Shown: in pieces, positions 1 to 64,000 of the stretch | How positions within the stretch are numbered: position 1 is the stretch's first letter | Layout of the letters: each line of letters opens with the position of its first letter | Sequence record: MZ311864.1 | Origin: Escherichia phage vB_EcoM_LNA4 | Reading direction: 5' to 3' (one strand) | DNA length: 64,000 nt | Notes under the pieces: generated by a model | Seen by the model: only the letters and a program-made list of their open reading frames with translations | The model's database searches: none | What the model was told of the DNA's origin: nothing | Translations under genes and position numbers: made by a program

Positions 1-1
1 C

Positions 2-499
2 TGGAACGAGAAGGCTTGGGACGGCTATGAGGCTCGTGCTTTCTTCTGTGTGTGTCGTTGCATCTATGAACTCTCTCAGCGTGGTGAGTCCATTCCTAGC
101 AAGCTATTTACTGTTGCGAAGAACTGGGTTGATTATCTGAAGTGGTTCCAAGACAACAACGAGGGCCGTACCCCAACAATCTTTAACCCTGACGGTACTG
201 TTCTGGCACCAGAGGATGACTTTACAAGCCACATGTCAGCGTTGTTCATGGGTGGTTGCTCCATCCTCGGAATGGCGGGGATGCGTAACCGTATTCCTAA
301 TATTGACATTGTGGCGGAGCGTTGTTTCAGTCTGATCCAAGAGAACTACATCATTCTTACTGCCAATCACCCTATGAATGGTAGCTGGTCTGTTGCCCCT
401 CGTGCAGATACTGACAATGGGATGTTCTTTGGCTTCCATGCTGGGGAACTGTTACGAGGATTTGGACTGTATGCTATGTACAGAAACCTTACAAGATAA
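2..499 (+). CDS. structural protein, 5'-truncated by window edge
   Basis: Frame is open from the window start; ORF track 50..499; immediately upstream of tailspike gene. Confidence 0.4.
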   Translation, partial: WNEKAWDGYEARAFFCVCRCIYELSQRGESIPSKLFTVAKNWVDYLKWFQDNNEGRTPTIFNPDGTVLAPEDDFTSHMSALFMGGCSILGMAGMRNRIPNIDIVAERCFSLIQENYIILTANHPMNGSWSVAPRADTDNGMFFGFHAGELLRGFGLYAMYRNLTR

Positions 500-508
500 G
501 AGGAATTA

Positions 509-2647
509 ATGGCAGAACTATTACCTACCGTCAAGATTTCGGACCTGCCGACTGCGACGGATTCTTTCGAGGGAGATTTTCTGGTTGTTGACCAATCGGA
601 TGCTACACGTAAATCCACATGGTCAAGCCTGTTTTCCCGCTTCGGTGTTATGCGTATGTTCTCATTCCAGGATGGTGGTACGCTGACCTCCGCTAAGGAC
701 CAGGTAATTGACCGAACAACCAACAAGGTATACCAGTGGACGGGGACTTACCCTAAGCTGGTCCCTGCTAACTCAACCCCGGAAAGCACCGGGGGTGTTG
801 GCACCGGAGGGTGGTCAGTTAACGATCCTTCTCTCCGTGGAGACCTTGCCGGGATCAACGGATCAACCTACGTTGGTGGCCCTGCGGGTACGGTGGCACA
901 ATCCCTTGATGGGTTTGTAACACCCTCTCAGTTTGTTGGGAAATACCCATCAACAAGTGAAGCAGTAACTGCAATGGTTGCTTATGCGAAAACCAACAAG
1001 AAAGCTATTCTGGCTTGGGGCTGGGAACTGACACTAGAGACAAGTGTTTACATCGACGGTGTAGAGTGGTATGGTGGTGCATTCAACCAGTCCGGCGGTA
1101 ACCGCTATATGTACTTGTCAAACAGTACATTCCGTTGGACTACCTTTACTGGGGTTTGTACCCGCCACTACGGTGGGCGACTGATCATCACTGATTCTGC
1201 TTGGTTAAACAACACAAACACAGCAGCAATGCTGATTCAGGCACTCCCTGTTGATGGTACAATTGACATTCTTGACAGTGATTTCCGTGGGTGTAAATAC
1301 GGTATCCTGCAACAAGGTACTGGCGCTCTGATCACCCGTGCTCGTTTTGCTCGACTGAACTTCAATGATTTGACAGGCGATGCGATTGAGTGTAACGTTG
1401 TTAACCGTCACTACAAAGCGGGTGGTTTGACAATCGAAGATATCAACATTGACAATATCAACAACACAGACAACTCTCCTAACTGGGGTATCGGTATCGG
1501 TGTTGCTGGTCAGGGTCCATACGGTGCCAACGCTTCCGATGACCAGTACGTCAGTGGGATCATCATTCGTAACGTCAAGATGCGCCGTGTACGTCAGTGT
1601 ATCCACTTCGAACTTTGCCGAGATTTCAAGGTAGAGAACGTAGAGGTTTACCCGGACGCTTCCGTTTCTAACGGTACACTTCTGGCATCGGGCGGTGTTG
1701 TTTGCTACGGCTCTAAAGACTTCATCATTGATGGTGTTCGTGGAGAGATGGTTAATGGTGCAACACGCTTCATTTACTTTGGTTGGGGTGTTAACGCCGG
1801 AACATATGCTGCTCCGTGTCGTGACTTTACGTTGAGAAACGTTAGAACCCACACTGGGCTGGTAGACATCCCTGTGAGTGCCAGAGATGACTGGACTAAC
1901 ACTGTGACGGTTGAGGATGTCGAGTGCGACACCTTCAAATACCGTGGTCTTGTTTCACGTCTTCGTCTTGCAGACATCCGTTGCAATCTCTTTGATGGTA
2001 TCGGTGACTACGAGGCAGGCCAAGGTGAGGCAGGTGGGGCTATGAAACGCTGGGCTTGGTGTTCTGCCGAGATCCTGAATATCAACAGCCTTGATGCTAA
2101 CGGTGTTGCGAACGGTAGTTTTGGACAGGTTGGCTTCGACCATGTTACGACATACGGTTGTAACTTTGACGTAGTTCAACACTCCAAGACAAATGGTAAC
2201 CGTGGTGTTACACTGTTGAACGCTGGGAACATTTACATCGCTGATAACGACCTTTTCCCACAAGGTAAAGAGTTCGTGAAAGGTGACATCATTCTTAAAA
2301 AGACTGGTGGTTTATTCGTTGTTGAAACTGGAGGTTCCTACATTGAAGCAAATGACTTTATCCGTGCTACAACAGTCGGATCTAAGACCATTCAATGTGC
2401 TGCCGATTCCGGAGTAAGTCAGCCTTGGGCGACTCGTGCGTTTAAATCCGCAGGTCTCCAGTTGACCATCCCAGGAGCAGGCGCTGGAGGTACAGACCTG
2501 AAGACAACCGTCATTCGCGCTCCATATCAAAACGGGGCCTGGACAACACCGTTCTATCTGGATATTGCTGATCCTATTCAGACAGCCACTCCTGATAATA
2601 CGGCTCTTGTTTCAACAAACCCGGTAGTATACAGCGAAAGGACTTAA
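509..2647 (+). CDS. tailspike / tail-fibre protein with beta-helix-like repeats
   Basis: 712-aa ORF with Gly/Asn/Thr-rich repetitive beta-helix-like segments; terminator follows. Confidence 0.6.
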   Translation: MAELLPTVKISDLPTATDSFEGDFLVVDQSDATRKSTWSSLFSRFGVMRMFSFQDGGTLTSAKDQVIDRTTNKVYQWTGTYPKLVPANSTPESTGGVGTGGWSVNDPSLRGDLAGINGSTYVGGPAGTVAQSLDGFVTPSQFVGKYPSTSEAVTAMVAYAKTNKKAILAWGWELTLETSVYIDGVEWYGGAFNQSGGNRYMYLSNSTFRWTTFTGVCTRHYGGRLIITDSAWLNNTNTAAMLIQALPVDGTIDILDSDFRGCKYGILQQGTGALITRARFARLNFNDLTGDAIECNVVNRHYKAGGLTIEDINIDNINNTDNSPNWGIGIGVAGQGPYGANASDDQYVSGIIIRNVKMRRVRQCIHFELCRDFKVENVEVYPDASVSNGTLLASGGVVCYGSKDFIIDGVRGEMVNGATRFIYFGWGVNAGTYAAPCRDFTLRNVRTHTGLVDIPVSARDDWTNTVTVEDVECDTFKYRGLVSRLRLADIRCNLFDGIGDYEAGQGEAGGAMKRWAWCSAEILNINSLDANGVANGSFGQVGFDHVTTYGCNFDVVQHSKTNGNRGVTLLNAGNIYIADNDLFPQGKEFVKGDIILKKTGGLFVVETGGSYIEANDFIRATTVGSKTIQCAADSGVSQPWATRAFKSAGLQLTIPGAGAGGTDLKTTVIRAPYQNGAWTTPFYLDIADPIQTATPDNTALVSTNPVVYSERT

Positions 2648-2654
2648 ATAACAA

Positions 2655-2676
2655 GGGGCTTCGGCCCCTTTTCTCA
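2655..2676 (+). terminator. rho-independent terminator
   Basis: GGGGCttcgGCCCC hairpin followed by TTTTCT. Confidence 0.6.
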
Positions 2677-2755
2677 TTATAAGCCTTTATAATTAAATCA
2701 CAATATGATAAAATAGCAACATCTTAGAGCAAAAATCTAGCAAGAGGAGGCGTTC

Positions 2756-4249
2756 GTGGCTGCTCAATATGGATTAAACGACTACGGCTTTGCGATCCCA
2801 TCCCTTGATGATCTAATCGCAGATACAAAGCAGTCACTAATCCGAACTTTCGGTGAGAACTTCAACACACAGTCAAACACTATTGTTGATAAGCTTACCA
2901 CAATTTTGAATGAAAGGGAGTACCAGTTAATCCTTCTGGCTGCGGCTGTGTATTCTGCACAGACCCTTGCAGGTGCTGAAGGTATTTACCTGGATGAACT
3001 GCTTGGTCGTCGTGGTATTTATCGTCGTGGGAAAACAAGAGGCTCCGGTACGGTACAGATGGTTGTAAACAACACTGTGCCATACAACATGATCTACAGT
3101 GCTGCAACATATAGCATCGACAGTGGCAACTTCGTACTTAACCAAGACACCCCGGTAGCTGGTAATATCCTTGCACAGCAAATCCTGAACCCGGACTGGG
3201 TGCTTGGTAACTACACCTTCCAGATGATGAACCAGAATGATGGTACAACTAAGACAATGGCCCTGACCCTGAGCAACAAAACGCCTAACAGCGCTCAGAT
3301 GAATGCCTTTATGTCTTCCATCAAAGACTTTATCATCCAGAACACCACGCAGTTAAACGAAGACAGAATCTTCATTGATTCTGCCAACGGTGCTCTGTAT
3401 ATTGGTTATGATGCCAACAAAAAAATGATCGGTCTTAACAGCCGTGTTGATTTTCGTTCCTCCCCAGTTATCGGGCAGAGAACGATCACGATGGATGTTA
3501 TTGCCGCTGAAGCTGGTGAGATCTCTCGTGAAGCAAACACCGTAACAAACATCAGCCCAACCCCAAGTGGCTTTATCAGTATGACGAACATGGCTGCATT
3601 TAACGATGGGTCAGACGTTGAAACCGATACAGACTACAAGGTCCGTGCTGCTAACAGTACAGCCGCTGGCGCTGCTGCTACCCGTCCTGCTGTCATCTCT
3701 GCTGTTCTTAACGTAGAGGGTGTCAGCAAGGTCCGTGTGTTCTCTAACAACACCGGATCAACGGATCAGTATGGTGTGCCTGCATATAAGTTCGAAACTG
3801 TTGTGTATGGTGGTTCAACTGAGGATATCAGTCAAGCGCTTTATAACACAATTGCATTATCCAACGCAACCTATGGTAATGTCTTCTATGATATCACCAC
3901 AGAGGATGATCAGACAGAACGAATTTTCCACAGTAAGGCTCAGGCCCGTGAACTCGCACTTCGCGTTCGTTACAAAGGGAAACTTCTCTCAGTCACAGAG
4001 CAAAACACAATCAAAGATGCTTTGAAGGCAGTTGTTGATCCTTTAAACATCGCAGACACCCTGTACAACATTCAGTTGGTATCTGCGGTAGGTTCTTCAA
4101 TCTCTCCTGGTCGATTCACTCAACTGTTTGTTGATGTAAAGAATGTTGGTCAACCAGACAGTTCCTACACAAACAGCGATGTGGTGGCCGGGATGACACA
4201 AGTCTTCGCACTGGATACAGACGACATCACCTTCCAGCAAATCATCTAA
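2756..4249 (+). CDS. baseplate J-like protein
   Basis: 497-aa ORF with AGGAGG RBS; N-terminal region resembles baseplate J family; sits among tail genes. Confidence 0.5.
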   Translation: MAAQYGLNDYGFAIPSLDDLIADTKQSLIRTFGENFNTQSNTIVDKLTTILNEREYQLILLAAAVYSAQTLAGAEGIYLDELLGRRGIYRRGKTRGSGTVQMVVNNTVPYNMIYSAATYSIDSGNFVLNQDTPVAGNILAQQILNPDWVLGNYTFQMMNQNDGTTKTMALTLSNKTPNSAQMNAFMSSIKDFIIQNTTQLNEDRIFIDSANGALYIGYDANKKMIGLNSRVDFRSSPVIGQRTITMDVIAAEAGEISREANTVTNISPTPSGFISMTNMAAFNDGSDVETDTDYKVRAANSTAAGAAATRPAVISAVLNVEGVSKVRVFSNNTGSTDQYGVPAYKFETVVYGGSTEDISQALYNTIALSNATYGNVFYDITTEDDQTERIFHSKAQARELALRVRYKGKLLSVTEQNTIKDALKAVVDPLNIADTLYNIQLVSAVGSSISPGRFTQLFVDVKNVGQPDSSYTNSDVVAGMTQVFALDTDDITFQQII

Positions 4250-4259
4250 CGAGGTAAGC

Positions 4260-4892
4260 ATGGCAGATTATCTAAAGGATGTCAACCACATCCATACTCT
4301 GCCAGATTTCGTACAGGGTGGTATTGATTACCTCCCTGGCGATTTTCTGAAAGAGAAAGAAAACCTTGTCAAGTTCATGACGGTATATCTCGAAAGACTT
4401 AAAGCAATTGACGAAATGTGGGTCAATCTGTCTGAAGGTAGATTACTGAAGAATGCAACTGGTGTCAACCTCGATGAGATTGGCAAGCAGGTGGGGATTG
4501 AGCGTAACGGTCTTAGCGATATGAACTATCGTGCGATCATCATCATCCTCCTTGCGAGTGCTGCGAAGCACGGTACAAGACCAGAGGTTATTGACACACT
4601 TGACCAACTGTTCGGGACAGGAAATTTCACCACGTATAAGGGTGACAACTACCGTTTCGACATTAACATTTCAAAGACGTGTTTTGAATTGGAGACAGCC
4701 CTCCAGGAAATCCAAGACATGTTGCCTATGCCTACCCACCTGAGACTCACAGAGTCCAGCGGTACGGCTTTTGGTTTCTCAGGCGATAAGTATGCACTTG
4801 GGTTTGGTTCAGTCCACTCAGGTGGTCGTACAGGTGAAGGTGGCCTTGCACACCTGACATATACGTCTGATGAAGAGAATACCTTGATTTAA
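4260..4892 (+). CDS. baseplate/tail protein
   Basis: 210-aa ORF tightly packed after baseplate J-like gene. Confidence 0.45.
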   Translation: MADYLKDVNHIHTLPDFVQGGIDYLPGDFLKEKENLVKFMTVYLERLKAIDEMWVNLSEGRLLKNATGVNLDEIGKQVGIERNGLSDMNYRAIIIILLASAAKHGTRPEVIDTLDQLFGTGNFTTYKGDNYRFDINISKTCFELETALQEIQDMLPMPTHLRLTESSGTAFGFSGDKYALGFGSVHSGGRTGEGGLAHLTYTSDEENTLI

Positions 4893-4903
4893 GGGAGATA
4901 GCA

Positions 4904-6016
4904 ATGGCAGCGCCAACAGTACCTATTGAAATTTGGGCCTATGGGAACATTGTCCTCCCTAATACCCACGAGTTAAACAAATCCCGTCCTATTGATGACC
5001 TTTGGAACAAAGGTTGGGACATGGGTGAAAAACCTTCTTGCGAAGAGTTCAACTATGTGCTAAACATGGTTACGGCATGGGCCAAGTACATCACTGGTGA
5101 ACAGATCCCCGCTCTTGATAGCCGATTCCTACGTGTTACTCAGAACTTGGCTGATGTACCCAACAAGGCCACTGCTCGTACAAACCTCGATGTGTGGAGC
5201 AAGGGAGAGTCCGACACGCGTTATGTGAATGTGTCTGGTGACACCATGACCGGGAACCTTTCTGTTCCTCGTTTAGATTTGCAGGCATCTTCTTCTGACT
5301 TTGCCTACATCACCACAACTAACCCAGCATCTGACTGGACATACTTTGATTTTGTTCTTGGTGATAATCCAGGGACGGCAGGGTCTTCCGGTGTTGATAC
5401 AATGCGTTTCCGCTTCACACCTTCTGGTGGCAGCATCTTTAACATGATGGAGCTGAACGCTATCAGCGCCACTGCTGCCCTGTGTCGTGTAACAGGTAAC
5501 ATCATCGCGAGCGGAAGTATTCAGGGTTCTTCAATGACAGCAACCTCTGCAACTTTCACGAACGGTACAGTAAGCAACACCTGGACGGTAAACACCCTCC
5601 AGTCAACAACAACCCGTGCGACCAACGTTGTGGCTACAAACAACGTATCCACCGGGACACTGAACGTAAGCTCAACAACCACAACTGCTAACCTTGTTGT
5701 CCAGAACAACAGTGCAACGGTTGGTGGTCGTCACGTTGTCCGTGCTGTGAACGGTAACACTGCTGATGGTAACGGTAACGTAACAATCTCCCTGCCTCCG
5801 CAAGGTGTTCAGGATGTTCGTCTGGGTTCAGAGATCTCTACGAACCGTTATTCTCTTGGTGGTGAATCCTTTGTGTATCGTGCGCCTGGGGGATGTGTTG
5901 TGACAGGTTTCAACATCTGGTCAAAATCTGGTAACAACGATGAATTCCGCGATATGTATTCTCGCCCAATCCAGAAGTATATCAACGGCGGTTGGTACAC
6001 AATCGGACAGCTCTAA
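4904..6016 (+). CDS. tail fibre protein
   Basis: 370 aa, Thr/Asn/Val-rich repetitive fibre-like sequence. Confidence 0.5.
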   Translation: MAAPTVPIEIWAYGNIVLPNTHELNKSRPIDDLWNKGWDMGEKPSCEEFNYVLNMVTAWAKYITGEQIPALDSRFLRVTQNLADVPNKATARTNLDVWSKGESDTRYVNVSGDTMTGNLSVPRLDLQASSSDFAYITTTNPASDWTYFDFVLGDNPGTAGSSGVDTMRFRFTPSGGSIFNMMELNAISATAALCRVTGNIIASGSIQGSSMTATSATFTNGTVSNTWTVNTLQSTTTRATNVVATNNVSTGTLNVSSTTTTANLVVQNNSATVGGRHVVRAVNGNTADGNGNVTISLPPQGVQDVRLGSEISTNRYSLGGESFVYRAPGGCVVTGFNIWSKSGNNDEFRDMYSRPIQKYINGGWYTIGQL

Positions 6017-6027
6017 CAGGAGGCTAA

Positions 6028-6543
6028 ATGGTACACCTTAAGAATGTGGAGATCTATACTCCTGAGAAAGTACCTGAAGAACTCGCAACCTACGGGGTGA
6101 TGTTCTTTAGATCTGAGGATGGTCAGGATTTCTACGAGGCCATCAAAGACATGAAAGAAGACACAATGAAGGTCTTATACGCAGATGGTATTGTAACAGG
6201 GTTTTCCCTTGATGCAAGCTCTCTGTATCCACCGGGTGCCTCTCTCGTTGAGGTCCCTCTGGATAAAGTCCCTGCGGATCTTGAACTTGGTCGGAAATAT
6301 CTCTTTGATGCAAAGACTCTCAAATTCAAAGTCAACCCTGACTTCTTGACAAGAGATCTTGACATCCAGAAGCAAAACCTACTGGCGCTGGCGAACGATA
6401 AGATCGCCCAGTATCAGGATAAGGTGGATCTGGAGACCGCTACCAAGGGAGAGGTAACCGCCCTTAAGAACTGGAAAGCCTATAGAATCAAAGTTCGTGA
6501 AGCGACTGACGTGGGTTCTCTACCAAAACAACCACGCGTGTAA
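6028..6543 (+). CDS. tail fibre assembly (chaperone)-like protein
   Basis: 171 aa directly downstream of a fibre gene; resembles Tfa-type chaperones. Confidence 0.45.
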   Translation: MVHLKNVEIYTPEKVPEELATYGVMFFRSEDGQDFYEAIKDMKEDTMKVLYADGIVTGFSLDASSLYPPGASLVEVPLDKVPADLELGRKYLFDAKTLKFKVNPDFLTRDLDIQKQNLLALANDKIAQYQDKVDLETATKGEVTALKNWKAYRIKVREATDVGSLPKQPRV

Positions 6544-6552
6544 GGAGCTACC

Positions 6553-6867
6553 ATGTCCATTGATCTATTTGCTATCCTGAAAGCTGTCTGGGGCGTTGTC
6601 ACGTTTGTCCTGATTGGTGTCCTTAGAATCACATACTCCGATTACAAAAAAACGCAAGAACGCCTTGATGAACTTGATAAAGATATCATAAGGATTAAGG
6701 CAGAGATGGTCACAAAAGAGAAACTGGATGAGATTCTGGATAAGAAACTCAAGACTGTTCGTGATGACGTTTCAGAATTGCGTAAGGACATCAAAGAAGA
6801 CGTGGGTGATCTGAGAGCAGACCTGAGCAATCAGTTTAAAATGCTCATGGAGCGTCAACTTAGATGA
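6553..6867 (+). CDS. membrane-anchored coiled-coil protein
   Basis: N-terminal hydrophobic helix then charged heptad-like region. Confidence 0.45.
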   Translation: MSIDLFAILKAVWGVVTFVLIGVLRITYSDYKKTQERLDELDKDIIRIKAEMVTKEKLDEILDKKLKTVRDDVSELRKDIKEDVGDLRADLSNQFKMLMERQLR

Positions 6868-7337
6868 TAAGTTCAGCACTGTATTTTATTTGCTTTGCAG
6901 TGCTGCTGCTTAACGCTGACAAGGGAATACGGATCATGTCGATTTTTGGTATGATCCATATTCTTTTAGAGAATGCACTGTACTGGTGGTTCTCTGCTCA
7001 CGGCGTTTATTTTGATTTGTCGTTGTATATGACCCTGTGTTGGTTGCTCGACATCGCCCTTTTATTCGGTACAGCGTGTGTATTGTCGGGATGGAAGAAG
7101 AAGTTGACACTTTCAGTGTCAGTTCCGATACTCTTCTGCCAGATAATAGTCATGCAATTTCCATTCCTCTTACCCTTTGCATTGAACTTTGTCATCAACT
7201 CGTCATATCAGTCCTTAATGGAAGTGCTGATCCTTTGCGCCTCTTTCAAGGATAACACAATCAAAGAGTGGATAAAAACTGCAACAGTGGTAAGCCTCGT
7301 GGTTCTTGCAAGGTTCCTACCCATGTTAGTTCATTGA
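6864..7337 (+). CDS. multi-pass membrane protein
   Basis: 157 aa, several hydrophobic segments; start overlaps previous stop. Confidence 0.45.
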   Translation: MISSALYFICFAVLLLNADKGIRIMSIFGMIHILLENALYWWFSAHGVYFDLSLYMTLCWLLDIALLFGTACVLSGWKKKLTLSVSVPILFCQIIVMQFPFLLPFALNFVINSSYQSLMEVLILCASFKDNTIKEWIKTATVVSLVVLARFLPMLVH

Positions 7338-7352
7338 GAATCTTGAGGAAAT

Positions 7353-7622
7353 ATGTTAAAATCAATAATGAAATTTTTGAAGGATCTCGTTAGGTCACCA
7401 GTTGATCCGGCGAAGGCCTCACACACAAAGTTCTGGAGCAATATCGGCCTGGCATCTATGACCGCAGTATTCCTCTATTGGGGATTCAAAGGCACGTTGA
7501 CAGAGTGGTACATGTGGGTTTATGCACCCACTGTTGCTGCACCGCAACTTATCAGCAAACTCATCTCTCTCCGCTGGGGCGTAACAGAAGCCCAGCGCGA
7601 AGATCAAAAGTCAGACCAATAA
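7353..7622 (+). CDS. small membrane protein
   Basis: 89 aa with central hydrophobic segment. Confidence 0.4.
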   Translation: MLKSIMKFLKDLVRSPVDPAKASHTKFWSNIGLASMTAVFLYWGFKGTLTEWYMWVYAPTVAAPQLISKLISLRWGVTEAQREDQKSDQ

Positions 7623-7632
7623 GGAGACTCTT

Positions 7633-9441
7633 GTGGCAGATATGACTCAATTTGAACAGGCTGTTGATCAGGTCATCGAAGACTCTGAACGCCTGCACAA
7701 AGTTGTCAACGGAACGGCTTCTGAAACTGTTGTTACTGAAGATGGTAGCACCATCCCAACAGTTCGTAAAGCACTTCTCGACAACTTATTTTTCAAGACA
7801 CCGCCTATTCCTTGGGTAGCCGGGTCTCAGGCAACGGTCTTTAACCAGCTTTACGCATTCAACGGTACAAATGGTATCCAGTGGTGGTATGCACCTGGTG
7901 CAACAGCAACCACCCCTGTAACCCTGCCTGCAAACCCATCTACCAGTGTAAGCTGGAGACTGTATAATGATGCGGCTGCGATGGCTTCCATCTATGCCCC
8001 TATCAACAGCCCGATCCTGACTGGTAACCCGCAGGCACCTACCCCTGCTGCTAACAGCAACAGCACCACGATTGCAACAACAGCCTTTGTGACAACAGCA
8101 ATTGCAAGCGCACTGTCCAGCATCTCTGGTGGTAGCGTTACTTTTGCAAACGTAACTGTCTCTGGGGCAACAACACTGAATACCCTTACCGTCAACGGCA
8201 CAACTACGTTAAACGGTCCGGTGAACGCAGACAACTCTACGGGTCGTTTCCAGAACCTGATCTTGACTAAGCAGGCCTCCAGCCTGACATTTGTCTACAC
8301 AGATGCTGCTAACCCGACATTCTTCAAGACACGTCTTGATCCTTACGCGATCCAGACCCATAACCTGCAAACAGACATTATTGTCAACGGTACAGTTTCC
8401 GCTGATGACACCACAATGTCAATGACGGGTGTTGGTAACAACGTCTTCGATTATGTTTATATTCGCGGTAATAACGCGAAAGATATCTCTGCTCCACGAC
8501 TGAAAGTTTCAGGGATGACTGAGGTAGAGAACCTTCACATCACAGGCTCTGTAACTGGTTTAAGCTTCAGTGTAAATGGCTTAGATATCAGCCCTAACTC
8601 TGTAACAACCACAGCAGGTATCACCGTAGGTTCCGATCTGCAAGTGAACGGGTCTGCAACGCTGGGGAACACCACGGTTTCAAGTCTTGAAGTGATCAAT
8701 ACCCTGAAGGTAGATGGTTCTACAACGCTTGTTGACTTCACAGCTTCAAGTGGTACAATCACAGGGCCTTTCACTGTCGGGGGACTAAGCAACCTGAATG
8801 GTGGTTTCACTACAGGATCAGCCAACGGTACAATCGGCGGCAACCTTTCTGTAACCGGATCAACAGAGCTTCTTTCTGGTCTGAATGTAACTGGCGATGT
8901 TGCGATCACTGGTAACCTATCAGCGACTGGCGATGTCAACCTGAATAACGGTTCCGGAACAACAACTGTCAACAACCTTGTGATCCAAGGTACTGTGACA
9001 GGGCTTACTGTTGACCTGACCGGACAATCCATCAGTGTGGCATCCTTGACCGCAACAGGATCTGTGACGACAGCAACACTGACTGTTCAGGATAGTGCAG
9101 ACCTTCCTAATGCCCGTGTTGGATTCTTGACGCTGGTTGCGGAAGATGTTGAGAGTTCCACTGCGAACTGGACCCCAAGCGGGACATCCAACATCTATAC
9201 GGTTCTGGTTGACGCAGACCTGACAATCGGTGCATGGCCTTCTCCACCTAACGCATTCTCTGCAATGATTTACCTGACGCAGGATGCAACCGGAGGACAC
9301 ACGGTAACACTCGACCCTAACTATCTGGTGCTTAACAGCGAAACAATTAACCAGACAGCAGGGTCTGTGACTATTCTTCAACTTACCTACAACGGGGTTG
9401 AAGATGGGGTTATCGACACAGTGATTGTTCGTCGTCCATAA
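7633..9441 (+). CDS. tail fibre protein
   Basis: 602 aa; fibre-like motif NSPILTGNPQAPTPAANSNSTTIATTAFV and long Thr/Gly/Asn/Val repeats. Confidence 0.6.
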   Translation: MADMTQFEQAVDQVIEDSERLHKVVNGTASETVVTEDGSTIPTVRKALLDNLFFKTPPIPWVAGSQATVFNQLYAFNGTNGIQWWYAPGATATTPVTLPANPSTSVSWRLYNDAAAMASIYAPINSPILTGNPQAPTPAANSNSTTIATTAFVTTAIASALSSISGGSVTFANVTVSGATTLNTLTVNGTTTLNGPVNADNSTGRFQNLILTKQASSLTFVYTDAANPTFFKTRLDPYAIQTHNLQTDIIVNGTVSADDTTMSMTGVGNNVFDYVYIRGNNAKDISAPRLKVSGMTEVENLHITGSVTGLSFSVNGLDISPNSVTTTAGITVGSDLQVNGSATLGNTTVSSLEVINTLKVDGSTTLVDFTASSGTITGPFTVGGLSNLNGGFTTGSANGTIGGNLSVTGSTELLSGLNVTGDVAITGNLSATGDVNLNNGSGTTTVNNLVIQGTVTGLTVDLTGQSISVASLTATGSVTTATLTVQDSADLPNARVGFLTLVAEDVESSTANWTPSGTSNIYTVLVDADLTIGAWPSPPNAFSAMIYLTQDATGGHTVTLDPNYLVLNSETINQTAGSVTILQLTYNGVEDGVIDTVIVRRP

Positions 9442-9446
9442 TATCA

Positions 9447-9474
9447 GGGGCTGTCTTCGGACAGCCTTTTCTTT
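9447..9474 (+). terminator. rho-independent terminator
   Basis: GGCTGTCttcgGACAGCC hairpin plus T-tract. Confidence 0.6.
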
Positions 9475-9485
9475 AGGAGGTTTTA

Positions 9486-11189
9486 ATGTTTCCTATTCCA
9501 AGCCTGTTCCTGCTAATGGCGGGTGGTGGTACAACACCCCTACCTCCTGGCGGGGTGAAAAAGATCGCTTTCTCCAGAGAACAAACAACTGGTGTAAAAA
9601 GGTCTATGGCTATTCTTCTAACAGACGGAAGACTATACACCCAAGGTGATAACGCGTGGGGTGAATGTGCAGACGGAACAACAAGCCCGTTCTACGACCA
9701 CTGGAAACTCGCTGCAAGTAATGTAGCAGATGTTTTCGGTGTTGGGAAGGCTTTTGTAGTAAAATATAATAATGGTGGCTGGCAGTATGCGGGGGACCAA
9801 GGACAATTTACAGGTGTCACCTCTAACATGATGGCGTGGACAAGTTTCCCATCCTCAATCACAGGGACTGTGAACCTTGCAAACCTCTCCAGTGTTATTG
9901 GTGGGGGTGGTAACACGTTGTGGTTGATGAACAATGGAACGCTGTATGGTAGCGGGTCCAATGCGAATGGGTGCCTTGGGTCAGGAAACAGTAACTCAAT
10001 CTCTATCCCAAGAACCATCAGCACCTCTTGTGTCAGGGCATACGGTCTACAGGCCTGTACTACATACCTCAACAACGTCGGTGTTCCTCGTGTCTGCGGT
10101 TCTCCATACGGGATCAATGGCTCGTTTGTTGCTATTATGAGTTATGCAAACGTAACGTTCCCAGGTGCCACAGGAACAATCTACGCAAAAGAGTGGATGT
10201 GTAACGAATCAAACACCATCGCCATTGCCTCCACCGGGGCATCAGACACAGATCACTATCTGTATACTCGTGGTATCACAACCAGTAATGGTGCATACGA
10301 GAAAGTTGCCGGGTTTGGGCCTTTCACAACCTTCCGTGTGATCGAGGGCGGTCAGTCAAGATTCTTTATCGCTGATGATGTTTTATATGCTCTTGGTGAT
10401 TCACAGCGTACCCTTGGGCTTGGAGACACCACAACAGCGGTAACTGTGCCGACTGTTATCCCTGTGCCTACCGGGGCAGATTGGGACCTTAGCAAGCTGA
10501 CTTACGTGGCTGACATGAAAGGCGATAACCTGTCACAAGGTGGGACTATCGGGCACTGGATAGTTTATGATGGGAACCTATTCTACACTGGGAGCGCAAA
10601 AGGATTCTTCGGGACCACAACCTCTGTCGGTAAGTTCACCAACGTTCCAGAGAACTCTTTCGAGGGTATCCGTGCCGACTCTATCACAACAGGATCAATT
10701 GGCGTGGCGATTGTTGGTACTACGAAACAGCTTACGTGGTCTATTGATCCACCGGGGGCTGAAATCTATGACCTACAGTTTAGCTCAAGTCATCCAGAGT
10801 TTGCAACAATTGATGCGAATGGGCTTATGACCTTCGTTGCTGAGGGGGGTTTTGACATCACCATGACGGCGAAGACAGGGACAAGCGCAACAACCTTGAC
10901 AGATACTTCAGGGGGTTATGCTTCAACACTTGGAATGGCTACTGATAGCCTTTCTGCGATGACTGTCGGTGAGACAAAACAGCTTGTTTATACGGTAACA
11001 CCAGCGGGTGTTGAGAACCTTGACGGGTACTCTATCTCCTTCTCCAGTGAAGACCCAACGGTTGCGACAGTAAGCTCTACCGGGCTGATCACAGCAGTTG
11101 CTGATGGTGGGACTCGTATCCATGCGACGGCAGCGGTCCAGACCGTAACAGCAGACGATAGCTCTTATCTGTCAGTGAACGCACCATAA
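9486..11189 (+). CDS. tail fibre/adhesin with RCC1-like repeats and Ig-like (Big_2-like) domains
   Basis: 567 aa; repeated GxxGxLG propeller-like motifs then two Ig-like segments. Confidence 0.5.
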   Translation: MFPIPSLFLLMAGGGTTPLPPGGVKKIAFSREQTTGVKRSMAILLTDGRLYTQGDNAWGECADGTTSPFYDHWKLAASNVADVFGVGKAFVVKYNNGGWQYAGDQGQFTGVTSNMMAWTSFPSSITGTVNLANLSSVIGGGGNTLWLMNNGTLYGSGSNANGCLGSGNSNSISIPRTISTSCVRAYGLQACTTYLNNVGVPRVCGSPYGINGSFVAIMSYANVTFPGATGTIYAKEWMCNESNTIAIASTGASDTDHYLYTRGITTSNGAYEKVAGFGPFTTFRVIEGGQSRFFIADDVLYALGDSQRTLGLGDTTTAVTVPTVIPVPTGADWDLSKLTYVADMKGDNLSQGGTIGHWIVYDGNLFYTGSAKGFFGTTTSVGKFTNVPENSFEGIRADSITTGSIGVAIVGTTKQLTWSIDPPGAEIYDLQFSSSHPEFATIDANGLMTFVAEGGFDITMTAKTGTSATTLTDTSGGYASTLGMATDSLSAMTVGETKQLVYTVTPAGVENLDGYSISFSSEDPTVATVSSTGLITAVADGGTRIHATAAVQTVTADDSSYLSVNAP

Positions 11190-11190
11190 C

Positions 11191-11224
11191 AAAAAGGCTC
11201 CCAATCGGGAGCCTTTCTTTTTAT
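11191..11224. terminator. bidirectional rho-independent terminator at strand switch
   Basis: AAAAAGGCTCCCaatcGGGAGCCTTTCTTTTT; convergent genes on both sides. Confidence 0.7.
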
Positions 11225-11652
11225 ACAGCGTTCTTTGCTTCGCCGTGTTGCCTGTGCCACTCTTCATGATGAATAGGGCATAGCCACATAACCTCTAAAG
11301 GTTTATCATAATCACAATGATGAGCCTGTACATCTTCACTTCCGCAAACCCCACAGGGCTGTTTTAATAGCTTGCCGTCACGGATTGCGTTACCTGTTTT
11401 TATATGCACAGATCTCTTCTTCGGATTCTTCTCAATATACTTCCGTTTTGCACGAGTCGCAGCCTCTTTCCCGATACCTTTAACGTATCGCTCTTTCATT
11501 GCTTTACGCTCAGGATTTTGGTCCCTTACCCGATCACGCTCTCTGAGACAAACCCTACACGAAGCGGTTAAGCCATCTCTCGATGCTGCCCTTTTTCCAA
11601 ACTCTTGCGGGGATTTAAGCTCCCCGCAATTGCTACAATGCTTATAAGTCAT
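11221..11652 (-). CDS. HNH endonuclease
   Basis: Paired CxxC motifs and His-rich HNH-like core (CPIHHEEWH). Confidence 0.55.
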   Translation of the reverse strand: MTYKHCSNCGELKSPQEFGKRAASRDGLTASCRVCLRERDRVRDQNPERKAMKERYVKGIGKEAATRAKRKYIEKNPKKRSVHIKTGNAIRDGKLLKQPCGVCGSEDVQAHHCDYDKPLEVMWLCPIHHEEWHRQHGEAKNAV

Positions 11653-11657
11653 TGATT

Positions 11658-12794
11658 CTAAAAGGGAATATCGTCATCGAAGTCCATTGGGGGAGTGTCG
11701 TCGAAGTCAACAGGCGGTGCCTGAACTGTACCGCTCAGAGGCTCCTGTACGGGCTGTGACGGCTTCTGACCTTCTTCCTGTGCAGTTGCACTAGCATAGG
11801 CATAGAACGTCGCTGCAAGGGCATACGCTTCGCGTGTTGCCTTCTCAAGTTCATCTGCGTCGATAGTCTTGCCTTTAACAGCAATTGTCGTTACAGCAAA
11901 CTTAACCGCATTGCCAACTGTCTGGCCTACATCCTTACCTTCAACCTCTGACAGTTCTTTAATCAGCTTGGTTGTGACATCATGTACCACCTTACCAGCA
12001 GCCTCTACATCACCTTTAAAGCCGGAAAGCTTCAGGTTAACGAGGGCATTCATGGCATGACCAGCAGACACACCGACAGGATCATAAGGTGTACGCTTAC
12101 CTTTTCCCCCTGCTCCACCACCCTGACCAGCAGGGCCATAGGCCTTGAAGCTGTTGATGATGTTACCAGTTCCCAGATCAACGAATGCCGCCAGACGACC
12201 ACCTACAGATACCTCTGCCAGTTGCTCATCAGAGAGAACTACACGACCCTCACCTTGTTTCTCATCGTTCACAACTGCAACGTTGCCTTCGATAGACAGG
12301 ATTTCGCCGTAGATCTTAGCACCCTTTCCACCACCAACCTGTGCAGGAGCACTTGACTGCGGAGGTGCGGCATCTGCCGGGGCATCAACCAGGATCTTGA
12401 TGTCCTTCTTCTTACCCTGATAAGAGGTATTGGTTTTGCCGTCTTTCTCATAGGTCTGTTTCTGGACCGGGTAGATGGAGATCTCCGCACCCGGTAACAG
12501 GTCTTTATAGCTACCGTCAGCCTGCTTCACCTGGAACTGGTTTTCGTATTTCAGGTTCTTAACTTCACCTTCACCGAAAGACACAAACTCATCAACGCCA
12601 CCTGCGGTAAGCAGGATAGAGTAACGGTGAGTTGAGGAAATAGTTTTCCCCGCATTAGGACCCTTGTTGATGTGGGTAACCTTGGCAGAACCATCAGCGT
12701 TGATACGCTTGATGAATACACGCTTGATCACGCCTTTAGCTTTCAGTGCAACGGAATCATCAGCCGGGTTCACTACTTCAGTAATTACGCTCAT
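11658..12794 (-). CDS. single-stranded DNA-binding protein (SSB-like)
   Basis: Gly-rich linker and C-terminal tip MDFDDDIPF identical in style to the E. coli SSB tail; start set at ATG after AAGGAG. Confidence 0.55.
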   Translation of the reverse strand: MSVITEVVNPADDSVALKAKGVIKRVFIKRINADGSAKVTHINKGPNAGKTISSTHRYSILLTAGGVDEFVSFGEGEVKNLKYENQFQVKQADGSYKDLLPGAEISIYPVQKQTYEKDGKTNTSYQGKKKDIKILVDAPADAAPPQSSAPAQVGGGKGAKIYGEILSIEGNVAVVNDEKQGEGRVVLSDEQLAEVSVGGRLAAFVDLGTGNIINSFKAYGPAGQGGGAGGKGKRTPYDPVGVSAGHAMNALVNLKLSGFKGDVEAAGKVVHDVTTKLIKELSEVEGKDVGQTVGNAVKFAVTTIAVKGKTIDADELEKATREAYALAATFYAYASATAQEEGQKPSQPVQEPLSGTVQAPPVDFDDTPPMDFDDDIPF

Positions 12795-12807
12795 TCTCTC
12801 TCCTTTA

Positions 12808-13155
12808 TTACTTAGTTTCTTCAGTCTGGGTTTCAGCATTCACACCCAGAAGTCTATCAACAATCAGGTCTTCAACCTGGCTCAACAGGTTCATCGCGAA
12901 GGACGATGCACCGTTCAGTTGCAGCAGGTTGTTACGATGACCACGAACCCATGCTAAAGCCTCTTCAACAGTGCCGTACTGACCACTGTTGATAACTTTT
13001 AGCATTTCATCACGCATACGATCAGACCCGATGAATTGGCTCATCTGAGCGCCAGCGCTTGAAAGGAATACAACAGTTCCAAACTGAGCCTCATCGAGGT
13101 CAAGGAAGTGTAGTTGTTCAGGTTGTTTGTCGATAGGGGTTACTTCTTCAGTCAT
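12808..13155 (-). CDS. hypothetical protein
   Basis: ORF with GGAGG RBS; start at ATG rather than adjacent TTG. Confidence 0.45.
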   Translation of the reverse strand: MTEEVTPIDKQPEQLHFLDLDEAQFGTVVFLSSAGAQMSQFIGSDRMRDEMLKVINSGQYGTVEEALAWVRGHRNNLLQLNGASSFAMNLLSQVEDLIVDRLLGVNAETQTEETK

Positions 13156-13217
13156 CAATCCTCCATTTATGAGTGAACGGGTATCTTACCCGTTTACACT
13201 CGGTATGTCAATAGCTT

Positions 13218-13424
13218 TTAGCGATTTTTCTTCAGCTTTTCAATGATGCTCGAAACACCAGCCACCCCAAAAACACCAAGGATGAAGAGCACGATCACAC
13301 CAACAATAAAGGCAATACCGAAATAGAGCGGTAGAAGAACAAGCCACCAAGACCAGGTGATCACACCACACAGTTTTAGTGTGATGAATACCAGCGCTAA
13401 TAGCGCCATAAAACCAATTTTCAT
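13218..13424 (-). CDS. small membrane protein
   Basis: 68 aa, two hydrophobic helices. Confidence 0.5.
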   Translation of the reverse strand: MKIGFMALLALVFITLKLCGVITWSWWLVLLPLYFGIAFIVGVIVLFILGVFGVAGVSSIIEKLKKNR

Positions 13425-13439
13425 TTTATCTCCCGTAGG

Positions 13440-13706
13440 TTATGAGTGCATCCACGATGGTATGGCTGAAGAGCCACCCATGAATACAGTGCCTGAAGCA
13501 GCAAATGTGTCCAGTGTGCTATCGAGGCCGTTATCAAAATCAACAGCCTGTGGCTTATGCGTCGTCGCTGGAAGCCCACAACATGAGCATTCAAGTGTTG
13601 ATACATAGCCCTCAACCACAGCGTCTGTCTTATGTCCGTGAGGACACCAGAACGATGTCATCTGTTTCAATCGCAACTCCCACTGAAAGAAGAGCTTGAA
13701 TCGCAA
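13440..13706 (-). CDS. hypothetical Cys-containing protein
   Basis: 88-aa ORF overlapping the next ORF in another frame. Confidence 0.3.
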   Translation of the reverse strand: MRFKLFFQWELRLKQMTSFWCPHGHKTDAVVEGYVSTLECSCCGLPATTHKPQAVDFDNGLDSTLDTFAASGTVFMGGSSAIPSWMHS

Positions 13707-14173
13707 GACGAATACGAGTCGTGACTACTTGATGAATGACTCGGTGTATGATGGGAATACGTGTCGCTGATCGTTGTTGTGTTGATGAACACAGCATCAT
13801 CATTTCGACGACGATAACTATCATCATCAGAAACAACACGACTCCGTGGTGGTGCCGGAGGAGCAGGTGGTCGGCTCTTAGACGCAGTTACTGCCCTCTT
13901 CAACTCTTCTGCCTTCAATGGCTTTGCATTGGGTCCAGGAGATGTCTTCGCAGGTGATCGTTCCACAGCAATAGCTTTGGTAACGATCTTCTGTTCTGCA
14001 ACAGTATTCACGGCTTTTGTTGCAATCTCCGAGATCTCTTCCTTTGTCAGGGGAGGGATCTTTGTGACCGTTGTGGTTGTTTGCGAAACAAACGTTGTGT
14101 TGCCGTTACCGACAGTTACAACCGTGTTGTCGGAAGAAAACAGACTCGCCAACCATTTGAAAAATTTACGCAT
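13667..14173 (-). CDS. hypothetical protein with low-complexity C-terminus
   Basis: 168-aa ORF, N-terminal hydrophobic segment; 3' part overlaps 13440..13706. Confidence 0.35.
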   Translation of the reverse strand: MRKFFKWLASLFSSDNTVVTVGNGNTTFVSQTTTTVTKIPPLTKEEISEIATKAVNTVAEQKIVTKAIAVERSPAKTSPGPNAKPLKAEELKRAVTASKSRPPAPPAPPRSRVVSDDDSYRRRNDDAVFINTTTISDTYSHHTPSHSSSSHDSYSSCDSSSSFSGSCD

Positions 14174-14444
14174 AAAATTCCTCCAGTACCTTCCAGATTG
14201 TGTTCAGTTCCCCGCCAGACATCAGGCTCCAGATCACCATGTCCTGATAACCCTTTCGGCAAACATCCGTCTGACGGAATGCTTTGTGGAAGCTCGTTGG
14301 ATTATCCCAATCAACCGGGAGATCGTCAACGTTCTTTTTGAAATAAGAGAGAACGAGTTTCTCTTCCATGTTTGGATTTTCACCCAAACTCGCTTCGTAC
14401 ATCTCTACAAACTTCTGCCCGGTACGTTCTGACTTCATAACCAT
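14166..14444 (-). CDS. hypothetical protein
   Basis: 92-aa ORF in operon context. Confidence 0.45.
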   Translation of the reverse strand: MVMKSERTGQKFVEMYEASLGENPNMEEKLVLSYFKKNVDDLPVDWDNPTSFHKAFRQTDVCRKGYQDMVIWSLMSGGELNTIWKVLEEFYA

Positions 14445-14806
14445 TCGCCAGTCTCCATTTGTTTTGGTGTCAGGGTTTTAACCTGGTTGTCGTCAACTGG
14501 TGCGAACCCAACCACAGGTTTGAAGCAACGCTCTTTCTGTGCATCGAACACATAGAACGCCTCTACCGCCGCTGGCTTGGTACACGTTGTCCAGTGACGC
14601 TTATACATCCCGTACCCGTCAAGGTATGTTGAAAGGTAGTTAAATAGCGTACCGCCACCACCAACCATAAGTGCAATAGCGATCACATAGGTCTTCCATG
14701 AAGATCTGAAAGAAATAACCAGCGCCCAGATCAACATCATTACATACATCATAACCGCTGGAACCCAGTTATTGTGCATGGTAAGCCATTCCCAAAATCC
14801 AATCAT
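14435..14806 (-). CDS. membrane protein
   Basis: 123 aa with hydrophobic segments. Confidence 0.5.
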   Translation of the reverse strand: MIGFWEWLTMHNNWVPAVMMYVMMLIWALVISFRSSWKTYVIAIALMVGGGGTLFNYLSTYLDGYGMYKRHWTTCTKPAAVEAFYVFDAQKERCFKPVVGFAPVDDNQVKTLTPKQMETGEWL

Positions 14807-14809
14807 TCC

Positions 14810-15379
14810 TTACCCTCCAAAAGATGAGCGACTGCTCACAGAGCTACCAAAACCACCACGAGAAGATGTGGTGCTACGAGAAACCGTTGTACGAGGAGAC
14901 TGCACTGTCGGCTTTGCAGCAGAGCTTGTCACCTTGAACGTTTGACCAGGACGTGCATTGTAGCTACGGAACTTATTGTCCATATACTGCCCTGAACGAT
15001 CCTGATACAGCGGTGCTGAATGATAACCGGAGTTCATGCTGTTACCCATCATGTACCCCATCATCAACGGCATCCATGAAGAACCGCTGTCTGAACTGCT
15101 TGGGTTGTGTCGGCACTGATCACCGAACTCAGCGTAGCAGTCAGAGTAAGTAGCATAGCGTGGCGCTGTTTCATTTGCAACCTTTTCTGCTTCCTGTCTT
15201 GCTGCACGACACTGATCTGGTTTGTGCGTATCTGCAATACACTCATCAACATTTTTGTACATCTTCATGTCGATGTCTGCTTGCTCACAACCTGCAACTG
15301 TGATTGCTACCGCAAAAGGCAGGGCATAGCGCCCCACCTTCCGGAAAGCATTCTTATTGATATGCTTTGTTCTTTTCAC
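14810..15379 (-). CDS. YgiB-like (DUF1190-like) lipoprotein
   Basis: Signal peptide with lipobox VAGC; conserved-looking PRYATYSDCYAEFGDQC and WMPLMMGYMMG motifs; Ser/Thr-rich tail. Confidence 0.6.
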   Translation of the reverse strand: MKRTKHINKNAFRKVGRYALPFAVAITVAGCEQADIDMKMYKNVDECIADTHKPDQCRAARQEAEKVANETAPRYATYSDCYAEFGDQCRHNPSSSDSGSSWMPLMMGYMMGNSMNSGYHSAPLYQDRSGQYMDNKFRSYNARPGQTFKVTSSAAKPTVQSPRTTVSRSTTSSRGGFGSSVSSRSSFGG

Positions 15380-15393
15380 TTATCCACCTTTAC

Positions 15394-15573
15394 CTAAACT
15401 AACGAGGGCATCACTGCAACCAGTGCGCCTGCGACCATCCCGATAAACATTCCGCCACCAACTAACCAACCAAAATCCCCTGTTCCAAACTTGAGGCCAC
15501 CGCAAAATGCTGTAAGCACAGAACAGACAGTGATTAAAAGAAATACACTTATGAATACCAGTACCTGTTTCAT
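15394..15573 (-). CDS. small membrane protein (59 aa, below ORF-track cutoff)
   Basis: GAGGA RBS then ATG; hydrophobic MKQVLVFISVFLLITVCSVL... Confidence 0.4.
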   Translation of the reverse strand: MKQVLVFISVFLLITVCSVLTAFCGGLKFGTGDFGWLVGGGMFIGMVAGALVAVMPSLV

Positions 15574-16277
15574 TTTGATTCCTCTTTACGCCACTTGTAA
15601 GCACCATACACAGAGTTTAGCAGGAAAGTGACCCACATTGCAAGGTTTGCTGCTCCAGCACCTTCGTGGTGTAACGTCAGGTTAACCCACATACCTACCG
15701 CAACGATATTCACAATGATCCACACATACCACTGTTCAGCATAACGAGTCATCATTAAGTATGTTGCCAGTACAGACAGGATAGCTGTCGCTGCATCTGG
15801 ACCTGGAAGTGAGCCTTTCAGCAGGGAGATCCCTTCGGCATACAAACCAATCACAATCAGTGTACTAATACCCACCAACCAACGTTGTTTTGTGGTCAGA
15901 TAGTTCTTGATGACATCTGCACGTTCACCGTCAGCAGAAACGTTCAGCTTACGCGCCCAGATAATACCACCAATGACCTGCATAGGGGTGAATAGGACGG
16001 TGTACATGATCGTTTCGCCATACAGTTTATATGTGAATGACACATACGCATACAGCACTGTCGCGATGAAGCCCCAATAGTAGCTGGAAAGTTTACCTTT
16101 CGCAACCAAAATTGCACCGACGATACCTGTCACGGAAGAGATAAACTCCACCATAGTACCACCAGTGACGATAGAAACTGTCGCGATGGATGCGGAACAG
16201 ATCAGAAGCCAGAGGTATTCGAGTTTTGTCCAACCATAGAAGTCTGTCCAGGTTGTTTTTACGTATAGATTCATCAT
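15570..16277 (-). CDS. pnuC: nicotinamide riboside/NMN transporter PnuC
   Basis: 235 aa multi-pass membrane protein with PnuC-like Trp/Gly-rich helices; AGGAG RBS. Confidence 0.75.
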   Translation of the reverse strand: MMNLYVKTTWTDFYGWTKLEYLWLLICSASIATVSIVTGGTMVEFISSVTGIVGAILVAKGKLSSYYWGFIATVLYAYVSFTYKLYGETIMYTVLFTPMQVIGGIIWARKLNVSADGERADVIKNYLTTKQRWLVGISTLIVIGLYAEGISLLKGSLPGPDAATAILSVLATYLMMTRYAEQWYVWIIVNIVAVGMWVNLTLHHEGAGAANLAMWVTFLLNSVYGAYKWRKEESK

Positions 16278-16301
16278 GTAATCTTTTCTCCTGTGCCTAA
16301 T

Positions 16302-16529
16302 TTATAAGGTTACTTGCTCTAACGTTAAAGAGGTTAACCCATATTTTTCTGGTTGTCCAGCAAATTCTTCTTCTGTGTAAGAAAAAGACCAGGAACTCCC
16401 ACGAGCGTCAAACATATCGAACCGTGCAGTGTTCATGTCCGGTGCTTCGATGCAGACGTAGAAGTTGCCGAGAGACATTCCATCCTTCGTCTGTTGGTTC
16501 ATCCCGAAGGTGAAGTAGTATTTGTTCAT
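16302..16529 (-). CDS. hypothetical protein
   Basis: 75-aa ORF between pnuC and nadR-like genes. Confidence 0.45.
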   Translation of the reverse strand: MNKYYFTFGMNQQTKDGMSLGNFYVCIEAPDMNTARFDMFDARGSSWSFSYTEEEFAGQPEKYGLTSLTLEQVTL

Positions 16530-16810
16530 AGAATGCTCTCCAGCCTTTTCAGAAGCACTTCGATCTTTGGATTCGCTGCACCGTTACCGTACAACTTATA
16601 CTTAAGATCCAGTACAGCGTCAAGCAATTCTGGTGCTGCTGCGATCAGTTTTGCATTTGCACGGGCCTCTTCGTAATCCGTCCCGTAACACTTAGCAACC
16701 TTCACATCATGCAGAATACCAGTCCCGACTTCTGTGCCGTCATTAGTCCAAGGACCAGGGGAATATTTAACCATTTTGGCTCCTTTGTTTAGCCCATTCA
16801 ATTGCCGCAA
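16526..16810 (-). CDS. hypothetical protein
   Basis: 94-aa ORF; start may be internal. Confidence 0.4.
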   Translation of the reverse strand: MRQLNGLNKGAKMVKYSPGPWTNDGTEVGTGILHDVKVAKCYGTDYEEARANAKLIAAAPELLDAVLDLKYKLYGNGAANPKIEVLLKRLESIL

Positions 16811-17105
16811 GTATCACATCGCAATGACATGCTACTTCTTTGTTCGGCTGTTTACAAAAGCATACAAGGTCTTTACCGTCCAAGTCAAGCAGATCTTGAA
16901 TAGTTATTTTGCCTGCGCGGATCTGTTGCCATAACCAGACACGATATCTTTCAATTGTGGCCCCACGAGGCTCATCCTTCGACAACTTATATGGGTTAGC
17001 GAATTTAGACTGCTTCAGACCAAGGTGGGGCATTGCTCGCCCCATGTACTCAGCATTCTCAGGTATCACTTTACCGATGTGGTAGAAGTTGAGCACCTTA
17101 GCCAT
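16767..17105 (-). CDS. DUF4326-like protein (CxC...CHC motif)
   Basis: 112 aa with CFCKQ...CHCDV motif. Confidence 0.45.
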   Translation of the reverse strand: MAKVLNFYHIGKVIPENAEYMGRAMPHLGLKQSKFANPYKLSKDEPRGATIERYRVWLWQQIRAGKITIQDLLDLDGKDLVCFCKQPNKEVACHCDVILAAIEWAKQRSQNG

Positions 17106-17530
17106 TAGAAATCCATCCTACTATGAAGCTCCGCTGACATCTCCTTCACCCACTGGGTGATTGGAATATCCTCGTAAACATCGTCGAGCAAAGAGTCCGT
17201 CAGCAACCAAATGATCGCATTGCGAAGATGCTCATCCGACATGCGGGTGATCCGGACAACATTACCTTCCTGTGTTTTCCAGACGAGAATCTGCTCTTTC
17301 TTTTCAGGCCTTGGAAGCATATCATACCCAGCAGGAGCAATCATAATACCATTACAACCGCACAGGCAACGTGTGATCATCTTTTCCCGTTCTAGGAACA
17401 TCAGGGCATTATCAACCACGTCAGTGCTTAGGTTCAACGCCTCTTCGATCACGTAGTGAAAGGTCCATGCCTCAGTTCTCTCCAAATCCTCACTCAGGAA
17501 CTGTAGGATTGCCAGATTAGTTTGATCCAT
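17105..17530 (-). CDS. hypothetical protein
   Basis: 141-aa ORF. Confidence 0.45.
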   Translation of the reverse strand: MDQTNLAILQFLSEDLERTEAWTFHYVIEEALNLSTDVVDNALMFLEREKMITRCLCGCNGIMIAPAGYDMLPRPEKKEQILVWKTQEGNVVRITRMSDEHLRNAIIWLLTDSLLDDVYEDIPITQWVKEMSAELHSRMDF

Positions 17531-17882
17531 CTTTATCCCCTTTCAGGTACGAGATAATCCAGTCTGCCGCCTCTTCGTACTTCTCATAACCAAAGTATTT
17601 ACGACGAGAAAAATATGTGTCGTCATCAGGAACATTGGTCTGATAGTTGAAGTTCCCTGGTTGTCCCCAGTACACATTGATCTGGTCACTGTTACGGCAT
17701 TCAGAGAAAGAAACTTGCTTCGAAAGATCATTCTCACAACTGTGATTCCATTTGGTGATGGAGAACCCTTGTTCACGACAGTTTGCGTATGCCTGAAGTC
17801 CTTCTGATAACTCTGGGGCCTTTTCCAGAATAACCTTCAAGATTCCAAAAGCCTGCTTCATGCTTGAATTACTTACGTTCAT
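17517..17882 (-). CDS. hypothetical protein
   Basis: 121-aa ORF. Confidence 0.45.
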   Translation of the reverse strand: MNVSNSSMKQAFGILKVILEKAPELSEGLQAYANCREQGFSITKWNHSCENDLSKQVSFSECRNSDQINVYWGQPGNFNYQTNVPDDDTYFSRRKYFGYEKYEEAADWIISYLKGDKDGSN

Positions 17883-17883
17883 C

Positions 17884-18957
17884 TTATTCTCCTTTGATAT
17901 TCAGCAAGTTACGGACAGCTTCTTCGGCCTTTTGAATACGATCTTCGTAATCACTGCCGGAGATAACCACCACCTTGCTTGTATCGTAAGATGCTCTGAT
18001 CATTGTGTCAAGCAAAGAATGTGTTTCTTTACGCTTTTCTGGAGTATCCTGCAAGCGAAGAGGATCAGCAACCCACGGAACCTCTGGGGTGAGGAACAAG
18101 AACAAGTCATAGAAATTGTAGCCCTCTTCACGGCTCAGTGTCCGGAACAGCAGATCTGAGTAATCGATCTTGTCTGCACAAACACCAGAGAAGTGTGTGA
18201 TCAGATTTGTGGTGTCGGAGAACATTACCCCACGGTCACCCCAACCTGCCACCTCCATCTCCTTCAGGCGGTGCTCCATTGCAATACGCAGGTAATCCTC
18301 ACGGGTCATTGCAAACTCGCTTGAATGATACTCACGCTCACAGATCAGCCTTCCGATCTCAGGAATCCAGGCAGCACCGAACGTGTGTGCCAAGTGTTCG
18401 GTCATGGTCGTTTTTCCTGTGCTCTCTACACCAATGATAGCCACCTTCTTAATGAAGCGCTTACGTGCAGGCCACGACAAGTGGTAGAAATTCTTGTACG
18501 GGTCATTACGGATCATTGTGGCTGAGACAGGAACAGCTTTACGTTCTGCGTCGATAACAACATGCTTCGCTTCAGGGAAGAACTCACTGAAGTAAGACTC
18601 GTACTCCGGCTCAGAAGAGAAAGCAAAGTCGTACTTAACGAAAGGTTGTTTTTCACGGATCAGTTTTGCATAAGCAGCACCGCCTTCAGGGTATCCGGGG
18701 ATATTCGACTCATCAACGTAGTCAACCTTCACGTTATCCAGACCCTCATCGGCAATAACATCCAGCAGGTCACGATAGCGGTCAGCAAGGCCCAACTTTG
18801 GACGAATCCACTCTGGTTGAGCGTCAACAAATTTCTGGTCATACGACAGGAACAGATACAGGCAACTTACCTGCGAGGCCGCCTGGCGAATGAACTCAAT
18901 ATGCCCGTTGGTCAGCGGTGCAAATTTTCCGAAGATAAGGCCGCGAGTCATAGTCAT
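17884..18957 (-). CDS. nadR: NadR-like bifunctional NMN adenylyltransferase / ribosylnicotinamide kinase (no HTH domain)
   Basis: GKFAPLTNGHIEFI nucleotidyltransferase motif and C-terminal Walker A IIGVESTGKTT; start at ATG after AAGGA RBS. Confidence 0.75.
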   Translation of the reverse strand: MTMTRGLIFGKFAPLTNGHIEFIRQAASQVSCLYLFLSYDQKFVDAQPEWIRPKLGLADRYRDLLDVIADEGLDNVKVDYVDESNIPGYPEGGAAYAKLIREKQPFVKYDFAFSSEPEYESYFSEFFPEAKHVVIDAERKAVPVSATMIRNDPYKNFYHLSWPARKRFIKKVAIIGVESTGKTTMTEHLAHTFGAAWIPEIGRLICEREYHSSEFAMTREDYLRIAMEHRLKEMEVAGWGDRGVMFSDTTNLITHFSGVCADKIDYSDLLFRTLSREEGYNFYDLFLFLTPEVPWVADPLRLQDTPEKRKETHSLLDTMIRASYDTSKVVVISGSDYEDRIQKAEEAVRNLLNIKGE

Positions 18958-18958
18958 A

Positions 18959-19279
18959 TTATTGATCCTTCTGGCATTTGTAGACTTGTGACACACGGGT
19001 CACAGACTTTTTGGTTGGGTTGATAGATGACCCCTGATACCAGCGAGACTCTTCGCTCAGAACATTCCCCACCTGAGCATCCTTTTTAGGGATCACTGTG
19101 TCGATGCAGGTCTCACCCATACTATCCTTCATATGGGACCAAATGCTCAGAGAAAAACGCTCGATCTTGTTGCACACCTCGACCTTGCACATAGGTTCGG
19201 TCTGGAAATCATCATCTTCTTCCGCATGGGCGGCTCCAACAAAAGCCATAGCCAGCAGAGCAATCGTTAATTTTTTCAT
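18959..19279 (-). CDS. secreted/periplasmic protein
   Basis: Signal peptide MKKLTIALLAMAFVGAAHA; Cys-containing mature part. Confidence 0.5.
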   Translation of the reverse strand: MKKLTIALLAMAFVGAAHAEEDDDFQTEPMCKVEVCNKIERFSLSIWSHMKDSMGETCIDTVIPKKDAQVGNVLSEESRWYQGSSINPTKKSVTRVSQVYKCQKDQ

Positions 19280-19312
19280 TTGAATCTCCTCTTGAGATTA
19301 TTTGTTCAGGAT

Positions 19313-19519
19313 TTAGTAACGAGACCACTTCACGCGACCACCGTCGCAGATCAGTTTGTTCTCAACGACAACACCATCAGCACTGTTTGCGAGGCGTTGT
19401 TCACCGTTAGGCTTACAATTATGGGTGACGGTATCTGCGATGTCAACAACAATAAACACCGCAACAACAATTATTCCGACAACCACCAAGGGTTTAATCC
19501 AAGGCATGTGACCACGCAT
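19313..19519 (-). CDS. small membrane-anchored protein
   Basis: AAGGAG RBS then ATG (MRGHMPWIKPLVVVGIIVVAVFIVV...). Confidence 0.45.
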   Translation of the reverse strand: MRGHMPWIKPLVVVGIIVVAVFIVVDIADTVTHNCKPNGEQRLANSADGVVVENKLICDGGRVKWSRY

Positions 19520-19529
19520 TTTATTCTCC

Positions 19530-19724
19530 TTACCAGTTTGAGGCATCAACAATCATTGCACCGAAAATCAGCACAAAGACTTCAAACATGAACATACACA
19601 ATCCGCCGCCCAGAATGTCGTTAGTTTGTTGCTGGTAGTCTGCTGTATAAGCAAGACCAAGCGTGGTGAGCATTGTCAGTGCCATAAGGCACAGGACGGC
19701 ACAAATAAAGTGCGAAAGTTTCAT
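19530..19724 (-). CDS. small membrane protein
   Basis: GGAGG RBS then ATG (MKLSHFICAVLCLMALTML...); upstream part of the longer ORF is the terminator. Confidence 0.45.
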   Translation of the reverse strand: MKLSHFICAVLCLMALTMLTTLGLAYTADYQQQTNDILGGGLCMFMFEVFVLIFGAMIVDASNW

Positions 19725-19748
19725 AGGTCCTCCGTTATTAACTCCCAT

Positions 19749-19783
19749 AACAATAAAGCCCCTCAACCGTGAAGTCAAGGGGC
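19749..19783 (-). terminator. rho-independent terminator
   Basis: AGCCCCTTgacttcacggttgAGGGGCT hairpin with T-rich tail on minus strand. Confidence 0.55.
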
Positions 19784-19790
19784 TTTAAAA

Positions 19791-20189
19791 TTATTTTTTC
19801 AATCCAACAATCCAAGTTAACACGTTGTCTGGTAATTTGGTGATGGTTTTGTACATCTTCACTTCGTCCTTAGTGAGGACACGGATATTCTCATCAACAC
19901 CCACATTATTGTGGTAATCGAAATCAGCATCTCTCTCAATTAAGGTTAGATAATTCCCCTCGCCGGACTCTGGAACATTTCGATGATGTTTAGACCAGTA
20001 GCGTTCAGCGATAAATAGATCCCCTTTTCGATCCCCCGCTAACTTGACGATAAACTTATTCATAAGCTTATCACGAAGAATTATAGACAGGGCATGGGGG
20101 TCCAAACTATCAGCCACCCGGAGGACCTCAGCATCGCCCAGCTCCACATCCACGGTTTGCACCGTGGTTTGTGTGCCTTTTACCTTCAT
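19791..20189 (-). CDS. hypothetical protein
   Basis: 132-aa ORF. Confidence 0.45.
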   Translation of the reverse strand: MKVKGTQTTVQTVDVELGDAEVLRVADSLDPHALSIILRDKLMNKFIVKLAGDRKGDLFIAERYWSKHHRNVPESGEGNYLTLIERDADFDYHNNVGVDENIRVLTKDEVKMYKTITKLPDNVLTWIVGLKK

Positions 20190-20386
20190 GCCTTATCTCC
20201 AAGCAGACCTGGGGGGACAGGAAGGTCCTGCCAGTGTGTGACTGTGAGATTATTTCTGAAATCCCCATCATCCCAGCGTCCATCTTCTGAGCGGAAGGCG
20301 ATCCACAGGTTCTCACCATCAGTGACCAGAACGTATTTACCCACTGAAGGCAACCAAACTTTGCATGAAACCCAATCAGTAAACAT
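20186..20386 (-). CDS. DUF551-like protein
   Basis: 66 aa; W..LP...GKYVLV...THWQDLPVPP pattern. Confidence 0.5.
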   Translation of the reverse strand: MFTDWVSCKVWLPSVGKYVLVTDGENLWIAFRSEDGRWDDGDFRNNLTVTHWQDLPVPPGLLGDKA

Positions 20387-20388
20387 AA

Positions 20389-20862
20389 TTAAATCCTCGC
20401 TTTGTTATTTACAATAGTGGAGATAACCGACTGATTAACTCCGTATAACCTTGCTAACGCTCTCGTTCCACGATCCCTTGAATACGGAACATATGCATCT
20501 CTGATCTCAGCCACTTGTAAATCTGTAAGCTTATGATGAGGATGCTCCTCATTCTTAACAGGCTTCAAAAGTCCGGTCTCTGAGGCATGTTCCATATTCT
20601 CTTTTACGGTTGACCATTCGAGATTATCAACATGGTTGTTCTCTTTGTTACCGTCCTTGTGATTAACAAAGGGTTTGTCATCAGGGTTGGGAATATACTG
20701 CATTGCTACCAGTCTGTGAACAAGAAAGTTCCTAATCTTCCCATCTATAGTTGTATGAACCTTCATGTACCCATTTTTAAGACGGGTTTGTTTTATGACA
20801 TTGCCCGTCTTTACCCTGGTAACAACCTTTCCGTCAACACTAACAACGAACAGGCTGTTCAT
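20389..20862 (-). CDS. HNH homing endonuclease
   Basis: HRLVA...NHKDGNKENNHVDNLEW HNH core; sits beside the DNA polymerase gene. Confidence 0.65.
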   Translation of the reverse strand: MNSLFVVSVDGKVVTRVKTGNVIKQTRLKNGYMKVHTTIDGKIRNFLVHRLVAMQYIPNPDDKPFVNHKDGNKENNHVDNLEWSTVKENMEHASETGLLKPVKNEEHPHHKLTDLQVAEIRDAYVPYSRDRGTRALARLYGVNQSVISTIVNNKARI

Positions 20863-20888
20863 AAAACTCCTTATAAATCAATAACCTG

Positions 20889-23603
20889 TTAATGGCACTC
20901 GGCCCAGTTGCGGCCTGTTAAGTAAGCCCCAGTAATCATGACCGGAGAACCCATCATCTTAGCGGCTTTCTCGACACATTTCACAACCATCTCACCAACA
21001 GGGCAATACTGGATCTTGATCTTGCCGTCTTCACCAAAGATACCTTCGTAAACGGTGTTGCCTTCAGCATCTTTGACCTTTTCCCCATTCTCATCCTTGA
21101 CAGCTTTTCTCCACTCGTGACCGTCGAATACACGGCCCTTTGCTTCCCACTCTGTGACAAAGGCGGTAGCCTCTTCAAGAGTATCGAACTTCCATTTCTT
21201 CAGGTACTTTTTAGGGACCTGAAGCTGGTATTCATCGTGGTAGTAAATCAGGCGACGAACATCGTCATCATACCATCCACGCTTGATCAGTTCCCAGTGC
21301 AGCAGGATACCAACCAAGTCGAACAGAGAAGCACCACCATTCTGCTGGTAAGCATTCAGAAGTGAGTGCTTGGAGCGGGTCCAGATTTTACGACCATCTA
21401 AACCAGGAATGTAACGTTTTCCGGTTGCTTCCCAGAAGTTTTCAAGCCACTCTTTACGACCTTTCAACCCAAAGTTACTATCCCAGAAAGCATCAATTAC
21501 CGCCTGTGCTTTGTCAAGCGAGATGTTCAGCATTGCTGCAATCTTCGCTGCCTGAGCACCGTACATGATACCGTATGTTACACCCTTACCACCGTTACGA
21601 GTAACGAGAGTTCCGGACGCTTTGGTGTACGCCTCGGCGTTTCGTGCGTGAGCATCTCCACTTTCCATGATGCGGAGATATTCACCGCCGTCAAATTGAT
21701 ATGCACCCCATGCGGCGATCATACCTTCCAGGTTGGAACCGTCAATACCTACCTGATAGTATTCATCGGTGACACCCCAAAGCCCTCGCATCTCTTTACC
21801 CAGCAACACCTTAGGATCAGGTTTAGGCATGTTTGCACAAATGGTGTGCTTACAGCGGCCTGTGTTCGTGATCCCAGAGAACCTTGCTGGAAGTTTACCA
21901 TCAATCGCCAGGCGAGGGTGGTTCAACAATCCAGTGTCGTTCTTATCCTCGTCGATAGGGTCGAGAACAGAGCGACGGTTACGCAGTGACAGCCACTTAA
22001 CAATCTGTTTAGCCAAGTGAACATCAATGCGTTCAAGGTTCGGACATAGCTTACCAAAGTTATCCTTCAACTGTGGTGAGGTAGGCAACTGTCGTGCCTT
22101 ACGTCTGAACTTCTTGAATACCTCAGCATAACCCTTATCAGAGGCATGACGCAAGTCAAATTTTCGCTCAGAGATATTAAATTTTTCATCAGAGTTATTC
22201 AAGTGCTCAAGGATCAAAGACTTGTACTCAGATTCAGCAAGCTCTTCGATGTATTTACGAACTAGTTCATCCTGTTCCTCATCAGAACGGGCTTTTTTGA
22301 ACTGGTCCTTGGACACATCCTTCACACGCCACAGCGTAGGCTTCCAGCCTGCGTCCCTGATCAGGTATTTCTTGATGTCGTCCTGGTTAGAGATCTTCAT
22401 CGGAACCATCAGGTCAGGCATCTTCCCGTTTCGCAAATCCTCTTTAGCCTTCTCCATCAGGTCAGGAGGCAACGGAACAAGGGTGTTTTCCTTGTTAAGT
22501 TGAGACCGGATGAAGTCTGCAAAGTGCATAGGGTCTTCAACACCATTTGCAATGCAGTAGCGCTCTCCCGCTGCACTCACTTCTCCGTTGGTCTTAAAGG
22601 CGGTCTTAGGTGGTCCTTTGAACTCCAAAGCTTCACGATTTACCGGATAACCCAACTTGAATTCTAGCCAGTTCCAGCCGTGGTGTGAGATGTTTCCTGC
22701 ACCATCAAACGGGTTAGCTGGGAACTTTGGCTGTTGAGATTTTGTCATCTCTTTCATAGGAAGTAAAGGTTCAACCTCCTCTTCGATCTCGTGCATCATA
22801 ACATCAATGCGATCACGAAGTTTCTCAGCCTCATGCTTGTTGAACGGAACACCCTGAATCTCTTGCTCAATCATCAGGTAATCCGTCAGCATACGGCGAC
22901 GAAGAGCGTTTTTCCAGTTAATCTGACGCATACCTTCGGGTTTATCCGTATACATAAACTGCTTATCATCAGGCCAACGAGCACCAGTGGATTCATCAAT
23001 CAATGCTTTCCACGTCAGTTCGTTGATCAGAACGTCTTCCCACACACGGTTAACGTACTCCCAGAGTGGTTGGTTACGCCAGTCATCAATCTGAACTTTC
23101 TTGTTCGCTACACGATAACCCCATGCAAGTAAGCCATGCGGCCCCACACGGTCACGCTTCCCTGTCACAGGGTTCAGTACAGAATCAGGACAACCATTTG
23201 GTAACGGGCGGTCTGGGTACAGAACACGACTCATTGACAACGTATCGTACAGGTTGACCTGGGTGTCCCCGATAGTCCCCAGGCACTTAGGGTCTTTGAA
23301 CATATCGTATTCAATGCCGGACAGCTTCTTCCAGAGGCGCAGGTCGTAACCAAAGAGGTTATGACACGCAATCCCACGGCAAGTTTTAAGGAACGCCTCA
23401 AGCTCGTCATAAGAGCGGATCGTGAGATTGGCTTCCGTCTTGCTTCGTGCGTATGTTACCGCACTTTCGTACTCTGGGTGTGCAGGATCTAAAAACAGAT
23501 TCCAGTTGTTAACACCATACTCCTTTAACAGGGTGCAGTGGTACTTCGTTACCTCTTCTAACAGGCCATCGGCCTCGTTATCGAGTATAAATAAACCTTT
23601 TAT
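20889..23603 (-). CDS. family A DNA polymerase with 3'-5' exonuclease domain (T7 gp5-like)
   Basis: ILDNEADGL exo motif; RNGGKGVTYGIMYGAQ and YYHDEYQ polymerase motifs; ORF track starts at 23303 but the frame is open upstream to the exo domain with no ATG/GTG/TTG; 5' end set at AUA after AGGAGG. Confidence 0.8.
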   Translation of the reverse strand: MKGLFILDNEADGLLEEVTKYHCTLLKEYGVNNWNLFLDPAHPEYESAVTYARSKTEANLTIRSYDELEAFLKTCRGIACHNLFGYDLRLWKKLSGIEYDMFKDPKCLGTIGDTQVNLYDTLSMSRVLYPDRPLPNGCPDSVLNPVTGKRDRVGPHGLLAWGYRVANKKVQIDDWRNQPLWEYVNRVWEDVLINELTWKALIDESTGARWPDDKQFMYTDKPEGMRQINWKNALRRRMLTDYLMIEQEIQGVPFNKHEAEKLRDRIDVMMHEIEEEVEPLLPMKEMTKSQQPKFPANPFDGAGNISHHGWNWLEFKLGYPVNREALEFKGPPKTAFKTNGEVSAAGERYCIANGVEDPMHFADFIRSQLNKENTLVPLPPDLMEKAKEDLRNGKMPDLMVPMKISNQDDIKKYLIRDAGWKPTLWRVKDVSKDQFKKARSDEEQDELVRKYIEELAESEYKSLILEHLNNSDEKFNISERKFDLRHASDKGYAEVFKKFRRKARQLPTSPQLKDNFGKLCPNLERIDVHLAKQIVKWLSLRNRRSVLDPIDEDKNDTGLLNHPRLAIDGKLPARFSGITNTGRCKHTICANMPKPDPKVLLGKEMRGLWGVTDEYYQVGIDGSNLEGMIAAWGAYQFDGGEYLRIMESGDAHARNAEAYTKASGTLVTRNGGKGVTYGIMYGAQAAKIAAMLNISLDKAQAVIDAFWDSNFGLKGRKEWLENFWEATGKRYIPGLDGRKIWTRSKHSLLNAYQQNGGASLFDLVGILLHWELIKRGWYDDDVRRLIYYHDEYQLQVPKKYLKKWKFDTLEEATAFVTEWEAKGRVFDGHEWRKAVKDENGEKVKDAEGNTVYEGIFGEDGKIKIQYCPVGEMVVKCVEKAAKMMGSPVMITGAYLTGRNWAECH

Positions 23604-23629
23604 GATTCCTCCTATGCAAGGCTGCTTGA

Positions 23630-24253
23630 CTATACTGTCGCAGCGTCTTGTCTCATTTTATAAGCAATGCCTTTTAATCTCGCAACAAGATCGGGATTGG
23701 CATAATCCTTCTCTTCGTATTCCTCAACCATCTCGGCCAGCAATTTAGATTTTGCTAGCAACCATGCTTTATGGGCCTCCAACGCAGTCGAAAATCTACC
23801 CAGTGTTTTGGAAGATATCTGTGCTCGATAAAGCCCCCTATCTAAAGAAACACCCATTGGCAATCCATTCTTACTTATGGAACAGTTAACCAATAAGGAA
23901 TTTAGTTTTTTAGGGACAAAGACACAAGTATCTGGACCATAGACCTTGTTTCCCTCCACCAAGAGGTCTTTATCAAGGTCTAATCCTTCTCCGTTGAGCC
24001 ATGCCTCGTGGCATGGTTGTAACTGGACCCACTTTTTAAAACGCGAAAATACTAACCACTCTTCACAGACATAGACATCGGCATATGTTTTCCTCCTGGT
24101 TTTGAATTTTTTAGAAATACCCCTTTCCAACATACTCCTCCAAAGAGTGTGGTACGGGCATCTCCACAAGGTTACCTTTTTTCCCTCTATTGTTACTGAT
24201 TTGGTAACGGGATAGTCAGCATCGTTTATACCCATGCCACACTTATTGGTCAT
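23630..24253 (-). CDS. hypothetical protein (possible homing-endonuclease-like)
   Basis: 207-aa ORF between primase-helicase and polymerase genes. Confidence 0.4.
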   Translation of the reverse strand: MTNKCGMGINDADYPVTKSVTIEGKKVTLWRCPYHTLWRSMLERGISKKFKTRRKTYADVYVCEEWLVFSRFKKWVQLQPCHEAWLNGEGLDLDKDLLVEGNKVYGPDTCVFVPKKLNSLLVNCSISKNGLPMGVSLDRGLYRAQISSKTLGRFSTALEAHKAWLLAKSKLLAEMVEEYEEKDYANPDLVARLKGIAYKMRQDAATV

Positions 24254-24264
24254 AATAATCGTCC

Positions 24265-26280
24265 TTAGAACGGGGTATCATTCTCGAATTCTGCGGGGTT
24301 AGGAAGCTGAACAGGAGAATCCATAACAGGCGCTGGCACGTTGACCTTGCCTACCGGAGTCTCAAGTTGCAGAGATTGAATCATACCTTCAGGGCGGAGC
24401 ATAACCACCCCATCAAGTTTGAACATCCCGTCTTCCCATACCCAACCAGACGCATCAGTGAATTGTCCGTTTTCATCCATGATCATAGTGTCAGCAACAC
24501 CAAGTTTTTTGTGTGGGCGGTTCTTCATTACAACCACACGCACACGTCCACGAGAACGGTCTGGCAGTTCTTCTGGTTCAACACCTAATACAATCCAGGA
24601 TAATTGCTCCAGTGCAGCAGAACCACGCAGGTCTTCTTTACGTACAGGATACCAGAAAGGCAACATGTTGCCGTCTTTGTCCTTCGGTAGCTGAAGTTCC
24701 TTACGCTTCATGTGGCTAATGCTGAGAATGAACACATCGTACTGCTTACAGAATGCCGCAAGCTCGGTCATGATGTTGTCCAGATCTCGACGTTCGTTAT
24801 CCGACTTAAGGCCAGAGATAACCATGCTGAGGTGGTCAAGGATAATCCACTTACAACCATCCAGGAATACCATCTGCTTCAGCTTCTGAATCAACTGGTC
24901 CGTAGGGATAGAGCCGAAGTGATCAAAGATCTTGATCTTGTCTTCCTTAATCCATCGTTGGTGAATCTCCAGGTGCTGCTCTTCGGTCAGGAACTGCTCA
25001 GGGTCTGCCACGAAAGCTTTAGGGTCAACCTTCAACTCCTCAGCGTACAAGCTGTTTACAGATTCTTCCTCGTCCTCTTCCAGACGGATGATCGCAACCT
25101 TTTCATGTTCAGTCCAACCATCAAGACGAGGGATGCTCATATCTCGAAGGTAGTTCACAATGGCATACTCGATCTTACGTGAGATTGTTGACTTACCACC
25201 ACCAGAAGGGCCAGTTAGTGTCCACAACTCACCAGTACGAGGACCTTTTGTTAACTCATAAAGACGAGGCATACCAGGTAACGGGACACCATCTTTCTTC
25301 TTCTTGCGAAGGTTTTCGATGGTAATGTTGCTCAGGCTGATCAGTTTGTCAGGGACATAGCGATCTTCTGCCTTGGAGAACATGTTCCAGATCTCACGAC
25401 CCTTACCCGCATCGTACATGTCACGAACGTCTTTAACCCCGGAAGGATCATTTCGTTCATTGGGGTAACGTGCCACAAAGATGTTGTCTGTCAGCAGGAA
25501 TGCTGCCACATCGTCTGTTGCTTCTTTACCTTTCTTGACCTTACGTTCCTTTTCCAGAGCGGTTGCTTCATCGTTATCAAAACCGAGAACAACCTTCTCA
25601 TAGCCACGAATGAACTTCTCGTTATTGGCAAAGGTATCTACTGCGTTGGCTGTGCCACAGTTTAATCCGACAAACGGTAATGTCGGAACACCTGCAATCT
25701 CTTCACCGTTCTGAATAGAGGCGATACCTTTCAGAACGCTTGCAGCCCAATCCTTAACACCCTTCGGTGCATTAGGGCTTGCTTGCAGAGCTTTCACGAA
25801 CTCAAAACCTGCCTGCCAACCAGCGGTAACATCCCCCTCGCCCTCTACAATGAAGATCTGTTTACGACCTGCGCCCATAGCGGCTTCGTGTTGACCGAAG
25901 AACTGTGAAGCGGCCTTAACAGTCCCCACAACAGAAAAGTGACCTTTCTTCTCTTTCGGCAGGGTCCAGTCACGTTTTTTATATCCAGTCAGCTTACCGT
26001 ACTTGTCGTAATATGGCAAATAGGTGGCTGTGATCGTCACACCGTCACTTGGGGATACGGATGAACGGATCTTAAAATACTTTGCTGCGTCGAGAGAGAG
26101 GCTCATTTCAGGAACTGGCAGAATGCGGGTGCCATTGACTACAGATTCCAGGGTCTCTTCTTCACGTTGCTGATAACTCACTCTTCCTCCACGATTGCCT
26201 TTACTTCCAAAATTCTGCGCTTTCGGGTTCTCCTGTCCACCTTGTCGGTAAGCAGCCCAATCCGGACCATTTCCCATCAT
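24265..26280 (-). CDS. primase-helicase (T7 gp4-like: Toprim-like N-domain + DnaB-like helicase)
   Basis: Walker A GPSGGGKST, DnaB-like motifs, acidic C-terminus ending DTPF; no N-terminal Cys4 zinc finger. Confidence 0.75.
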   Translation of the reverse strand: MMGNGPDWAAYRQGGQENPKAQNFGSKGNRGGRVSYQQREEETLESVVNGTRILPVPEMSLSLDAAKYFKIRSSVSPSDGVTITATYLPYYDKYGKLTGYKKRDWTLPKEKKGHFSVVGTVKAASQFFGQHEAAMGAGRKQIFIVEGEGDVTAGWQAGFEFVKALQASPNAPKGVKDWAASVLKGIASIQNGEEIAGVPTLPFVGLNCGTANAVDTFANNEKFIRGYEKVVLGFDNDEATALEKERKVKKGKEATDDVAAFLLTDNIFVARYPNERNDPSGVKDVRDMYDAGKGREIWNMFSKAEDRYVPDKLISLSNITIENLRKKKKDGVPLPGMPRLYELTKGPRTGELWTLTGPSGGGKSTISRKIEYAIVNYLRDMSIPRLDGWTEHEKVAIIRLEEDEEESVNSLYAEELKVDPKAFVADPEQFLTEEQHLEIHQRWIKEDKIKIFDHFGSIPTDQLIQKLKQMVFLDGCKWIILDHLSMVISGLKSDNERRDLDNIMTELAAFCKQYDVFILSISHMKRKELQLPKDKDGNMLPFWYPVRKEDLRGSAALEQLSWIVLGVEPEELPDRSRGRVRVVVMKNRPHKKLGVADTMIMDENGQFTDASGWVWEDGMFKLDGVVMLRPEGMIQSLQLETPVGKVNVPAPVMDSPVQLPNPAEFENDTPF

Positions 26281-26286
26281 CTCTCC

Positions 26287-26433
26287 TTAAAATGGCTTAA
26301 CTACCACAGCTACATACCAATTACCGTCAACGGTGATTCCACCACTAATGTGGTAACCCTTTTCAAAATAGGCATTCAGTCGGTCTTCAAGATCCTTGAT
26401 GTCACGACACTGAAGGATTTGTACATTTTTCAA
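26287..26433 (-). CDS. small hypothetical protein (48 aa, TTG start)
   Basis: Protein-like ORF after AGGAGGG; not in ORF track (short). Confidence 0.3.
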   Translation of the reverse strand: MKNVQILQCRDIKDLEDRLNAYFEKGYHISGGITVDGNWYVAVVVKPF

Positions 26434-26441
26434 CTACCCTC

Positions 26442-27134
26442 CTACTTGTTTTCTTGATAGAAAGCCTCTGCAAAACCACGAGGCGTACAGCTACGGATGT
26501 TCTTAGTCTTGATAGACTTGCCACCACACTTCTTCCATCCGGGATTATCTTTGTGCAATTCCTTCACAGGAAGCTTTGTGGGCTGTTTTGCACCATTACC
26601 CATCCAAATACACGTCTTCTTGTTGTAAGCGTCTTGTGGAGGGTATACATGCGGATACAGAGGGTGTACGTCATCAGGAGGAAGATACCCGCCGTAATCC
26701 TTTGGATCAAACATGTAATCTGGTTTGCGATACATCGACGAGAGAACTCCAACCGGGTTCTCAAAAGCCCAAGGAACGCCGCATTCATTACCCAATTTCT
26801 CTACCAGCAGGCATAACTCCATCGCTTCCTTCTGGAAGTTAGGGTTAGCGGCGCGTTTTTTAGCCCAATGTCTTGAACCTGCATTGGTTAGGTGAGTACA
26901 CTCTGGGAAGCCAAAGACGAGGTGAACACCTTCACCAACCATCTCTGCGATCTCTGATGCTTGTTCGTTGGTTTTGTCATGGAAAAACCACATACCAACC
27001 TTAACCAGATTCCCTTCCCGGTGAATGCCGGGGGAATGCTGACCATCAAATGTCCAGACTTCATAGCCAGCCCTTAACCAGGGCTGTGCCATTACAGAGG
27101 TGTAATCATAAAGAATTATGATCTTCTTTGTCAA
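26442..27134 (-). CDS. C5-cytosine methyltransferase-like protein (degenerate motifs)
   Basis: FPEC and ENP at motif IV/VI-like spacing; no clear AdoMet GxG motif. Confidence 0.35.
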   Translation of the reverse strand: MTKKIIILYDYTSVMAQPWLRAGYEVWTFDGQHSPGIHREGNLVKVGMWFFHDKTNEQASEIAEMVGEGVHLVFGFPECTHLTNAGSRHWAKKRAANPNFQKEAMELCLLVEKLGNECGVPWAFENPVGVLSSMYRKPDYMFDPKDYGGYLPPDDVHPLYPHVYPPQDAYNKKTCIWMGNGAKQPTKLPVKELHKDNPGWKKCGGKSIKTKNIRSCTPRGFAEAFYQENK

Positions 27135-27144
27135 TCAACCTCCA

Positions 27145-27408
27145 TCAATGAAGAACTCGGACAACAGTCCCGTTCTCAATTTTATATTTTGCCTCTGCGG
27201 TAACCTGATGGTCTGGCTCGCCATTGATCATCATCGCGATGTTATGGGTTGTTCTGACTAGGGTGTAGTTCAGATACCCGTCTGCTTCATGCTGTGATAC
27301 GATGGTAAAACCTTCGTCCAGCAGTTCAGCCAATTCTGATTCGATATCCGCTTTTTCTCGCTCACTGATCTTGAACTCAACCAGACGGACAGTGTTCTTT
27401 CCAGCCAT
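27145..27408 (-). CDS. hypothetical protein
   Basis: 87-aa ORF. Confidence 0.45.
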   Translation of the reverse strand: MAGKNTVRLVEFKISEREKADIESELAELLDEGFTIVSQHEADGYLNYTLVRTTHNIAMMINGEPDHQVTAEAKYKIENGTVVRVLH

Positions 27409-27689
27409 TAAAAGCTCTCCTCTCGTTCAAAGCAACCTTCAATTTCTGCATTACGCAGATGTTCACGTAGGTGATGGTACAGGACATCATTTGGAATGTC
27501 AACGTAGATCTGGGCGGTGCTTTTGAATACAGCATAATACTCTAAATCCTGAAAACCGTTATAGTCCCAGTCGCTCTCTTTACTGTAGAAATCTGGCTTC
27601 TGAACAGTATAAAGTGCTTCGACCACCACAGCACCGTGATCAGGATGATCGTACTCAAACTCAATCTCTACTTTCTGTGGTTTAATCAT
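27408..27689 (-). CDS. hypothetical protein
   Basis: 93-aa ORF. Confidence 0.45.
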   Translation of the reverse strand: MIKPQKVEIEFEYDHPDHGAVVVEALYTVQKPDFYSKESDWDYNGFQDLEYYAVFKSTAQIYVDIPNDVLYHHLREHLRNAEIEGCFEREESF

Positions 27690-28183
27690 ATTGCCATCTC
27701 CAGATCTGACTTCAGTTGCTCATTCTCTTCAATCAGTGCCTTGATGAAGTAAATCAGGTGAGTTGCTGCACTGTTGCAACCATCCCGGTTAAGCTCGTCG
27801 CTTACTCGTTCTTTTACTTCCTTCCCGTATCCGCTGAGGTCTTCCTTTAAATAGGTACTCACAGCCTTCCACGCATTGCTTTGGCTAACGCGAGAGTCTA
27901 ACTCTTTCAGCAAACGCAAGATATTCTCAGGACAAGCCGTGGCGATGTAGGTTGCATCAACATCGTTATTCCACTGGGACAGATTACCTGTGCTCGCATG
28001 ACGTACAGCAGGCCCCATGTTCGGATCAGTAATGAAGACAGTCTCCATATTCTTATCATCGGAGAAAGCCACCATTGAATGACCGTGCGAATCGATCCAC
28101 CACTGCCCCGGTGTTGCATCCTTTGCCAGACGCTCAAGGTCTTCACGGAGCTTCTCGATTGAACGTTCCTTATTCATTATCAA
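27686..28183 (-). CDS. hypothetical protein
   Basis: 165-aa ORF. Confidence 0.45.
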   Translation of the reverse strand: MIMNKERSIEKLREDLERLAKDATPGQWWIDSHGHSMVAFSDDKNMETVFITDPNMGPAVRHASTGNLSQWNNDVDATYIATACPENILRLLKELDSRVSQSNAWKAVSTYLKEDLSGYGKEVKERVSDELNRDGCNSAATHLIYFIKALIEENEQLKSDLEMAI

Positions 28184-28493
28184 CGCCCTCGTAACGGGAC
28201 ATCGTTAATTGTGTGATGCCAAGAGCCACAGGCTCAGTAGTATCCACCACGAAGGTAACAGTCAGGTTATCTGTAGATTTAGAATCACTCAGATCCACAA
28301 CGATAAAGTCACCCACTTCCGGTGCGTCAGCGCCCATGTCGAGGAAAACAACAGCCTCAGCATATTCACCATCACCGATCACACGGAGCGTGATATCGTT
28401 ACCAGGCCCACGGGTGGTAAAGTCGTATACACGCACCTGCTTAGGCGCTTCATCTTCTTTGGCAAACAGCCAGTTAAACAGCTTTTTCAGCAT
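28170..28493 (-). CDS. hypothetical protein
   Basis: 107-aa ORF. Confidence 0.45.
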   Translation of the reverse strand: MLKKLFNWLFAKEDEAPKQVRVYDFTTRGPGNDITLRVIGDGEYAEAVVFLDMGADAPEVGDFIVVDLSDSKSTDNLTVTFVVDTTEPVALGITQLTMSRYEGVDNE

Positions 28494-28653
28494 TCTTCCG
28501 CTCCTTCAGTTCATTCTCGATATCGTTCAAACGATTCCATGCCTCAAGCTCTGCCTGTTGCATCTCGTCGTGATAATCGCGAGCAACGTCACGCAGTTTT
28601 AATAGCTTCTCTGTGGAAACCTTGCTCAGGTCAGTAAAGTCTTCAACCTGCAT
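28474..28653 (-). CDS. small coiled-coil protein (59 aa)
   Basis: GAAGGAG RBS then ATG; not in ORF track (short). Confidence 0.35.
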   Translation of the reverse strand: MQVEDFTDLSKVSTEKLLKLRDVARDYHDEMQQAELEAWNRLNDIENELKERKNAEKAV

Positions 28654-28654
28654 T

Positions 28655-29164
28655 TTATTCTCCTTCTTTGTTTACAAGACCATCATCAAATGGAATACCG
28701 AAGTATTCACTATTCAGGTCATCGCAGAATTCTACCCATTTCTTCTGGGATTTAATACCGCTACCATCGTTGCCCCATTTCTTGTCACGCTGGATAGCGA
28801 CTTGCTGGACAATGCGGTTAGTCAAGGCGAACGCCATACGATTGCTCATACGACGAAGTGGGTTGCCACGATAATCACCAGCATTGTGCATATGCACCGC
28901 ATCTTCCAAGGAAAAGTGCATCGGAAGAGAGGTGATATCGTTGTTGAATGCACGGACGTAGCCGAAACGACCATCGGTGATGTTTGGGTACTCAGGCAAG
29001 CGACGAGGGACGTAACCAAAGGCAGACATCATCTCGTCAAGAGAGGCCATTTGGATGTGAACGGTGTCCATTGCCTTTTCTGCACGGAGACCGGACATTG
29101 AGTTCCAGTCTTCAATTTCCTTACGGAATTTTTTAGCCAACTCTAAACGAGAAAATGATGCCAT
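28655..29164 (-). CDS. hypothetical protein
   Basis: 169-aa ORF. Confidence 0.45.
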   Translation of the reverse strand: MASFSRLELAKKFRKEIEDWNSMSGLRAEKAMDTVHIQMASLDEMMSAFGYVPRRLPEYPNITDGRFGYVRAFNNDITSLPMHFSLEDAVHMHNAGDYRGNPLRRMSNRMAFALTNRIVQQVAIQRDKKWGNDGSGIKSQKKWVEFCDDLNSEYFGIPFDDGLVNKEGE

Positions 29165-29175
29165 GATTTTATCTC

Positions 29176-30486
29176 CTATTTGCCAGGGAAAGTTCTTTCG
29201 TAGAAGTCTACAATACGTTGGTCAACAATGATATCTTTTTCTTTGACCTTACGCAAGAGTCTTAAACCGTTTGCAGTCGTAGCACGGCTAAAGGCGACGT
29301 ATGCCATACCGGGTGCGAATGCTCCATACCCAAAGTCTACATTAAGGAGCGGCAATGTCAAGCCCTGTGCCTTATGAATTGTCACCGCCCATCCTAAACG
29401 GATAGGGAGTGCTCGATATTCACCAATGGTGATCTTCTCAAGCTCTTCGGTGATAGTCCCATCAGTATTACGGACCTTGATCGGGTTGTACTCAACGTTC
29501 TCCCACACATGCGGTTCAACATCAACAACTTTACCACACTCAAGGCGCACCTTAACACTCTCTTTTCCAAGCTCAATCACCTCACCGCGCGAGCCGTTAA
29601 CATACTCTGGCTCTTCAAACCCCTTCGGGTCGTTCACGGTGATCATTACCTTGGCACCCTCCTTCAGATATAACTCCTCCGGGACAGGTTTTTGGGTGAA
29701 ATCGCCAGTCTTTTTCGCAGAATAAAGCACAGGAAGTCCCGGAATTTCTTCAAAGCGCTTCTTGTTTACCTTATCCGCAGCAGCGTTGGTGGATGTGATC
29801 GTAATCGCATCTGGGATTGCCTGACCACCACGGTAACAGACACCGTTAAGTTCCCTCACAATATCAGGAATACGCTGTCCACGACGAAGACAGTTAAGCA
29901 ACCCTGAGAAACGCGTGCTGTTCTGGCGATAAACCTTCTCAAGAATAACCGGGTAAGGGTTAAGCTCTTGCCACGTATCGGAGAAGCAACACAATTCCGT
30001 TGGGTGGAACTGGAAGTACATTTCCTTTTCCGCCTCTGTGAGGACAGGTGGGTTCTGGAAGAAGTCCCCAAACATGCAAATCTGCAAACCACCGAAAGGT
30101 TTGTTTGGTTCTCTACGTGCAATACGGCACTTCATATCCATTTCCCAAAGCTTATCAGCACGAAACATACTGATCTCATCAATGATTATGATCTTTAATG
30201 CTTTGCTTTTCAAAAGTTTTTTTACTTTAGGCTTTAATTCTTCCGCTTCTTTCTTTGTCGCAACACCCATTGATAATCTAAACGCACGGTGAGCCGTCAT
30301 ACCATCAACGTTAATGGCAGCAGCCCCCGTAGGGGCTACAGTTAGAACGGAACCTGCGTAAAGAGATTGGATGGTCTTAATGGTGTAGCTTTTGCCACTA
30401 CCTCCGGGACCCGTAACGAATACGTTGTCACCGGACATGATAGCACCAAGGGCTGCTTCAACGCCCACGCCAAAATCAGACATCAA
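29176..30486 (-). CDS. Dda/RecD-like superfamily 1 helicase
   Basis: Walker A VTGPGGSGKS and APTGAAA motif. Confidence 0.7.
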   Translation of the reverse strand: MMSDFGVGVEAALGAIMSGDNVFVTGPGGSGKSYTIKTIQSLYAGSVLTVAPTGAAAINVDGMTAHRAFRLSMGVATKKEAEELKPKVKKLLKSKALKIIIIDEISMFRADKLWEMDMKCRIARREPNKPFGGLQICMFGDFFQNPPVLTEAEKEMYFQFHPTELCCFSDTWQELNPYPVILEKVYRQNSTRFSGLLNCLRRGQRIPDIVRELNGVCYRGGQAIPDAITITSTNAAADKVNKKRFEEIPGLPVLYSAKKTGDFTQKPVPEELYLKEGAKVMITVNDPKGFEEPEYVNGSRGEVIELGKESVKVRLECGKVVDVEPHVWENVEYNPIKVRNTDGTITEELEKITIGEYRALPIRLGWAVTIHKAQGLTLPLLNVDFGYGAFAPGMAYVAFSRATTANGLRLLRKVKEKDIIVDQRIVDFYERTFPGK

Positions 30487-31763
30487 TCCTCCTTAGTTTC
30501 TTCTTCCAGGTAGATTTGTTCCAAGATTTCACCTGCTGCACCAATTACCAGAATATCTGGTGCGCCCACTGGCTTGTCCACACCCGTCAACACCTCATAA
30601 CGACAGCAACGGCACTTCTGCTGGTTGTAGTCGTAAGGAACACTTACAACGTCAGCCGGGTTAACAGCTACCTCGATAAGGCTGTTACCAACAAAGCCGC
30701 CTGCGTATTCCAGAGAGGCAATGTGCAGACCTTGGCTACAGGAGACACTTGGATTATCTTCAACCATGTTTCGTGGCATAGAAATAATCTGGCCTTTGTA
30801 GTTTGGAACCTTCTTGGTGCGGGTATCGCGAGGACCATCAGCAGTGTTGGTGATCTTCTTGTACGCCTTAACGTCACCATTTTCAAGGATCTCAAGGTCG
30901 TTGTGCTGAATAAAATCATACAGCATCTTCACAGAGGCATAAGACGGGTTGTGCATCAGCTTCTGCATGAACTTCACATAACGCTCATCGAAAGTATCAT
31001 TGTTGATATCGTTGAGGATACGTTTTGCAAGAGTGGTCTCTTGCTTCTGCCCGTGCCAGTACAGAACACCATCCAATAGCTTCAGGTCTGGACCGAGATC
31101 AACGACCTTCTCTGCCTTCGCTTCCTTCCCTGCTTCGATCAGGGCGATAGCCCCATCAATGTCGCCCTCAATCAACAGCAGACCGACATCCGGGAAGATA
31201 TCGTTGTCACGGTTAATCGTGTGCTGAGTACCATCAGGCATAGAGATGCAGACGTTACCGGGAGTCATGATGACCACAGGGTCTTTCTTCTCGGTGACCT
31301 CTTCGTCGAAATATGTTTTCGGTGCAGACTCTTCAACAACCACACTCACAGGGACCTTGTAAGGCTCCGGCAATAGTGTGACCGTTGCTTCGATATGCAG
31401 GTCGGTTACTTCGAAAGTGACTTCCCAGCGTTTTCCCTGCTTACCAAGATCCTTAACAACACCGTAGTTTACCCCCCGGTCACCCTGGGCGTGGTCAATA
31501 ATCTTAGCATTCTTTTTGCCCTTTGCAAAGTCACGGGCCTCACCACGACTTCCGAAGAACATAGAAGACCGAGCAGGAACGGCTTCAGAGGTGAAGCTCA
31601 TGTCAACTTCTGGGGGCTTAGAAGCCCCTTGACTATCTTTTGGTACAACCATCCAACGGCCTTCTGCCAGCACCGCTGGTGATACACCACGGTCTACAAC
31701 CTTCATACCGTTGAGGGATGCGTACTCACGCGCCTTACTGCGGGATTCAAAAAGATTACTCAT
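30483..31763 (-). CDS. rIIB-like protein (putative)
   Basis: 426-aa ORF directly downstream of the GHKL ATPase gene with ATGA overlap; assignment by position. Confidence 0.3.
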   Translation of the reverse strand: MSNLFESRSKAREYASLNGMKVVDRGVSPAVLAEGRWMVVPKDSQGASKPPEVDMSFTSEAVPARSSMFFGSRGEARDFAKGKKNAKIIDHAQGDRGVNYGVVKDLGKQGKRWEVTFEVTDLHIEATVTLLPEPYKVPVSVVVEESAPKTYFDEEVTEKKDPVVIMTPGNVCISMPDGTQHTINRDNDIFPDVGLLLIEGDIDGAIALIEAGKEAKAEKVVDLGPDLKLLDGVLYWHGQKQETTLAKRILNDINNDTFDERYVKFMQKLMHNPSYASVKMLYDFIQHNDLEILENGDVKAYKKITNTADGPRDTRTKKVPNYKGQIISMPRNMVEDNPSVSCSQGLHIASLEYAGGFVGNSLIEVAVNPADVVSVPYDYNQQKCRCCRYEVLTGVDKPVGAPDILVIGAAGEILEQIYLEEETKED

Positions 31764-33754
31764 TTATTTTCTCCTTTGCTATCAATAAGTTGTCTATACT
31801 CAACCATCTCTGGTGAGTTAAAGTACTTCAGGTCAATGTATTTCAGAAGAGGATATTTTGCCTTTTTAGCAGCAAGCAAATTCTTCCCGATTCGCATACG
31901 TGCCTTGACGATGCGCTCCGCTTTTCTTTCAATATCATAGTAACCCATGATGTTAGAGAGGGCTGAAGACATATTGACCTTTTGTACATATTCAGGGTCT
32001 TCTTTCACTCCAATCCCAAAGACAGCAAGACAACTTACCATGTACCGATAATCAGTTGTCTTAGTAAATTGTTTGAGATGATACTCCATAAGATTTGTTT
32101 TAGCAAGCTCATAAAGGTCATCACGGTCAATGATTCGCGTTTCTTCTGGCAACCAACCTGAACGATTCAATGGAACGATGTACAGTTTTCCTGTTACACC
32201 AAGTTCTTTCAGGAAGGTTTCAGACTGTGTATAGCGATGAGTCAGCGAGGAAACAGACCCCAGTGGACAATCACCTTTCACCTGACCACCGCTGTAAATC
32301 ATAGCTGCGTCAATGTCATCAAACTGAGCACGAGAAATCCTTGTTTTGTGGACAGACCCATCTTGTTCAATAATCCAAACAGCGTGACCAGGCTCATACA
32401 GGCTGTAGCCACCATACTTTCTATCACCCTTCTCTACAGGCCGTTTTTCAAGCTCTGATAACTTAAAGACCATTCCCTCGAAGAAGGGATCTTTCAGAAT
32501 ATCTAAGGCTTCATAGCGTTCAGTAACAAATACACGCATATTTCTTTTTTCAGACAACCACTGACACTTAGACCGGATGCACCTATGATCATCATCATAA
32601 ACCAAAGGGTATCCGTTCATAAGCTCAGAATAGCCGTAATTTTGTTCTTTTAGCCGTTTGCTACCTTTTCCACCAAAGGTGATGCAGTCTTCTATTCTGA
32701 ATGTTCCAAAATGCTCTTTGAACTTGTCAGCGATGAAACCAGAACCAAATCGGTTAGAGAAATATCCGCCGACACGGTTCATATAATCCAAAACTTCTTT
32801 TAGGGTCGTGAATTGTTGAAGTTCTTTAACCACCTGTTCCCCACGCTTTTCAATTGCCTGGGTAACAAATCTCTCAAGGCGGTCACGAAATCCGCGATCA
32901 TTCTTACCTTCAATAGTCCATTCACGCCCAGGGTTTACGTCACAATCCCCAATAGGAATGGAAACCATCATCATAGGCCATTCTTTGTTAGTGGACAGGA
33001 AATTAGACAGATAAGGTTGTTGCCCCATAACCACAACGCTGTCGGAGTTTTTGGATACAGACCCATACATTTCCAGCAGCCAACCACTATCTTTATCTTC
33101 ATAACGGTACTGCACCGGGTAGGTACGGTCGTTAAGTTCAGACGTGACGAATGGGTCATTGATCTCAAACGGAAACTTAGCGTAACGCAGGCATTTTACA
33201 ATGGCCTGACGATATTTGTAAGTCTCAGAAGGATCGACGTTGAATTTGATTTCAACACCATTTTCTTCTTCTGTTTGTGATTCGTGCAGAGGAACAACCT
33301 CCGGGATACCCTCGTTTTTGTGGACAGAGTAAACAGTTTTAATTCCGTCCTTAATCGACGTGACCGTAAACATATCCGTCACAGTAAACGGGGCTTTAGA
33401 CCCGATACCTTTTGCGCCAATCAGATCGTTAGAATCACGCTTGGTGGAAGACCCCAACATCATAAAGGTCTGGGTGACCATATTGAAATCCATACCAAGC
33501 CCTGAATCACGCACAGAATACCACGGTTCGAGATCGGTTGGAGAGTGGATGACAATCGCTTTCTCACGGCACCCAGCCTCCGTGTGTGAGTCTACAGCGT
33601 TGAACAGCGGTTCACGCACCGCAGCCAGAACTTTATCATTGTAAATACCGTCGATCAGGATGCTGAAAGTCTCAGCATTGATTGCGATCCCTGCCTGATA
33701 GCGCTGTACGCTACCCGTTACCTGGACCTTCTCTTCGGCACGTTGGATTATCAT
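31760..33754 (-). CDS. rIIA-like GHKL-family ATPase
   Basis: GHKL motifs (LFNAVDSHTEAG, VRDSGLGMD, IGAKGIGSKAPF); no Toprim motif. Confidence 0.5.
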   Translation of the reverse strand: MIIQRAEEKVQVTGSVQRYQAGIAINAETFSILIDGIYNDKVLAAVREPLFNAVDSHTEAGCREKAIVIHSPTDLEPWYSVRDSGLGMDFNMVTQTFMMLGSSTKRDSNDLIGAKGIGSKAPFTVTDMFTVTSIKDGIKTVYSVHKNEGIPEVVPLHESQTEEENGVEIKFNVDPSETYKYRQAIVKCLRYAKFPFEINDPFVTSELNDRTYPVQYRYEDKDSGWLLEMYGSVSKNSDSVVVMGQQPYLSNFLSTNKEWPMMMVSIPIGDCDVNPGREWTIEGKNDRGFRDRLERFVTQAIEKRGEQVVKELQQFTTLKEVLDYMNRVGGYFSNRFGSGFIADKFKEHFGTFRIEDCITFGGKGSKRLKEQNYGYSELMNGYPLVYDDDHRCIRSKCQWLSEKRNMRVFVTERYEALDILKDPFFEGMVFKLSELEKRPVEKGDRKYGGYSLYEPGHAVWIIEQDGSVHKTRISRAQFDDIDAAMIYSGGQVKGDCPLGSVSSLTHRYTQSETFLKELGVTGKLYIVPLNRSGWLPEETRIIDRDDLYELAKTNLMEYHLKQFTKTTDYRYMVSCLAVFGIGVKEDPEYVQKVNMSSALSNIMGYYDIERKAERIVKARMRIGKNLLAAKKAKYPLLKYIDLKYFNSPEMVEYRQLIDSKGENK

Positions 33755-33765
33755 CCGTTTCTCCT

Positions 33766-33939
33766 CTATTTGCAGTTATTTATGGGGTTTCTTTTGCGAG
33801 CCTTCCGCACGATGTAGATACCTGCCAGCAGGCCAAGAGCGTAAGCTCCAGACACTTGCTCCCAGAACATCCATTGAGTTAAAGACAGTATCACAAGATA
33901 TGGGATAATGCAAACACAAAGTAGCAAAATACTCTTCAT
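33766..33939 (-). CDS. small membrane protein (holin-like candidate)
   Basis: 58 aa from internal ATG with GGGAG RBS; hydrophobic core then basic tail. Confidence 0.4.
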   Translation of the reverse strand: MKSILLLCVCIIPYLVILSLTQWMFWEQVSGAYALGLLAGIYIVRKARKRNPINNCK

Positions 33940-33943
33940 ACGT

Positions 33944-34474
33944 TCAGGCTCCCTGGGATTCAGGCTTTTCTTTGTAGAAAATGTGGTTATCAATCCTTAC
34001 AGTGCGAATCATAACTTTCGTCCAGTATGGCTTAACCTTCTTTGAGTGATAATACGTAGAACCCTTAGTGATGTCAAGGGCATCGTAAACAATTTTATTG
34101 GTCGTGTGGACTTTGATCAGAAATGAGGCGAACTCCTTTGCCTTTTCCCAGCGTTCCTTTTCATACACTTTGAAAGAAGAACTTCCGGATGTCCAGGAGA
34201 ATTGTCCAGACTGATAAACGATCTTCTTCACGGTGTGTGGGAACTTATCGTTGTCCTTGCGGTTCAGGGTAACAAAGGCGATAGACATCATCCCAGAGTC
34301 GCTCTCACCACGGGCTTCACGATACATATTACATGCCAAGATATTTACCGCTGAGTCATCTTTTTTGCAGAGATGAATCACCTTGGGCTTCTTTGCGTTG
34401 TCTTTAGCCAGTACAGGCGTGGTGGCTAGAGAAAAAGCACAGGCGGTTGCCAGAATAAGGTTCTTTACTTTCAA
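33944..34474 (-). CDS. SleB-like cell-wall hydrolase with signal peptide
   Basis: NMYREARGESDSG...AFVTLNR...VYQSGQFSW motifs; signal peptide; start placed at TTG after GGAG. Confidence 0.65.
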   Translation of the reverse strand: MKVKNLILATACAFSLATTPVLAKDNAKKPKVIHLCKKDDSAVNILACNMYREARGESDSGMMSIAFVTLNRKDNDKFPHTVKKIVYQSGQFSWTSGSSSFKVYEKERWEKAKEFASFLIKVHTTNKIVYDALDITKGSTYYHSKKVKPYWTKVMIRTVRIDNHIFYKEKPESQGA

Positions 34475-34488
34475 ATTACGCTCCAAAT

Positions 34489-34513
34489 TAAAAAGCCCCA
34501 GGGTAGGGGCTAT
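34489..34513 (-). terminator. rho-independent terminator
   Basis: AGCCCCtaccctGGGGCT hairpin then TTTTT on minus strand. Confidence 0.5.
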
Positions 34514-34516
34514 CAA

Positions 34517-34873
34517 TTAACGGCGGGAGATGTCGCCTGAGACAGTTTTTACATTGCCTTCTATTGTTTTTGCAAGTACATCTCCGGACACAGTGGTAAC
34601 GTCACCAAGTGCGCCGTTTTCGACATGAACATCACCAGAGGTGGTTTTGATATTACCAGCTACTGTGCCGTATACGTTGACATCGCCAGATACCGTGCTG
34701 ACCCCTTTAACGTCGCCGTTAATCACGACAGTGATGTTCTTTTCTTGTGTGGTGTGGATGATCTGTCCGTTAAGGATAATGTTATCCCCGTCAGACGTGA
34801 TATGAACATCCCCGGCCACAATACTACCATTGAGAATCTTGCCGTTAATGGTAATAACATTAGAGTTTACCAT
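34517..34873 (-). CDS. bactofilin-like beta-helical repeat protein
   Basis: Repeats of GDV.V.G.V.G....SGDV; start at ATG after AGGAG. Confidence 0.5.
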   Translation of the reverse strand: MVNSNVITINGKILNGSIVAGDVHITSDGDNIILNGQIIHTTQEKNITVVINGDVKGVSTVSGDVNVYGTVAGNIKTTSGDVHVENGALGDVTTVSGDVLAKTIEGNVKTVSGDISRR

Positions 34874-34901
34874 ATTTTCTCCTCTTAATAAATCCTTAAG
34901 C

Positions 34902-35081
34902 TTATCCACGCATCGGAACAATTGGCTCTAAATCCTCTTCTGGGTACAACCGCCAGCCCAGCATATCAAAAGAATAACACCAACCATCTTGCCATTGCAC
35001 ATCGGTGATTCTCATAACCCTGCCAGTGTGTTTGTCACGAACAAAGTGATTAACTTCGAACTTCGGTTGTGTCTGCTGCAT
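34902..35081 (-). CDS. hypothetical protein
   Basis: 59 aa from internal ATG with GAGGA RBS. Confidence 0.4.
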   Translation of the reverse strand: MQQTQPKFEVNHFVRDKHTGRVMRITDVQWQDGWCYSFDMLGWRLYPEEDLEPIVPMRG

Positions 35082-35235
35082 GAATGATCCTCGCTTTTTG
35101 AACTGAGAAGACAAACGTACCATGTTCCTCTACGTATTGTCTACCCATTTCTTCATCTTCGAAGATAAGAGTATCAACCTCAGACTTCACTGGCCTGTCC
35201 TTAACAGGCCGTGAGGTGCATACGATTAGCGCCAT
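35050..35235 (-). CDS. hypothetical protein
   Basis: 62 aa; ATG overlaps stop of RNA ligase gene (TAATG). Confidence 0.35.
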   Translation of the reverse strand: MALIVCTSRPVKDRPVKSEVDTLIFEDEEMGRQYVEEHGTFVFSVQKARIIHAADTTEVRS

Positions 35236-36281
35236 TACAGAGGACTCTCGTTCAGCTTCTGCATGTACCAACCACGAGATTTGTTGCTGATGAACTTCGC
35301 AACATCCTTCATGGTCAGGGAGTTAGCTTCCAGAACATCGCCTTCTTCCTTGTTGATGTCACGGCTAACCCAGGCAATGAACTCACCGATCTTAGATTGG
35401 TCGAGACCAACTTCACCAAGAGCCTGCTCAAGGCGGTTCTCAGTCACAGCGTACTCAACGAACTCACGCATGTTCTGGAGCCGTACCGGGTCAACCTCTG
35501 CCAGGGTTTTAACCTTGGATACAGAGTGCTTCTCACCCTTCACTTTGAACCACAGGCCGGAGTCTTTAGCCAGTTCTGGTTGCAGCGGGGACCAAACGAT
35601 ACCCTCACCTACACCCTCAACACCAAAGTGTTTACCAACCGGGCAGGATGCTTCCACCTGCATCGTCAGGGTTGTCAGATCGTTCTGTACCTGCTCAGGT
35701 TCATTGAACGGAATATTCACGGACCAGAAACCAAAGTCAAGAACACTGAAGATCCGCTCTTGTGGCAGGCCAATGCCGTACTGGAAGTTTGGTGGCATCC
35801 AGTTCAGGGCGTTGCCCTCTTCATTGCGACCAACAGCAACACGGAAGATCGTGAAGAAAGGTTCAACCTCACTTACAGCCACACCTTTCTGGATACCACG
35901 ACCAGCCCACTCACCAGCGATCTCAACCGGGAAGGAGAACGGTGTGCCGTTGCATTCGCATAGGTATTTAACCTGCTCCAGAAGTTCTTTGGTATCTTTA
36001 CGCACCATGAACGCAGCAAAGCCGTTGTTGTCGTCACCGACTTGGACGATACGTTCTTTGGACTGGAAAACAACCTCATCTTCAGAGTGGAAGACAATGC
36101 TGCCATTGGTCCCGTGGATCTTAACCGTACCAATGTACGGGATCAGGTACTGATCCGGCGCAACAACCTTACGCTTGATGTTACCATTCTCATCAATCCC
36201 GTCAAAGGTCAGACGATCATGGATTGCCTTAATCACTTGGCGGAACTGGTGAGTGCTTGGGTATTTAATAGGTTTAGTCAA
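35235..36281 (-). CDS. RNA ligase (Rnl2-like)
   Basis: Motif I VKIHGTNGS and GEWAGRGIQKGV match the T4 Rnl2 pattern; start set at TTG after AAGGAG. Confidence 0.7.
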   Translation of the reverse strand: MTKPIKYPSTHQFRQVIKAIHDRLTFDGIDENGNIKRKVVAPDQYLIPYIGTVKIHGTNGSIVFHSEDEVVFQSKERIVQVGDDNNGFAAFMVRKDTKELLEQVKYLCECNGTPFSFPVEIAGEWAGRGIQKGVAVSEVEPFFTIFRVAVGRNEEGNALNWMPPNFQYGIGLPQERIFSVLDFGFWSVNIPFNEPEQVQNDLTTLTMQVEASCPVGKHFGVEGVGEGIVWSPLQPELAKDSGLWFKVKGEKHSVSKVKTLAEVDPVRLQNMREFVEYAVTENRLEQALGEVGLDQSKIGEFIAWVSRDINKEEGDVLEANSLTMKDVAKFISNKSRGWYMQKLNESPL

Positions 36282-36663
36282 CTTTAGACTCCTTTTTAGG
36301 TGCAATCGCTTGTGTGATCAGGTTGTCGATGTCGTCAACCCACTCTGGGGTGCGTAGGAACAGCATCAGATTCATTGTCTGAAGCAAATACGCACTGTTT
36401 TGTGTGATCGCATAGATATCGTAACCATCTACCAGCAGTCGTTCAACTGTCGATGTACGGATGGGCTTATTATCAAAGCCACGGCCTTGATGATCACGAC
36501 CATCTAAAAAACCACAAATACAACGAGGCCAGACCTCTACGTGGGGACGGGCATTAACCACCACCCCAGCAAAGAGCTTACCACCGATGAATTTTGGTTC
36601 AGGAACAGTCTGTGCCAGACGAATTGGATCACCAACACCAACCTCAGATTTACTCATTGTCAT
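36274..36663 (-). CDS. hypothetical protein
   Basis: 129 aa from ATG after GAGGGG RBS. Confidence 0.45.
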   Translation of the reverse strand: MTMSKSEVGVGDPIRLAQTVPEPKFIGGKLFAGVVVNARPHVEVWPRCICGFLDGRDHQGRGFDNKPIRTSTVERLLVDGYDIYAITQNSAYLLQTMNLMLFLRTPEWVDDIDNLITQAIAPKKESKVD

Positions 36664-36922
36664 TACTTTTCCCCTCAAATATGTATCGTACAAGAAGTTC
36701 ACTAATCTGAACTATGACATAACGCGTTTGTTCATCGAACTTAACCTTCACCGGGCGATCCCCGTTATTCGGATCATAGACAGTCTTGGAGCAAAGATTC
36801 CATGCGTTCTTAGCCGCCCCGGTGGTGACCCACCCAATCTTTGTACCGTTCGAGTTCCAAAGCTTACCCTCTTGAGTATCGTATATGACGAATACTGAGT
36901 CAAGGTGTTTTTTAGACTTCAT
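36650..36922 (-). CDS. hypothetical protein (paralog of next gene)
   Basis: About 90 aa; shares pattern with 36912..37154 product. Confidence 0.4.
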   Translation of the reverse strand: MKSKKHLDSVFVIYDTQEGKLWNSNGTKIGWVTTGAAKNAWNLCSKTVYDPNNGDRPVKVKFDEQTRYVIVQISELLVRYIFEGKSNDNE

Positions 36923-37154
36923 GAGCAACAATTCCGTCTGGTGTGATCGCCACCCGGACAATCTTAAAGCGTGTTTGCTCACCGAACTTACAGCGAAGCG
37001 GATTCTTCGCACTGGAAGAAAATGCGGTCTTAGCAATCCCAGAGGATGAATATGCTACACGGTTCATACCAGAGAACCAGAAAGAGTTGCTTTCAGTATC
37101 AAGAATAGCAAATAGCTCTTTCTGTTGCTCTGCGGATTTATGCTTGTAGTACAT
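36912..37154 (-). CDS. hypothetical protein (paralog of previous gene)
   Basis: 80 aa; GGAGG RBS. Confidence 0.45.
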   Translation of the reverse strand: MYYKHKSAEQQKELFAILDTESNSFWFSGMNRVAYSSSGIAKTAFSSSAKNPLRCKFGEQTRFKIVRVAITPDGIVAHEV

Positions 37155-37354
37155 TATTCCTCCAGTTTCCAGCCGCGTTTATTAAGCCACTCGTCGATTT
37201 GAATCCCGTTGCCATCACCACTTGGCTTCTCAGCACCAAGCAATAACACAACAAAACTCTGTCCACGAGGGGCTGTATATGAGAACACTGTGTTCCCAAC
37301 ATGAAGATCGATCTTTTTGGTATGTGCAACCATACCGTCTTTTAGTTCAATCAT
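37154..37354 (-). CDS. hypothetical protein
   Basis: 66 aa from internal ATG overlapping upstream stop (ATGA). Confidence 0.4.
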   Translation of the reverse strand: MIELKDGMVAHTKKIDLHVGNTVFSYTAPRGQSFVVLLLGAEKPSGDGNGIQIDEWLNKRGWKLEE

Positions 37355-37536
37355 TTCCAGTTCCCATTGAAAAGCCGCAGCACCAAGAGGTTCATGAAGT
37401 ACAGGGGCCAAAGCAGGCCCATGAACACACCACCAAGAAGATCCATAGTGTCTAATCTCCAGAATTGCTGCGCTCTTTTCATGAAGATATAAAACCCTAC
37501 AAATGCGAACAGAAGATAGGTAATCCCAACCATCAC
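37351..37536 (-). CDS. small membrane protein
   Basis: 61 aa, two hydrophobic helices. Confidence 0.45.
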   Translation of the reverse strand: MMVGITYLLFAFVGFYIFMKRAQQFWRLDTMDLLGGVFMGLLWPLYFMNLLVLRLFNGNWK

Positions 37537-38024
37537 TTTTTCTCCGGAAGGATATAAACTGTTACATCACAATCCCAGAAAACAGATTTGATCATCGCTT
37601 CAATGACGTTCCAGTCACCACCTGCAAGACCAGCACCGATTTTCGGGAAGCCGATTTTGTAGTCAGCCATAGAGCCGTCTGTAAAGCTCTGTAAGGCCTT
37701 CTTCATCTGATCCAACGAATCATACAGGGCATTGTAATCGAGGTCACGTAGGCCCTGTTTACGGCGATTATAACCATATTGCGAATACAGATTAAATCCT
37801 GCGAGAGATCCGTCCTTCATGAAGGCCACAGTGAAGGTCCCAAGTTTGGCTTTATCACCTTTCTCGGTCTTCAGATCCGCAGCGTACATTTTAGGGAACG
37901 CTTCTTTGATCAGTGGAGCTATACCGCTACCCATTGTGCAATAACAATTGCAGCCATGCGCAAAAACATTAACCTCACCAGATTTCACAGCCTCAATTAG
38001 GTCGCCTACTTTATACTTAAGCAT
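37533..38024 (-). CDS. macro-domain protein (ADP-ribose binding/processing)
   Basis: 163 aa; AHGCNCYCTMGSGIA and GFPKIGAGLAGGDW resemble macro-domain Gly-rich loops. Confidence 0.6.
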   Translation of the reverse strand: MLKYKVGDLIEAVKSGEVNVFAHGCNCYCTMGSGIAPLIKEAFPKMYAADLKTEKGDKAKLGTFTVAFMKDGSLAGFNLYSQYGYNRRKQGLRDLDYNALYDSLDQMKKALQSFTDGSMADYKIGFPKIGAGLAGGDWNVIEAMIKSVFWDCDVTVYILPEKK

Positions 38025-38527
38025 CAGTCCTCCACTATAATATCATGAATCGTTTTTACGTATGCTTGATAACATTCACTCGCTTCCTCAGCGGAGTCGA
38101 ATGTTCCAAGGTGGATCTTACTATACACAGCATGGTATCTTAACCTAGTCCACCTTTTGTCTACGAATACACCACGGAATCCTGTTTGGTTCTTCTTTCC
38201 TCTGCTGTAATTGTAGACGTTTACAAACTTCTGGACATCCCTGAGGTTAGTAATACGATTGTTATCTTTTTGTCTGTCCTTGTGGTCAATAAAATAAGTG
38301 GGCCACACGCCGTAATAAAAAGCCCAGGCCACTCTGTGTGCCAAGAAGTAAAAACCTTTACCTTCAATCTTAACACCAAGCCTTACGTAACCGTCTTTTC
38401 TTTTTGTGCCTGCAACCTTTCCAAAATGACGACGAGCGAGAGGATTGATACACGTAAACAAACCTGTCTCAGGGTCATATGAGAAGGAAGATTTAAGCGC
38501 CTGTAATGCCTCTTCACTCTCCTTCAT
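38024..38527 (-). CDS. HNH homing endonuclease with AP2-like DNA-binding domain
   Basis: AHRVAW...IDHKDRQKDNNRITNLR HNH core and GFRGV...RW AP2-like region. Confidence 0.6.
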   Translation of the reverse strand: MKESEEALQALKSSFSYDPETGLFTCINPLARRHFGKVAGTKRKDGYVRLGVKIEGKGFYFLAHRVAWAFYYGVWPTYFIDHKDRQKDNNRITNLRDVQKFVNVYNYSRGKKNQTGFRGVFVDKRWTRLRYHAVYSKIHLGTFDSAEEASECYQAYVKTIHDIIVED

Positions 38528-38745
38528 CAGTAATCCTCTTTCAGTATACTCATGATAGGCTCGATAAGATATTGAGCCTTAACCTTTTTATAACCACCAG
38601 GGTCAGGAACCTTCATTGTGATAACGTGATGTTCGCCAATGATCTCTATATCAAAGTCATCACATGAGAATGTTGCAACCCGCCCAACAACTGTCAGGAT
38701 TGATACCTGTTTTGGTCTTGAATCATCAAGAATCGTCATGCACAA
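38527..38745 (-). CDS. hypothetical protein
   Basis: 72-aa ORF. Confidence 0.4.
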   Translation of the reverse strand: MCMTILDDSRPKQVSILTVVGRVATFSCDDFDIEIIGEHHVITMKVPDPGGYKKVKAQYLIEPIMSILKEDY

Positions 38746-38912
38746 CTCCTTTCTATGAAAGCAGTCATGCTCTCACGAGCTTCTGCTTTGGTTTTAGCAC
38801 AGACAACGAACACTCGATGCCCTTTATAGGTGTATCCTCCCATAACAATGTTGGCGGTGTCAAGCCACCAACGCTCGTTTAGTTCAGATTTTGGGAATTT
38901 AAACTTAGCCAT
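38736..38912 (-). CDS. hypothetical protein
   Basis: 58 aa from internal ATG overlapping upstream stop. Confidence 0.35.
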   Translation of the reverse strand: MAKFKFPKSELNERWWLDTANIVMGGYTYKGHRVFVVCAKTKAEARESMTAFIERSCA

Positions 38913-39109
38913 TAGCGATTGTACCATGCAACATGTGTGGCCCACTCTGGACGTGGTTTCCAGCAACTTAGGTTCGACTCATACTTGTCGTTTTTGCACC
39001 AGTAACCGTCCCCATCGTCAGGGATGAATGCCCCGACCCTAACACAGTTTGTCCAGTCCTCCACGGACATAACATCAGCATAGTCCGGGATGGGTTTGAA
39101 TTCTACCAT
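38912..39109 (-). CDS. hypothetical protein
   Basis: 65-aa ORF. Confidence 0.4.
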   Translation of the reverse strand: MVEFKPIPDYADVMSVEDWTNCVRVGAFIPDDGDGYWCKNDKYESNLSCWKPRPEWATHVAWYNR

Positions 39110-39396
39110 AACTCCCCCTTCATTAAGACAATATGGTTGCGTTGAGCAAAGTCACGAACAAAGTGAACATACTCTTTGTCGTGTTCAGAAATCTTAGCCA
39201 GAATCGCCCCGGCAGATTCACCAGCAGTCCAAGAAGACTGGCAGAAACCACTGTCTTCTCGAATGTGACAGTTCTTTGCATCAGGACCGTACTGGTCTTT
39301 CACGTAGTCGATATCGAGGGAGCCAAGACGAACAAGGCGATCATCGCCCTCTTTATCAACGATGTAAATATAACCGAAACCAGGTCTACGACTCAT
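39103..39396 (-). CDS. hypothetical protein
   Basis: 97-aa ORF. Confidence 0.45.
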   Translation of the reverse strand: MSRRPGFGYIYIVDKEGDDRLVRLGSLDIDYVKDQYGPDAKNCHIREDSGFCQSSWTAGESAGAILAKISEHDKEYVHFVRDFAQRNHIVLMKGELW

Positions 39397-39545
39397 GCTT
39401 TGCTCTCCACGTAATATGGTAGGCGTCTGATCAGGTCTTCAGGAGCACCGTTCTCTGTCCAGGTAAGGCCCTGGTCACCAGACACATAGCCTTTCCCGTT
39501 GACAAACTTGCGCCAGACATTGCGGAACTGGTTTTTGTAGATCAT
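39393..39545 (-). CDS. small hypothetical protein (50 aa)
   Basis: ATGA overlaps at both ends; not in ORF track (short). Confidence 0.35.
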   Translation of the reverse strand: MIYKNQFRNVWRKFVNGKGYVSGDQGLTWTENGAPEDLIRRLPYYVESKA

Positions 39546-39763
39546 TCGATCACGCTCCAGCCTTCATCCTGCCAGGATTCTCCACGATACCAACCTGCCA
39601 TAGGGCAACCGTCTTCTGCGTAGATACGACCACCAACCATTTCAAACCACTCATCACTGGTGAAATATTGGTTGCGTACACGCTTACCTTCGCGCATGGC
39701 CTGCTGTGCTTCTTTCCAGGTTAATTTAGACACGGAATTGCCCCTTCTTGTTCTTGAAGCCAT
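39542..39763 (-). CDS. possible DUF2829/Tad2-like small protein
   Basis: 73 aa; TWKEAQQAMREGKRVRN...W pattern; from memory only. Confidence 0.3.
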   Translation of the reverse strand: MASRTRRGNSVSKLTWKEAQQAMREGKRVRNQYFTSDEWFEMVGGRIYAEDGCPMAGWYRGESWQDEGWSVIE

Positions 39764-40067
39764 TAGAGATCTTCTGACCAGCCAAGAATTTCGGATTTGT
39801 CAGACGAGATTCAAAAGACTGACGGACCTTGTGTGCCAGCTTAGAGCAGTAATCCACATCGGACAGTGCTTCTTGGTTCGCTTTAACACGGATACGCTTC
39901 ACACTCGGAACGATGGTCAGACCACCAAAGCCGTCAACGTAATAGAACTCGACCTCATAACCGTCAGTGGTCAGTTCGTTGAAGATTGGGAATGTCTGTT
40001 GCAGTGCCTCTTTATGTGCAAGAGACATCAGACGTTGTTGGTCGTTCAAAGTTTCAGTGATTTGCAT
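39726..40067 (-). CDS. hypothetical protein
   Basis: 113 aa from ATG after GAGGA RBS. Confidence 0.45.
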   Translation of the reverse strand: MQITETLNDQQRLMSLAHKEALQQTFPIFNELTTDGYEVEFYYVDGFGGLTIVPSVKRIRVKANQEALSDVDYCSKLAHKVRQSFESRLTNPKFLAGQKISNGFKNKKGQFRV

Positions 40068-40125
40068 TGAGTTTATCCTCGTTTTGTTTGGTATGCACAA
40101 AGATTAACAGCCTCCGAAGAGGCTG

Positions 40126-40815
40126 TCAAATGTTTTTCGCAGGTTTTTTAGATGATCCTCGGTTGTAGGGTATTCCTCCCCACTCCATGTTCTCAATTAT
40201 ATATCCATTGAAGCATGTCTCATCCCCACACTCGTGCTGTGTTTTTGTCAGGAATGTTATGTAATTTCGATCTTCTGTTACCATGTGTACACTGTACATT
40301 TCCCTGAACCTGTCACATCGCAAGATAGTTCCGGGGATGCTTACCTTATCCCTTGAAGGTTTGTAATAATTAGCCCGATCCTGGATAGACAGGTACGCAC
40401 CAAGACAGGCGGCCTTCAGAGAGCAAGAGACCTTCAGATTATCAAAATCACCCCCGCTGATATACCACAGCAGGAGGGGTGGAGGACAATCCTCAAACGC
40501 AACACCCGCCCATTCACCGAAGGGGAATATTCCCCTTTCGATAAAATTGAGGTGCCTGCGCTGTGTGTCTGTCTCCACATCAACATAACTTCTTTTCTGC
40601 TTCAGGTCTATGCTTCTGTCGTAACTCTCCTCTCCCAACAAAGGTAAAGACCTTTTAAAGTAGTCTTCAGCAGCAAATTCAGGACTGTAGCTCTCCGAAC
40701 CAAGGGAGATAACAGAGGCATAAGCCCATTCATCTCCACTGTTGATGCAGAGTTTAAGCTCATAAAACCCAAGCTCATGTTGTTGACGATACAGAATCCA
40801 GCGATCTACAGACAC
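40126..40815 (-). CDS. hypothetical protein
   Basis: 229-aa ORF. Confidence 0.45.
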   Translation of the reverse strand: MSVDRWILYRQQHELGFYELKLCINSGDEWAYASVISLGSESYSPEFAAEDYFKRSLPLLGEESYDRSIDLKQKRSYVDVETDTQRRHLNFIERGIFPFGEWAGVAFEDCPPPLLLWYISGGDFDNLKVSCSLKAACLGAYLSIQDRANYYKPSRDKVSIPGTILRCDRFREMYSVHMVTEDRNYITFLTKTQHECGDETCFNGYIIENMEWGGIPYNRGSSKKPAKNI

Positions 40816-40824
40816 AAAGCCCCC

Positions 40825-42033
40825 TTAGTTCACGATTGCATCAACACCATCAGAGAAGTTCTTACGGTATTCTGTGATGATCTCCATGACAACCGGGTAT
40901 TTCTGGAGCAGTTTAGCAGGTAAACGCTCACGGTTCCCGGACATTAAGATCGCTTTACCGAAGGAGTTCTCCTGGATGAACGACATGAACACAGAACTAA
41001 CGAAGTCGCGGTTGGATGCCGTATCATGCTGACCGAAGTTATCATACATATACTTCAGGAAGTTCGCAGCGAACGCGATTACCTCATCGTCGGTATACTC
41101 TTTGTTCTGGATCGCCTTGCGTAACCAGATAGACCCCTGAGAGCCTAGAGTCCACAGGATATCCGAAGAGTCAGCACCCGTATGTTTGGTGAGTTTGCCA
41201 CTCATAACATCTTGGATAGAGACCATTTTGGAGATACGGGTATGGTATTCCCACAGTTCGTTAGCCAGAGGCTTACCGATACTGCCCTGCAACGATGCCA
41301 GAGCCAGACGAGCAGACAACAGGCCAGCGTCATAATCGTACAGAATATCACTTGCCGTTACCCAGGTGCGTGGTGTGGCGTATGAAGGGGAGTTAATCTC
41401 CAGCATCTCTTCATAGTTCTCAATCTTACCTGGGTTTGCGCTCACAAAACCAACAACCGATGGATGGACATCGTTGTGCATGGCGTAGTCCTGCAACCAG
41501 ACAGTCGTGTCGTAATCCAGTTCGACGAGGATCATACGGTTAGCTAGCGGAGCTTCCAGCATACTTACCGCAGTACCATCACCAGGGCGGTTGCCTGCAC
41601 CTGCAAACACCGCACCTGCCGGGAATTTGTATGTACCGATCTTGTGATCAAGCATGATCTGATAGGCAACTTTCTGGAGATATGGTTCCGCGTGTAGCAA
41701 TTCATCCAGGAATACAATACCCTTCCAGTTCGGGTCATCAGGCCAGAAGCTTGGAATAGCATACACAGTGCGTGTAATACCATTGTCGTCGGTTACGGGG
41801 ATCTGCACCCCAACAACGTCAGACGGTTCTTTATCCGCAAGACGGAAGTCGATCAGGTTATCGTCGCGGTCACCAAACATCATGTTGGCTACCTGCTTCA
41901 TTGCCTGGCTCTTGCCAAGACCTGCACCGCCAAACATCATCAGGGCGCGTCCACGACGCTGACAGAACTTCATCAGATCAGGCACATCCCGAAGCGTGAT
42001 ACGGTTCTCGTCAAAAATGTTACGACTCGACAT
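40825..42033 (-). CDS. AAA+ ATPase (MoxR/AAA_5-like)
   Basis: Walker A MFGGAGLGKSQ and Walker B VFLDELL; start at ATG after AAGGAG. Confidence 0.6.
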   Translation of the reverse strand: MSSRNIFDENRITLRDVPDLMKFCQRRGRALMMFGGAGLGKSQAMKQVANMMFGDRDDNLIDFRLADKEPSDVVGVQIPVTDDNGITRTVYAIPSFWPDDPNWKGIVFLDELLHAEPYLQKVAYQIMLDHKIGTYKFPAGAVFAGAGNRPGDGTAVSMLEAPLANRMILVELDYDTTVWLQDYAMHNDVHPSVVGFVSANPGKIENYEEMLEINSPSYATPRTWVTASDILYDYDAGLLSARLALASLQGSIGKPLANELWEYHTRISKMVSIQDVMSGKLTKHTGADSSDILWTLGSQGSIWLRKAIQNKEYTDDEVIAFAANFLKYMYDNFGQHDTASNRDFVSSVFMSFIQENSFGKAILMSGNRERLPAKLLQKYPVVMEIITEYRKNFSDGVDAIVN

Positions 42034-42262
42034 TAGTTTGTCTCCTTTGTTCAAGATAGTTTTCGATTATCCCCTCTACATCTCCGGGGTCGATATCATT
42101 GTATAGGGTATGGATTCTCTCTGCAAGGTCTTTCGGCAATAACTTATCTGTTTGATGCACCCTACCAGCACCAAAAACCACATACCATGCACGACGACTC
42201 AGGCGGTGCCGTTGACGAGGAACGTCCCTGTTAAAATCTAAAGGCTTCACTTCTCCACCCAT
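42020..42262 (-). CDS. hypothetical protein
   Basis: 80-aa ORF. Confidence 0.4.
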   Translation of the reverse strand: MGGEVKPLDFNRDVPRQRHRLSRRAWYVVFGAGRVHQTDKLLPKDLAERIHTLYNDIDPGDVEGIIENYLEQRRQTNVES

Positions 42263-42618
42263 ACTCGATTCTCATCACACCAGTTGTAAAGATCTTTCAT
42301 GATGTCGTTGAACTCCCGCATCGGTGTATAATGCCGGATCGGATCTGCATCATGCCCCTCTGCCTCACATTCCGCAATGGAAGCCTGCCACTCAAGATAT
42401 GTAGGGACATCCCGGAAATAGATTATAATATCAACAAGGTCTGCATCACACTGAACGCTGTCGTAGCTTGCCTTGTTCGGGAATTTAAATTCCAGACGAC
42501 GAGCAATCTCTTTCGCAAGCTCATGAACTGTTTTATCAGTCCAATCTTCAGGGCCACACTCGCCGTTTCGCTTTCTCCACACATCATCAATGCGGAGGGT
42601 TTGTTTCCACTCAGCCAT
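42247..42618 (-). CDS. hypothetical protein
   Basis: 123-aa ORF. Confidence 0.45.
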   Translation of the reverse strand: MAEWKQTLRIDDVWRKRNGECGPEDWTDKTVHELAKEIARRLEFKFPNKASYDSVQCDADLVDIIIYFRDVPTYLEWQASIAECEAEGHDADPIRHYTPMREFNDIMKDLYNWCDENRVWVEK

Positions 42619-43099
42619 TGGTTATTTTCCTCAATTCAAATTCGTCACCATACCCGATCATATGCCCTTTGGCAGTGATCACCTTTTCTCCGAACACGCT
42701 GCCAGTGCATTTACCAATGAAAACTTCCGGCATATCTTCCTCAGACAGGAGAATATCTACCTTGAACTTGCCTTGATAATGTCTAGCATTGTAATGTGGC
42801 CCTTTATCATCTGTCTTGTGCCAGCATTTGCCGTTCCAGCGATATTTATTGTGCTTGTACCATGTATATGATACCCAGTTATCCTGCGCTATATGGTCCA
42901 CCTGAACAGTAATCAGTCGTCCTGTGCTGCGAAGTAGATCGTCATATTGCTTTTCGTATAACTTCGCACGATTTTTCATATCGTTGTAATACTGTTGATA
43001 GCGATCCGCCCTGTTGACCATAACCTTGAGGATACTCTCGATTGGTGTGCCTTTCTCAAGATGTTCTTCATAAAGCTGTTTGCTTGATTTGATATTCAT
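42611..43099 (-). CDS. hypothetical protein
   Basis: 162-aa ORF. Confidence 0.45.
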   Translation of the reverse strand: MNIKSSKQLYEEHLEKGTPIESILKVMVNRADRYQQYYNDMKNRAKLYEKQYDDLLRSTGRLITVQVDHIAQDNWVSYTWYKHNKYRWNGKCWHKTDDKGPHYNARHYQGKFKVDILLSEEDMPEVFIGKCTGSVFGEKVITAKGHMIGYGDEFELRKITNG

Positions 43100-43308
43100 T
43101 TAAGCTCCTTAATGGATTCCAGGTCAAGGTAGTCATCACCACCCACCACTTTCCCGTCAGTTTTGCGATACTTTACGACTTTTCCGGTCTCTGAATGCTG
43201 GTAAGACATCCAGTAACGAGGCGTTTCGCGAAGTTTCTCAGTCCACGCCCAGCCGAGGCGGGGTTTTTTGACTGTACCTTTGTGGGTGTAACCTTGATTT
43301 CTGGACAT
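43096..43308 (-). CDS. hypothetical protein
   Basis: 70-aa ORF; overlaps 43173..43529 in another frame. Confidence 0.35.
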   Translation of the reverse strand: MSRNQGYTHKGTVKKPRLGWAWTEKLRETPRYWMSYQHSETGKVVKYRKTDGKVVGGDDYLDLESIKELK

Positions 43309-43529
43309 TCTTTGCTCCTGTATAGAGTCACTTTGTAAAGATTCTGATCGTAAATCAAAAAAGGCCTTGACACCGGACCGACAGACCTGTATCTACGATT
43401 CACCTGAATGTAGCCGCGCTCCTCCAACTTGAGAACGAGCTTACTTACTTTCCATGAAGGAATTCCCAGCAGGAACCCCATCTGTTTCTGAGTATACTTG
43501 TTTGTGCGGAGCAGTGTCAATAGATTCAT
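43173..43529 (-). CDS. winged-helix-like DNA-binding protein (3' end uncertain)
   Basis: N-terminal HTH-like segment; C-terminal part overlaps neighbouring ORF. Confidence 0.35.
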   Translation of the reverse strand: MNLLTLLRTNKYTQKQMGFLLGIPSWKVSKLVLKLEERGYIQVNRRYRSVGPVSRPFLIYDQNLYKVTLYRSKECPEIKVTPTKVQSKNPASAGRGLRNFAKRLVTGCLTSIQRPEKS

Positions 43530-44035
43530 AATTGCGACAGCATGTTGATTGCTTCGTGATGTTCTTTCATCTTTGTCAGACGAAGATACATGTCATGGTA
43601 CTTACGAATACGAAGCAAGTCTTTATCGCTAAGTCCTTTCAGACGACGAACATCAGAGTTGTGTCGCAGGTCTGCGAGCTTAACACGGATTGCATCGTAG
43701 TTTCTTGCAATACCCTGGAAATACTCCTCCGGTGTCTGATTTGGTGTTTTCGTCAAAAGAACCACAGCATCTTTAACACGATTAGAGAAGCCCAACAGCA
43801 CTAGGTCAGCAGCCGTCACATCGGTATCTTCCACCACATCGTGAAGAGCCGCGATAGCCATAAGCTGAAAATCATCGCTCTTCAGGTAGTGCATCACCTT
43901 TAGCGGGTGGAGGATGTAGGGGTTACCACCCTTATCTTTCTGATTCAGGTGTCCTTCTGCTGCAATCTTGATAGCCAGGGCAAGTTCTTGCGCCGGGGTT
44001 AAAACTGGAATCGTGGAATTGTAAGTTCGTACCAT
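43526..44035 (-). CDS. HD-domain (p)ppGpp hydrolase-like protein (RelA/SpoT-type)
   Basis: GHLNQKDKGGNPYILHPLKV and AALHDVVEDT HD motifs. Confidence 0.65.
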   Translation of the reverse strand: MVRTYNSTIPVLTPAQELALAIKIAAEGHLNQKDKGGNPYILHPLKVMHYLKSDDFQLMAIAALHDVVEDTDVTAADLVLLGFSNRVKDAVVLLTKTPNQTPEEYFQGIARNYDAIRVKLADLRHNSDVRRLKGLSDKDLLRIRKYHDMYLRLTKMKEHHEAINMLSQL

Positions 44036-45027
44036 CTTTGTTGCTCCATCATGTTAAAAGGTTTGATCTTGAGTGTATCAAAACCATCAATGTTGTCAAG
44101 CCAGAATTCATCTTTATATCCAGCCATTTCCATCATCATTAACTCTTCCGGGCTGGGTGTCTCCCCTGCCATCATGTTTCTGAGTCTTTCATCCCAGCGG
44201 AAAGTGAATAATGTCTCATTTTTATTGCAAATTAATAGTGCTTCACGGGCATTTTTAATCTTAACACTACGATCACGTAGATGAAACACACTGTGACCAA
44301 TGTGATTACACTGGACATCAAAGTTATCCCTGTCTCTGAAGTCACAAAACACCAGGAGATCACCGATAGACAAGGATATACCGAGAATATCAATATCGTT
44401 TTTAGACCTCTGTGTGAATTTCGATTCAAGACCGTACCTGCGGAACTCCGCATTGATGAAAAGATCTGGTTCACAACGGCCCATTTGTCTGATAAGGGGC
44501 TTCAACAAGCCGAGGAACTCTCTTGTACGGCTTGAAAATCTCCAGGCCGAACCCTTTGTAAGGGCATCACCATCCCCATGACCACGGATAATGGCTGAAA
44601 CATTTCCCCGCGATACCTCTTCCCGCTCGAAAGGACTTGAGGTAGAGGCTCTATCTCTGATATCTACCTCAAGACGGGCTAAAAACCGCCTATCAAGGCT
44701 CTCTCGTCGATAATCTCCCCAGTCACACCCCCAGAACCAAGAGAATGGGCCATTCCTTGTGTCTACTTTCTCAAGCAAGCACCTAAGTATTTCAGCAAAG
44801 GGGTTATCTTGCATCACCGTGGGGTTAAGCCTTGAAAGAAAGTCATCACTGTCCATTCTTGGCGTATCCCAGATACCCAGCATTGCCTTTTGACGGTACT
44901 GTTGTTCTCTTTGCCAATGTTCAATCAGGTCGCGAGTTGTCTGGTCATCTTTTAACATGCTCCAGTCTATATCAGCAGTCACCTTTGGGACGGCTACCTG
45001 TCGAACATCAATGTTGAATTTATTCAT
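43999..45027 (-). CDS. hypothetical protein (first gene of minus-strand operon)
   Basis: 342 aa from internal ATG; sequence upstream of that ATG is promoter-like. Confidence 0.5.
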   Translation of the reverse strand: MNKFNIDVRQVAVPKVTADIDWSMLKDDQTTRDLIEHWQREQQYRQKAMLGIWDTPRMDSDDFLSRLNPTVMQDNPFAEILRCLLEKVDTRNGPFSWFWGCDWGDYRRESLDRRFLARLEVDIRDRASTSSPFEREEVSRGNVSAIIRGHGDGDALTKGSAWRFSSRTREFLGLLKPLIRQMGRCEPDLFINAEFRRYGLESKFTQRSKNDIDILGISLSIGDLLVFCDFRDRDNFDVQCNHIGHSVFHLRDRSVKIKNAREALLICNKNETLFTFRWDERLRNMMAGETPSPEELMMMEMAGYKDEFWLDNIDGFDTLKIKPFNMMEQQRWYELTIPRFQF

Positions 45028-45090
45028 GTTTATCTCTCTCTCAAACAAATGTACACAAAGCATACACTGTAAAAAATTTGAAATCAAGTG

Positions 45091-45119
45091 TTGACAGTGT
45101 GGAAGCAATCCAGGATAAT
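45091..45119 (+). promoter_or_regulatory. sigma70-like promoter
   Basis: TTGACA-17 bp-GATAAT upstream of AAGGAG and the 45158 start; divergent from minus operon. Confidence 0.6.
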
Positions 45120-45157
45120 TCCCCCAACAAGAACGGGAACAACCCAAGGAGTAGAAA

Positions 45158-46063
45158 ATGTTTGATGTGAAAAAGAAATTTACCGCCAGTGAGATCAAAA
45201 GTCTAGAAGAACGTTATCGTAAAAAGGTTGAGCGCACAAAGAAACGTGGCCTTGAGTTCAGCCTGACGCTTGATGACTGGTTCATGATGGGTGAGAAGCT
45301 CTTAGGTATTGGCAAATGTGACTATACCAACATGGACTTTAGTATGCGCTCTGTGCATGGTGAGAAAGACCCTCTTTATCCAACCGTTGAGCGTATCAAT
45401 GATAAGAAAGGTTATGTCCGTGGTAACGTTTGTGTTGTCCTGCAACGCGCTAACGAACTGAAAGATTGCTTGGTTGACAAGAAGACGGCAATCACTATAA
45501 TTGAACCACTTGATCGTGAGATCGTTCAGGCAATGATGCTGAACATGTCAAAAGAGCATATGGAACAACTGAAACTAAAATATATTCCACAAGAGGAGAA
45601 AGAAATGCCAGTAGATACTTCTGTAGTTGTAGATAAAGTAGAGATTTCTGAAGAGCGCACCGCGTCTTCCGCAATGGAACTTGCTGAACAACATTTCCAC
45701 AAACAACCACCTACGGCAGAAGAAACCACTGCACCAGTGGAAGAAAAGCAGAAGCTTCCAGACGATGTTGCTGTGGCACTGGCCTACGCCAACTACTGCA
45801 AAACATTCTCTGATGCGGGTATGAACGTTTCTGTGACCTATGCACAATTTAAGGCGAAGTATATTCGCAACACCTGCTCTCTGACCGGAGAGAAGTTGTC
45901 TGGAGAGCCAAAGGCGATCCTTATCATGGATCTGAAAGTCGGTTTTGCTAAAGACAACTTCATTATTGTGTCGAAGAAAATGGAAACGGCGCTTACTCAA
46001 CTGATCATTCAGACAGAAATGAGCCTCCCTAAAATCACTGCGATGCTCAACAAGGTGGTGTAA
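45158..46063 (+). CDS. hypothetical protein with internally duplicated domain
   Basis: 301 aa; two related segments ending in G(Y/F)xxxN(V/F)x(V/I)V. Confidence 0.5.
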   Translation: MFDVKKKFTASEIKSLEERYRKKVERTKKRGLEFSLTLDDWFMMGEKLLGIGKCDYTNMDFSMRSVHGEKDPLYPTVERINDKKGYVRGNVCVVLQRANELKDCLVDKKTAITIIEPLDREIVQAMMLNMSKEHMEQLKLKYIPQEEKEMPVDTSVVVDKVEISEERTASSAMELAEQHFHKQPPTAEETTAPVEEKQKLPDDVAVALAYANYCKTFSDAGMNVSVTYAQFKAKYIRNTCSLTGEKLSGEPKAILIMDLKVGFAKDNFIIVSKKMETALTQLIIQTEMSLPKITAMLNKVV

Positions 46064-46323
46064 TGTACGAAGATATCCTGGGCCGACCCGCGTCGGCTCC
46101 TGAACAAAAGATGATGGACAGGGGATTCGTTCCCCCGTTCAAAGTTGGTGACCGGGTTTGTCTTGCTAATGCTCAGAATGTGGTATCAACCATTACTGCA
46201 ACGGTTTTGTTTGCTGTACCACCCAACCCGGTGCAGCCACAGCCAGCATTAACCTGGGGATTCCGGCTTGAAGGTTGGACAGATTTTTTACCAGGTGAAG
46301 CAATAAAACCATTTGCATCCTAG
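46063..46323 (+). CDS. hypothetical protein
   Basis: 86-aa ORF, start overlaps previous stop. Confidence 0.4.
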   Translation: MYEDILGRPASAPEQKMMDRGFVPPFKVGDRVCLANAQNVVSTITATVLFAVPPNPVQPQPALTWGFRLEGWTDFLPGEAIKPFAS

Positions 46324-46340
46324 CACACAACGTGTATAAT
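46313..46340 (+). promoter_or_regulatory. sigma70-like promoter
   Basis: TTGCAT-16 bp-TATAAT. Confidence 0.5.
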
Positions 46341-46381
46341 CAGGTCATCATTAGATGGCCTTTTTTTATTTGGAGAGAAGA

Positions 46382-47818
46382 ATGTATAAAGACGAATCGG
46401 AGATGATCTCCAAGCTACAAGATTCAGCCCTGAAGCTGATACAGTCAGCACGTATTGCATTACTGCAACATCGTCCATTTTACGGAACTTTGCTGAGTTC
46501 TTTGCCGATCATCGCAGACTGGAGATGGCTACCAACCGCTGCAACAGATCACCGACATCTGTACTATAACCCTGAGTTTATTATGGGGATGCCTGCCGAA
46601 CGCAAAAAGAAAGTCTTTGAGCGTATTGACAATCACCCCTCCATGACACAGCAGGAAAAAGATGACTACAAAGAGTATGTCAATGTTTTCTATCGAAAGA
46701 AGACACCAAAAGAGGTGGTAGTCATTCTGATGCACGAAGTTCGCCACATCACCAACGATCACATGGCCCGTGGGAAGAGCTTCAACTCAAAAATGTACAA
46801 CATTGCAGCGGATCAGTACATCAACACAGATTTAGTGGCTGTAGACCTTGGTCCAAGAAACACCTCATTGAAGTTCTTCCCGTTGGGAGCACAGACCAAG
46901 TTTGACAAAAACAAAGAATTTGGGTTCCTTGCGTACTGTTATTGTGATTTCTCATTCCAGAACAAGACAGCGGAAGAGATTTACGAGATGATTTACAATG
47001 GCAAGACAGTTGTTGGTCATCCTATGGGTGCTCATATTGGGGATTATGACCCCGAACGAGACATCCTGGGGTACGTAGACCCACACCCAAGCCTCGGTCC
47101 AATAGCTAAAGATGAGAATCTTGCATGGTCAGCGGGGCTGATTGACGCTGCAATGAGTGCAGCAGGCGGTGAAGGCCCGAAAGAGGCACGGGAATTGGTG
47201 GCAAGATCTCGTAAACCACACATTGATTACATGAAAATCATTAAACAGCGTATGGTCTCTCGTGTAAGATCTCACCTTTCTTACCGTAAACCAGCACGTC
47301 GATCAGGGTCTGTGACCCAAGTTCTGCGTAATTATGGTGCAATCACCCATAAGCAGAGCGTGATTTTGCCGGGAAGGAAGCAATCTGAGACAATTGACAT
47401 CGTGGTATGCTTCGATGTGTCTGGTTCTATCAGCCAGAAAACCATGACTCGCATCTTTAACGAGATTATTGGTCTGTGTACCCTGTATAAATGCTTCCGG
47501 GTAACACTTTTCTGCTGGTCAACCGAAGTTGGCGAGGTAAAAGTATACACCCAGGACAATATCAAGGAGATGCTGGACTACCATGTTACCTCCACAGGCG
47601 GTACACGGGCTGGTGTTGCGTTTGAATACATCGAAAAGAATATCCCTGATGCAAAAGATGTGATAATCTTTACAGACGGGTATATTGAAGATCTCAGTTC
47701 CCGCAAAAAGGACTGGGGTAAGATGTGGGATACACTATGGGTATTGTGTGGTCGTAACAAATCCAAGTACGACCCACCATTCGGGAGGGCAGTTGACTTA
47801 GATGAACACGCAAAATAA
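46382..47818 (+). CDS. metallopeptidase-like (HExxH) + von Willebrand A domain protein (DUF2201-like)
   Basis: LMHEVRHITNDH zinc-peptidase-like motif and C-terminal DIVVCFDVSGSIS MIDAS-like motif; start at ATG after GGAGAG. Confidence 0.55.
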   Translation: MYKDESEMISKLQDSALKLIQSARIALLQHRPFYGTLLSSLPIIADWRWLPTAATDHRHLYYNPEFIMGMPAERKKKVFERIDNHPSMTQQEKDDYKEYVNVFYRKKTPKEVVVILMHEVRHITNDHMARGKSFNSKMYNIAADQYINTDLVAVDLGPRNTSLKFFPLGAQTKFDKNKEFGFLAYCYCDFSFQNKTAEEIYEMIYNGKTVVGHPMGAHIGDYDPERDILGYVDPHPSLGPIAKDENLAWSAGLIDAAMSAAGGEGPKEARELVARSRKPHIDYMKIIKQRMVSRVRSHLSYRKPARRSGSVTQVLRNYGAITHKQSVILPGRKQSETIDIVVCFDVSGSISQKTMTRIFNEIIGLCTLYKCFRVTLFCWSTEVGEVKVYTQDNIKEMLDYHVTSTGGTRAGVAFEYIEKNIPDAKDVIIFTDGYIEDLSSRKKDWGKMWDTLWVLCGRNKSKYDPPFGRAVDLDEHAK

Positions 47819-48188
47819 GCTAATTGTTACAGGACTCACTGTAGATGTTGACTTTATGTACAGTGGGTCAATGGTCAGAATCGGTTTTCATGAGGGAAGA
47901 GACTACATTGAGTATCTGATCTCCTCTAATCGCCGTGCATTGTCCATTAAGAGATTCAAAAACGCCAGATGGGGAACCATAATTGAACCAGACTTCACTG
48001 TAAATCCTTTGGATATCAGTGACGAAGAGGATTTTATGGTGAGTATTCTTCCGGGAATGAATCATTTCGAGCGTTCTTTGTACAAAATGGCAGGTATTGT
48101 CGCGAAAATGTGGCATAACGATGCTGATGAGAACTATGCTCGGAACTACGTCATAGAGTATCTTAAGGATTACCTGGTGGCACCATGA
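47802..48188 (+). CDS. hypothetical protein
   Basis: 128-aa ORF. Confidence 0.45.
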   Translation: MNTQNKLIVTGLTVDVDFMYSGSMVRIGFHEGRDYIEYLISSNRRALSIKRFKNARWGTIIEPDFTVNPLDISDEEDFMVSILPGMNHFERSLYKMAGIVAKMWHNDADENYARNYVIEYLKDYLVAP

Positions 48189-48481
48189 GGATAGATAAGT
48201 CTTTCAGTGTGTTGTGCTCATATGGAATCCTGTCAAACCCGAAGGTCTCACCAACAGATCTTCGGGTCTATCTGTACATCAAGTTCAGGTGGCAGTTTTT
48301 CCAGAGTAAGGGGGCTGAGTTCGTAGAGTCTGTAAGCACCATAGCAGAGGCCGTCAGTATGAGTCCCAGAAGTGTGCAGAGGTCATTGAAGAATCTTGAG
48401 TCTCTTGGATACCTGGAGGTGGTTGAGAGGTCAGGGAAAACAAGCCTCTATATTCCGCTTGACGAACTGGTTAAGAAGTAG
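48185..48481 (+). CDS. winged-helix DNA-binding protein
   Basis: STIAEAVSMSPRSVQRSLKNLESLGYLEVVERSGK HTH-like segment. Confidence 0.5.
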   Translation: MRIDKSFSVLCSYGILSNPKVSPTDLRVYLYIKFRWQFFQSKGAEFVESVSTIAEAVSMSPRSVQRSLKNLESLGYLEVVERSGKTSLYIPLDELVKK

Positions 48482-48716
48482 CCAACCCCCGACAAAAACG
48501 TAGGGGGAGGGGTGACAAAAACGACCTACGATATAATAAAGAACTAAATAATAAAGAAACAAACAAATAAAATAAGATCTTTATAAAAAAGACTTGATCT
48601 AAAGATTTGTTAGTGTATAGTTGGTTTCAAGAGGAAGTGATGGAGCAACAGCGAAACACTTCAGATGTGTGTGGAAGTTCAATGTGCTCGGAGGCATGGG
48701 CGACAGGAGCTTCTAA

Positions 48717-49145
48717 ATGCGACGAATCAACTGGGGGCGGCGCGAAGCCGACAACAAAATGGTTAACATTAAACGTTCTATTCAGCGTCTGGTTCCACAG
48801 TACCGTGTTGTTACAAGCGGTTCCGATTGCTCTTGTCATATTGATGACGATTGTGATTGTATGCCTAGCCTGTATTTGACAGAGCGTGGTTGTACTGGTT
48901 TTGGTGGTGGTCACTGGACTTACACAGACGAAACCTGTCCAAAGTCTATCGACTCTTGGGGTAAGGCTTACTGGTGTGAGTTCCTGGGTTTACCTGGCTT
49001 CTGGGCGATGGGTGAAGAAGATGCAGCAGAAACTTTGCGAGATCGTCTTGACAGCATGTGCCAGTGTGCTAATATCAACGGTGTCAACAACAAACGTGCG
49101 GAAGCACTTATTGCAGAACTTAACTCTACAAAGGAGAATAACTAA
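48717..49145 (+). CDS. Cys-rich hypothetical protein
   Basis: 142-aa ORF with GGAG RBS. Confidence 0.45.
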   Translation: MRRINWGRREADNKMVNIKRSIQRLVPQYRVVTSGSDCSCHIDDDCDCMPSLYLTERGCTGFGGGHWTYTDETCPKSIDSWGKAYWCEFLGLPGFWAMGEEDAAETLRDRLDSMCQCANINGVNNKRAEALIAELNSTKENN

Positions 49146-49786
49146 TGTCATGGGCCTTTCTGATTTACTTAATTGATGTACTCACCACTGACGGTACTTA
49201 CAGCGGTTGGGGTTTCCTGATGTTCATCTTCGCCATTGCATACGGGGTCATGTATGCATTCCAGAAGTGCTATGAAGAAACTGACGGCAAGGTACGTTAT
49301 GGATTCTTCTTAGGTCAAAACTTGGTTCTTAACCAAGACTGGAACCACTTGAAGGCTGGGGAAACCATTGTTGTGACTAATATTGACAATGATGGTACGT
49401 TAAAGGTTCGATATCCTAACGGGGAGTCCTCTAATTGGCTGCGTTTTTCTACAGTAGAGCAGATCTCCGCCCAGCGACCTAACCCTGATGCGCCGCAAGT
49501 GCCTGTTCGTGACCTGACAAAAGGACCACGTAAGGTGGCAGTTGCAGGGCTGATCGTTTGCTTCCTCGGTATTCTGTATGCTAACTTTATGCCTCAGAAA
49601 GAGACTGCGTACAAGATGCTGGCTGCATATGTAGGTCAGAATGTGGTGGAGTCACCTCGTACTCAGCAACTGGCAGACAGTACGATCAAGTATCTTGATG
49701 CTCAGATCAAGAAGTACACAGACGAGCTTGATGCCACCGCTAAAGCAGAGCAGGCTGAGAAGGCCAAAGAGAAGGAGTCTAAATGA
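49145..49786 (+). CDS. membrane protein
   Basis: 213 aa, hydrophobic helices, charged C-terminus. Confidence 0.5.
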   Translation: MSWAFLIYLIDVLTTDGTYSGWGFLMFIFAIAYGVMYAFQKCYEETDGKVRYGFFLGQNLVLNQDWNHLKAGETIVVTNIDNDGTLKVRYPNGESSNWLRFSTVEQISAQRPNPDAPQVPVRDLTKGPRKVAVAGLIVCFLGILYANFMPQKETAYKMLAAYVGQNVVESPRTQQLADSTIKYLDAQIKKYTDELDATAKAEQAEKAKEKESK

Positions 49787-50121
49787 CAGGAATCGCTGAA
49801 CGCGTACTCCAGTCCTCAATCCGGGCGCAAGCCCGGACTGTTGATTCAGTCTTCAAGAACCTCGTAGAGGAAGTTGGGGAACTATCGCGAGCACTAAACC
49901 GCCCCTGGCGTTGTGATGAACCTGCAATTGGTGAAATTGCTGATGTTCTTAACTGTGTGATTGACTTGGCATTCTTGCTTGAGTTACAGGATTGTATCAA
50001 TCCTCGTGAGGATGATATGCCAGCAATCGTAGAAACAGTTCAACGCCGCCTTGAGCACTACGTTGATAAGAAGTGTGGCAAGTGGGATCGTTGTGAGAAT
50101 GCAGATCCGGGGGCGCTGTGA
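49783..50121 (+). CDS. MazG-like nucleotide pyrophosphohydrolase
   Basis: EEVGELSRAL and GEIADVLNCVIDLA motifs. Confidence 0.55.
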   Translation: MTGIAERVLQSSIRAQARTVDSVFKNLVEEVGELSRALNRPWRCDEPAIGEIADVLNCVIDLAFLLELQDCINPREDDMPAIVETVQRRLEHYVDKKCGKWDRCENADPGAL

Positions 50122-50462
50122 AGCCATTTGAAAGTAAGCGGATAGCGCTTGACTTCGATGATACCTTCACCCTAGACCCTCAAAGGTGGGCTGAGTTTGT
50201 CCACCTGTTCTGTTCTCGCGGGTCTGGTTGGTCGGTGAAGTTTGTTACCTTCCGACACGAAACGGATCGCAATGAAGACATCGAATACTGGGCTGAGAAA
50301 CTTGGCATTGACATCATCTACTGTGGTGGTGTACAGAAGGCTACAGTTTGTGCAAAAGCGGGTTGGGTTCCGGATGTCTGGGTAGACGACTTCCCAGCAC
50401 TGATCCCGATGAAACAACAACTCCAGGGTATGATCCTTGGCATAGAGAAGAACGGAGGATGA
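50118..50462 (+). CDS. HAD-like phosphatase (putative)
   Basis: IALDFDDTF DxDxT-type motif. Confidence 0.4.
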   Translation: MKPFESKRIALDFDDTFTLDPQRWAEFVHLFCSRGSGWSVKFVTFRHETDRNEDIEYWAEKLGIDIIYCGGVQKATVCAKAGWVPDVWVDDFPALIPMKQQLQGMILGIEKNGG

Positions 50463-50463
50463 T

Positions 50464-50610
50464 GTGGCGTATTACATTTTCAAGTTCTGGGAGAAGCTTT
50501 ATGACCTGAGCTACTTCTTGTTCGGCAACCTGCCGATCACATACGATGTAAAACATAAAATGAATATGGCTTGGATGAAGTATCAGATGAGCCAGAAGCA
50601 TGGTCAGTAA
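50464..50610 (+). CDS. small hypothetical protein (GTG start)
   Basis: GGAGGA RBS 5 nt upstream of GTG; 48 aa. Confidence 0.25.
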   Translation: MAYYIFKFWEKLYDLSYFLFGNLPITYDVKHKMNMAWMKYQMSQKHGQ

Positions 50611-50627
50611 AATCTGACACCACAATG

Positions 50628-50666
50628 CCCCGTAAAGCTCACCAATCGAGTTCTACGGGGTTTTTA
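50628..50666 (+). terminator. rho-independent terminator
   Basis: CCCCGTA...TACGGGG stem followed by TTTTT. Confidence 0.55.
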
Positions 50667-50734
50667 GCATGTAAGGTAGGCGAACGTACAGCCTTTGATT
50701 AGAAACGCTCAGAAGAGCTTACAGGAGCTTTTAG

Positions 50735-51559
50735 ATGACTACAGTATTTCATACCACAGAGATCATTCCCCACAACAAGAAACGTTTTGATGTTCCGGAC
50801 ATCGAGACAGACCTGAAAAAGATCTATGAAAGCACAGAGCATGAGCTATCATATCTTGAGTTTTCAAGTGATCCTGATGATGAGACTGACTTTGATAAGC
50901 AAAAGGGCAAGGTGGAGTCGGAGCTTGAAGAACTTAAGTCCTATGCAAAGAGTTCTGAGATTGCTGATTACCAGGCCTACGTTGAGGCGCTTGAGCGACA
51001 GATTGAAGCCCTGACATGGAGCCTCCTCAATGTTGCTCGCCGTGCTGATAACATGTCCCGTGATATTGTATCACTCGACAACAGAATGGACAGGACGGAG
51101 ATTGCAGACGAGTTTGACTACATCGTGGGAGATGCCCTCAACGAACTTGGGTGCGAAATGCCTCTACGCAGATGTCTCCAGGAGCGTGGCTGGAATGAGT
51201 GGCAAAGGGATTACCTGAACAGTATCATCCCCACCAACAGGGCCATAGAGCTTTTGGTTCATGCAAGTACACCAAGTGAAATGGTTCTCGGTATTGATAG
51301 CTGGATTTCAGTGCAGGATGACCGTGTAACCATCATAAATGGCGATGACCGCATCCACATTGGCAAAGCGTCTGATGAGATTGCTATCCATACGTTCATA
51401 GATGGTAAAAGTTCTTTTTTCCTGACGGCAGACCTGAAAGATATTTTCATGGACATCCTTCATCCAACTGACGAAGAGATTCAGATGTATGAGATGGCCC
51501 ACCACAAGAGCTATGATATTTGTATGTGGCGTGATATTTTCGGCAAGAAACCCGAATGA
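50735..51559 (+). CDS. hypothetical protein
   Basis: 274-aa ORF; RBS lies inside the repeated GCTTACAGGAGCTTT element. Confidence 0.5.
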   Translation: MTTVFHTTEIIPHNKKRFDVPDIETDLKKIYESTEHELSYLEFSSDPDDETDFDKQKGKVESELEELKSYAKSSEIADYQAYVEALERQIEALTWSLLNVARRADNMSRDIVSLDNRMDRTEIADEFDYIVGDALNELGCEMPLRRCLQERGWNEWQRDYLNSIIPTNRAIELLVHASTPSEMVLGIDSWISVQDDRVTIINGDDRIHIGKASDEIAIHTFIDGKSSFFLTADLKDIFMDILHPTDEEIQMYEMAHHKSYDICMWRDIFGKKPE

Positions 51560-51623
51560 AAACTGTGTGATATTTGCCCTTGATATTTGTCAGGGCATTT
51601 TGAACTGGAAACCAAAATGAAAA

Positions 51624-51650
51624 TCGAAATGGTTTTCGAAATGGTTTTCC
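51624..51650. repeat. tandem CGAAATGGTTTTC repeat (x2)
   Basis: cgaaatggttttcgaaatggttttcc read directly. Confidence 0.6.
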
Positions 51651-51827
51651 TTTCAGGTGTCCTGGTAAATCCATTTTATTGTGAGTTAAGATCTCAAACC
51701 CTCCGACAAATTATCTCAAATCTCCCAGCGCAACATGCTGATTGTTAAGGAAATTCACAGGCACGAATGCAGTAATTATGTCAAAATTCCAGAAATGCTA
51801 AATCCATTTTATTGGTTGTTAAGTCTG

Positions 51828-52033
51828 GGTACTCGATCACTTTTTCGATTTAGGAATCGTATTTTTTCTACACCGTTCAAAAAATTTTTCTAGGTAGAGA
51901 TCGGGTTCTCGATCGATTTTTCAAAATCGAGATCGTATTTTTTCTCGCTATCGAAAAAATTTTCGCGCCCGGTTCTCGATCGACTTTTCAGTTTCAAAAA
52001 CGTATTTTTTCTATACACGCGAAAAAATTTTTT
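51828..52033. repeat. three tandem direct repeats of about 65 bp (iteron-like)
   Basis: GGT(A/T)CTCGATC..TTTTTC....CGTATTTTTTCT......AAAAAATTTT repeated three times. Confidence 0.7.
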
Positions 52034-52408
52034 GGGATCAATAATTTTCTCACACACGCACACGCGATGTCAAGATAAATTTTTATGTTGAATGGGAAGC
52101 ATTCTCATTTAGCTTTTTGAATGATAATCATTCTCGTTTGCAGAATGACGGGCACCCCCGGTGTTTTGTACTCCGGTTTCAATGTTCCCGCTATGTCATA
52201 ATAATAGCATAGCCAGCCCCAGGATCAAGCGGCTTTACAAATCTTTACAAATCTCAAAAGTCCGAACTACCGGCGATTCACCTTCCGACCTGGCACCCGC
52301 GCCCGGTACGTTAGCCCCGCCTTTTCGCCGTGGGGTGGCGTTTTCTCTTCTGTCTGATAAATATAGCCCAGGGCCGCACGGATTGCAAGCCCCAGGACAA
52401 AATATTTT

Positions 52409-52600
52409 TTAGTCTTCCCGGCTATCCCATAACACCGCGCCGGACTCACTCACTGCCTTTGTGCCATAGTAAAACCCGGACACGCTCGCACGTTCTGCAA
52501 ACGGCAAAGGAACGATCCTAACCTGGGGCGCTCCGCGCTCACTCTCCCAGGTGTACAGGGTTACCATTGTTTCGCTTGCAACTACTTTCCCGTTTGCCAT
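52409..52600 (-). CDS. hypothetical protein (early-type gene on minus strand)
   Basis: 63 aa; GAGAGGTAAACGAAATG signature as in plus-strand early genes; TTGCAT..TATAT promoter-like upstream. Confidence 0.45.
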   Translation of the reverse strand: MANGKVVASETMVTLYTWESERGAPQVRIVPLPFAERASVSGFYYGTKAVSESGAVLWDSRED

Positions 52601-52703
52601 TTCGTTTACCTCTCTTGTGTGTGTCCTTATATAGTACACGATCCCCGCCGGGATGCAACCACACCGGGCAAAAAGATTTTTAAAATATTTGCATCCAGGG
52701 GTA

Positions 52704-52732
52704 TTGACGGTAATTAGTAAAGCGTTTACTAT
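52704..52732 (+). promoter_or_regulatory. sigma70-like promoter
   Basis: TTGACG-17 bp-TACTAT. Confidence 0.55.
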
Positions 52733-52782
52733 TCATCTCATCAGGGCGACACACCGCCGCCCACACTCAAAAGGTAAAGCAA

Positions 52783-53313
52783 ATGGACACTATCGAAACT
52801 TTCAACTACTCTTCAAACGGCATTGATTTTACTGTTAACGTTGTTAACTTTAATGAGTTTACCGGGTTCGCGGATCAATGGGAAATGACCGACGATCACG
52901 AAGGTGGGGTAACGGTTCAAAATCCGCAAGCCTGCCGAAACTCTTACAAGTACGCGATCCCGCTTCAATACAGCTTGAAAGAAAGGATCGCCAACCTGAT
53001 AAGCCAGGGTGATGAGAATCCATCGGCTAACGCTTACAAGGCCGCACAAGAGGCATTAGAGCGCGATTTAAACGCTAGTGATTATGGTTTCGTGGTAACT
53101 GCTACCGCAAACGGGATCACGCTCCTGGACGGCGAAACAATGGGGTGTAGTTTCGATTATTCATATGATGATAATGAAACGTTGATCGACGCTGCAAAAG
53201 ATGTTTACAAGGAAAACGGGATCGACGCCGAAGCCCTGGAAGCTGCAAAGAAAGCAGGCGCGGATCTGCTGTCTAATATCGACGGCCTGAAAAATATTTT
53301 AAAAGTAGCTTGA
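52783..53313 (+). CDS. acidic hypothetical protein
   Basis: 176 aa, Asp/Glu-rich; AAAGGTAAA-type SD. Confidence 0.55.
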   Translation: MDTIETFNYSSNGIDFTVNVVNFNEFTGFADQWEMTDDHEGGVTVQNPQACRNSYKYAIPLQYSLKERIANLISQGDENPSANAYKAAQEALERDLNASDYGFVVTATANGITLLDGETMGCSFDYSYDDNETLIDAAKDVYKENGIDAEALEAAKKAGADLLSNIDGLKNILKVA

Positions 53314-53339
53314 TCACCAGGTTCTGATCGGTTATCTTA
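53311..53339 (+). promoter_or_regulatory. sigma70-like promoter
   Basis: TTGATC-17 bp-TATCTT, then hairpin and SD. Confidence 0.45.
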
Positions 53340-53346
53340 CTAACAA

Positions 53347-53365
53347 GCCGGGGACGCTCCCCGGC
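53347..53365 (+). repeat. GC-rich hairpin (GCCGGGG-N-CCCCGGC family)
   Basis: GCCGGGGAcgcTCCCCGGC about 20 nt upstream of ATG. Confidence 0.7.
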
Positions 53366-53386
53366 ACTAACGAAAGGTAAAACAGA

Positions 53387-53683
53387 ATGAAAATTTCCGC
53401 TAACAAACAATTGATCGGCACTGTTAAAAATTATGTCAGGAATCCGTATGAGTTCGGCGGGTATCCGAAAATTTTGATCATGCGTGATGGCGGTTGCCTT
53501 TGTTCAAAATGCGCCCGTGAAAATTTCCCGCGCCTGCTGGAAGAGTTAAGGGATGAATGCGATCCGGCCTGGATGCCTGCCGGGGTAGATGTTTATTGGG
53601 AAGGGGCGGATCTACCGTGTGATCATTGTAACACCCCGATCCCTAGCGCCTATGGCGATCCGGAAGATGACACCGAAGAATAA
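53387..53683 (+). CDS. hypothetical Cys-containing protein
   Basis: 98-aa ORF with promoter/hairpin/SD. Confidence 0.5.
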   Translation: MKISANKQLIGTVKNYVRNPYEFGGYPKILIMRDGGCLCSKCARENFPRLLEELRDECDPAWMPAGVDVYWEGADLPCDHCNTPIPSAYGDPEDDTEE

Positions 53684-53692
53684 AATTAATTG

Positions 53693-53722
53693 TTGACGCT
53701 GGCTAATGTCTGGGGCTATAAT
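53693..53722 (+). promoter_or_regulatory. sigma70-like promoter
   Basis: TTGACG-17/18 bp-(C)TATAAT. Confidence 0.55.
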
Positions 53723-53773
53723 CTCCGGACATTGACAAGCGAAACAAACAACCACACTAAACGAGGTTACACC

Positions 53774-54103
53774 ATGAATAACTATTTCAATTCCCGCGCC
53801 CTGGCTCGTACTGCTGCAAAATCAAACGGTGGCAAAGTGATCGACAACGGCACCGCCGCACCTACTGGTAAACGTTGGCAAGTGATCCCCGGCGTTATGG
53901 TTGAAGCAATCCAGGACACCGCCGATCAACGTGCTGAAATGGAAAGCGCCCCGATTGTTACGCTGGAAGTAAAAACAGGTTATCGCAACCGTAAAGCGGT
54001 GCGTGTCTCTTATGTACACGATGCAAACGGCAAGCCGATCCCAGTGATGCACAAACGATCCCAGGTTGCCGCCCGGTTAGCTGCTCATATGGCGCGTAGC
54101 TGA
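53774..54103 (+). CDS. hypothetical protein
   Basis: 109 aa from ATG after ACGAGGT SD, downstream of promoter. Confidence 0.5.
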   Translation: MNNYFNSRALARTAAKSNGGKVIDNGTAAPTGKRWQVIPGVMVEAIQDTADQRAEMESAPIVTLEVKTGYRNRKAVRVSYVHDANGKPIPVMHKRSQVAARLAAHMARS

Positions 54104-54204
54104 TGACCTGGGGGCAAATGGTTAGCGATCCTTTCTTGTGTGTGATGGGGATCATTCTGATCGGCGTGATGATAAAAATACTTCTCACACTGCCGAAAAT
54201 ATAA

Positions 54205-54234
54205 TTGACAAGCGCCGGGAATCCGGCGCATAAT
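54205..54234 (+). promoter_or_regulatory. sigma70-like promoter
   Basis: TTGACA-18 bp-CATAAT; spacer holds a CGCCGGgaatCCGGCG palindrome. Confidence 0.55.
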
Positions 54235-54264
54235 ACCCAAACCAAAACAAACGAGGTAAACGAA

Positions 54265-54462
54265 ATGGCAAAGGCTCCACGTGTTAATAAATGGCTTTAT
54301 GAAATCATCGTACAGGAAAGAACTTGTAACGGTTGGGAAGATTCTTGCGCCGAGGCAAATTGGTCTGATGCGGTAGCAACAAAGAAAGATTATCGCCGCA
54401 ACGGGTACGAAGCCCGGATCATTGAACGCCGCACACCTAACCCGGATTATGTTGCAAAATAA
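54265..54462 (+). CDS. hypothetical protein
   Basis: 65 aa from ATG after ACGAGGTAAACGAA. Confidence 0.5.
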   Translation: MAKAPRVNKWLYEIIVQERTCNGWEDSCAEANWSDAVATKKDYRRNGYEARIIERRTPNPDYVAK

Positions 54463-54464
54463 AT

Positions 54465-54493
54465 TTGCAATCCTAAGCTAGATCGATTACATT
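54465..54493 (+). promoter_or_regulatory. sigma70-like promoter
   Basis: TTGCAA-17 bp-TACATT. Confidence 0.45.
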
Positions 54494-54502
54494 ATAAATC
54501 AA

Positions 54503-54521
54503 GGCGGGAATAGTTCCCGCC
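54503..54521 (+). repeat. GC-rich hairpin
   Basis: GGCGGGAAtagTTCCCGCC upstream of AAAAGGTAATACAAAATG. Confidence 0.65.
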
Positions 54522-54542
54522 ACACTGAAAAGGTAATACAAA

Positions 54543-54836
54543 ATGACTACCACAAACAAAACCACTACCGCCCCAGCAAAATTTTTCCTCGCTCGTATCT
54601 ATTGCATGTATGACGGTAAAGAGTTCCCAGCCGTGGATCTGATTGTTGATCACTCCCTGGAAGATGCAACCAACGAAGCCGAAAACCGTTGCGCCGCCGC
54701 TCACTATTCCTTTTCCGATATCGACGAAGTGAACGAAAGCGGTTATTGGTCTGATTGTGGCGCTCATGTTGTACGCGTTAAATCTGTAACAGAAATTAGC
54801 GCCGCCACCTATGAAGAGATAAAAAATCTCCTGTAA
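54543..54836 (+). CDS. hypothetical protein
   Basis: 97-aa ORF. Confidence 0.5.
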   Translation: MTTTNKTTTAPAKFFLARIYCMYDGKEFPAVDLIVDHSLEDATNEAENRCAAAHYSFSDIDEVNESGYWSDCGAHVVRVKSVTEISAATYEEIKNLL

Positions 54837-54839
54837 GTA

Positions 54840-54868
54840 TTGACACCCCAGCGAGTAAAGCGGATAAT
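54840..54868 (+). promoter_or_regulatory. sigma70-like promoter
   Basis: TTGACA-17 bp-GATAAT. Confidence 0.6.
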
Positions 54869-54877
54869 TCTATTCAA

Positions 54878-54895
54878 GCCGGGACGGTTCCCGGC
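54878..54895 (+). repeat. GC-rich hairpin
   Basis: GCCGGGAcggtTCCCGGC. Confidence 0.65.
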
Positions 54896-54915
54896 ACTGA
54901 CCGAAGGTAAAGAAA

Positions 54916-55314
54916 ATGGCAAAGTTTAAAACCTCAATCAATCTTTATGACGCTGTGAACCGCCTGAAAGAAGTTTCACGCGAAAATCAAACCGGGGATT
55001 TTTTCGTGGTTGTTGACTCCTTTGATTTTGGGCGTGATGTTAACGGAAACACGATCAACAAATACCGCGCCACGCTCCACCGTGGGGATCTGCTATCCGT
55101 GCAAAATGGTTATACTGGTTTCGGGGTCACCGTCCTGGAATCACCACGCCGCCGCGAACAATCCCACAATGAAGGGCAAAGCGCCGCGCTTTACTGGTTG
55201 GAAAAAATCGGTTATGATCTGGCTTATGAGTCTATGACTTATGCGCCCCACACCAAAAAGCAAGGCTATCGCCACGTTTACCGGGTAACGAACAATTATT
55301 TAAAGGGGCTTTAA
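54916..55314 (+). CDS. hypothetical protein
   Basis: 132-aa ORF. Confidence 0.5.
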   Translation: MAKFKTSINLYDAVNRLKEVSRENQTGDFFVVVDSFDFGRDVNGNTINKYRATLHRGDLLSVQNGYTGFGVTVLESPRRREQSHNEGQSAALYWLEKIGYDLAYESMTYAPHTKKQGYRHVYRVTNNYLKGL

Positions 55315-55315
55315 C

Positions 55316-55459
55316 ATGTTTAATGTCGTGGTGATTAATAAGAAAACGGGTAAAAAAGTGGTGATGAATCGATCCCCGTTGTCACACGGTGAAGCCTGCG
55401 CTATGCTGTCAAAAATCACTCGTTACCCGTGGCGGGTTGAAAAAATAGAAAGTATTTAA
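55316..55459 (+). CDS. small hypothetical protein (47 aa)
   Basis: ATG 1 nt after previous stop; not in ORF track (short). Confidence 0.35.
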   Translation: MFNVVVINKKTGKKVVMNRSPLSHGEACAMLSKITRYPWRVEKIESI

Positions 55460-55471
55460 AGGCGGTGTGAA

Positions 55472-55657
55472 ATGGTTGTAAGCATGGATAACGGGCAAGT
55501 ATTGACGATCTTTAATTCTGCAAGCCGCACAATTGAGGACGTAAAGCAAGAGGCAAGCCAACGGATCGACAACCTAAAGATCCCCGGCAAGCTGTTAGAT
55601 GATAGCCTGAAAGTGATCTCCGCTTTCGATTCTTTTGGGAAAGAAATCACTAAATAG
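55472..55657 (+). CDS. hypothetical protein
   Basis: 61-aa ORF. Confidence 0.45.
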   Translation: MVVSMDNGQVLTIFNSASRTIEDVKQEASQRIDNLKIPGKLLDDSLKVISAFDSFGKEITK

Positions 55658-55660
55658 TTG

Positions 55661-55689
55661 TTGACTCTTAATAGATGGGGCTTTAAGAT
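55661..55689 (+). promoter_or_regulatory. sigma70-like promoter
   Basis: TTGACT-17 bp-TAAGAT. Confidence 0.5.
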
Positions 55690-55753
55690 AAGCCCTATCA
55701 AGTAAGAGAAATAACCCGGCAATAATGCCAAACCAAACAAAAGGTAAATTATC

Positions 55754-56320
55754 ATGAATAACAAAATCACTTTCAACGATCAAGACGTAGCCGTTTTTAA
55801 CTTCCTGAAAGAAAAAGGGATTGAATTTAAAGCAGTACACGGCGGAGTCAATAATGATCCTAGTTGGGAAGCGGATCTGTTTTTCGTGTCTTTTGAGCGT
55901 AACGGCAAAATGTACCGTTCAGAATTTAAAACTGGTACAGGTCACCGCGTAGGCCGTCATAGTGGCTTAACCTCTCAGGATAAAAAAGAGCTTGATAAAG
56001 TTGGCGCACAAATCGCCATCGTAGATCAAAAGCACTGGACACGCGACGATTACAAGCGTAATGATAATAAAGCTATGTCTTTTGGTTATCGTGTTTACGT
56101 TGCGACACCTTGCGCCGCAAACGTGCTTTACTGCCTGCTGTCTGATATGTCTTTTGGTGATGAAACTCATGCTGATTTTTGCGCTAATATGGGCTATGAT
56201 GAGGACAGCCGCAAAGGTTTAGAAATGTATCTCGAATGTCAGAAAGTAGGACAGGAGATCCGCAAAATCTTTACAGGTGAGGAACTGGAAGCCCTGCGCG
56301 AAATGTTAGAGGATTATTAA
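55754..56320 (+). CDS. hypothetical protein
   Basis: 188-aa ORF with AAAAGGTAAATTATC SD. Confidence 0.5.
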   Translation: MNNKITFNDQDVAVFNFLKEKGIEFKAVHGGVNNDPSWEADLFFVSFERNGKMYRSEFKTGTGHRVGRHSGLTSQDKKELDKVGAQIAIVDQKHWTRDDYKRNDNKAMSFGYRVYVATPCAANVLYCLLSDMSFGDETHADFCANMGYDEDSRKGLEMYLECQKVGQEIRKIFTGEELEALREMLEDY

Positions 56321-56323
56321 ACC

Positions 56324-56671
56324 GTGTTTAAAATCCTGTTTTTGGTGGCTGCTGCTGCTATCTACTGGAAGATCCCCGCTAGACTATGGCGGGGAGTTCT
56401 CTGGATTTACTACGAATACAGGATCGGCAAAGTGTATCACTATATAGAATATAAGTTTCACGGGAACCATTACCACACCCGGCGATCCGGGGCATTAAAT
56501 GATCTTGAGGGTAACGGGCTATTGTGTGAGGTGAAAAAGCGAGGCGGCAAAATCACTTATCACAAAGAAGGAACAAAAGAGCAAATCACCGAGATCATAG
56601 AGTGGCGAGCTAATGAGCTAGCAGAAAAACAAGGCCGGATCATTCAACATGCACACAACAAACGAAAATAA
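56324..56671 (+). CDS. hypothetical protein with N-terminal hydrophobic segment
   Basis: 115-aa ORF, GTG start. Confidence 0.45.
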   Translation: MFKILFLVAAAAIYWKIPARLWRGVLWIYYEYRIGKVYHYIEYKFHGNHYHTRRSGALNDLEGNGLLCEVKKRGGKITYHKEGTKEQITEIIEWRANELAEKQGRIIQHAHNKRK

Positions 56672-56685
56672 AACGAGGGTTTAAA

Positions 56686-56889
56686 ATGCGAAATATTGAG
56701 AAGATGACAAGCAAGCGTGATCGCCTGGCTTACGGTGAAGTAAACGAGCGCCGCCAACGTAACGACAAACTACACAAGCCGGAAAGGGTCGCTAAAACCT
56801 GGACGCCTGACCGTTATGATCCAAACCTCAATAAAAGGTTAGCGGATCGCAAACGTGCTTTACAGTGGCAAGCCGTACAAAATGACTAA
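56686..56889 (+). CDS. small basic protein
   Basis: 67 aa, Arg/Lys-rich. Confidence 0.45.
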   Translation: MRNIEKMTSKRDRLAYGEVNERRQRNDKLHKPERVAKTWTPDRYDPNLNKRLADRKRALQWQAVQND

Positions 56890-56894
56890 ACAAA

Positions 56895-56921
56895 GGCCGG
56901 GATAATTTCCCGGCTTTTTTC
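56895..56921 (+). terminator. rho-independent terminator
   Basis: GGCCGGGAtaatTTCCCGGC then TTTTTT. Confidence 0.75.
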
Positions 56922-57138
56922 TATGCAAAAAAGTGAATTTAAAGAGTTCTCAGGCAGGCAATGCACTTGCCAGGGTTCGACGTTGAAGCGCTTAGAGAGG
57001 CTTACAGGAGCTTTAAAGCGGTATCACGGCACCGCGCCACGCTCAAAAGGCCTTAAATTTAGTCACAAGGTGAAACTATTTGCATATGATTGAATGCTTA
57101 TGCAAAACAGTGAATATTGTAAAGATTTAATAATTTTC

Positions 57139-57166
57139 TTGCGTCCTGGCGTGAATCTGTTAATAT
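57139..57166 (+). promoter_or_regulatory. sigma70-like promoter
   Basis: TTGCGT-16 bp-TAATAT. Confidence 0.5.
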
Positions 57167-57218
57167 TTAACACGTAGGGCGACATAGTGAAGCCCACACA
57201 ATCAAAAGGTAAATTATC

Positions 57219-57509
57219 ATGTGTAAAGTAATGAATGCTCTGACTAAAAACGCCCTAGAAAACAAATACCTGGGCAAAATGGTTTATCATAATTATGGTC
57301 AAATCGGGTTCGGTGTGGTCACCGGGATCGATGACCGTGATCCCACAAAATTACGTTTACGCGTGAAGTTTACCCGCAATAATACCCCGGCGCATATCCA
57401 GAAATATGACAACCGCGCGGATCGTGTTCGTTGCCTCCTGCCTCAATCGGTCACCGTGTCCCGTGTGCGTTATGAGGATTACAACCGCACAAACCAGATC
57501 AAGAAATAG
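57219..57509 (+). CDS. hypothetical protein
   Basis: 96-aa ORF. Confidence 0.5.
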   Translation: MCKVMNALTKNALENKYLGKMVYHNYGQIGFGVVTGIDDRDPTKLRLRVKFTRNNTPAHIQKYDNRADRVRCLLPQSVTVSRVRYEDYNRTNQIKK

Positions 57510-57510
57510 C

Positions 57511-57538
57511 TTGCAATCTGCGCCGCTTATGGTATCTT
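57511..57538 (+). promoter_or_regulatory. sigma70-like promoter
   Basis: TTGCAA-16 bp-TATCTT. Confidence 0.5.
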
Positions 57539-57585
57539 TATTCATAGGCGGCAATAATGCCACCACTTAAAGAGAGGTAAACAAA

Positions 57586-57687
57586 ATGTTAGATTATACA
57601 AACCTTTGGTGTGTGGCTGCTCTTGTATCTTTCATCGTTGCGGCTTGCTCTGTGGTCGCTATCCATATTATTTTAGAGGATCGTTAA
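57586..57687 (+). CDS. small hydrophobic peptide (33 aa)
   Basis: GAGAGGTAAACAAAATG then a single hydrophobic helix; not in ORF track (short). Confidence 0.35.
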   Translation: MLDYTNLWCVAALVSFIVAACSVVAIHIILEDR

Positions 57688-57688
57688 T

Positions 57689-57907
57689 ATGTTCGGGTTT
57701 ATCGTTATGGCCTGCCATATCTCGCTAACTTCAATGAAGTTAGATTGTAGCTGGGATGTTAAAAAAACATTCCAAACAGAACAGGCTTGCAACGTGTACG
57801 AAAACGAATACACGCTAGGCAAAGGCGAGCAGATCGGGGTCTGTGATGAGTTAGATCCTGGCGTTAAAGAAGGCGATAAACGCCCTATTCTCACCCTCAA
57901 AAAGTAA
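57689..57907 (+). CDS. small secreted/membrane Cys-containing protein
   Basis: 72 aa with N-terminal hydrophobic segment. Confidence 0.45.
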   Translation: MFGFIVMACHISLTSMKLDCSWDVKKTFQTEQACNVYENEYTLGKGEQIGVCDELDPGVKEGDKRPILTLKK

Positions 57908-57916
57908 GGGTTTACC

Positions 57917-58102
57917 ATGTTTGAAGTATTCGCCGGAATGTGTTTTTATGCCGCTATGGGCTTGCAACGTTGCGATGATTTCATCGTTGAATCATACGAC
58001 GATCAATTAACCTGTGAGATCGTAGCCAATGACTACCGCACGGATCGCCGCTGGATTAATCCCGCTTGCATCCCATCGCCGGAAGTTGAACCAATGCCAT
58101 AA
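57917..58102 (+). CDS. hypothetical protein
   Basis: 61-aa ORF. Confidence 0.4.
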   Translation: MFEVFAGMCFYAAMGLQRCDDFIVESYDDQLTCEIVANDYRTDRRWINPACIPSPEVEPMP

Positions 58103-58109
58103 AATAAAT

Positions 58110-58138
58110 TTGACAACGGGGAACCGTTGATCAATAAT
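58110..58138 (+). promoter_or_regulatory. sigma70-like promoter
   Basis: TTGACA-17 bp-AATAAT. Confidence 0.55.
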
Positions 58139-58148
58139 TACCAGACAA

Positions 58149-58169
58149 GGCCGGGAGCGGTTCCCGGTC
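58149..58169 (+). repeat. GC-rich hairpin
   Basis: GGCCGGGAgcggTTCCCGGTC. Confidence 0.65.
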
Positions 58170-58186
58170 ACCTGGTGAGGTGAATC

Positions 58187-58303
58187 ATGAAAGGTTACCA
58201 AGTAGAATACACTACCGAAAACCCGGTTTACACCGAAGCGCGGATCATGTGTCGTCTGGTGTGGTTTTTCGTGATCTTCCTGCTGTTATTATCTTTATTC
58301 TAA
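58187..58303 (+). CDS. small membrane peptide (38 aa)
   Basis: Promoter, hairpin, GGTGAGGTGAATCATG; C-terminal hydrophobic helix. Confidence 0.35.
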   Translation: MKGYQVEYTTENPVYTEARIMCRLVWFFVIFLLLLSLF

Positions 58304-58318
58304 AACGAGGTTTTAAAA

Positions 58319-58660
58319 ATGGAACTGGCAAATAAATTTTTCTTCCTGGCTGGCGTATCTGACAAAGCAAAATGTGATTTTCGTCGTTTCGATGATAAAA
58401 CATTGTTGCGTTTTTGTCATGTTAATGACACTGTAAACGCTGATCGCCTGGATATCATGATCCGCACGGAAAACAGCATTGATCACGCTTCACAAAGACC
58501 TTGCAAGGCGCATTATGTATCTTATCAGCTTGAAAGTGTGAAGGGTTATGTAAAACAGGCTGATAGCCTGCCGATCCGTGATGCTCTGGACGTTTTCGCG
58601 GTAGTTGTTGAGATTGTTAATGATGTTTTTCCGGTTGACTCTGAAAATCAGATCGGCTAA
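58319..58660 (+). CDS. hypothetical protein
   Basis: 113-aa ORF. Confidence 0.45.
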   Translation: MELANKFFFLAGVSDKAKCDFRRFDDKTLLRFCHVNDTVNADRLDIMIRTENSIDHASQRPCKAHYVSYQLESVKGYVKQADSLPIRDALDVFAVVVEIVNDVFPVDSENQIG

Positions 58661-58664
58661 AGTA
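58636..58664 (+). promoter_or_regulatory. sigma70-like promoter
   Basis: TTGACT-17 bp-TAAAGT overlapping end of previous gene. Confidence 0.4.
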
Positions 58665-58673
58665 TTCTAACAG

Positions 58674-58694
58674 GCCGGGGATTGTCCCCGGTCA
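58674..58694 (+). repeat. GC-rich hairpin
   Basis: GGCCGGGGAttgTCCCCGGTC. Confidence 0.7.
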
Positions 58695-58713
58695 CAATAG
58701 AAAGGTAAATATT

Positions 58714-58947
58714 ATGGCACGTTACACTAAAACCGTGGATATCTGGGACGCTCAAACCAACGTTGCAAAATTGCAGCCGGGGCAATGGGTAGAGGCTGGC
58801 AAAGGCGGTGATCGCGGGATCTTCTGTGGTGTAAAACGCTCTGGATCTGTGGTTGTTGCCTGGAAGAATAACGCAAGCAACCATAAGCGCGGCGGGTATC
58901 GTGGCTATATTTCCGATCTGTTTTCTTATGCTAAAGTGTGGGCTTGA
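58714..58947 (+). CDS. hypothetical protein
   Basis: 77-aa ORF. Confidence 0.5.
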   Translation: MARYTKTVDIWDAQTNVAKLQPGQWVEAGKGGDRGIFCGVKRSGSVVVAWKNNASNHKRGGYRGYISDLFSYAKVWA

Positions 58948-58949
58948 TT

Positions 58950-59282
58950 ATGAAAAATAAAAATGTTTATTGGTCTTCCTCGTGCGGTCGCCTTTGTCTG
59001 ATTTTCCGTGACCGTGACCAGGTAGAAGAGATCGCCCACTCTGGGGACTGTGAAGCCTCCACCGTTGAAGCCTTGCCCTATTTCCGGGACGGCTTACAGT
59101 TTAGCGCCTACACCGATCAAATGATCCGGGATTACCTGGCCGAAACCGGGATCGAGCGTGAAGGGGTAGACGGGATCGACAACATGGATCGCCACACCCT
59201 GGAAATGTACCTGTTATGGATCGCGGCTTGCGATATGCTGGACGTGTTCAACATTGGCGATGATTACGGGGAAGATGAATAA
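58950..59282 (+). CDS. hypothetical acidic protein
   Basis: 110 aa from ATG (ORF track starts at upstream GTG). Confidence 0.45.
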   Translation: MKNKNVYWSSSCGRLCLIFRDRDQVEEIAHSGDCEASTVEALPYFRDGLQFSAYTDQMIRDYLAETGIEREGVDGIDNMDRHTLEMYLLWIAACDMLDVFNIGDDYGEDE

Positions 59283-59288
59283 AAACGC

Positions 59289-59317
59289 TTGCAAGCCAGG
59301 TGCGGATCGGTTAATAT
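59289..59317 (+). promoter_or_regulatory. sigma70-like promoter
   Basis: TTGCAA-17 bp-TAATAT. Confidence 0.55.
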
Positions 59318-59325
59318 CTTTTTGA

Positions 59326-59347
59326 GGCCGGGGAATACCTCCCCGGC
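59326..59347 (+). repeat. GC-rich hairpin
   Basis: GGCCGGGGAatacctCCCCGGC. Confidence 0.65.
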
Positions 59348-59368
59348 AAGCCAGAAAGGTAAACAAAA

Positions 59369-59758
59369 ATGCAAAATTTCATCACTATCACCAATAACGA
59401 TAAACTGCAATCTCTGATCGGTATCCTTAACGATGTTTCACCGTTTATCGTTAAAAATCTTTACGCACATTTGAAAAATGTTAAACCCGCTATTTGGTCT
59501 GCTCATTGCTATGACCAGGACGAAAGCGCGGCGGCATACATGATCGAAATGTTAAAAGATAGTATGCAACTTTGTTTATCTCAAAGCGTTATTAATGAAG
59601 TTGATAGCCGTTTATCTCTGGCTATTGAATACCAGGTGCAAGCAATGTATAATCAGTTAGACATTGAAGAGCAGCAAGATCAGGATTCATTCTGGGATCG
59701 TGCTGATGCTCAAAGCGCCTTTGATGACCGTTTAGCAATGTATGCTAACGAATACTAA
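59369..59758 (+). CDS. hypothetical acidic protein
   Basis: 129-aa ORF. Confidence 0.5.
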   Translation: MQNFITITNNDKLQSLIGILNDVSPFIVKNLYAHLKNVKPAIWSAHCYDQDESAAAYMIEMLKDSMQLCLSQSVINEVDSRLSLAIEYQVQAMYNQLDIEEQQDQDSFWDRADAQSAFDDRLAMYANEY

Positions 59759-59767
59759 ACAAAACAA

Positions 59768-59787
59768 GGCCGGGGACGTTCCCCGGC
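59768..59787 (+). repeat. GC-rich hairpin
   Basis: GGCCGGGGAcgtTCCCCGGC. Confidence 0.7.
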
Positions 59788-59808
59788 ATAATCTGAAAGG
59801 TAAAGCAA

Positions 59809-60033
59809 ATGTTAAAGAATCAAACCGGGCAAACTGAATTTTTACGCAACCTTATCGCTGGTGAAAAGGCTGTATGGTTCTGTGAAGGTGCAAACGTAGA
59901 TCCGGAAATGCGGAAAATGACCGCCACCGTGTGCAAGGCGAAACTAGGCTTTAAAATCCGTCAATCAAAAGCCCTGATCGTTACTCCTGATTCTATCCCG
60001 CAAGCAATCATCATTATTGAGCGTATATCATGA
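59809..60033 (+). CDS. hypothetical protein
   Basis: 74-aa ORF. Confidence 0.45.
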   Translation: MLKNQTGQTEFLRNLIAGEKAVWFCEGANVDPEMRKMTATVCKAKLGFKIRQSKALIVTPDSIPQAIIIIERIS

Positions 60034-60257
60034 AAAAAGTAATTTTTGATAACAAGAAAAACACGGTAACCGCTCAAAAGGTCGGGGAGTATATCGAACT
60101 TTCGGATCTGTATAGTGACGCGCCGATCCGCTTGTCACCTGCTGAATATAAAAATGCTGATTTGGTTAAACATGTTGTCGCTATGGAGTTCGAATTTTTC
60201 GAATATCTAGCCTCTTTTGAGGATGATTTTAATAGTGATGGGCTTTACGGCGCATGA
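60030..60257 (+). CDS. hypothetical acidic protein
   Basis: 75-aa ORF, ATGA overlap with previous gene. Confidence 0.45.
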   Translation: MKKVIFDNKKNTVTAQKVGEYIELSDLYSDAPIRLSPAEYKNADLVKHVVAMEFEFFEYLASFEDDFNSDGLYGA

Positions 60258-60403
60258 TCATTTACGTCAACGTTTTAAACGGGAATCGTTACCGCTGGCG
60301 CGGTTCCCGTGTCCTGGCTCTGATGTCTGGTGAATGGGTTCAAAGTCAGCACTTACGCCCCGCCGATCTCTCACATTTTCCGTTTATAGGTATCAAAGAA
60401 TGA
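60254..60403 (+). CDS. small hypothetical protein (49 aa)
   Basis: ATGA overlaps at both ends; not in ORF track (short). Confidence 0.3.
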   Translation: MIIYVNVLNGNRYRWRGSRVLALMSGEWVQSQHLRPADLSHFPFIGIKE

Positions 60404-60738
60404 AATATGAAATCACCCCGGAAGATATCAAAACACGCGCCCTTGATAGCGCCCGTTACACCTTAACAAAGCGTGAAGGCCTGCAACTATTTTCAATCTG
60501 TTTTATTCATCCTGATGATCCTGATTTTCAATCTGATCCGGTTGAGTTCTGGGCTAGTAGCTGGGAAACGGCTTATGATGAGCTGATGAATAATGTAAAC
60601 ACTTTCGAATCTTACGGCCTGTCAAGTTTTAGCCAGACAGATCGCCCCCTGGAGGATGAGAACGTTAGAGCGTGGATCAACCACTACAACGCCCTTTATA
60701 ACCTCGTGTTTATTCATGGGGAGAGTAAAGAAGTGTAA
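60400..60738 (+). CDS. hypothetical protein
   Basis: 112 aa from ATG overlapping upstream stop. Confidence 0.45.
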   Translation: MKYEITPEDIKTRALDSARYTLTKREGLQLFSICFIHPDDPDFQSDPVEFWASSWETAYDELMNNVNTFESYGLSSFSQTDRPLEDENVRAWINHYNALYNLVFIHGESKEV

Positions 60739-60745
60739 AGAGCTA

Positions 60746-60774
60746 TTGACGTGGTGATCTGCCTATAGTAATAT
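60746..60774 (+). promoter_or_regulatory. sigma70-like promoter
   Basis: TTGACG-17 bp-TAATAT. Confidence 0.55.
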
Positions 60775-60830
60775 TTATCTCGTAGGGCAAACAAACGAAA
60801 TCACACAAAACAGACTAAGAGGTAAATCAA

Positions 60831-61196
60831 ATGTTAAACGCTAAAACTGTTGCTCATGTTGGTTGGGATTCAAACGCGTATGAGGGTGAGTGGTGCGAAG
60901 ATTACCGCCGTACTGAATGGGCTTACAAAATCCAGATCGAACTGGTAGACGGTTCACGCTTTTACCTTGATCAATCCTTACTGACTTCTGAAACTCATGA
61001 TTTTGAAGAAATCAAAGCTATTCAGGATCGCCGTGTAGCTCGCATTGAAAAACATTTGGCCGCTGGCGGTTCACTGAATGAAAAACACTGGTACGAAACC
61101 GATCCGGCTTATGGCTCTGAAGCTTATCAGCGCCTGGATGATATGGGAGAGTTTAAAGCCCGTGAAGAAAAAGAGTTTCAACTGACCGGACGTTAA
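60831..61196 (+). CDS. hypothetical protein
   Basis: 121-aa ORF. Confidence 0.5.
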   Translation: MLNAKTVAHVGWDSNAYEGEWCEDYRRTEWAYKIQIELVDGSRFYLDQSLLTSETHDFEEIKAIQDRRVARIEKHLAAGGSLNEKHWYETDPAYGSEAYQRLDDMGEFKAREEKEFQLTGR

Positions 61197-61212
61197 CAGA
61201 TTAAAAGGCGCT

Positions 61213-61241
61213 TGCAATGGTGAGCGCTTTTTGATAAATTA
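61213..61241 (+). promoter_or_regulatory. sigma70-like promoter
   Basis: TTGCAA-17 bp-TAAATT. Confidence 0.45.
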
Positions 61242-61272
61242 ATGTCTCACCAAACAAATGAGGTAAACGGCA

Positions 61273-61596
61273 ATGACTAAAACAGAATTTTTCGCAATCA
61301 TCACCGATCATCTGAAAAGACTTAACGGTCAATTTAACGCTTTCGGTGAATATGTCGCCTTTGACGTTCCAAAATACACCGCCGCCGATCTTGCTCCTTA
61401 TGAGTTCCACGAAGATCCGGAAAATTACGCTAAATGGAAAGCAGAAAACCCGGATTATCCCTGGGTAGCTCATGCGTCAGGCTATACTATGAAAAATTGC
61501 TGGTTAGTCGGCCTTATCAATCATCGCTCATATGAAGCCGCCACCAAACAAGCGAAGATTTTCGCACGTTGGATCGCTGAATACCAAACCAAATAA
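61273..61596 (+). CDS. hypothetical protein
   Basis: 107-aa ORF. Confidence 0.5.
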   Translation: MTKTEFFAIITDHLKRLNGQFNAFGEYVAFDVPKYTAADLAPYEFHEDPENYAKWKAENPDYPWVAHASGYTMKNCWLVGLINHRSYEAATKQAKIFARWIAEYQTK

Positions 61597-61604
61597 ACCC
61601 ACCG

Positions 61605-61621
61605 GGGGCGCTAGTCGCCCC
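61605..61621 (+). repeat. GC-rich hairpin
   Basis: GGGGCGctagtCGCCCC upstream of GAGAGGTAAACAAAATG. Confidence 0.6.
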
Positions 61622-61645
61622 GCTATCATATGAGAGGTAAACAAA

Positions 61646-62011
61646 ATGGATCTTAAGAAAATCAATCTTTTAGCCCTGAAAAAGGGTGATATGCTGTTTC
61701 GTGGGTCTTTGTGTGAAGTCCTGGAAATATCAGCGCCGTTTATGCGTGGCTATGGTTATGATAACCATTATTACAAGGCCGAAACGGTAGCGATCAAATG
61801 TCAAGCCGTATATGATTACGATGTTAACTATTCAAAAGAAAGCGGCAAGCCATTAACGCCCCGTGAATATGTTTTTGATTATCCGATTGAATCACAAGTG
61901 ATGATCGTTACATCTGGCGAAACGGTCACCGTGACAAGCGCTACCGGGAATTTTGACGATAAAACAGGTCATTATCTGTTACCCGGTCAAACAATTAATG
62001 TTATTGAGTGA
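61646..62011 (+). CDS. hypothetical protein
   Basis: 121-aa ORF. Confidence 0.5.
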   Translation: MDLKKINLLALKKGDMLFRGSLCEVLEISAPFMRGYGYDNHYYKAETVAIKCQAVYDYDVNYSKESGKPLTPREYVFDYPIESQVMIVTSGETVTVTSATGNFDDKTGHYLLPGQTINVIE

Positions 62012-62017
62012 TGACAA

Positions 62018-62281
62018 GTGATTAACCTTGTTTATCATGTGAGCAAAACCAACATTAGCCGGGCTATCTGCCTGGCTTGCTTGTTTGCTGTTTTGTCAAA
62101 TGTTTTTTACGGTTGGCTGGCCTGCCTTGTGTTAAGTGACGCAACCGCCCAGACAGTTAACACCATGATCGATGTTTTGCAGCTTGCTTTATATTGTGGT
62201 GTAAAGCTGTACAGATTTAAACGCCTGGACCGTTACGATCTACCTTTCATCATTGGCGGATCACTGGCTATTATGTTGTAA
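62018..62281 (+). CDS. membrane protein
   Basis: 87 aa, GTG start, hydrophobic helices; last gene before terminator. Confidence 0.45.
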   Translation: MINLVYHVSKTNISRAICLACLFAVLSNVFYGWLACLVLSDATAQTVNTMIDVLQLALYCGVKLYRFKRLDRYDLPFIIGGSLAIML

Positions 62282-62285
62282 TCTA

Positions 62286-62308
62286 GGCCGGGATTATTCC
62301 CGGCTTTT
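62286..62308 (+). terminator. rho-independent terminator closing the early block
   Basis: GGCCGGGAttatTCCCGGC then TTTT. Confidence 0.7.
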
Positions 62309-62428
62309 GCATATCATAACCCACACCAAACCACAACCCAAAATCTTTACCCGCTTTTATGTTGGTTGCAATATCGCAACTGAGAATTATTCTCACCAAT
62401 CCCGTTGGCAATTATGCAATAAAGTGAA

Positions 62429-62448
62429 TTTAAAGAGATCTCTTTAAA
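62429..62448. repeat. 20-bp perfect palindrome (operator-like)
   Basis: TTTAAAGAGATCTCTTTAAA is its own reverse complement. Confidence 0.8.
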
Positions 62449-63406
62449 GACATACAACGGCAAGCCTAACAGATAAACCCTCTCAAAACGCGTTATATTG
62501 CGTTTAATCGTGTATCTTTACCCGCCTTTGACTCACTCACACCCCAAAAATGATAACGCAGGTTATCAAGTGAATAAACACCGTGTTTTTATGCAAATTG
62601 AGTGAATACGAAGCAAAAACCCTGAAATGATAACTTTTCTCATCTAACCCTTTGTGTGAACTGCCTTTTTTGAGCATAGAAATCATCTTTTGTCAAATAA
62701 AATATCGTTCGCGTAATCGTGGGGAGTGGCGCGAGCGGAGCGAGCGACACAATAACACGAAGGGTAACTCAAACGATAATAAATATCGTTTTCGTTCGCG
62801 TTATCGTGGCTCGTTAGCGCTATTGTCGCATAGCGATTCAATGTTACACATTGAACCCGTAAACGGGCAAGGCTAAGCGTTAACAGACAGGATGACTAGA
62901 ATGATGAATAATTAACAATGCAACTATTACATAGTTGAAGTATTTTATAACCTCGCCACGATAACACCGATTAGCTGATCGCTAATCGCCCTCGTGTTAT
63001 TGTGTCGCCAGGTTATGAAGATCAAAGGCATTTAATTAGCCTTTAATGGTTGACAAACCATGATTAATAGAACTGTAAACCAGGCCGCTGGCCTGCTAAT
63101 TGCTGGTTTTCTTGAGCATGAAAAGGTGTGCGAAGCTGGCTAACTGTCAAGTGTTTTATTGATAGGAAAAGTCTATTAAAGCCAGGCGTAGCAAGGGCTA
63201 AACGAGAATTGTTATCATGTGGCTAAATGCTCAAGATAGGTAGAATTGCTAAACACATATTTCCCTCTGTGTCAAGCTTTTTGTGGCAAATTTACAAAAT
63301 ATTTTCCATTTGAGAATGGTTTTCATTTCGAAACTGAAATCGAAATCGTATTCAGAATGATTATCATTTGCATTCTCATCGACAAAACACCCCACAAAGT
63401 GAATAA

Positions 63407-63425
63407 TAACAGGTGTAAACTGTCA
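63407..63425. repeat. 19-bp direct repeat, copy 1
   Basis: TAACAGGTGTAAACTGTCA. Confidence 0.8.
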
Positions 63426-63598
63426 TGCTGGTAACATGTAGCAGGCTATTGGTTGCTGTCTGGTATGGTTCACTGATGCAATGATAACATATGTGACTAT
63501 ATGGCCTGTTGCCCGGTGACCTCTGGTGCGTATAACGTGTATTATGTTAAATAGAGACATTCACACAAATATAACCAAGTCAATAGCAAATCGTGCTG

Positions 63599-63617
63599 TA
63601 ACAGGTGTAAACTGTCA
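63599..63617. repeat. 19-bp direct repeat, copy 2
   Basis: TAACAGGTGTAAACTGTCA, identical to copy at 63407. Confidence 0.8.
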
Positions 63618-64000
63618 CATTGCTAATAGTTGCACTTGTAATCATTAGTTTCGTTGCGAAATCATCATGCAATCATCGTGCCAAGAACTCGATGGGGTCT
63701 CGTGGTCAGACCTCTCAGATATTTTGTAAAGATCCTTGACAACCCGGAGGGGCTGTGATTGTCCGTCTAACACATCAGACATAGAGACAACAGATATTTT
63801 CGTCCCCAAGAGATACAGACCAGGGGCCTCTTTTATTTCCCTCCGGGCGGGGGAGGGGGTGGGTTTTAGTTAGTGATGAGCCACTGACAAGGCGATATGC
63901 TTATGCTGTAAACATGTTGTGTGGTATGTGTTTATGGAATGGCGTTTTATAGACATGACAATTTGTTAATGAAATGTACACTATGGTAGGCAGGGGCGGT

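Follow-up and report, generated by a model that had tools for sequence, protein, structure and literature searches.

In bacteriophage T4, the tRNA-repair partnership of RNA ligase 1 (Rnl1) with Pnkp is established, whereas the biological role of RNA ligase 2 (Rnl2) is unknown (PMC3884662). Rnl2-type enzymes favour nicked duplexes and tolerate a DNA 5'-P strand (PMC3884662, PMC4408790). Ligase and end-healing activities may also be physically joined, as in the Pnkp of Clostridium thermocellum (CthPnkp), in which a kinase, a calcineurin-type phosphoesterase and an Rnl4 ligase constitute one polypeptide. The Rnl5 enzymes (Deinococcus DraRnl and Naegleria NgrRnl), in turn, carry an N-terminal beta-rich module on an Rnl2-like nucleotidyltransferase. 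For rV5/Mydo-type phages, the passages of Iyer et al. [quoted passage not shown]

Here, we analysed a stretch of phage DNA of 64 kb (hereafter the window), in which the initial annotation had proposed an Rnl2-like RNA ligase lacking an obvious polynucleotide kinase (PNK) partner. The window shares 93% nucleotide identity and synteny with Cronobacter phage GAP31 (Seunavirus, Vequintavirinae), and judging from this comparison its source is a close Seunavirus-like relative of that phage. The predicted ligase has 98.9% identity to gp007 (RnlB) of GAP31 and 81% to RnlB of Salmonella phage PVP-SE1, both annotated orthologues; in both phages the neighbouring genes (SleB hydrolase, rIIA/B and a macro-domain "phosphatase") match those of the window, with no difference of substance. 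The locus is to this extent largely ordinary, with a ligase already annotated in close relatives and with the apparently missing kinase and phosphatases probably encoded elsewhere, as can be deduced from GAP31. The new details are an ORF beside the ligase for a predicted beta-barrel accessory protein and a recurrent TARG1/Poa1-like macro-domain neighbour.

The ligase gene and its predicted product

The positions of the features discussed are collected in Table 1. The TTG codon at 36281 is the best candidate for the ligase start, since it is preceded by AAGGAG with a spacer of 7 nt; the same start is found in the GAP31 annotation and in a 100%-identical database protein of 348 aa (P0001), and the ORF beginning there, as initially annotated, is real. 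The start overlaps the end of the upstream ORF (stop codon TAA, 36276-36274) by 8 nt, and an identical overlap between accessory ORF and ligase occurs at another viral locus (L088). The genes for rIIA, rIIB, a PIF1/Dda-like helicase, a DnaB-like helicase and a family A polymerase lie on the same strand as the ligase. A promoter scan of the ligase region returned matches no better than chance level, and no tRNA genes were found in the 64-kb window.

Table 1. Features of the ligase locus and of two other genes discussed in the text (positions in the window)
Feature	Position	Strand	Evidence or remark
Ligase CDS, 348 aa, Rnl2-type ATP-dependent RNA ligase (predicted)	35235..36281	-	ORF list, Pfam, PHROG, NCBIfam
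Ligase start TTG; stop codon	36281-36279; 35237-35235	-	Sequence read directly
Shine-Dalgarno AAGGAG of ligase	36289..36294	-	Within 3' end of upstream ORF
Nucleotidyltransferase domain (~aa 1-251), flexible linker (aa 252-258), helical C-terminal domain (aa 262-348)
Motif I KIHGTN; K54 = predicted AMP-accepting lysine	36105..36122	-	Translation; aligns with T4 Rnl2 KIHGTN
Motif III segment GEWAGRGIQKGV; E124	35880..35915	-	Aligns with T4 Rnl2 FGEFAGPGIQK
Motif IV GEGIVW (aa 225-230; E226) to motif V FKVKGEKH (aa 245-252; K246, K248)	35526..35609	-
C-terminal helical domain, aa 262-348	35238..35498	-	Model helices 265-345
Accessory ORF, 127 aa; start uncertain (ATGs 36657, 36663)	36274..36657	-	Predicted six-stranded beta-barrel + helix
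Macro-domain protein, 163 aa, annotated "phosphatase"; TARG1/Poa1/DarG-like	37533..38024	-	Pfam Macro 1e-5; NCBIfam DarG macro 1e-8
Small HAD-like protein, 114 aa, cap-less	50118-50462	+	Four HAD motifs: DFDDT, T in VTFR, K, VDD
Plausible terminators flanking ligase region	40129-40104 and 34511-34494	-	Terminator scan

Sequence and structure comparisons agree, well past what chance would give, on the Rnl2-like identity first proposed. The Pfam profile PF09414 (RNA_ligase) matched with an E-value of 3.2e-8 and 34.3 bits, above its gathering cutoff of 27 bits; the match spans residues 56-256 of the 356-aa ORF and profile positions 2-171 out of 171. PHROG 548 ("RNA ligase") matched across the full length of the protein (9.7e-78). 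T4 Rnl2 was the top PDB match by both sequence and structure: it was the sole ligase found by phmmer, and in a Foldseek search with the AF2 model (pLDDT 92.1, with a disordered inter-domain linker) it occupied ranks 1-4 (2hvr/2hvq), followed by a DNA ligase at rank 5 and then by REL1 and NgrRnl. More than 3000 database proteins match the ligase at E<=1e-5, a set that may include T4-type Rnl2.

In the profile check suggested at the outset (RNA_lig_T4_1 or Rnl2), Pfam gave no match to PF09511 (Rnl1, RNA_lig_T4_1), and the T4 Rnl2 equivalog TIGR02307 scored 32.1 bits, below its cutoff of 197 bits. Since other members of the clade (P0054 and Cr30 gp031) score 28-35 bits against TIGR02307 and a T4-type Rnl2 (JD18 gp170) scores 302 bits, the ligase is placed by these profile scores in a divergent phage Rnl2 subfamily distinct from the T4 Rnl2 equivalogs. 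The signature of Rnl5, an N-terminal domain and no C-terminal appendage, is absent, the protein having a helical C domain and only ~45 aa before motif I.

The ligase and T4 Rnl2 (gp24.1, RnlB; PDB 2HVQ, 2HVR, 1S68) share a two-domain layout, in which motifs I, III, IV and V belong to the nucleotidyltransferase domain and a flexible linker leads to a helical C-domain, although they are only ~17-25% identical and the window protein has ~20 extra residues between motif I and the KYPST motif that is conserved N-terminally. As initially claimed, KIHGTN and GEWAGRGIQKGV match the motifs of T4 Rnl2-type ligases; AEGYVLKP and IKCKNSKF of T4 Rnl2 align with motifs IV and V. In a set of 62 homologues, 43-81% identical to the query, the invariant residues include K54, H56, G57, T58 and N59 of motif I (the catalytic lysine, whose conservation had been raised as a check, among them), G123, E124, G127 and Q131 of motif III, E226 and G227 of motif IV, and K246 and K248 of motif V. 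The C-terminal domain is also homologous to that of T4 Rnl2: the phmmer alignment with T4 Rnl2 runs through it, the TIGR02307 alignment extends to position 312/326, hhalign against the T4-type Rnl2 of JD18 (probability 97.3%, 271 columns) reaches 327/335, Foldseek scores improve from 4.8e-8 for the N domain alone to 7.7e-12 for full-length T4 Rnl2, and two residues of the domain, R283 and D308, are likewise invariant. These align with R266 and D292 of T4 Rnl2, both reportedly essential in mutagenesis by the Shuman laboratory.

A putative accessory ORF and a macro-domain gene beside the ligase

The ORF immediately upstream of the ligase is the orthologue of GAP31_008 and belongs to PHROG 16099, which bears the label "methyltransferase". 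An alternative in which it would be a SAM-dependent methyltransferase or a Hen1-like partner was discarded, as the protein has no Rossmann-fold domain; its predicted beta-barrel and helix resemble the non-catalytic RFTS domain of DNMT1, and 0 Pfam matches were obtained in 15 members of the accessory family. Judging from this predicted fold, the label is a mis-annotation. In other phages, including Salmonella phage SSBI34 and Acinetobacter phage ABPH49, the ligase has an N-terminal extension of 100-120 aa that is homologous to the accessory ORF; ORF and ligase undergo fusion and fission at one locus. Because of this fusion and fission and of the 8-nt overlaps, we predict an accessory or targeting role for the beta-barrel protein, as an optional module of the ligase. 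Such a module, in trans or fused, is present in part of the clade and distinguishes it from T4 Rnl2, and the fused proteins P0036, P0062 and P0071 recall the layout of Rnl5. A representative-library search with an accessory alignment (A1) was contaminated by columns of the ligase C-domain, and only ~11 of its best 150 matches covered the accessory domain. A domain-only profile, run through a word index, retrieved no more than 17 close relatives. AG74 gp181 and a 135-aa ORF upstream of a fused ligase on a metagenomic contig (L006) were considered as further members and are not homologous.

The macro-domain protein finds C6orf130/TARG1, an Appr-1''-p phosphatase and DarG among its PDB matches. 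At 16 of 80 viral loci, in ~4 lineages, a macro gene is found no further than 10 kb from the ligase. At all Vequintavirinae-type loci (12/12) it is located 0.4-1.4 kb upstream of the ligase, and in SSBI34 it overlaps the fused accessory-ligase gene. In Vibrio phage AG74 (L004) a homologue of 40% identity stands 3.3 kb upstream of the ligase gene, with others 3.7-4.4 kb upstream in the related Thalassavirus loci L023/L024 and further ones near the ligase in L036 and L065. The macro domain is a recurrent neighbour of the ligase clade; a functional link between the two is putative.

End-healing functions within and beyond the window

The claim that the window holds no clear PNK was confirmed: no PNK-like P-loop ORF is present in its 64 kb, where the only ORFs with a Walker A motif are one of the tail region (2756-4249), the NadR-like, DnaB-like and PIF1/Dda-like proteins and a MoxR-like one. 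Searches of the six-frame ORFs of the window with profiles for kinase, metallophosphoesterase, cREC and Rnl1, and with three Pfam-verified Pnkp queries, were all negative; the locally built Rnl1 profile used here does detect GAP31_172. Three further candidates were discarded. The "thymidylate kinase" ORF (43999-45198), considered as a hidden PNK, has no Walker A and no Pfam or NCBIfam match. The HD protein at 43526-44035, considered as an HD-Pnk-like 2',3'-phosphoesterase, matches the HD domain of SpoT/RelA hydrolases (TIGR00691 4.5e-15, HD_4) and is more likely an alarmone hydrolase, going by these profiles. The NadR-like kinase (17884-18996) has an AAA_28 and CTP_transf_like (cytidylyltransferase-like) architecture, which points to NAD salvage. 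In T4 the genes rnlA, rnlB and pseT are dispersed in the genome, and therefore the lack of a kinase in one 64-kb window is unremarkable.

The suggestion that the healing partner may lie elsewhere is supported by the closest genome. In GAP31, a cluster at 75-78 kb, beyond the part of the genome that the window covers, contains an AAA_33 kinase (1.4e-7, over the Pfam cutoff), a cREC domain (2.6e-14), an Rnl1 (2.4e-20) and a metallophosphoesterase (2.8e-7), and the genome further carries 26 tRNAs, RlaP and an HD-containing CCA-adding enzyme. This cluster corresponds to the rV5/Mydo neighbourhood as far as the relevant passages describe it (PMC9503650) and would supply the end-healing functions sought. 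The Rnl2 gene occupies a separate locus here; in relatives (L006 and L018-L021) it is found inside the cluster or fused to a phosphoesterase. In the fusions P0031 and P0032 the ligase part is 58-62% identical to the window protein, and the phosphoesterase domain is 36% identical to GAP31_174 (1e-34). They are CthPnkp-like in joining a phosphoesterase physically to a ligase; the ligase domain of CthPnkp is nevertheless Rnl4 and that of the present clade Rnl2-type, and the window protein has neither kinase nor phosphoesterase. On the L006 contig, a cREC, a phosphoesterase-ligase fusion, an Rnl1 and an AAA_33 kinase (58% identical to GAP31_169) form one same-strand block. Of the 80 viral loci, 20 have Rnl1 within 10 kb of a ligase of this clade, 16 have a kinase and 12 a phosphoesterase, often with spacing of <100 nt. 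Distant members of the clade adjoin kinases of other kinds, namely genuine T4-type Pnkp, kinase-2H CPD fusions and a CthPnkp-type enzyme (L041); pairwise BLAST of the Cr30 ATPase and its neighbour against the kinase and cREC of GAP31 was not significant. The phosphoesterase fusions, together with the adjacency to Rnl1 and kinases, tie this ligase subfamily to RNA end-healing.

Proposed role, alternatives and implications

Taken together, our findings suggest, with a probability of about 0.75, that the gene encodes an active Rnl2-family ligase that serves, with its accessory module, as part of a phage RNA-repair toolkit distributed over the genome. By homology, K54 would react with ATP to form ligase-AMP, the AMP would be passed to a 5'-phosphate RNA end with the aid of the Rnl2-type C-terminal domain, and attack by the 3'-OH would close the break, which is most probably a nick in duplex or structured RNA. 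The enzyme would require 3'-OH and 5'-PO4 ends, and the window encodes no enzyme to make them. End-healing in this lineage would fall to separate small proteins beside Rnl1, ~70 kb away: a candidate 5'-kinase (AAA_33), a cREC domain predicted to process cyclic phosphates and a calcineurin-like phosphoesterase, with the RlaP nucleotidyltransferase, the CCA-adding enzyme and the tRNA genes also carried by the genome. The upstream beta-barrel protein, which other phages have as a fusion with the ligase, would here be translationally coupled to it. Since healing functions lie by Rnl1 elsewhere in the genome of this lineage, the ligase is probably not an orphan, and the toolkit to which it would belong may act against host ribonuclease defences.

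The premise behind the search for a kinase, that phage ligases usually repair tRNAs together with one, is imprecise: it is established for T4 Rnl1 and Pnkp, whereas the role of T4 Rnl2 is unknown (PMC3884662). This gap, along with the nicked-duplex preference and DNA 5'-P acceptance of Rnl2-type enzymes (PMC3884662, PMC4408790), would fit a ligase that is a self-sufficient nick sealer, unrelated to tRNA repair and independent of healing enzymes. Its substrates could be the 3'-OH/5'-PO4 breaks left by metal-dependent nucleases, or RNA-3'-OH to 5'-P DNA junctions in replication and repair; the position of the gene in the early/replication arm, with rIIA, rIIB, helicases and family A polymerase, and the absence of a healing gene within 10 kb at most of the 80 loci are consistent with it. 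We consider it unlikely, however, as a phosphoesterase is fused to the ligase within this very clade and, in several independent lineages, the ligase gene closely adjoins Rnl1, kinase and cREC in an operonic arrangement. The initial annotation had also offered the small HAD-like protein as a novel 3'-phosphatase partner. Cap-less HADs frequently have macromolecules as substrates, and this one retains all four motifs; but its gene is 14 kb from that of the ligase, on the other strand and beside a MazG-like pyrophosphatase, the protein has no match in Pfam (HAD_PNKP included) or the PDB, homologues are near the ligase clade (within 10 kb) at 0 of the 80 viral loci, and GAP31 holds better healing candidates elsewhere, all of which makes this partnership highly improbable.

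The macro-domain neighbour leads to another interpretation, in which ligase and macro domain would belong to an NAD+/ADP-ribose-linked pathway, the latter either clearing the ADP-ribose-1''-phosphate formed when a 2'-phosphate is removed from repaired RNA or stripping ADP-ribose from RNA ends to make them ligatable. It draws on the constancy of the macro gene near the ligase in the Vequintavirinae-type loci, SSBI34, the Thalassavirus loci, L036 and L065, on the TARG1/Poa1/DarG-like character of the domain, and on NAD+ salvage genes in the window (NadR-like and PnuC-like) and close to the repair clusters of GAP31, AG74 and L006; a macro role in KptA-type repair is itself proposed in the passages of PMC9503650 on such systems. 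Against this, the profile-scanned genes, which comprised part of the window and part of the GAP31 cluster, yielded no KptA/Tpt1 or sirtuin domain (for the cluster, no Pfam match to a sirtuin or KptA), and the co-occurrence of macro and ligase genes is mostly shared synteny in one phage subfamily. To judge by the same passages (PMC9503650), countering DarT-type or NAD-based defences on its own would be an equally plausible function of the macro domain. We regard the pathway as quite unlikely. A broader version, to which we also give a low probability, would have the Rnl2 subfamily be modular, the beta-barrel accessory domain setting the substrate and the enzyme, together with the macro protein, repairing RNA with 2'-phosphate or ADP-ribose-linked damage. 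The distributed toolkit is the reading that we favour over these.

For the phages of this lineage, the split set of kinase, cREC and phosphoesterase offers a tractable system in which to test predicted RNA-repair activities, and the upstream ORF is misannotated as a "methyltransferase". For the family, the phosphoesterase fusions and the adjacency to Rnl1 and kinases provide a handle on the role of phage Rnl2 enzymes. Should the modular reading with the macro domain prove true, a physiological role would thereby be defined for a phage Rnl2.

The RNA ligase and its relatives

The identification of the ligase as an Rnl2-type enzyme is correct, and its gene is already annotated in sister phages, being 98.9% identical at the protein level to gp007 ("RnlB, RNA ligase 2") of Cronobacter phage vB_CsaM_GAP31, the closest sequenced genome, and 81% identical to RnlB of PVP-SE1. 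The window region shares 93% identity with the DNA of GAP31 (Seunavirus, Vequintavirinae, 147.9 kb) and maps by position from its ~116 kb through the genome end to ~32 kb. The gene order common to both comprises the macro "phosphatase", small ORFs, the "methyltransferase" (accessory) ORF, the ligase, small ORFs, a SleB-type hydrolase, rIIA and rIIB; farther on, a PIF1/Dda-like helicase, a DnaB-like helicase and a family A polymerase lie on the ligase strand. The automatic ORF call for the ligase begins at 36305, and the start at 36281 was preferred because of an AAGGAG seven bases ahead of it, the annotation of the GAP31 orthologue and the 100%-identical database protein P0001 (348 aa). No Pfam match was found for the 134-aa protein at 34517-34921; an 'ADP-ribosyltransferase' label occurs somewhere in the equivalent region of GEC_vB_MG. 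Coordinates are collected in the table.

Features of the window and of related loci
Feature	Sequence	Position	Strand	Remark
Rnl2-type RNA ligase	Window	stop end 35235, preferred start 36281	(-)	TTG start
KIHGTN, motif I	Window	36122-36105	(-)	translated from the window
GEWAGRGIQKGV, motif III segment	Window	35915-35880	(-)	translated from the window
Accessory ORF	Window	36274-36657	(-)	"methyltransferase" in PHROG 16099 and some GenBank records
Macro "phosphatase"	Window	37533-38024	(-)	TARG1/Poa1/DarG-like macro domain
134-aa protein	Window	34517-34921	(-)	repeated GDV(x) motifs; annotated 'tail protein' in GAP31
"Thymidylate kinase" ORF	Window	43999-45198	(-)	assigned to PHROG 10920 'thymidylate kinase', 1e-154
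HD protein, "metal-dependent phosphohydrolase"	Window	43526-44035	(-)	169 aa
MazG-like pyrophosphatase gene, then HAD-like gene	Window	49783-50462	(+)	4-nt overlap
HAD-like protein	Window	50118-50462	(+)	114 aa, cap-less; HAD motifs (DFDDT ... VDD)
PnuC-type NMN transporter	Window	15570-16277	(-)	
NadR-like protein	Window	17884-18996	(-)	cytidylyltransferase-like + AAA_28 kinase
Leftward early arm/rightward arm strand switch	Window	~45100-45500		cumulative GC-skew minimum
TTGACA-16-TATAAT, perfect match	Window	45474-45501	(+)	
TTGACA-16-TATAAT, near-perfect match	Window	45091-45119	(+)	
Healing block	GAP31	75-78 kb (L003 11039-14093)		tight, same strand; outside the part covered by the window
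Healing/ligase block	L006, contig of P0032	7263-11224		one strand
AAA_33 kinase fused to fungal-tRNA-ligase-type 2H cyclic phosphodiesterase	L058	1497-2432		
AAA_33 kinase fused to fungal-tRNA-ligase-type 2H cyclic phosphodiesterase	L074	4232-5161		
AAA_33 kinase fused to fungal-tRNA-ligase-type 2H cyclic phosphodiesterase	L085	1855-2787		

The initial annotation had read the ligase ORF as Rnl2-like from KIHGTN and the motif III segment, both of which are encoded as claimed, and had proposed a profile search. The ligase matched Pfam RNA_ligase (PF09414) above cutoff and PHROG 548 "RNA ligase" over the full length (9.7e-78), and T4 RNA ligase 2 was the sole ligase matched in a sequence search of all PDB sequences. 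Among 62 aligned homologues, 43-81% identical to the window ligase, the Lys of KIHGTN (K54) is invariant, as are H56, G57, T58 and N59 of motif I, G123, E124, G127 and Q131 of motif III, E226 and G227 of motif IV, K246 and K248 of motif V, and many C-terminal residues including R283 and D308. Loss of K54 among homologues, which the initial annotation had named as grounds for refutation, was not seen. In the confident AlphaFold model (pLDDT 92.1), a disordered linker (252-258) joins an alpha/beta N domain to a C domain of four helices, and Foldseek against the PDB ranked full-length T4 Rnl2 first (7.7e-12, 372 columns), followed by its isolated N domain (4.8e-8), a DNA ligase, trypanosome REL1 and Naegleria Rnl5. 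Profile-profile comparison aligned ligase residues 43-336 with residues 26-327 of the 335 of the T4-type Rnl2 of Klebsiella phage JD18 (97.3% probability, 271 columns). In the separate sequence alignment with T4 Rnl2, R283 and D308 are paired with its R266 and D292, reportedly essential C-domain residues. The ligase therefore shows the two-domain architecture that defines Rnl2. It scores 32 bits on the NCBIfam T4-Rnl2 equivalog model against a cutoff of 197, other clade members score likewise low, and a T4-type Rnl2 reaches 302 bits; by sequence, the ligase clade is a subfamily separate from T4-type Rnl2.

End-healing enzymes inside and outside the window

The absence of a polynucleotide kinase (PNK) from the window, noted earlier, was upheld. 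The only ORFs with a Walker A motif were a tail-region ORF, the NadR-like protein, the DnaB-like and PIF1/Dda-like helicases and a MoxR-like ATPase, and the six-frame window ORFs gave no match to the phage kinase, phosphoesterase, cREC and Rnl1 profiles built here, nor to three Pfam-verified T4-type Pnkp queries, a kinase-CPD fusion or a CthPnkp-type protein. The "thymidylate kinase" ORF was rejected as a PNK, and its label looks wrong, since it lacks a Walker A motif and matches nothing in Pfam or NCBIfam. The "metal-dependent phosphohydrolase" is not PNK-like either, matching instead the SpoT/RelA hydrolase HD domain (TIGR00691, 4.5e-15), and is a candidate phage (p)ppGpp/alarmone hydrolase. 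The HAD-like protein, suggested as a novel healing partner, did not hold up in that role: it has no family or PDB structure match, and none of 80 viral loci with the ligase clade carries a homologue nearby. The MazG-like and HAD-like genes may constitute a nucleotide-metabolism pair.

The other suggestion, that the partner lies elsewhere, fared better. The GAP31 healing block encodes an AAA_33 P-loop kinase (gp169), a cREC "cyclic-phosphate processing receiver" domain (gp170), an Rnl1 (gp172) and a calcineurin-like phosphoesterase (gp174). The apparent orphan status of the ligase is most likely an effect of the 64-kb window, and the end-healing enzymes of this lineage appear to exist in split form beside Rnl1. 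The small AAA_33 kinase is found in 625 phage records, often adjoining Rnl1. The neighbourhood seen in GAP31 is already on record for rV5-like phages, where its predicted task is the clearing of 2',3'-cyclic phosphate ends (PMC9503650; see also PMC7824862). The premise that phage ligases repair tRNAs with a kinase/phosphatase stands for Rnl1, whose partnership with Pnkp is biologically proven; the role of T4 Rnl2 is unknown (PMC3884662). Elsewhere, GAP31 has 26 tRNA genes and genes for NAD+ salvage, and it encodes an RlaP nucleotidyltransferase and an HD-domain CCA-adding enzyme; its NAMPT and PRPP synthetase, together with the PnuC-type and NadR-like proteins, form an extensive NAD+ salvage set.

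Association of the healing set with the ligase clade

From comparison of gene neighbourhoods, the healing set is linked to the ligase clade in other phages by fusion and adjacency, as indicated by a phosphoesterase fusion, contiguity on one contig and a census of 80 loci. Members of clusters P0031 and P0032 carry an N-terminal calcineurin-like phosphoesterase, 36% identical to GAP31 gp174 (1e-34), on a ligase part 58-62% identical to the window ligase. On the P0032 contig, cREC, a 135-aa ORF, phosphoesterase::Rnl2, a small ORF, Rnl1 and an AAA_33 kinase (58% identical to gp169) follow one another, close to a DNA ligase gene. Within 10 kb either side of the ligase in the 80 IMG/VR loci, Rnl1 was present in 20, a kinase in 16, the phosphoesterase in 12 and cREC in eight, counts to be read as associations and not as statistics; spacing was often below 100 nt, in lineages with ligases 38-62% identical to that of the window. 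T4-type Pnkp (AAA_33+HAD_PNKP), a CthPnkp-type protein and kinase+2H-CPD fusions are among the kinases by distant clade members, and on this basis the small AAA_33 proteins that stand alone probably belong with polynucleotide-kinase-like enzymes. The fusions on L058, L074 and L085 represent a Trl1-like healing module encoded near Rnl1 and the Rnl2 clade.

Accessory ORF and macro domain

The accessory ORF overlaps the ligase gene by 8 nt at its end, as also at locus L088, and contains the ligase ribosome-binding site. Its "methyltransferase" identity was rejected, since it shows no methyltransferase features and no match in a Pfam scan; its fold is instead predicted as a beta-barrel, RFTS/SANTA-like at low Z. 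Homology ties it to N-terminal extensions of 100-120 aa in longer ligases, namely those of Salmonella phage SSBI34 (P0036), Acinetobacter phage ABPH49 (P0062), P0038, P0056, P0063, P0071 and P0144, with which it has in common the motif G-K-x-[FY]-x-G ... R-x-x-D ... I-R-T-S-x-V ... Y-A-I-T-x-N-S-A-Y. Where separate, the gene precedes the ligase by 0-215 nt (7/7 loci), and it is absent from Klebsiella-phage relatives with ligases 78% identical. In other Rnl families flanking domains set specificity (PMC4408790), and by analogy the accessory ORF is proposed to be an optional ligase-associated module, possibly for targeting or substrate binding.

In every Vequintavirinae-type locus the macro gene sits immediately upstream of the ligase, and in SSBI34 it overlaps the fused ligase gene. 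T5-like Vibrio phages have a homologue (40% identity) located 3.3-4.4 kb ahead of the ligase, and the gene accompanies the clade in two further lineages. The macro domain could serve NAD-linked RNA repair, or separately an anti-DarT or NAD/ADP-ribose counter-defence; the profile-scanned window and GAP31 proteins contained no KptA or sirtuin domain, and a functional link with the ligase is a low-probability lead. What is modestly novel is the ligase-linked, predicted beta-barrel module together with the macro association.

What the first reader, a model, noticed from the sequence alone, without database searches (positions are those of the whole stretch)
37533..39763. Macro-domain protein and possible Tad2-like small protein near the NAD salvage genes
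The macro-domain protein (37533-38024) could remove ADP-ribose marks or degrade ADP-ribose-derived signals. The 73-aa protein at 39542-39763 has a DUF2829-like pattern, the family I recall for a Thoeris anti-defence signal sponge. With PnuC-NadR and the DUF4326-like protein this suggests a multi-part NAD+/ADP-ribose counter-defence toolkit spread over about 25 kb.
Basis: inference. Interest (0 to 1): 0.6.

Follow-up and report, generated by a model that had tools for sequence, protein, structure and literature searches.

The report
Phage macrodomain and mini Tad2-fold protein
A large enterobacterial phage carries a well-known type of enzyme that probably strips ADP-ribose marks off its DNA. 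About 1.5 kb away it has an unannotated 63-residue protein that is a stripped-down relative of the Tad2 "sponge" phages use to soak up bacterial alarm molecules.

Summary
The window is a Seunavirus-like (Vequintavirinae) myophage.

**Macro gene, 37533-38024(-):**
- It is a confident macrodomain: Pfam Macro above threshold, AF2 pLDDT 94.8, Foldseek to TARG1 at E 5.5e-12.
- It belongs to the SCO6735/BT1257 subclass. H23, N26 and Q82 match SCO6735 H24, N27 and Q85. It has Gln where DarG and TARG1 have the catalytic Lys.
- It is a full-length homologue (34% identity) of T4-type Tk.4, reported as AdfM, an anti-DarTG2 factor.
- Most likely role: removing ADP-ribose from DarT2-modified thymidines. 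This is a new member of a known kind.

**Small gene:**
- It most likely starts at GTG 39733, giving 63 aa rather than 73.
- It has no Pfam hit of its own.
- A family profile aligns end-to-end with true Tad2 (HHalign 93.6%; controls 4% or less).
- It lacks the Tad2 insertion and the SQTD ligand motif, so sponge function and ligand remain unproven.
- The family occurs in 467 phage records; every annotated row among the 40 listed reads "hypothetical protein", apart from one "putative capsid protein" and one bare locus name.

**Context:** PnuC, DUF4326 and NadR are confirmed, but they form a separate cluster about 19-22 kb away. The "toolkit" is a shared theme, not one system.

The parts
37533..38024 (-). 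Macrodomain protein, 163 aa. SCO6735/BT1257-subclass, ALC1-like/TARG1-like macrodomain; homologue of T4-type Tk.4 (AdfM). Key residues: H23, N26, Gly-rich loops G32-S33-G34 and G130-A-G-L-A-G-G136, Q82, and a basic 'mobile loop' R87-R88-K89.
   Evidence: Pfam Macro 25.9 bits. phrog_335 E 1.3e-62. AF2 pLDDT 94.8. Foldseek TARG1 E 5.5e-12, TaqDarG 5.8e-10, Poa1p 1e-9. Family profile against the PDB: BT1257 2.9e-22, SCO6735 4.2e-19. BLASTP against RB7 Tk.4: 34% identity, E 2e-27. Residue mapping.
39542..39733 (-). Predicted topology: helix 6-14, strands 19-21, 30-33, 36-39 and 59-61. Lacks the Tad2 insertion between beta2 and beta3.
15570..16277 (-). PnuC-type nicotinamide riboside/NMN transporter. 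Context gene; part of a separate NAD+ salvage cluster.
   Evidence: PF04973 E 3.2e-37.
16767..17105 (-). DUF4326 protein, 112 aa, lying between PnuC and NadR. Context gene.
   Evidence: PF14216 66.7 bits, E 2.9e-18. PMC9503650 proposes that this family processes terminal phosphates of ADPr derivatives.
17884..18996 (-). NadR-like bifunctional protein (cytidylyltransferase-like NMN adenylyltransferase domain plus AAA_28 ribosylnicotinamide-kinase-type domain). Context gene.
   Evidence: PF13521 E 1e-21 and PF01467 E 6.3e-5.

Best explanation
These are two independent accessory genes of the counter-defence type. They sit in a tightly packed run of small minus-strand genes (40100 down to 37533) in the early/middle region of a Seunavirus-like myophage. 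(1) The 163-aa macrodomain binds ADP-ribose through its two glycine-rich loops and hydrolyses the ribose-base bond using the His23/Asn26/Gln82 set. This is the lysine-independent, water-activating mechanism described for SCO6735. Its most likely substrate is ADP-ribosyl-thymidine that DarT2 toxins place on single-stranded phage DNA, so it would act as a free-standing antitoxin-like enzyme (AdfM type) that keeps replication going on DarTG2 hosts. (2) The 63-aa protein is a remote homologue of the Tad2/DUF2829 sponge that has lost the insertion domain. It keeps the helix-alpha1/beta-sheet core and a C-terminal loop segment of the same 20-residue length, rich in aromatic residues. The most likely mechanism is that it oligomerises and sequesters a nucleotide-derived immune signal in an interface pocket. 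Because the canonical gcADPR-contacting residues are replaced, the ligand cannot be assumed to be the type I Thoeris signal. Shown here: folds, homology, active-site residues and distribution. Inferred: substrates, oligomeric state and any ligand binding. The PnuC-DUF4326-NadR cluster about 19-22 kb away is a separate NAD+ salvage module with a related theme, not part of one system with these genes.
Against: No activity was measured for either protein. Macro gene: it lacks the DarG/TARG1 catalytic Lys and the TARG1 Asp. The T4 AdfM evidence is genetic, from a preprint, and at only 34% identity. SCO6735 also acts on Glu/Asp-ADP-ribosylated proteins, so DNA need not be the only substrate. Small gene: the protein has no Pfam hit of its own. 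The narrow-family HHalign covers only 25 N-terminal columns at 77.7%, and Foldseek E-values are 0.13-0.6. The invariant Tad2 ligand motif N26...W73-x-x-S-Q-T-D79 is replaced (T25; G51-E52-S53). The family's own conserved polar residues (H/N21, E28, E40) have no counterpart in Tad2. Helix alpha2, which forms the Tad2 dimer interface, lies in the deleted segment. No oligomer model could be made.
Confidence: 0.5

Rival explanations
1. The small protein has the Tad2 fold but is not a signal sponge. The compact helix plus beta-sheet domain has been reused for something else, for example binding a host protein or nucleic acid. The family's own conserved residues (H/N21, E28, E40, W59) would serve that different function.
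For: The canonical ligand residues are not conserved, and the dimer-forming alpha2 segment is deleted. Family members are fused to a SEC-C motif and to peptide deformylase rather than to known sponge families such as Acb4 or Sequestin (compare). The protein has no Pfam hit.
Against: Every solved structure that resembles the model is a Tad2 sponge. Tad2 homologues are already known to have widely divergent ligand specificities and pockets. The protein is short and phage-restricted, and tandem-duplicated forms exist, as expected for sponge-like oligomers.
Confidence: 0.4
2. The macrodomain works mainly on substrates other than DNA. Candidates are ADP-ribosylated proteins or RNA, O-acetyl-ADP-ribose, or soluble ADP-ribose-derived signals.
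For: SCO6735 and TARG1 also hydrolyse Glu/Asp-linked protein ADP-ribose. PMC9503650 argues that many viral macro domains may prefer soluble ADPr derivatives. No DNA substrate was tested here.
Against: The only functional data for this clade of phage proteins (T4 Tk.4) and for the Gln-type subclass (SCO6735) point to thymidine-ADPr on DNA. A basic mobile loop (R87-R88-K89) follows Q82, as in the DNA-binding groove of SCO6735.
Confidence: 0.2
3. The macrodomain is an ADP-ribose-1''-phosphate phosphatase (Poa1p type) that clears a by-product of RNA repair. This would match its database label 'phosphatase' and the RNA ligase 2 gene about 1.2 kb downstream (35235-36305).
For: Poa1p is among the sequence and structure hits. 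The H-x-C-N motif is shared with Poa1p. An RNA ligase gene is nearby. The RefSeq and PHROG label is 'phosphatase'.
Against: Poa1p scores well below BT1257, SCO6735 and TARG1 (1e-10 against 1e-19 to 1e-22). No Tpt1/KptA 2'-phosphotransferase, the enzyme that generates this substrate, was seen among the ORFs scanned. The 'phosphatase' label appears to be inherited from the old 'Appr-1-p processing' name of the Macro family (my inference). In T4 the tk.4 knockout phenotype is against DarTG2.
Confidence: 0.1
4. PnuC, DUF4326, NadR, the macrodomain and the Tad2-like protein form one co-regulated, co-inherited NAD+/ADP-ribose counter-defence system.
For: All five lie on the same strand in the early/middle region and share the NAD+/ADPr theme. 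In other viruses DUF4326 is found fused to Macro, NADAR and SLOG domains.
Against: About 40 other predicted genes, including the DNA polymerase, helicases and rIIA/rIIB, lie between the two groups. In phage SKA64 the macro and small genes are 13.5 kb apart, and each family also occurs in T4-like, Felix O1-like and T5-like (small gene only) phages; whether they sit together there was not examined. Nothing was found that suggests a physical or regulatory link.
Confidence: 0.1

Closest known systems
T4 Tk.4 / AdfM (anti-DarT factor macrodomain) and phage PHROG 335 'phosphatase'
   Same: Full-length homology: 34% identity, E 2e-27 to the RB7 Tk.4 orthologue. Same length class (159-163 aa). Same motifs: AHGCNC..TMGSG, NLY[ST]QY and P[KR]IG.G.AGGDW, including Gln at the DarG Lys80 position. 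Same PHROG.
   Different: Only 34% identical, in a different phage family (Vequintavirinae against Straboviridae) and a different genomic neighbourhood. Activity against DarTG2 is not tested for this protein.
Streptomyces coelicolor SCO6735 and Bacteroides BT1257 (Gln-type subclass of ALC1-like macrodomains)
   Same: These are the best PDB sequence matches (2.9e-22 and 4.2e-19 with the family profile). The H24/N27/Q85 equivalents are conserved. The Lys/Asp dyad is absent. A basic mobile loop follows the Gln.
   Different: They are cellular proteins, not phage-encoded. Identity is about 25%. The phage protein has S33 where SCO6735 has K34.
DarG2 antitoxin macrodomain (T. aquaticus, M. tuberculosis) and PhiKZ AdfM
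   Same: Same fold (Foldseek E 5.8e-10). The conserved Asn (N22 to N26) and Gly-rich loops are shared. The predicted substrate class is the same.
   Different: The catalytic Lys80 (K78 in PhiKZ AdfM) is Gln82 here. There is no C-terminal DarT-binding domain.
Tad2 / DUF2829 (PF11195): SPO1 Tad2, HgmTad2 (AcrIIA7), ModTad2, SptTad2
   Different: 63 aa against 86-104 aa, because the beta2-beta3 insertion (SPO1 residues about 39-62, including alpha2) is missing. N26 and the W..SQTD ligand motif are replaced. The family has its own invariant residues (H/N21, E28, E40). It falls below the Pfam threshold. Oligomeric state and ligand are unknown.
Phage PnuC-NadR operon (hypothesised third NAD+ reconstitution route) and viral DUF4326
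   Same: The window has the PnuC plus NadR pair noted by Osterman et al. in BASEL phages. DUF4326 is the family discussed by Iyer et al. 2022.
   Different: Here DUF4326 sits inside the PnuC-NadR cluster as a separate gene rather than fused to Macro, NADAR or SLOG. Function is untested in both cases.

Membership tests
Macro domain (PF01661) | Profile match above Pfam's gathering score | tested here: met
   25.9 bits against a cut-off of 22; residues 23-140 cover profile positions 2-113 of 118.
Macro domain (PF01661) | Three-layer alpha/beta/alpha macro fold | tested here: met
   AF2 pLDDT 94.8, pTM 0.90. Foldseek finds 199 PDB hits at E<=1e-3; the 39 best-scoring hits are all macrodomains, and TARG1 tops the list at E 5.5e-12.
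Macro domain (PF01661) | Glycine-rich ADP-ribose/diphosphate-binding loops | tested here: met
   M31-G-S-G-I-A36 and G130-A-G-L-A-G-G136 align with the loops of TARG1, DarG and SCO6735. G34, G132 and G136 are invariant in 41 homologues.
SCO6735/BT1257 Gln-type subclass of ALC1-like macrodomains | His24, Asn27 and Gln85 equivalents present; Lys/Asp dyad of TARG1 absent | tested here: met
   H23, N26 and Q82 align to H24, N27 and Q85 (numbering checked against the residues mutated in PMC9411070). TARG1 K84 maps to Q82 and D125 to A134.
SCO6735/BT1257 Gln-type subclass of ALC1-like macrodomains | Hydrolysis of thymidine-linked ADP-ribose on ssDNA | not testable with these tools
   Needs a biochemical assay with a DarT2-modified oligonucleotide.
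AdfM (T4 Tk.4-type anti-DarT factor) | Full-length sequence homology to Tk.4 | tested here: met
   BLASTP 34% identity, E 2e-27, residues 1-156. tblastn hits T4-like tk.4 loci.
AdfM (T4 Tk.4-type anti-DarT factor) | Protects the phage against DarTG2 | not testable with these tools
   Only genetic data for T4 exist.
DarG2 antitoxin | Catalytic Lys80 | tested here: not met
   Gln82 occupies this position and is invariant in the family.
DarG2 antitoxin | C-terminal DarT-binding domain | tested here: not met
   The protein is a single 163-aa macrodomain.
Tad2 / DUF2829 (PF11195) | Pfam profile match (gathering score 25 bits) | tested here: not met
   No hit for the window protein, even at E<=1. 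Distant relatives score 14-24 bits, and a few about 30 (best E 7e-7 and 2.4e-7).
Tad2 / DUF2829 (PF11195) | Tad2 fold (N-terminal helix plus antiparallel sheet) | tested here: met
Tad2 / DUF2829 (PF11195) | Detectable common ancestry by profile comparison | tested here: met
   HHalign of A5 against A4: 93.6%, E 2e-7, 66 columns end-to-end. Controls gave 4% or less and scores of 17 or less, against 39.7. The narrow family alone reaches only 77.7% over 25 columns.
Tad2 / DUF2829 (PF11195) | gcADPR-contacting residues (SPO1 W25, N26, D67, W73, S76, T78, D79; Hgm W21/N22 and S90/T92/D93) | tested here: not met
   W25 to F24 (aromatic kept); N26 to T25; D67 to D41; W73 to W48; S76/T78/D79 to G51/E52/S53. 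The loop alignment is of low confidence.
Tad2 / DUF2829 (PF11195) | Homotetramer with interface pockets | not tested
The alpha2 dimer element lies in the deleted segment.
Tad2 / DUF2829 (PF11195) | Sequesters an immune signalling nucleotide | not testable with these tools
   Needs binding assays or in vivo defence assays.
PnuC / NadR NAD+ salvage pair | PF04973 transporter next to a cytidylyltransferase plus AAA_28 NadR-type protein | tested here: met
   The two genes lie 1.6 kb apart on the same strand.
DUF4326 (PF14216) | Profile match above the gathering score | tested here: met
   66.7 bits against a cut-off of 25.

The most novel reading that the evidence does not exclude
The 63-aa protein represents a previously unrecognised, insertion-less class of Tad2-fold sponge with its own conserved signature (A9, G16, H/N21, F24, E28, E40, aromatic residues at 48/49/54, G58-W59). 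It would sequester an immune signal other than the canonical type I Thoeris 3'cADPR, for example His-ADPR, N7-cADPR or a cyclic (oligo)nucleotide. It is already present, among genes labelled 'hypothetical', in hundreds of well-studied enterobacterial phages: rV5-like, phi92, Felix O1-like, T5-like (including a BASEL phage) and Klebsiella T4-like.
Probability: 0.25. Interest if true: 0.7.

Novelty: new variant of a known kind. Interest (0 to 1): 0.45.

Why it matters
The macrodomain adds little on its own. It extends the recently described AdfM/Tk.4 class to Vequintavirinae, and it shows that this phage clade uses the Gln-type (SCO6735-like) active site rather than the DarG Lys. That is worth knowing when choosing catalytic-dead mutants, and it corrects the inherited label 'phosphatase'.

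The small protein is the more useful lead. Tad2 sponges are among the most versatile phage counter-defence proteins, inhibiting CBASS, Pycsar and Thoeris I, II and IV. A 63-residue version that keeps only the core would define the minimal Tad2 scaffold and possibly a new ligand specificity. The family sits in 467 sequenced phages, including model and therapeutic coliphage and Klebsiella phage groups, so a function could be assigned quickly and would re-annotate many genomes. If it does not bind any signal, that would show the Tad2 fold is not diagnostic of sponge function. This matters for structure-based anti-defence prediction pipelines.

Tried and rejected
- **Direct searches with the small protein.** Pfam (E<=1) and PDB sequence searches gave nothing significant. 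The only hint was SptTad2 at E 1.2 and ModTad2 at E 0.17, over the N-terminal 22-25 residues.
- **Narrow-family HHalign.** The 15 close homologues against Tad2 aligned over only 25 columns (77.7%). A broader 61-member family alignment was needed.
- **Fusion partners.** I scanned 43 longer family members for known sponge domains (Acb4, Sequestin and others). None was found; only a SEC-C motif, peptide deformylase and tandem self-repeats turned up.
- **Second copies.** I looked for a canonical Tad2 or a second copy of the mini-family in the window with custom HMMs. There was none.
- **Neighbouring ORFs.** I scanned ORFs from 33.9 to 45.2 kb for further NAD/ADPr-related domains (NADAR, Nudix, KptA, ART, sirtuin). 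None was found; only the cell-wall hydrolase, RNA ligase, HNH and a weak HD domain appeared.
- **T5-like neighbourhood.** The family member's neighbourhood in Bas26 is all hypothetical proteins and uninformative.
- **Promoter and terminator scan.** Promoter-like sites were not enriched over shuffles, so transcription-unit boundaries remain uncertain.
- **A corrected memory.** I initially recalled DUF4326 as the 'DrHyd' domain. PMC9503650 places it in the rhodanese-phosphatase superfamily instead.
- **Supplementary tables.** Those of the Tad2 diversity preprint are not held. I could not check whether this mini-family is already among its 2,783 'Tad2 homologs'. The authors' HHpred cut-off of 0.9 makes that possible.
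Full report
**What the window is.** The 6 kb around the finding is 94% identical to Cronobacter phage GAP31, with Enterobacter phage EC152 and Escherichia phage 4MG also close. All three are large myophages; GAP31 is classified as Seunavirus, Vequintavirinae. The flanking 25 kb and 22 kb map to the same genomes. From about 11 kb to 45 kb nearly all genes are on the minus strand, and the GC skew is negative throughout. This region carries replication genes, rIIA/rIIB and many small genes of unknown function.

**Checking the observation.** The 163-aa ORF at 37533-38024(-) and the ORF at 39542-39763(-) are both present.
- The first matches Pfam Macro above its gathering score (25.9 against 22 bits).
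- The second has no Pfam match, even at E<=1.
- Its 15 close homologues are typically 63-65 aa and cover only 86% of the 73-aa translation. The GAP31 orthologue is annotated at 63 aa.
- A GTG at 39733 is preceded by AAGGGG at a 7-nt spacing and overlaps the upstream gene's stop by 8 nt. I therefore take 39542-39733 (63 aa) as the gene.
- The context claims hold: PnuC at 15570-16277 (PF04973, E 3.2e-37), a NadR-type protein at 17884-18996 (AAA_28 plus cytidylyltransferase-like), and DUF4326 at 16767-17105 (66.7 bits).

**The macrodomain: fold.** AlphaFold2 with 41 homologues gives pLDDT 94.8. Foldseek against the PDB returns TARG1 (E 5.5e-12), BT1257, the DarG macrodomains and Poa1p as the best matches. 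By sequence, the family profile is closest to BT1257 (2.9e-22) and SCO6735 (4.2e-19). TARG1 follows at 7.5e-17, Poa1p at 1e-10 and DarG at 5e-9.

**The macrodomain: active site.** I verified the M. tuberculosis DarG sequence against 5M3I and extracted the T. aquaticus DarG sequence from the same search; the human TARG1 sequence was recalled from memory and checked only through its K84/D125 numbering. An alignment of these with the window protein and the Tk.4 orthologue shows:
- DarG Asn22 corresponds to N26 (invariant).
- DarG Lys80 and TARG1 Lys84 correspond to Gln82 (invariant in the family).
- TARG1 Asp125 corresponds to Ala134.

This is exactly the situation described for SCO6735. That enzyme lacks the Lys/Asp dyad and has Gln85 at the Lys position. 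It is inactivated by Q85A, yet it removes ADP-ribose from DarT-modified thymidine faster than DarG and rescues E. coli from DarT (PMC9411070). The numbering of the SCO6735 chain reproduces the mutated residues H24, V25, N27, K34, Q85 and K89 of that paper. The equivalences H23/N26/Q82 therefore rest on a checked alignment.

**The macrodomain: phage relatives.**
- tblastn finds the protein in 3021 phage records, including T4-like tk.4 loci.
- The RB7 Tk.4 orthologue is 34% identical over its full length (E 2e-27) and shares all motifs, including the Gln.
- A 2025 preprint reports that tk.4 is the single T4 gene needed on DarTG2 hosts and names it adfM.
- A 2026 paper shows that PhiKZ gp104, a Lys-type macrodomain also called AdfM, de-ADP-ribosylates DNA.

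The most economical reading is that the window's protein is an AdfM-type DNA de-ADP-ribosylase with the SCO6735-type mechanism. I think the database label 'phosphatase' is an inheritance from the old 'Appr-1-p processing' name; this is my inference. Activity on proteins, RNA or soluble ADPr derivatives is not excluded.

**The small protein: structure.** AlphaFold2 on the 15-sequence alignment gives pLDDT 90.6, with a helix (6-14) and four strands.
- Foldseek against the PDB places eleven Tad2 chains (SPO1, Mod and Spt) at the top, with probabilities 0.77-0.98 and TM-scores 0.59-0.70. The E-values are only 0.13-0.6, as expected for 63 residues.
- 8KBI, deposited as AcrIIA7, is HgmTad2. Every structure that resembles the model is therefore a Tad2.

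**The small protein: sequence homology.**
- An exhaustive profile search found 311 relatives at E<=1e-3. Most are 58-75 aa, and some are longer.
- Of 106 relatives scanned, 53 touch Pfam PF11195 ('Tad2-like') at E<=0.1. The best is 7e-7, and no other family recurs in more than two members. Individually they mostly score 14-24 bits, below the 25-bit cut-off.
- I recovered SPO1 Tad2 (gp34.65) from the genome and confirmed its published ligand residues by position. I then built a 53-member alignment of proteins that all carry PF11195.
- HHalign of the narrow family against it aligns only the N-terminal 25 columns (77.7%).
- A 61-member alignment of the mini-family aligns end-to-end (66 columns, 93.6%, E 2e-7).
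- Reversed, column-shuffled (30 times) and unrelated (macro) controls reach at most 4% and a score of 17, against 39.7.

I conclude that this is a genuine remote homologue of Tad2.

**How the small protein differs from Tad2.**
- The alignment deletes SPO1 residues about 39-62. This is the insertion between beta2 and beta3 that contains alpha2. It is known to vary in length, to bind cyclic dinucleotides in HgmTad2, and to be separate from the gcADPR-binding core.
- The segment between the third strand and the last strand is 20 residues in both proteins.
- Among the gcADPR contacts: W25 becomes F24 (aromatic in 60 of 61 family members); N26 becomes T25; D67 becomes D41; W73 becomes W48.
- The invariant S76-Q-T78-D79 becomes G51-E52-S53.
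- The mini-family has its own near-invariant residues: A9, G16, H/N21, F24, E28, E40, G58 and W59. Positions 29, 48, 49 and 54 are aromatic.
- A sponge function is thus plausible: a small, phage-restricted protein with the Tad2 fold and an aromatic-rich loop, with tandem-duplicated relatives. Tad2 homologues are also known to have very different specificities. But function is not shown, and the ligand cannot be inferred.
The Tad2 dimer element alpha2 lies in the deleted part.

**Distribution and prior knowledge.**
- The mini-family occurs in 467 phage records: Vequintavirinae including phi92, Klebsiella and Citrobacter T4-like phages, Felix O1-like phages, and T5-like phages including BASEL phage Bas26. 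Of the 40 records listed, the annotated rows read 'hypothetical protein', apart from one 'putative capsid protein' and one bare locus name.
- A full-text search for 'Tad2-like' found nothing about such a family.
- The Tad2 diversity preprint collected clusters by HHpred probability above 0.9 to PF11195, so some members may already sit in its tree. I could not check.

**The 'toolkit' idea.**
- PnuC, DUF4326 and NadR form a 3.4-kb cluster. The PnuC-NadR pair has already been pointed out as a possible third phage NAD+ reconstitution route. DUF4326 has been proposed to process terminal phosphates of ADPr derivatives.
- The macro gene and the small gene lie about 19-22 kb away from that cluster, with about 40 predicted genes in between.
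- The two are only 1.5 kb apart from each other, within a run of overlapping small genes (40100 down to 37533) that may form one transcription unit.
- In phage SKA64 they are 13.5 kb apart, and each family also occurs in other phage groups; I did not examine whether they are linked there.
- I therefore treat them as independent accessory genes with a shared theme, not as a system.

**Verdict.** Both folds are right. The macro function is best narrowed to DNA de-ADP-ribosylation (AdfM/SCO6735 type). The small protein is a real but divergent, minimal Tad2 homologue whose sponge function and ligand remain open. The macro gene is a new member of a known kind. The small gene is a new variant of a known kind and the only part worth an experiment.

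Noticed in passing
window 38024-38527 (-): An HNH homing-endonuclease-like gene (PF13392, E 1.5e-12, plus a weak AP2-like C-terminal region) directly abuts the macro gene with a 1-nt overlap. A second HNH_3 gene lies at 20389-20862(-). PVP-SE1-type relatives also list an HNH endonuclease next to the 'phosphatase'.
   Followed up: partly
proteins P0198, P0271, P0252, P0179, P0222, P0254 (metagenomic relatives of window 39542-39733): Some mini-Tad2-family members are fused to a C-terminal SEC-C zinc motif (PF02810) or to a peptide deformylase (PF01327, E 2.7e-36). Several others end in lysine-rich tails, and others are tandem duplications of the domain. SEC-C and deformylase are both known as ribosome- or SecB-associated elements. 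The meaning of this is unknown.
   Followed up: partly
phage records NC_047884.1 (saus132), PP105779.1, NC_092681.1; locus L005: In three T5-like phages the mini-Tad2-family gene appears twice per record. For saus132 and SIY1lw the annotation under the match is a terminal repeat ('left terminal repeat', 'repeat_region'). That is the region injected first in T5, which would suit an early counter-defence role.
   Followed up: no
window 40129-40104 (-), in the gap between ORFs 40126-40815 and 39726-40100: A strong hairpin (GACAGCCTC-TTCG-GAGGCTGT, with a UUCG-type tetraloop) followed by a T-rich stretch sits in the only real intergenic gap upstream of the small-gene run. A promoter-like site (ATGAGA-16-TATAAT) lies at 40223-40196. 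This may be a transcript boundary or an RNA-stability element.
   Followed up: no
window 40825-42054 (-): A 409-aa protein is annotated 'MoxR ATPase' in GAP31, PVP-SE1 and 4MG. It contains a GGAGLGKS Walker-A-like motif but has no Pfam hit at E<=0.01.
   Followed up: no
window 35235-36305 (-) and 36274-36702 (-): An RNA ligase 2-type gene (PF09414, E 3.2e-8) lies about 1.2 kb downstream of the macro gene. It is followed by a 142-aa protein that PHROGs labels 'methyltransferase' (phrog_16099) but that has no Pfam support.
   Followed up: partly
window 14810-15379 (-): A DUF1190 protein (PF06693, E 7.9e-39) is encoded just downstream of PnuC, next to the NAD salvage cluster. Its function is unknown.
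   Followed up: no
window about 45-46 kb: Gene orientation and GC skew switch sign here. Genes are on the minus strand from 11 to 45 kb and on the plus strand beyond. This marks a divergent transcription boundary.
   Followed up: no

Follow-up and report, generated by a model that had tools for sequence, protein, structure and literature searches.

In the 64,000-nucleotide stretch of Escherichia phage vB_EcoM_LNA4 analysed here (MZ311864.1, hereafter the window), an AAA+ ATPase of the MoxR class and a protein joining a metallopeptidase domain to a vWA domain are encoded on opposite strands, and we regard the two genes as probably being the Seunavirus copies of an ancient and very widespread two-gene module, a view that takes in the mechanism suggested by analogous systems. 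The window is from a Seunavirus (Vequintavirinae, rV5-like) with ~94% identity to Enterobacter phage EC152 and Cronobacter phage GAP31, whose records already label the ATPase "MoxR ATPase" and its partner "VWA-like domain-containing protein". The idea is thus already known, from GenBank annotations of relatives and from the description of the pair in jumbo phages (PMC7824862). The window brings no new type of system; what it contributes is a clear argument from comparison that the separated genes remain partners.

Gene layout and the divergent region

The ATPase gene (40825..42033, minus strand, 402 aa) and the peptidase-vWA gene (46382..47818, plus strand, 478 aa) are separate transcription units with 4,348 nt between them. 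Both had been called in an earlier note on this DNA and both hold up as real genes, with intact ORFs, ribosome-binding sites (AAGGAG 8 nt before ATG 42033 for the ATPase, GGAGA before ATG 46382 for its partner) and conserved motifs. Gene orientation switches and transcription diverges at 45028..45157, and the cumulative GC skew has its minimum near 44-46 kb. The two genes had been described as flanking this divergent region; they do lie on either side of it, but not directly, the ATPase gene being the seventh or eighth on the minus arm (~3.0 kb away) and the vWA gene the third on the plus arm (~1.2 kb away). Both are located in the early region, where genes for an Srd/anti-sigma-like and a macro-domain protein are neighbours. 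Within the examined 38-50 kb part of the window, 46382..47818 is the only vWA gene that was identified.

A consensus scan detected a sigma70-like TTGACA-17-GATAAT element in the divergent region (45091-45119, plus), at a site marked as a promoter in the PVP-SE1 record. The evidence for a promoter at this position is only suggestive, with 14 promoter-like sites in the region and 13.6 expected from shuffles, that is, no excess. The scan also found TTTGCA-17-TATAAT just upstream of the vWA start codon (46312-46340, plus), and a weak hairpin with a T-run can be read between this element and the start (46342-46371, plus). Judging from the sequence, the 46312..46371 element may be the vWA gene's own promoter or an attenuator.

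The ATPase is a divergent MoxR-class protein

The AAA+ module of the ATPase spans residues 1-235; the C-terminal remainder (residues 236-402) is helical and specific to the family. The module contains Walker A (G35-G-A-G38-L-G40-K41-S42), Walker B (D110-E111), sensor 1 (N148), the arginine finger region (R166) and sensor 2 (R222); G35, G38, G40, K41, D110-E111, N148, R166 and P221-R222 are all invariant or at least 90% conserved in 45 homologues. Because Walker motifs alone are insufficient to identify a MoxR protein, the assignment needed transitive and structural evidence. When searched against Pfam, the ATPase itself matched nothing at E <= 0.01, its best match being bpMoxR (E 0.098, 12.2 bits for a cut-off of 27). 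It matches PHROG 1297 'ATPase' (6e-107), homologues found at E 1e-40 to 1e-29 carry AAA_3 (PF07726) and AAA_5 (PF07728), and the family profile detects midasin AAA domains in the PDB at 5.6e-26. In the predicted model (pLDDT 85.6), a beta-hairpin (76-92) lies between the strands at 60-64 and 104-110 and the sensor-1 strand (140-147) is preceded by short strands, in keeping with the helix-2 insert and pre-sensor-1 beta-hairpin of MoxR ATPases. Foldseek searches with this model returned NorQ and CbbQ2 at the top (E ~2e-8, target-normalised TM 0.60-0.66). Altogether, the protein is a divergent MoxR-class AAA+ ATPase (CbbQ/NorQ/midasin-like, AAA_5-type), whose predicted fold is nearest to the solved MoxR ATPases.

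The partner combines a DUF2201_N peptidase-like domain with a complete MIDAS

The partner protein consists of a predicted zincin-like metallopeptidase domain (DUF2201_N, ~residues 1-320) and a DUF2201 vWA domain (~335-478). Three Pfam models pass their cut-offs: DUF2201_N (2.3e-24, 86.9 bits for a cut-off of 23.2), DUF2201 (1.1e-12, 48.7 bits for 26.4) and VWA_CoxE (9.3e-8, above the curated cut-off). The profile assignments anticipated in the earlier note are thus borne out for the vWA protein by DUF2201 and VWA_CoxE, and reach the ATPase through the AAA_3 and AAA_5 of its homologues rather than by a direct Pfam match. The HExxH motif (H118-E119-x-x-H122) and a complete MIDAS (D345-x-S347-G-S349, T408, T431-D432) are both present, as had been proposed, and across 55 homologues extending to ~25% identity HExxH, DxSGS and T431-D432 do not vary at all, with T408 retained in at least 90%. 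The same invariance holds for R130 and D144, and H127 is at least 90% conserved. The invariance of E119 argues for catalysis rather than mere metal binding. Inteins in relatives are inserted at the HExxH motif and just before an invariant CDY motif, a placement that marks these as the most constrained sites. For the zincin fold of the N-domain, structure searches gave top matches to the vWA domain alone; around HExxH there is weak similarity to M48 (E 0.1) and MJ1213 (E 0.025). Pfam detected no CobT, NorD or CoxE N-terminal domain on the protein, and the CobT/BchD-type N-terminal domains of chelatase subunits (CobS/CobT, BchI/BchD) are absent from it. This protein is the presumed adaptor and effector partner of the ATPase.

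The two genes are linked across phages and bacteria

Among the 85 viral loci compared, 78 have both genes in the same orientation with the ATPase gene first, immediately before the vWA gene in 65 and 0.4-3.7 kb from it in the other 13. The ATPase gene is on the opposite strand in 5 of the 85, all Vequintavirinae-like, and among the loci compared the divergent arrangement is confined to those resembling Vequintavirus and Seunavirus. In bacteria (Chromatiales and related), all 75 testable loci are co-directional (73 adjacent, plus two others), and the same operon occurs on chromosomes without phage context. Such conservation of order supports the earlier proposal that the phage carries a split MoxR-vWA partner module. 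The co-directional order is found in the N4-like phage LIT1, Thermus phage phiFa, the jumbo phages KP13-7 and Atu_ph07 and Certrevirus phiTE; in LIT1, the gp24-like gene is followed by the gp25-like gene, then by helicase and DNA polymerase. Neighbours at these loci include helicase, DNA polymerase, RNase H, thymidylate synthases, 5'-3' exonuclease, RNA ligase and glutaredoxin. No ATPase-vWA fusion was found (0 of 333 proteins matched both profiles), nor any gene family beyond the pair that is common to the window and the other loci. Homologues are present in 534 to 784 phage records, and at E <= 1e-30 the peptidase-vWA family spans 12,574 clusters formed at 50% identity.

An inversion separates the genes, which remain under constraint

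Compared with phiTE, the block from the ATPase to the HD-phosphohydrolase gene (40825..45027, minus) is inverted relative to the vWA gene. This block includes the HD-phosphohydrolase gene (43526-44035) and a gene for a 342-aa protein (43999-45027). In phiTE, the HD-containing gp055, the ATPase gp058, an HNH gene (gp059) and the vWA gene gp060 are all on the plus strand; the HD protein of the window shares 54% identity with part of phiTE_055, and its ATPase 39% with phiTE_058. The divergent arrangement in rV5 is the same as in the window. Because phiTE, a member of the same subfamily, retains the co-directional order, the split can be explained by one event: on the Vequintavirus/Seunavirus branch, a single inversion of the HD-to-ATPase block would have moved the ATPase gene to the other strand, 4.3 kb away, with its proposed breakpoint beside the vWA arm in the divergent intergenic region.

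The two proteins have diverged in parallel (ATPase/vWA identity 50/47% to rV5 and 39/37% to phiTE), and both genes are kept in every Vequintavirinae-like locus examined. The dN/dS of the ATPase is 0.019-0.040 and both genes fall within ~0.02-0.07, indicating strong purifying selection.

Proposed joint function and alternatives

NorQ-NorD, CbbQ-CbbO and midasin serve as models for how the pair might work, and insertion of the NorD vWA finger into the NorQ pore is a mechanistic precedent (PMC13036017). By analogy, the ATPase would form a hexameric ring on which the vWA protein would dock, and a client protein would be bound at the MIDAS site through an acidic residue. In this scheme, which we consider the likeliest, ATP hydrolysis would then drive remodelling of the client before its cleavage by the tethered zinc peptidase, making the pair a two-subunit, adaptor-targeted ATP-dependent protease or maturase. 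The analysis shows the domain identities, the conservation of catalytic and MIDAS residues and of gene linkage, the inversion and the purifying selection; physical interaction, proteolysis, client and timing in phage LNA4 are what we infer. The N4 genes gp24 and gp25 are expressed as middle transcripts and belong to the set of 14 core genes of N4-like phages (PMC4193335). Because the homologues sit in a setting of replication and nucleotide-metabolism genes and gp24/gp25 belong to the middle class, an intracellular target from phage or host, processed ahead of late morphogenesis, is a likelier client than a virion protein; position in the genome is a weak guide to expression timing.

A role in virion assembly, with the pair acting as a chaperone and protease that folds or assembles tail or head parts and trims structural proteins, seems unlikely to us. 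It has been proposed for the homologous Atu_ph07 pair (ASV44729.1/ASV44728.2), in analogy with Acidianus two-tailed virus MoxR/vWA proteins that are required in tail development (PMC7824862), and roseophage RPP1 encodes some virion proteins near its gp24/gp25 homologues (PMC4193335). However, the pair is inside a morphogenesis module at none of the examined loci, the middle genes gp24/gp25 of N4 are missing from the virion-protein table in PMC4193335, and bacteria have the same operon outside any phage context. Improbable, too, is a metal- or cofactor-insertion chaperone of the NorQD/CoxDE/CobST type, maturing a metalloenzyme of phage or host, for instance ribonucleotide reductase, in which HExxH would handle metal and cleave no peptide. 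NorQ-NorD are indeed the nearest solved structures, the vWA domain exceeds the VWA_CoxE cut-off, and nucleotide-metabolism enzymes are frequent neighbours, with a glutaredoxin in Atu_ph07; but the catalytic-base Glu of HExxH is invariant, the N-terminal domains of CobT, NorD and CoxE were not detected, and no metalloenzyme is a consistent neighbour across loci.

We consider it very unlikely that the partnership was lost after the inversion, leaving each protein with an independent role or a different partner. The strand and distance separation and the distinct transcription units would fit such a loss, and even phiTE has terminators flanking its ATPase gene; yet both genes persist and diverge in parallel in the Vequintavirinae-like loci, all catalytic and MIDAS residues are kept, dN/dS is low and the 38-50 kb interval offers no second vWA gene. 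The earlier suggestion of a conflict module, here a counter-defence or superinfection-exclusion device akin to the MoxR-vWA ternary conflict systems, fared poorly and is just as improbable. Bacterial conflict systems do use MoxR-vWA cores (PMC7159879), and an early-region location beside Srd/anti-sigma-like and macro-domain genes would suit it. On the other hand, PADLOC gave no match, the bpMoxR score is below cut-off, neither VMAP nor a beta-propeller nor FtsH turned up as a third component, and core-gene status in N4-like phages together with the cluster count of the family fits housekeeping better than an arms race.

Under the preferred reading, that of a conserved and functional two-gene module, a more specific possibility can be advanced tentatively: an uncharacterised class of two-subunit ATP-dependent protease, made up of a MoxR ring and a MIDAS-targeted zincin, whose substrate would be one particular host or replication-associated protein rather than virion parts, and which would serve many virulent phages (N4-like, rV5-like, jumbo and marine) and some bacteria as a core function with middle expression. 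If so, the Vequintavirus/Seunavirus inversion would be a case of a partnership outliving the loss of co-transcription. The literature searched reports no experimental function for any family member, and of the gene pairs in virulent phages for which this holds, few are conserved as widely. Identifying the client would fill a gap both in phage biology and in the MoxR-vWA mechanism, for which rV5-like EdH4 and N4 are tractable models, as CRISPRi-ART has already been applied in both.

Comparison with known systems

Midasin (Rea1/Mdn1) is eukaryotic, has its six AAA domains in one giant polypeptide, acts in ribosome assembly and is without a peptidase domain. NorQ-NorD and CbbQ-CbbO share ~13-18% sequence identity with the window pair and have metalloenzymes or Rubisco as clients; unlike the window vWA protein, NorD and CbbO are without an HExxH peptidase domain, and the window ATPase has an extra helical C-terminal region (~165 aa) relative to NorQ and CbbQ. 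The MoxR-vWA ternary conflict systems (Kaur et al. 2020, PMC7159879) have the MoxR and vWA core in common with the window pair, and in some of them a peptidase is fused to the vWA protein (PMC7159879), whereas the window pair has no third component, a sub-threshold bpMoxR score and no PADLOC match. [quoted passage not shown] The N4-like genes are in a middle/replication operon with one small ORF between the two, and gp24 was given as 'unknown' in the 2014 core-gene list (PMC4193335). The pair of Atu_ph07, from the group 2.2 jumbo phages (Iyer et al. 2021, PMC7824862), is homologous to both window proteins (tblastn 5e-22 and 8e-23) and has the same architecture, a MoxR-class ATPase and, as a second protein, an N-terminal metallopeptidase fused to vWA; the virion-assembly role suggested for this 'chaperone-cochaperone' pair is a proposal (PMC7824862). 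The Atu_ph07 genes are adjacent and co-directional, whereas those of the window are divergent and 4.3 kb apart.

The ATPase and its peptidase-vWA partner

The minus-strand ORF at 40825-42033 encodes a 402-aa protein, with an AAGGAG ribosome-binding site ahead of its ATG at 42033, and carries Walker A (GGAGLGKS, residues 35-42) and Walker B (D110-E111) motifs. The earlier note had called it an AAA+ ATPase with MoxR-like Walker motifs. In our searches of Pfam, NCBIfam and PADLOC the protein itself gave nothing significant (top match bpMoxR, E 0.098), single-sequence searches of PDB sequences found no match for it or for the peptidase-vWA protein, and none of 58 close relatives recovered by homology search had precomputed Pfam domains. 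Nevertheless, it matched PHROG 1297 ("ATPase") at 6e-107 and seven more distant homologues, recovered at E 1e-40 to 1e-29, carried AAA_3 (PF07726) and AAA_5 (PF07728). When 45 homologues were aligned, conservation extended to the Walker A lysine, the Walker B D-E, sensor 1 N148, R166 and sensor 2 R222, and a profile built from this alignment retrieved midasin AAA domains at 5.6e-26, with Clp and p97 far behind. The AlphaFold model (pLDDT 85.6) showed a beta-hairpin insert past helix 2 and short strands ahead of the sensor-1 strand, and its top PDB structure matches were CbbQ2 and NorQ, the latter both by itself and in complex with the vWA domain of NorD. Altogether, alignment, profile, model and structure matches indicate that the protein belongs to the MoxR/AAA_5 class, though as a divergent member, an assignment that its own Pfam search did not reach.

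The plus-strand ORF at 46382-47818 (478 aa, GGAGA ahead of the ATG) bore out the predicted combination of an HExxH N-domain with a vWA MIDAS motif: it has a metallopeptidase motif, HEVRH, at 118-122, a complete MIDAS (DVSGS 345-349, T408, T431-D432) and Pfam matches above cut-offs to DUF2201_N (putative metallopeptidase), DUF2201 (VWA-like) and VWA_CoxE. Across 55 homologues, down to ~25% identity, H118, E119, H122, R130, D144, D345, S347, G348, S349 and T431-D432 were invariant, and H127 and T408 nearly so. Two structure searches with a model of this protein gave result lists filled by vWA-domain matches, none placing the N-domain, which showed only weak similarity, near its HExxH, to M48 and MJ1213.

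Two relatives of this protein carry large inserts within the peptidase domain. In one (P0225), the insert, an intein, lies directly behind HEVLH; it matches Hint weakly and holds a LAGLIDADG domain (47.7 bits). In the other (P0256), an intein-like insert that starts with Cys and ends with His-Asn followed by Cys lies directly ahead of an invariant C-D-Y motif. Inteins tend to occupy those sites of important proteins that are under the strongest constraint. The placement of the two inserts fits the HExxH and CDY motifs forming the active site of the putative peptidase domain.

Linkage of the two genes in viruses and bacteria

In five of five context look-ups of distant homologues, an AAA gene lay directly upstream of the DUF2201_N/DUF2201 gene or one small gene away; one of these contexts, on the Thiocapsa sp. 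KS1 chromosome, has non-prophage surroundings. We then scanned viral contigs, which gave at least 596 loci; 80 were fetched and their ORFs searched with both family profiles, making 85 with the earlier loci. The ATPase gene was immediately upstream on the same strand in 65 of the 85 (median gap 91 nt between ORF bounds) and 0.4-3.7 kb upstream on the same strand in 13. It was upstream on the opposite strand in five, all Vequintavirinae-like, and was not found in two, one of which has just 204 nt of upstream sequence. Of the 75 other viral loci, many have additional flanking genes in common and so do not each represent a separate lineage. One locus (L031) carries tandem peptidase-vWA paralogues (1672-2931 and 3551-4861), with no ATPase gene within the available 1.6 kb upstream.

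The co-directional order, ATPase then vWA, was seen in independent lineages, among them Thermus phage phiFa, the jumbo Klebsiella phage KP13-7 and, with the two genes adjacent, the jumbo Agrobacterium phage Atu_ph07. In another of them, the N4-like phage LIT1, a gp24-like gene, one ORF and a gp25-like gene are followed by helicase and DNA polymerase genes, all co-directional. Homology was confirmed by profile scores for LIT1, phiFa and KP13-7 and rests on tblastn for Atu_ph07.

The bacterial scan used a narrower alignment and returned a single clade (Chromatiaceae, Sedimenticolaceae, Thiodiazotropha, Sulfuricella), in which 73 of 80 loci had the genes adjacent, two more had them co-directional and five were without upstream sequence. 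In these sulfur-oxidising Gammaproteobacteria, a BepA-like, TPR-repeat M48 peptidase lies downstream of the operon in 47 loci and SoxY/SoxZ in ~38, a synteny that may be uninformative because the genomes are closely related. None of 333 fetched proteins matched both profiles as a Rosetta-stone fusion would; proteins of 733-794 aa considered as ATPase-vWA fusions proved to be intein-bearing peptidase-vWA proteins. In a search for a third conserved gene, flanking-ORF clusters were common to marine viral or to Chromatiales loci and none extended to the window; among the top clusters, several probably represent shadow ORFs antisense to the conserved pair. The family is large: homologues of the vWA protein occur in 534 phage records and those of the ATPase in 784, and the peptidase-vWA family counts 12,574 clusters (50% identity) at E <= 1e-30.

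An inversion would account for the divergent arrangement

In the window, the two genes lie on opposite strands, 4,348 nt apart, and transcription diverges at 45028-45157. The earlier note had the pair flanking the divergent promoter region, which is only loosely true: the ATPase gene comes seventh or eighth on the minus arm, the vWA gene third on the plus arm. Cumulative GC skew falls steadily from ~10 kb to ~45 kb and then rises, its turn tracking the switch of gene orientation at 45.0-45.2 kb. A sigma70-like site at 45091-45119 coincides with a promoter annotated in PVP-SE1; in a promoter/terminator scan, promoter-like sites were no more frequent in the region than in shuffled sequence, and we therefore draw no claim on timing from it.

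The stretch 40000-48500 is 94% identical to Enterobacter phage EC152 (Vequintavirinae, genus Seunavirus) and Cronobacter phage GAP31 over 96-99% of its length; against Escherichia phage 4MG and Salmonella phage PVP-SE1 the identity is 79-86%. rV5 (47-50% protein identity) shares the divergent layout. In Pectobacterium phage phiTE, of the genus Certrevirus in the same subfamily, one strand carries, in order, an HD gene (gp055), two small genes, a MoxR ATPase (gp058), an HNH gene and the peptidase-vWA gene (gp060). The window ATPase is 39% identical to gp058, and the window HD phosphohydrolase (43526-44035, minus, 169 aa) shares 54% identity with part of phiTE_055 (413 aa; 5448-6689 in the phiTE locus L090). 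Flipping the HD-to-ATPase block would turn the phiTE order into that of the window and shift the divergence point to its window position. Since every outgroup is co-directional, the inversion is probably the derived state, and it would be older than the Vequintavirus-Seunavirus split; as just two of its genes can be recognised in both the window and phiTE, the block has also undergone gene gain and loss. Together with the linkage in viral and bacterial loci, this specific scenario supports the earlier proposal that the pair is a putative split MoxR-vWA partner module.

The match of the HD phosphohydrolase to the PHROG 990 profile covers only 139-303 of 374 positions, so that the protein appears to be a shortened version; its gene and the upstream one, which encodes 342 aa, overlap by 37 nt.

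Both genes are under constraint after the split

Both genes were kept in all Vequintavirinae-like loci examined, and all catalytic and MIDAS residues are intact in the window pair. The two proteins diverge in parallel, with ATPase/vWA identities of 50/47% to rV5, 39/37% to phiTE and 30/27% to KP13-7, and dN/dS was low for the ATPase gene (0.019 against EC152, 0.040 against PVP-SE1) as for the vWA gene (0.033 and 0.069, respectively). Retention, parallel divergence, intact residues and low dN/dS thus argue against decay or loss of function after the split, and a persisting interaction is putative.

Neighbouring genes and existing annotation

The first plus-arm gene (45158-46063) is an 'anti-sigma factor' in the rV5 and EC152 records; its PHROG matches are HNH endonuclease, 'decoy of host sigma70', Srd anti-sigma factor and endonuclease VII, with no Pfam match, and it contains a perfect sigma70 consensus (TTGACA-16-TATAAT) at 45474-45501. 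Further along the plus arm are a winged-helix HTH_36 protein (48185-48481) and a MazG-like pyrophosphatase (49783-50121; 21.8 bits, slightly below the cut-off of 22). The minus arm holds an HNH_3 endonuclease that also has a weak AP2 domain (38024-38527) and a macro-domain protein (37533-38024; PF01661, 25.9 bits, cut-off 22). The PVP-SE1 counterpart of the macro-domain protein is labelled 'phosphatase'; the protein may have ADP-ribose modifications as its target. A search of the whole 64-kb window gave no tRNA genes.

GenBank records of close relatives label the pair "MoxR ATPase" and "VWA-like domain-containing protein", the former name also being present in the rV5 record. The annotation of the pair was public beforehand, as was the module type. 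Several PHROG names look wrong: 'HNH endonuclease' (phrog_1314) for the DUF2201 peptidase-vWA protein at 46382-47818, 'tail protein' (phrog_10489 and phrog_6790) for small genes at 46063-46323 and 47802-48188 in a non-structural region, and 'thymidylate kinase' (phrog_10920) for 43999-45027, which is without Pfam support. Such doubtful inherited names recur in RefSeq records of PVP-SE1, phiTE, 4MG and others.

Possible clients of the pair and comparison with known systems

A role in virion assembly and peptidolytic processing was proposed by Iyer et al. (PMC7824862) by analogy with an archaeal two-tailed virus, and the adjacent Atu_ph07 genes of that study are those matched by the window proteins. 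Across diverse phages, the neighbours of the pair include helicase, DNA polymerase, RNase H, ThyA/Thy1, dUTPase, 5'-3' exonuclease, RNA ligase and glutaredoxin. Because of these replication and nucleotide-metabolism neighbours and of the non-prophage bacterial operon, we weakly prefer an intracellular, pre-morphogenesis client, and regard a virion-assembly chaperone or protease as possible but rather unlikely. N4 gp24 ("unknown") and gp25 ("vWFA domain"), both transcribed as middle genes, are two of the 14 genes that make up the core of N4-like phages (PMC4193335). Bacillus phage 0305phi8-36 grew defectively after a deletion that took, with other genes, one that is MoxR-like and one that is vWA-like (PMC3357382). 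The literature searched reported no experimental function or phenotype for the module, and CRISPRi-ART work that employed EdH4 and N4 leaves the pair genes unmentioned.

The conflict module that the earlier note had offered as an option fared poorly: domain content led us to reject a MoxR-vWA ternary conflict system, PADLOC was null for the ATPase, the bpMoxR match was not significant, and we hold a conflict or counter-defence role to be very improbable. Independent functions of the two proteins after the split, for which their separation on opposite strands might speak, appear just as improbable beside their joint retention and parallel divergence. A CobS/CobT reading was likewise rejected for lack of the matching domains. 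We also doubt strongly that the pair is a metal-insertion chaperone, a reading for which the resemblance of the ATPase model to NorQ speaks and against which stands the invariant glutamate of HExxH. The simplest model would be an ATP-driven, MIDAS-targeted protease or maturase of two subunits. In CbbQ-CbbO and in midasin, the MIDAS site holds an acidic residue of the client; the window adaptor differs in bearing, alongside its vWA/MIDAS, an HExxH domain with an invariant catalytic glutamate.
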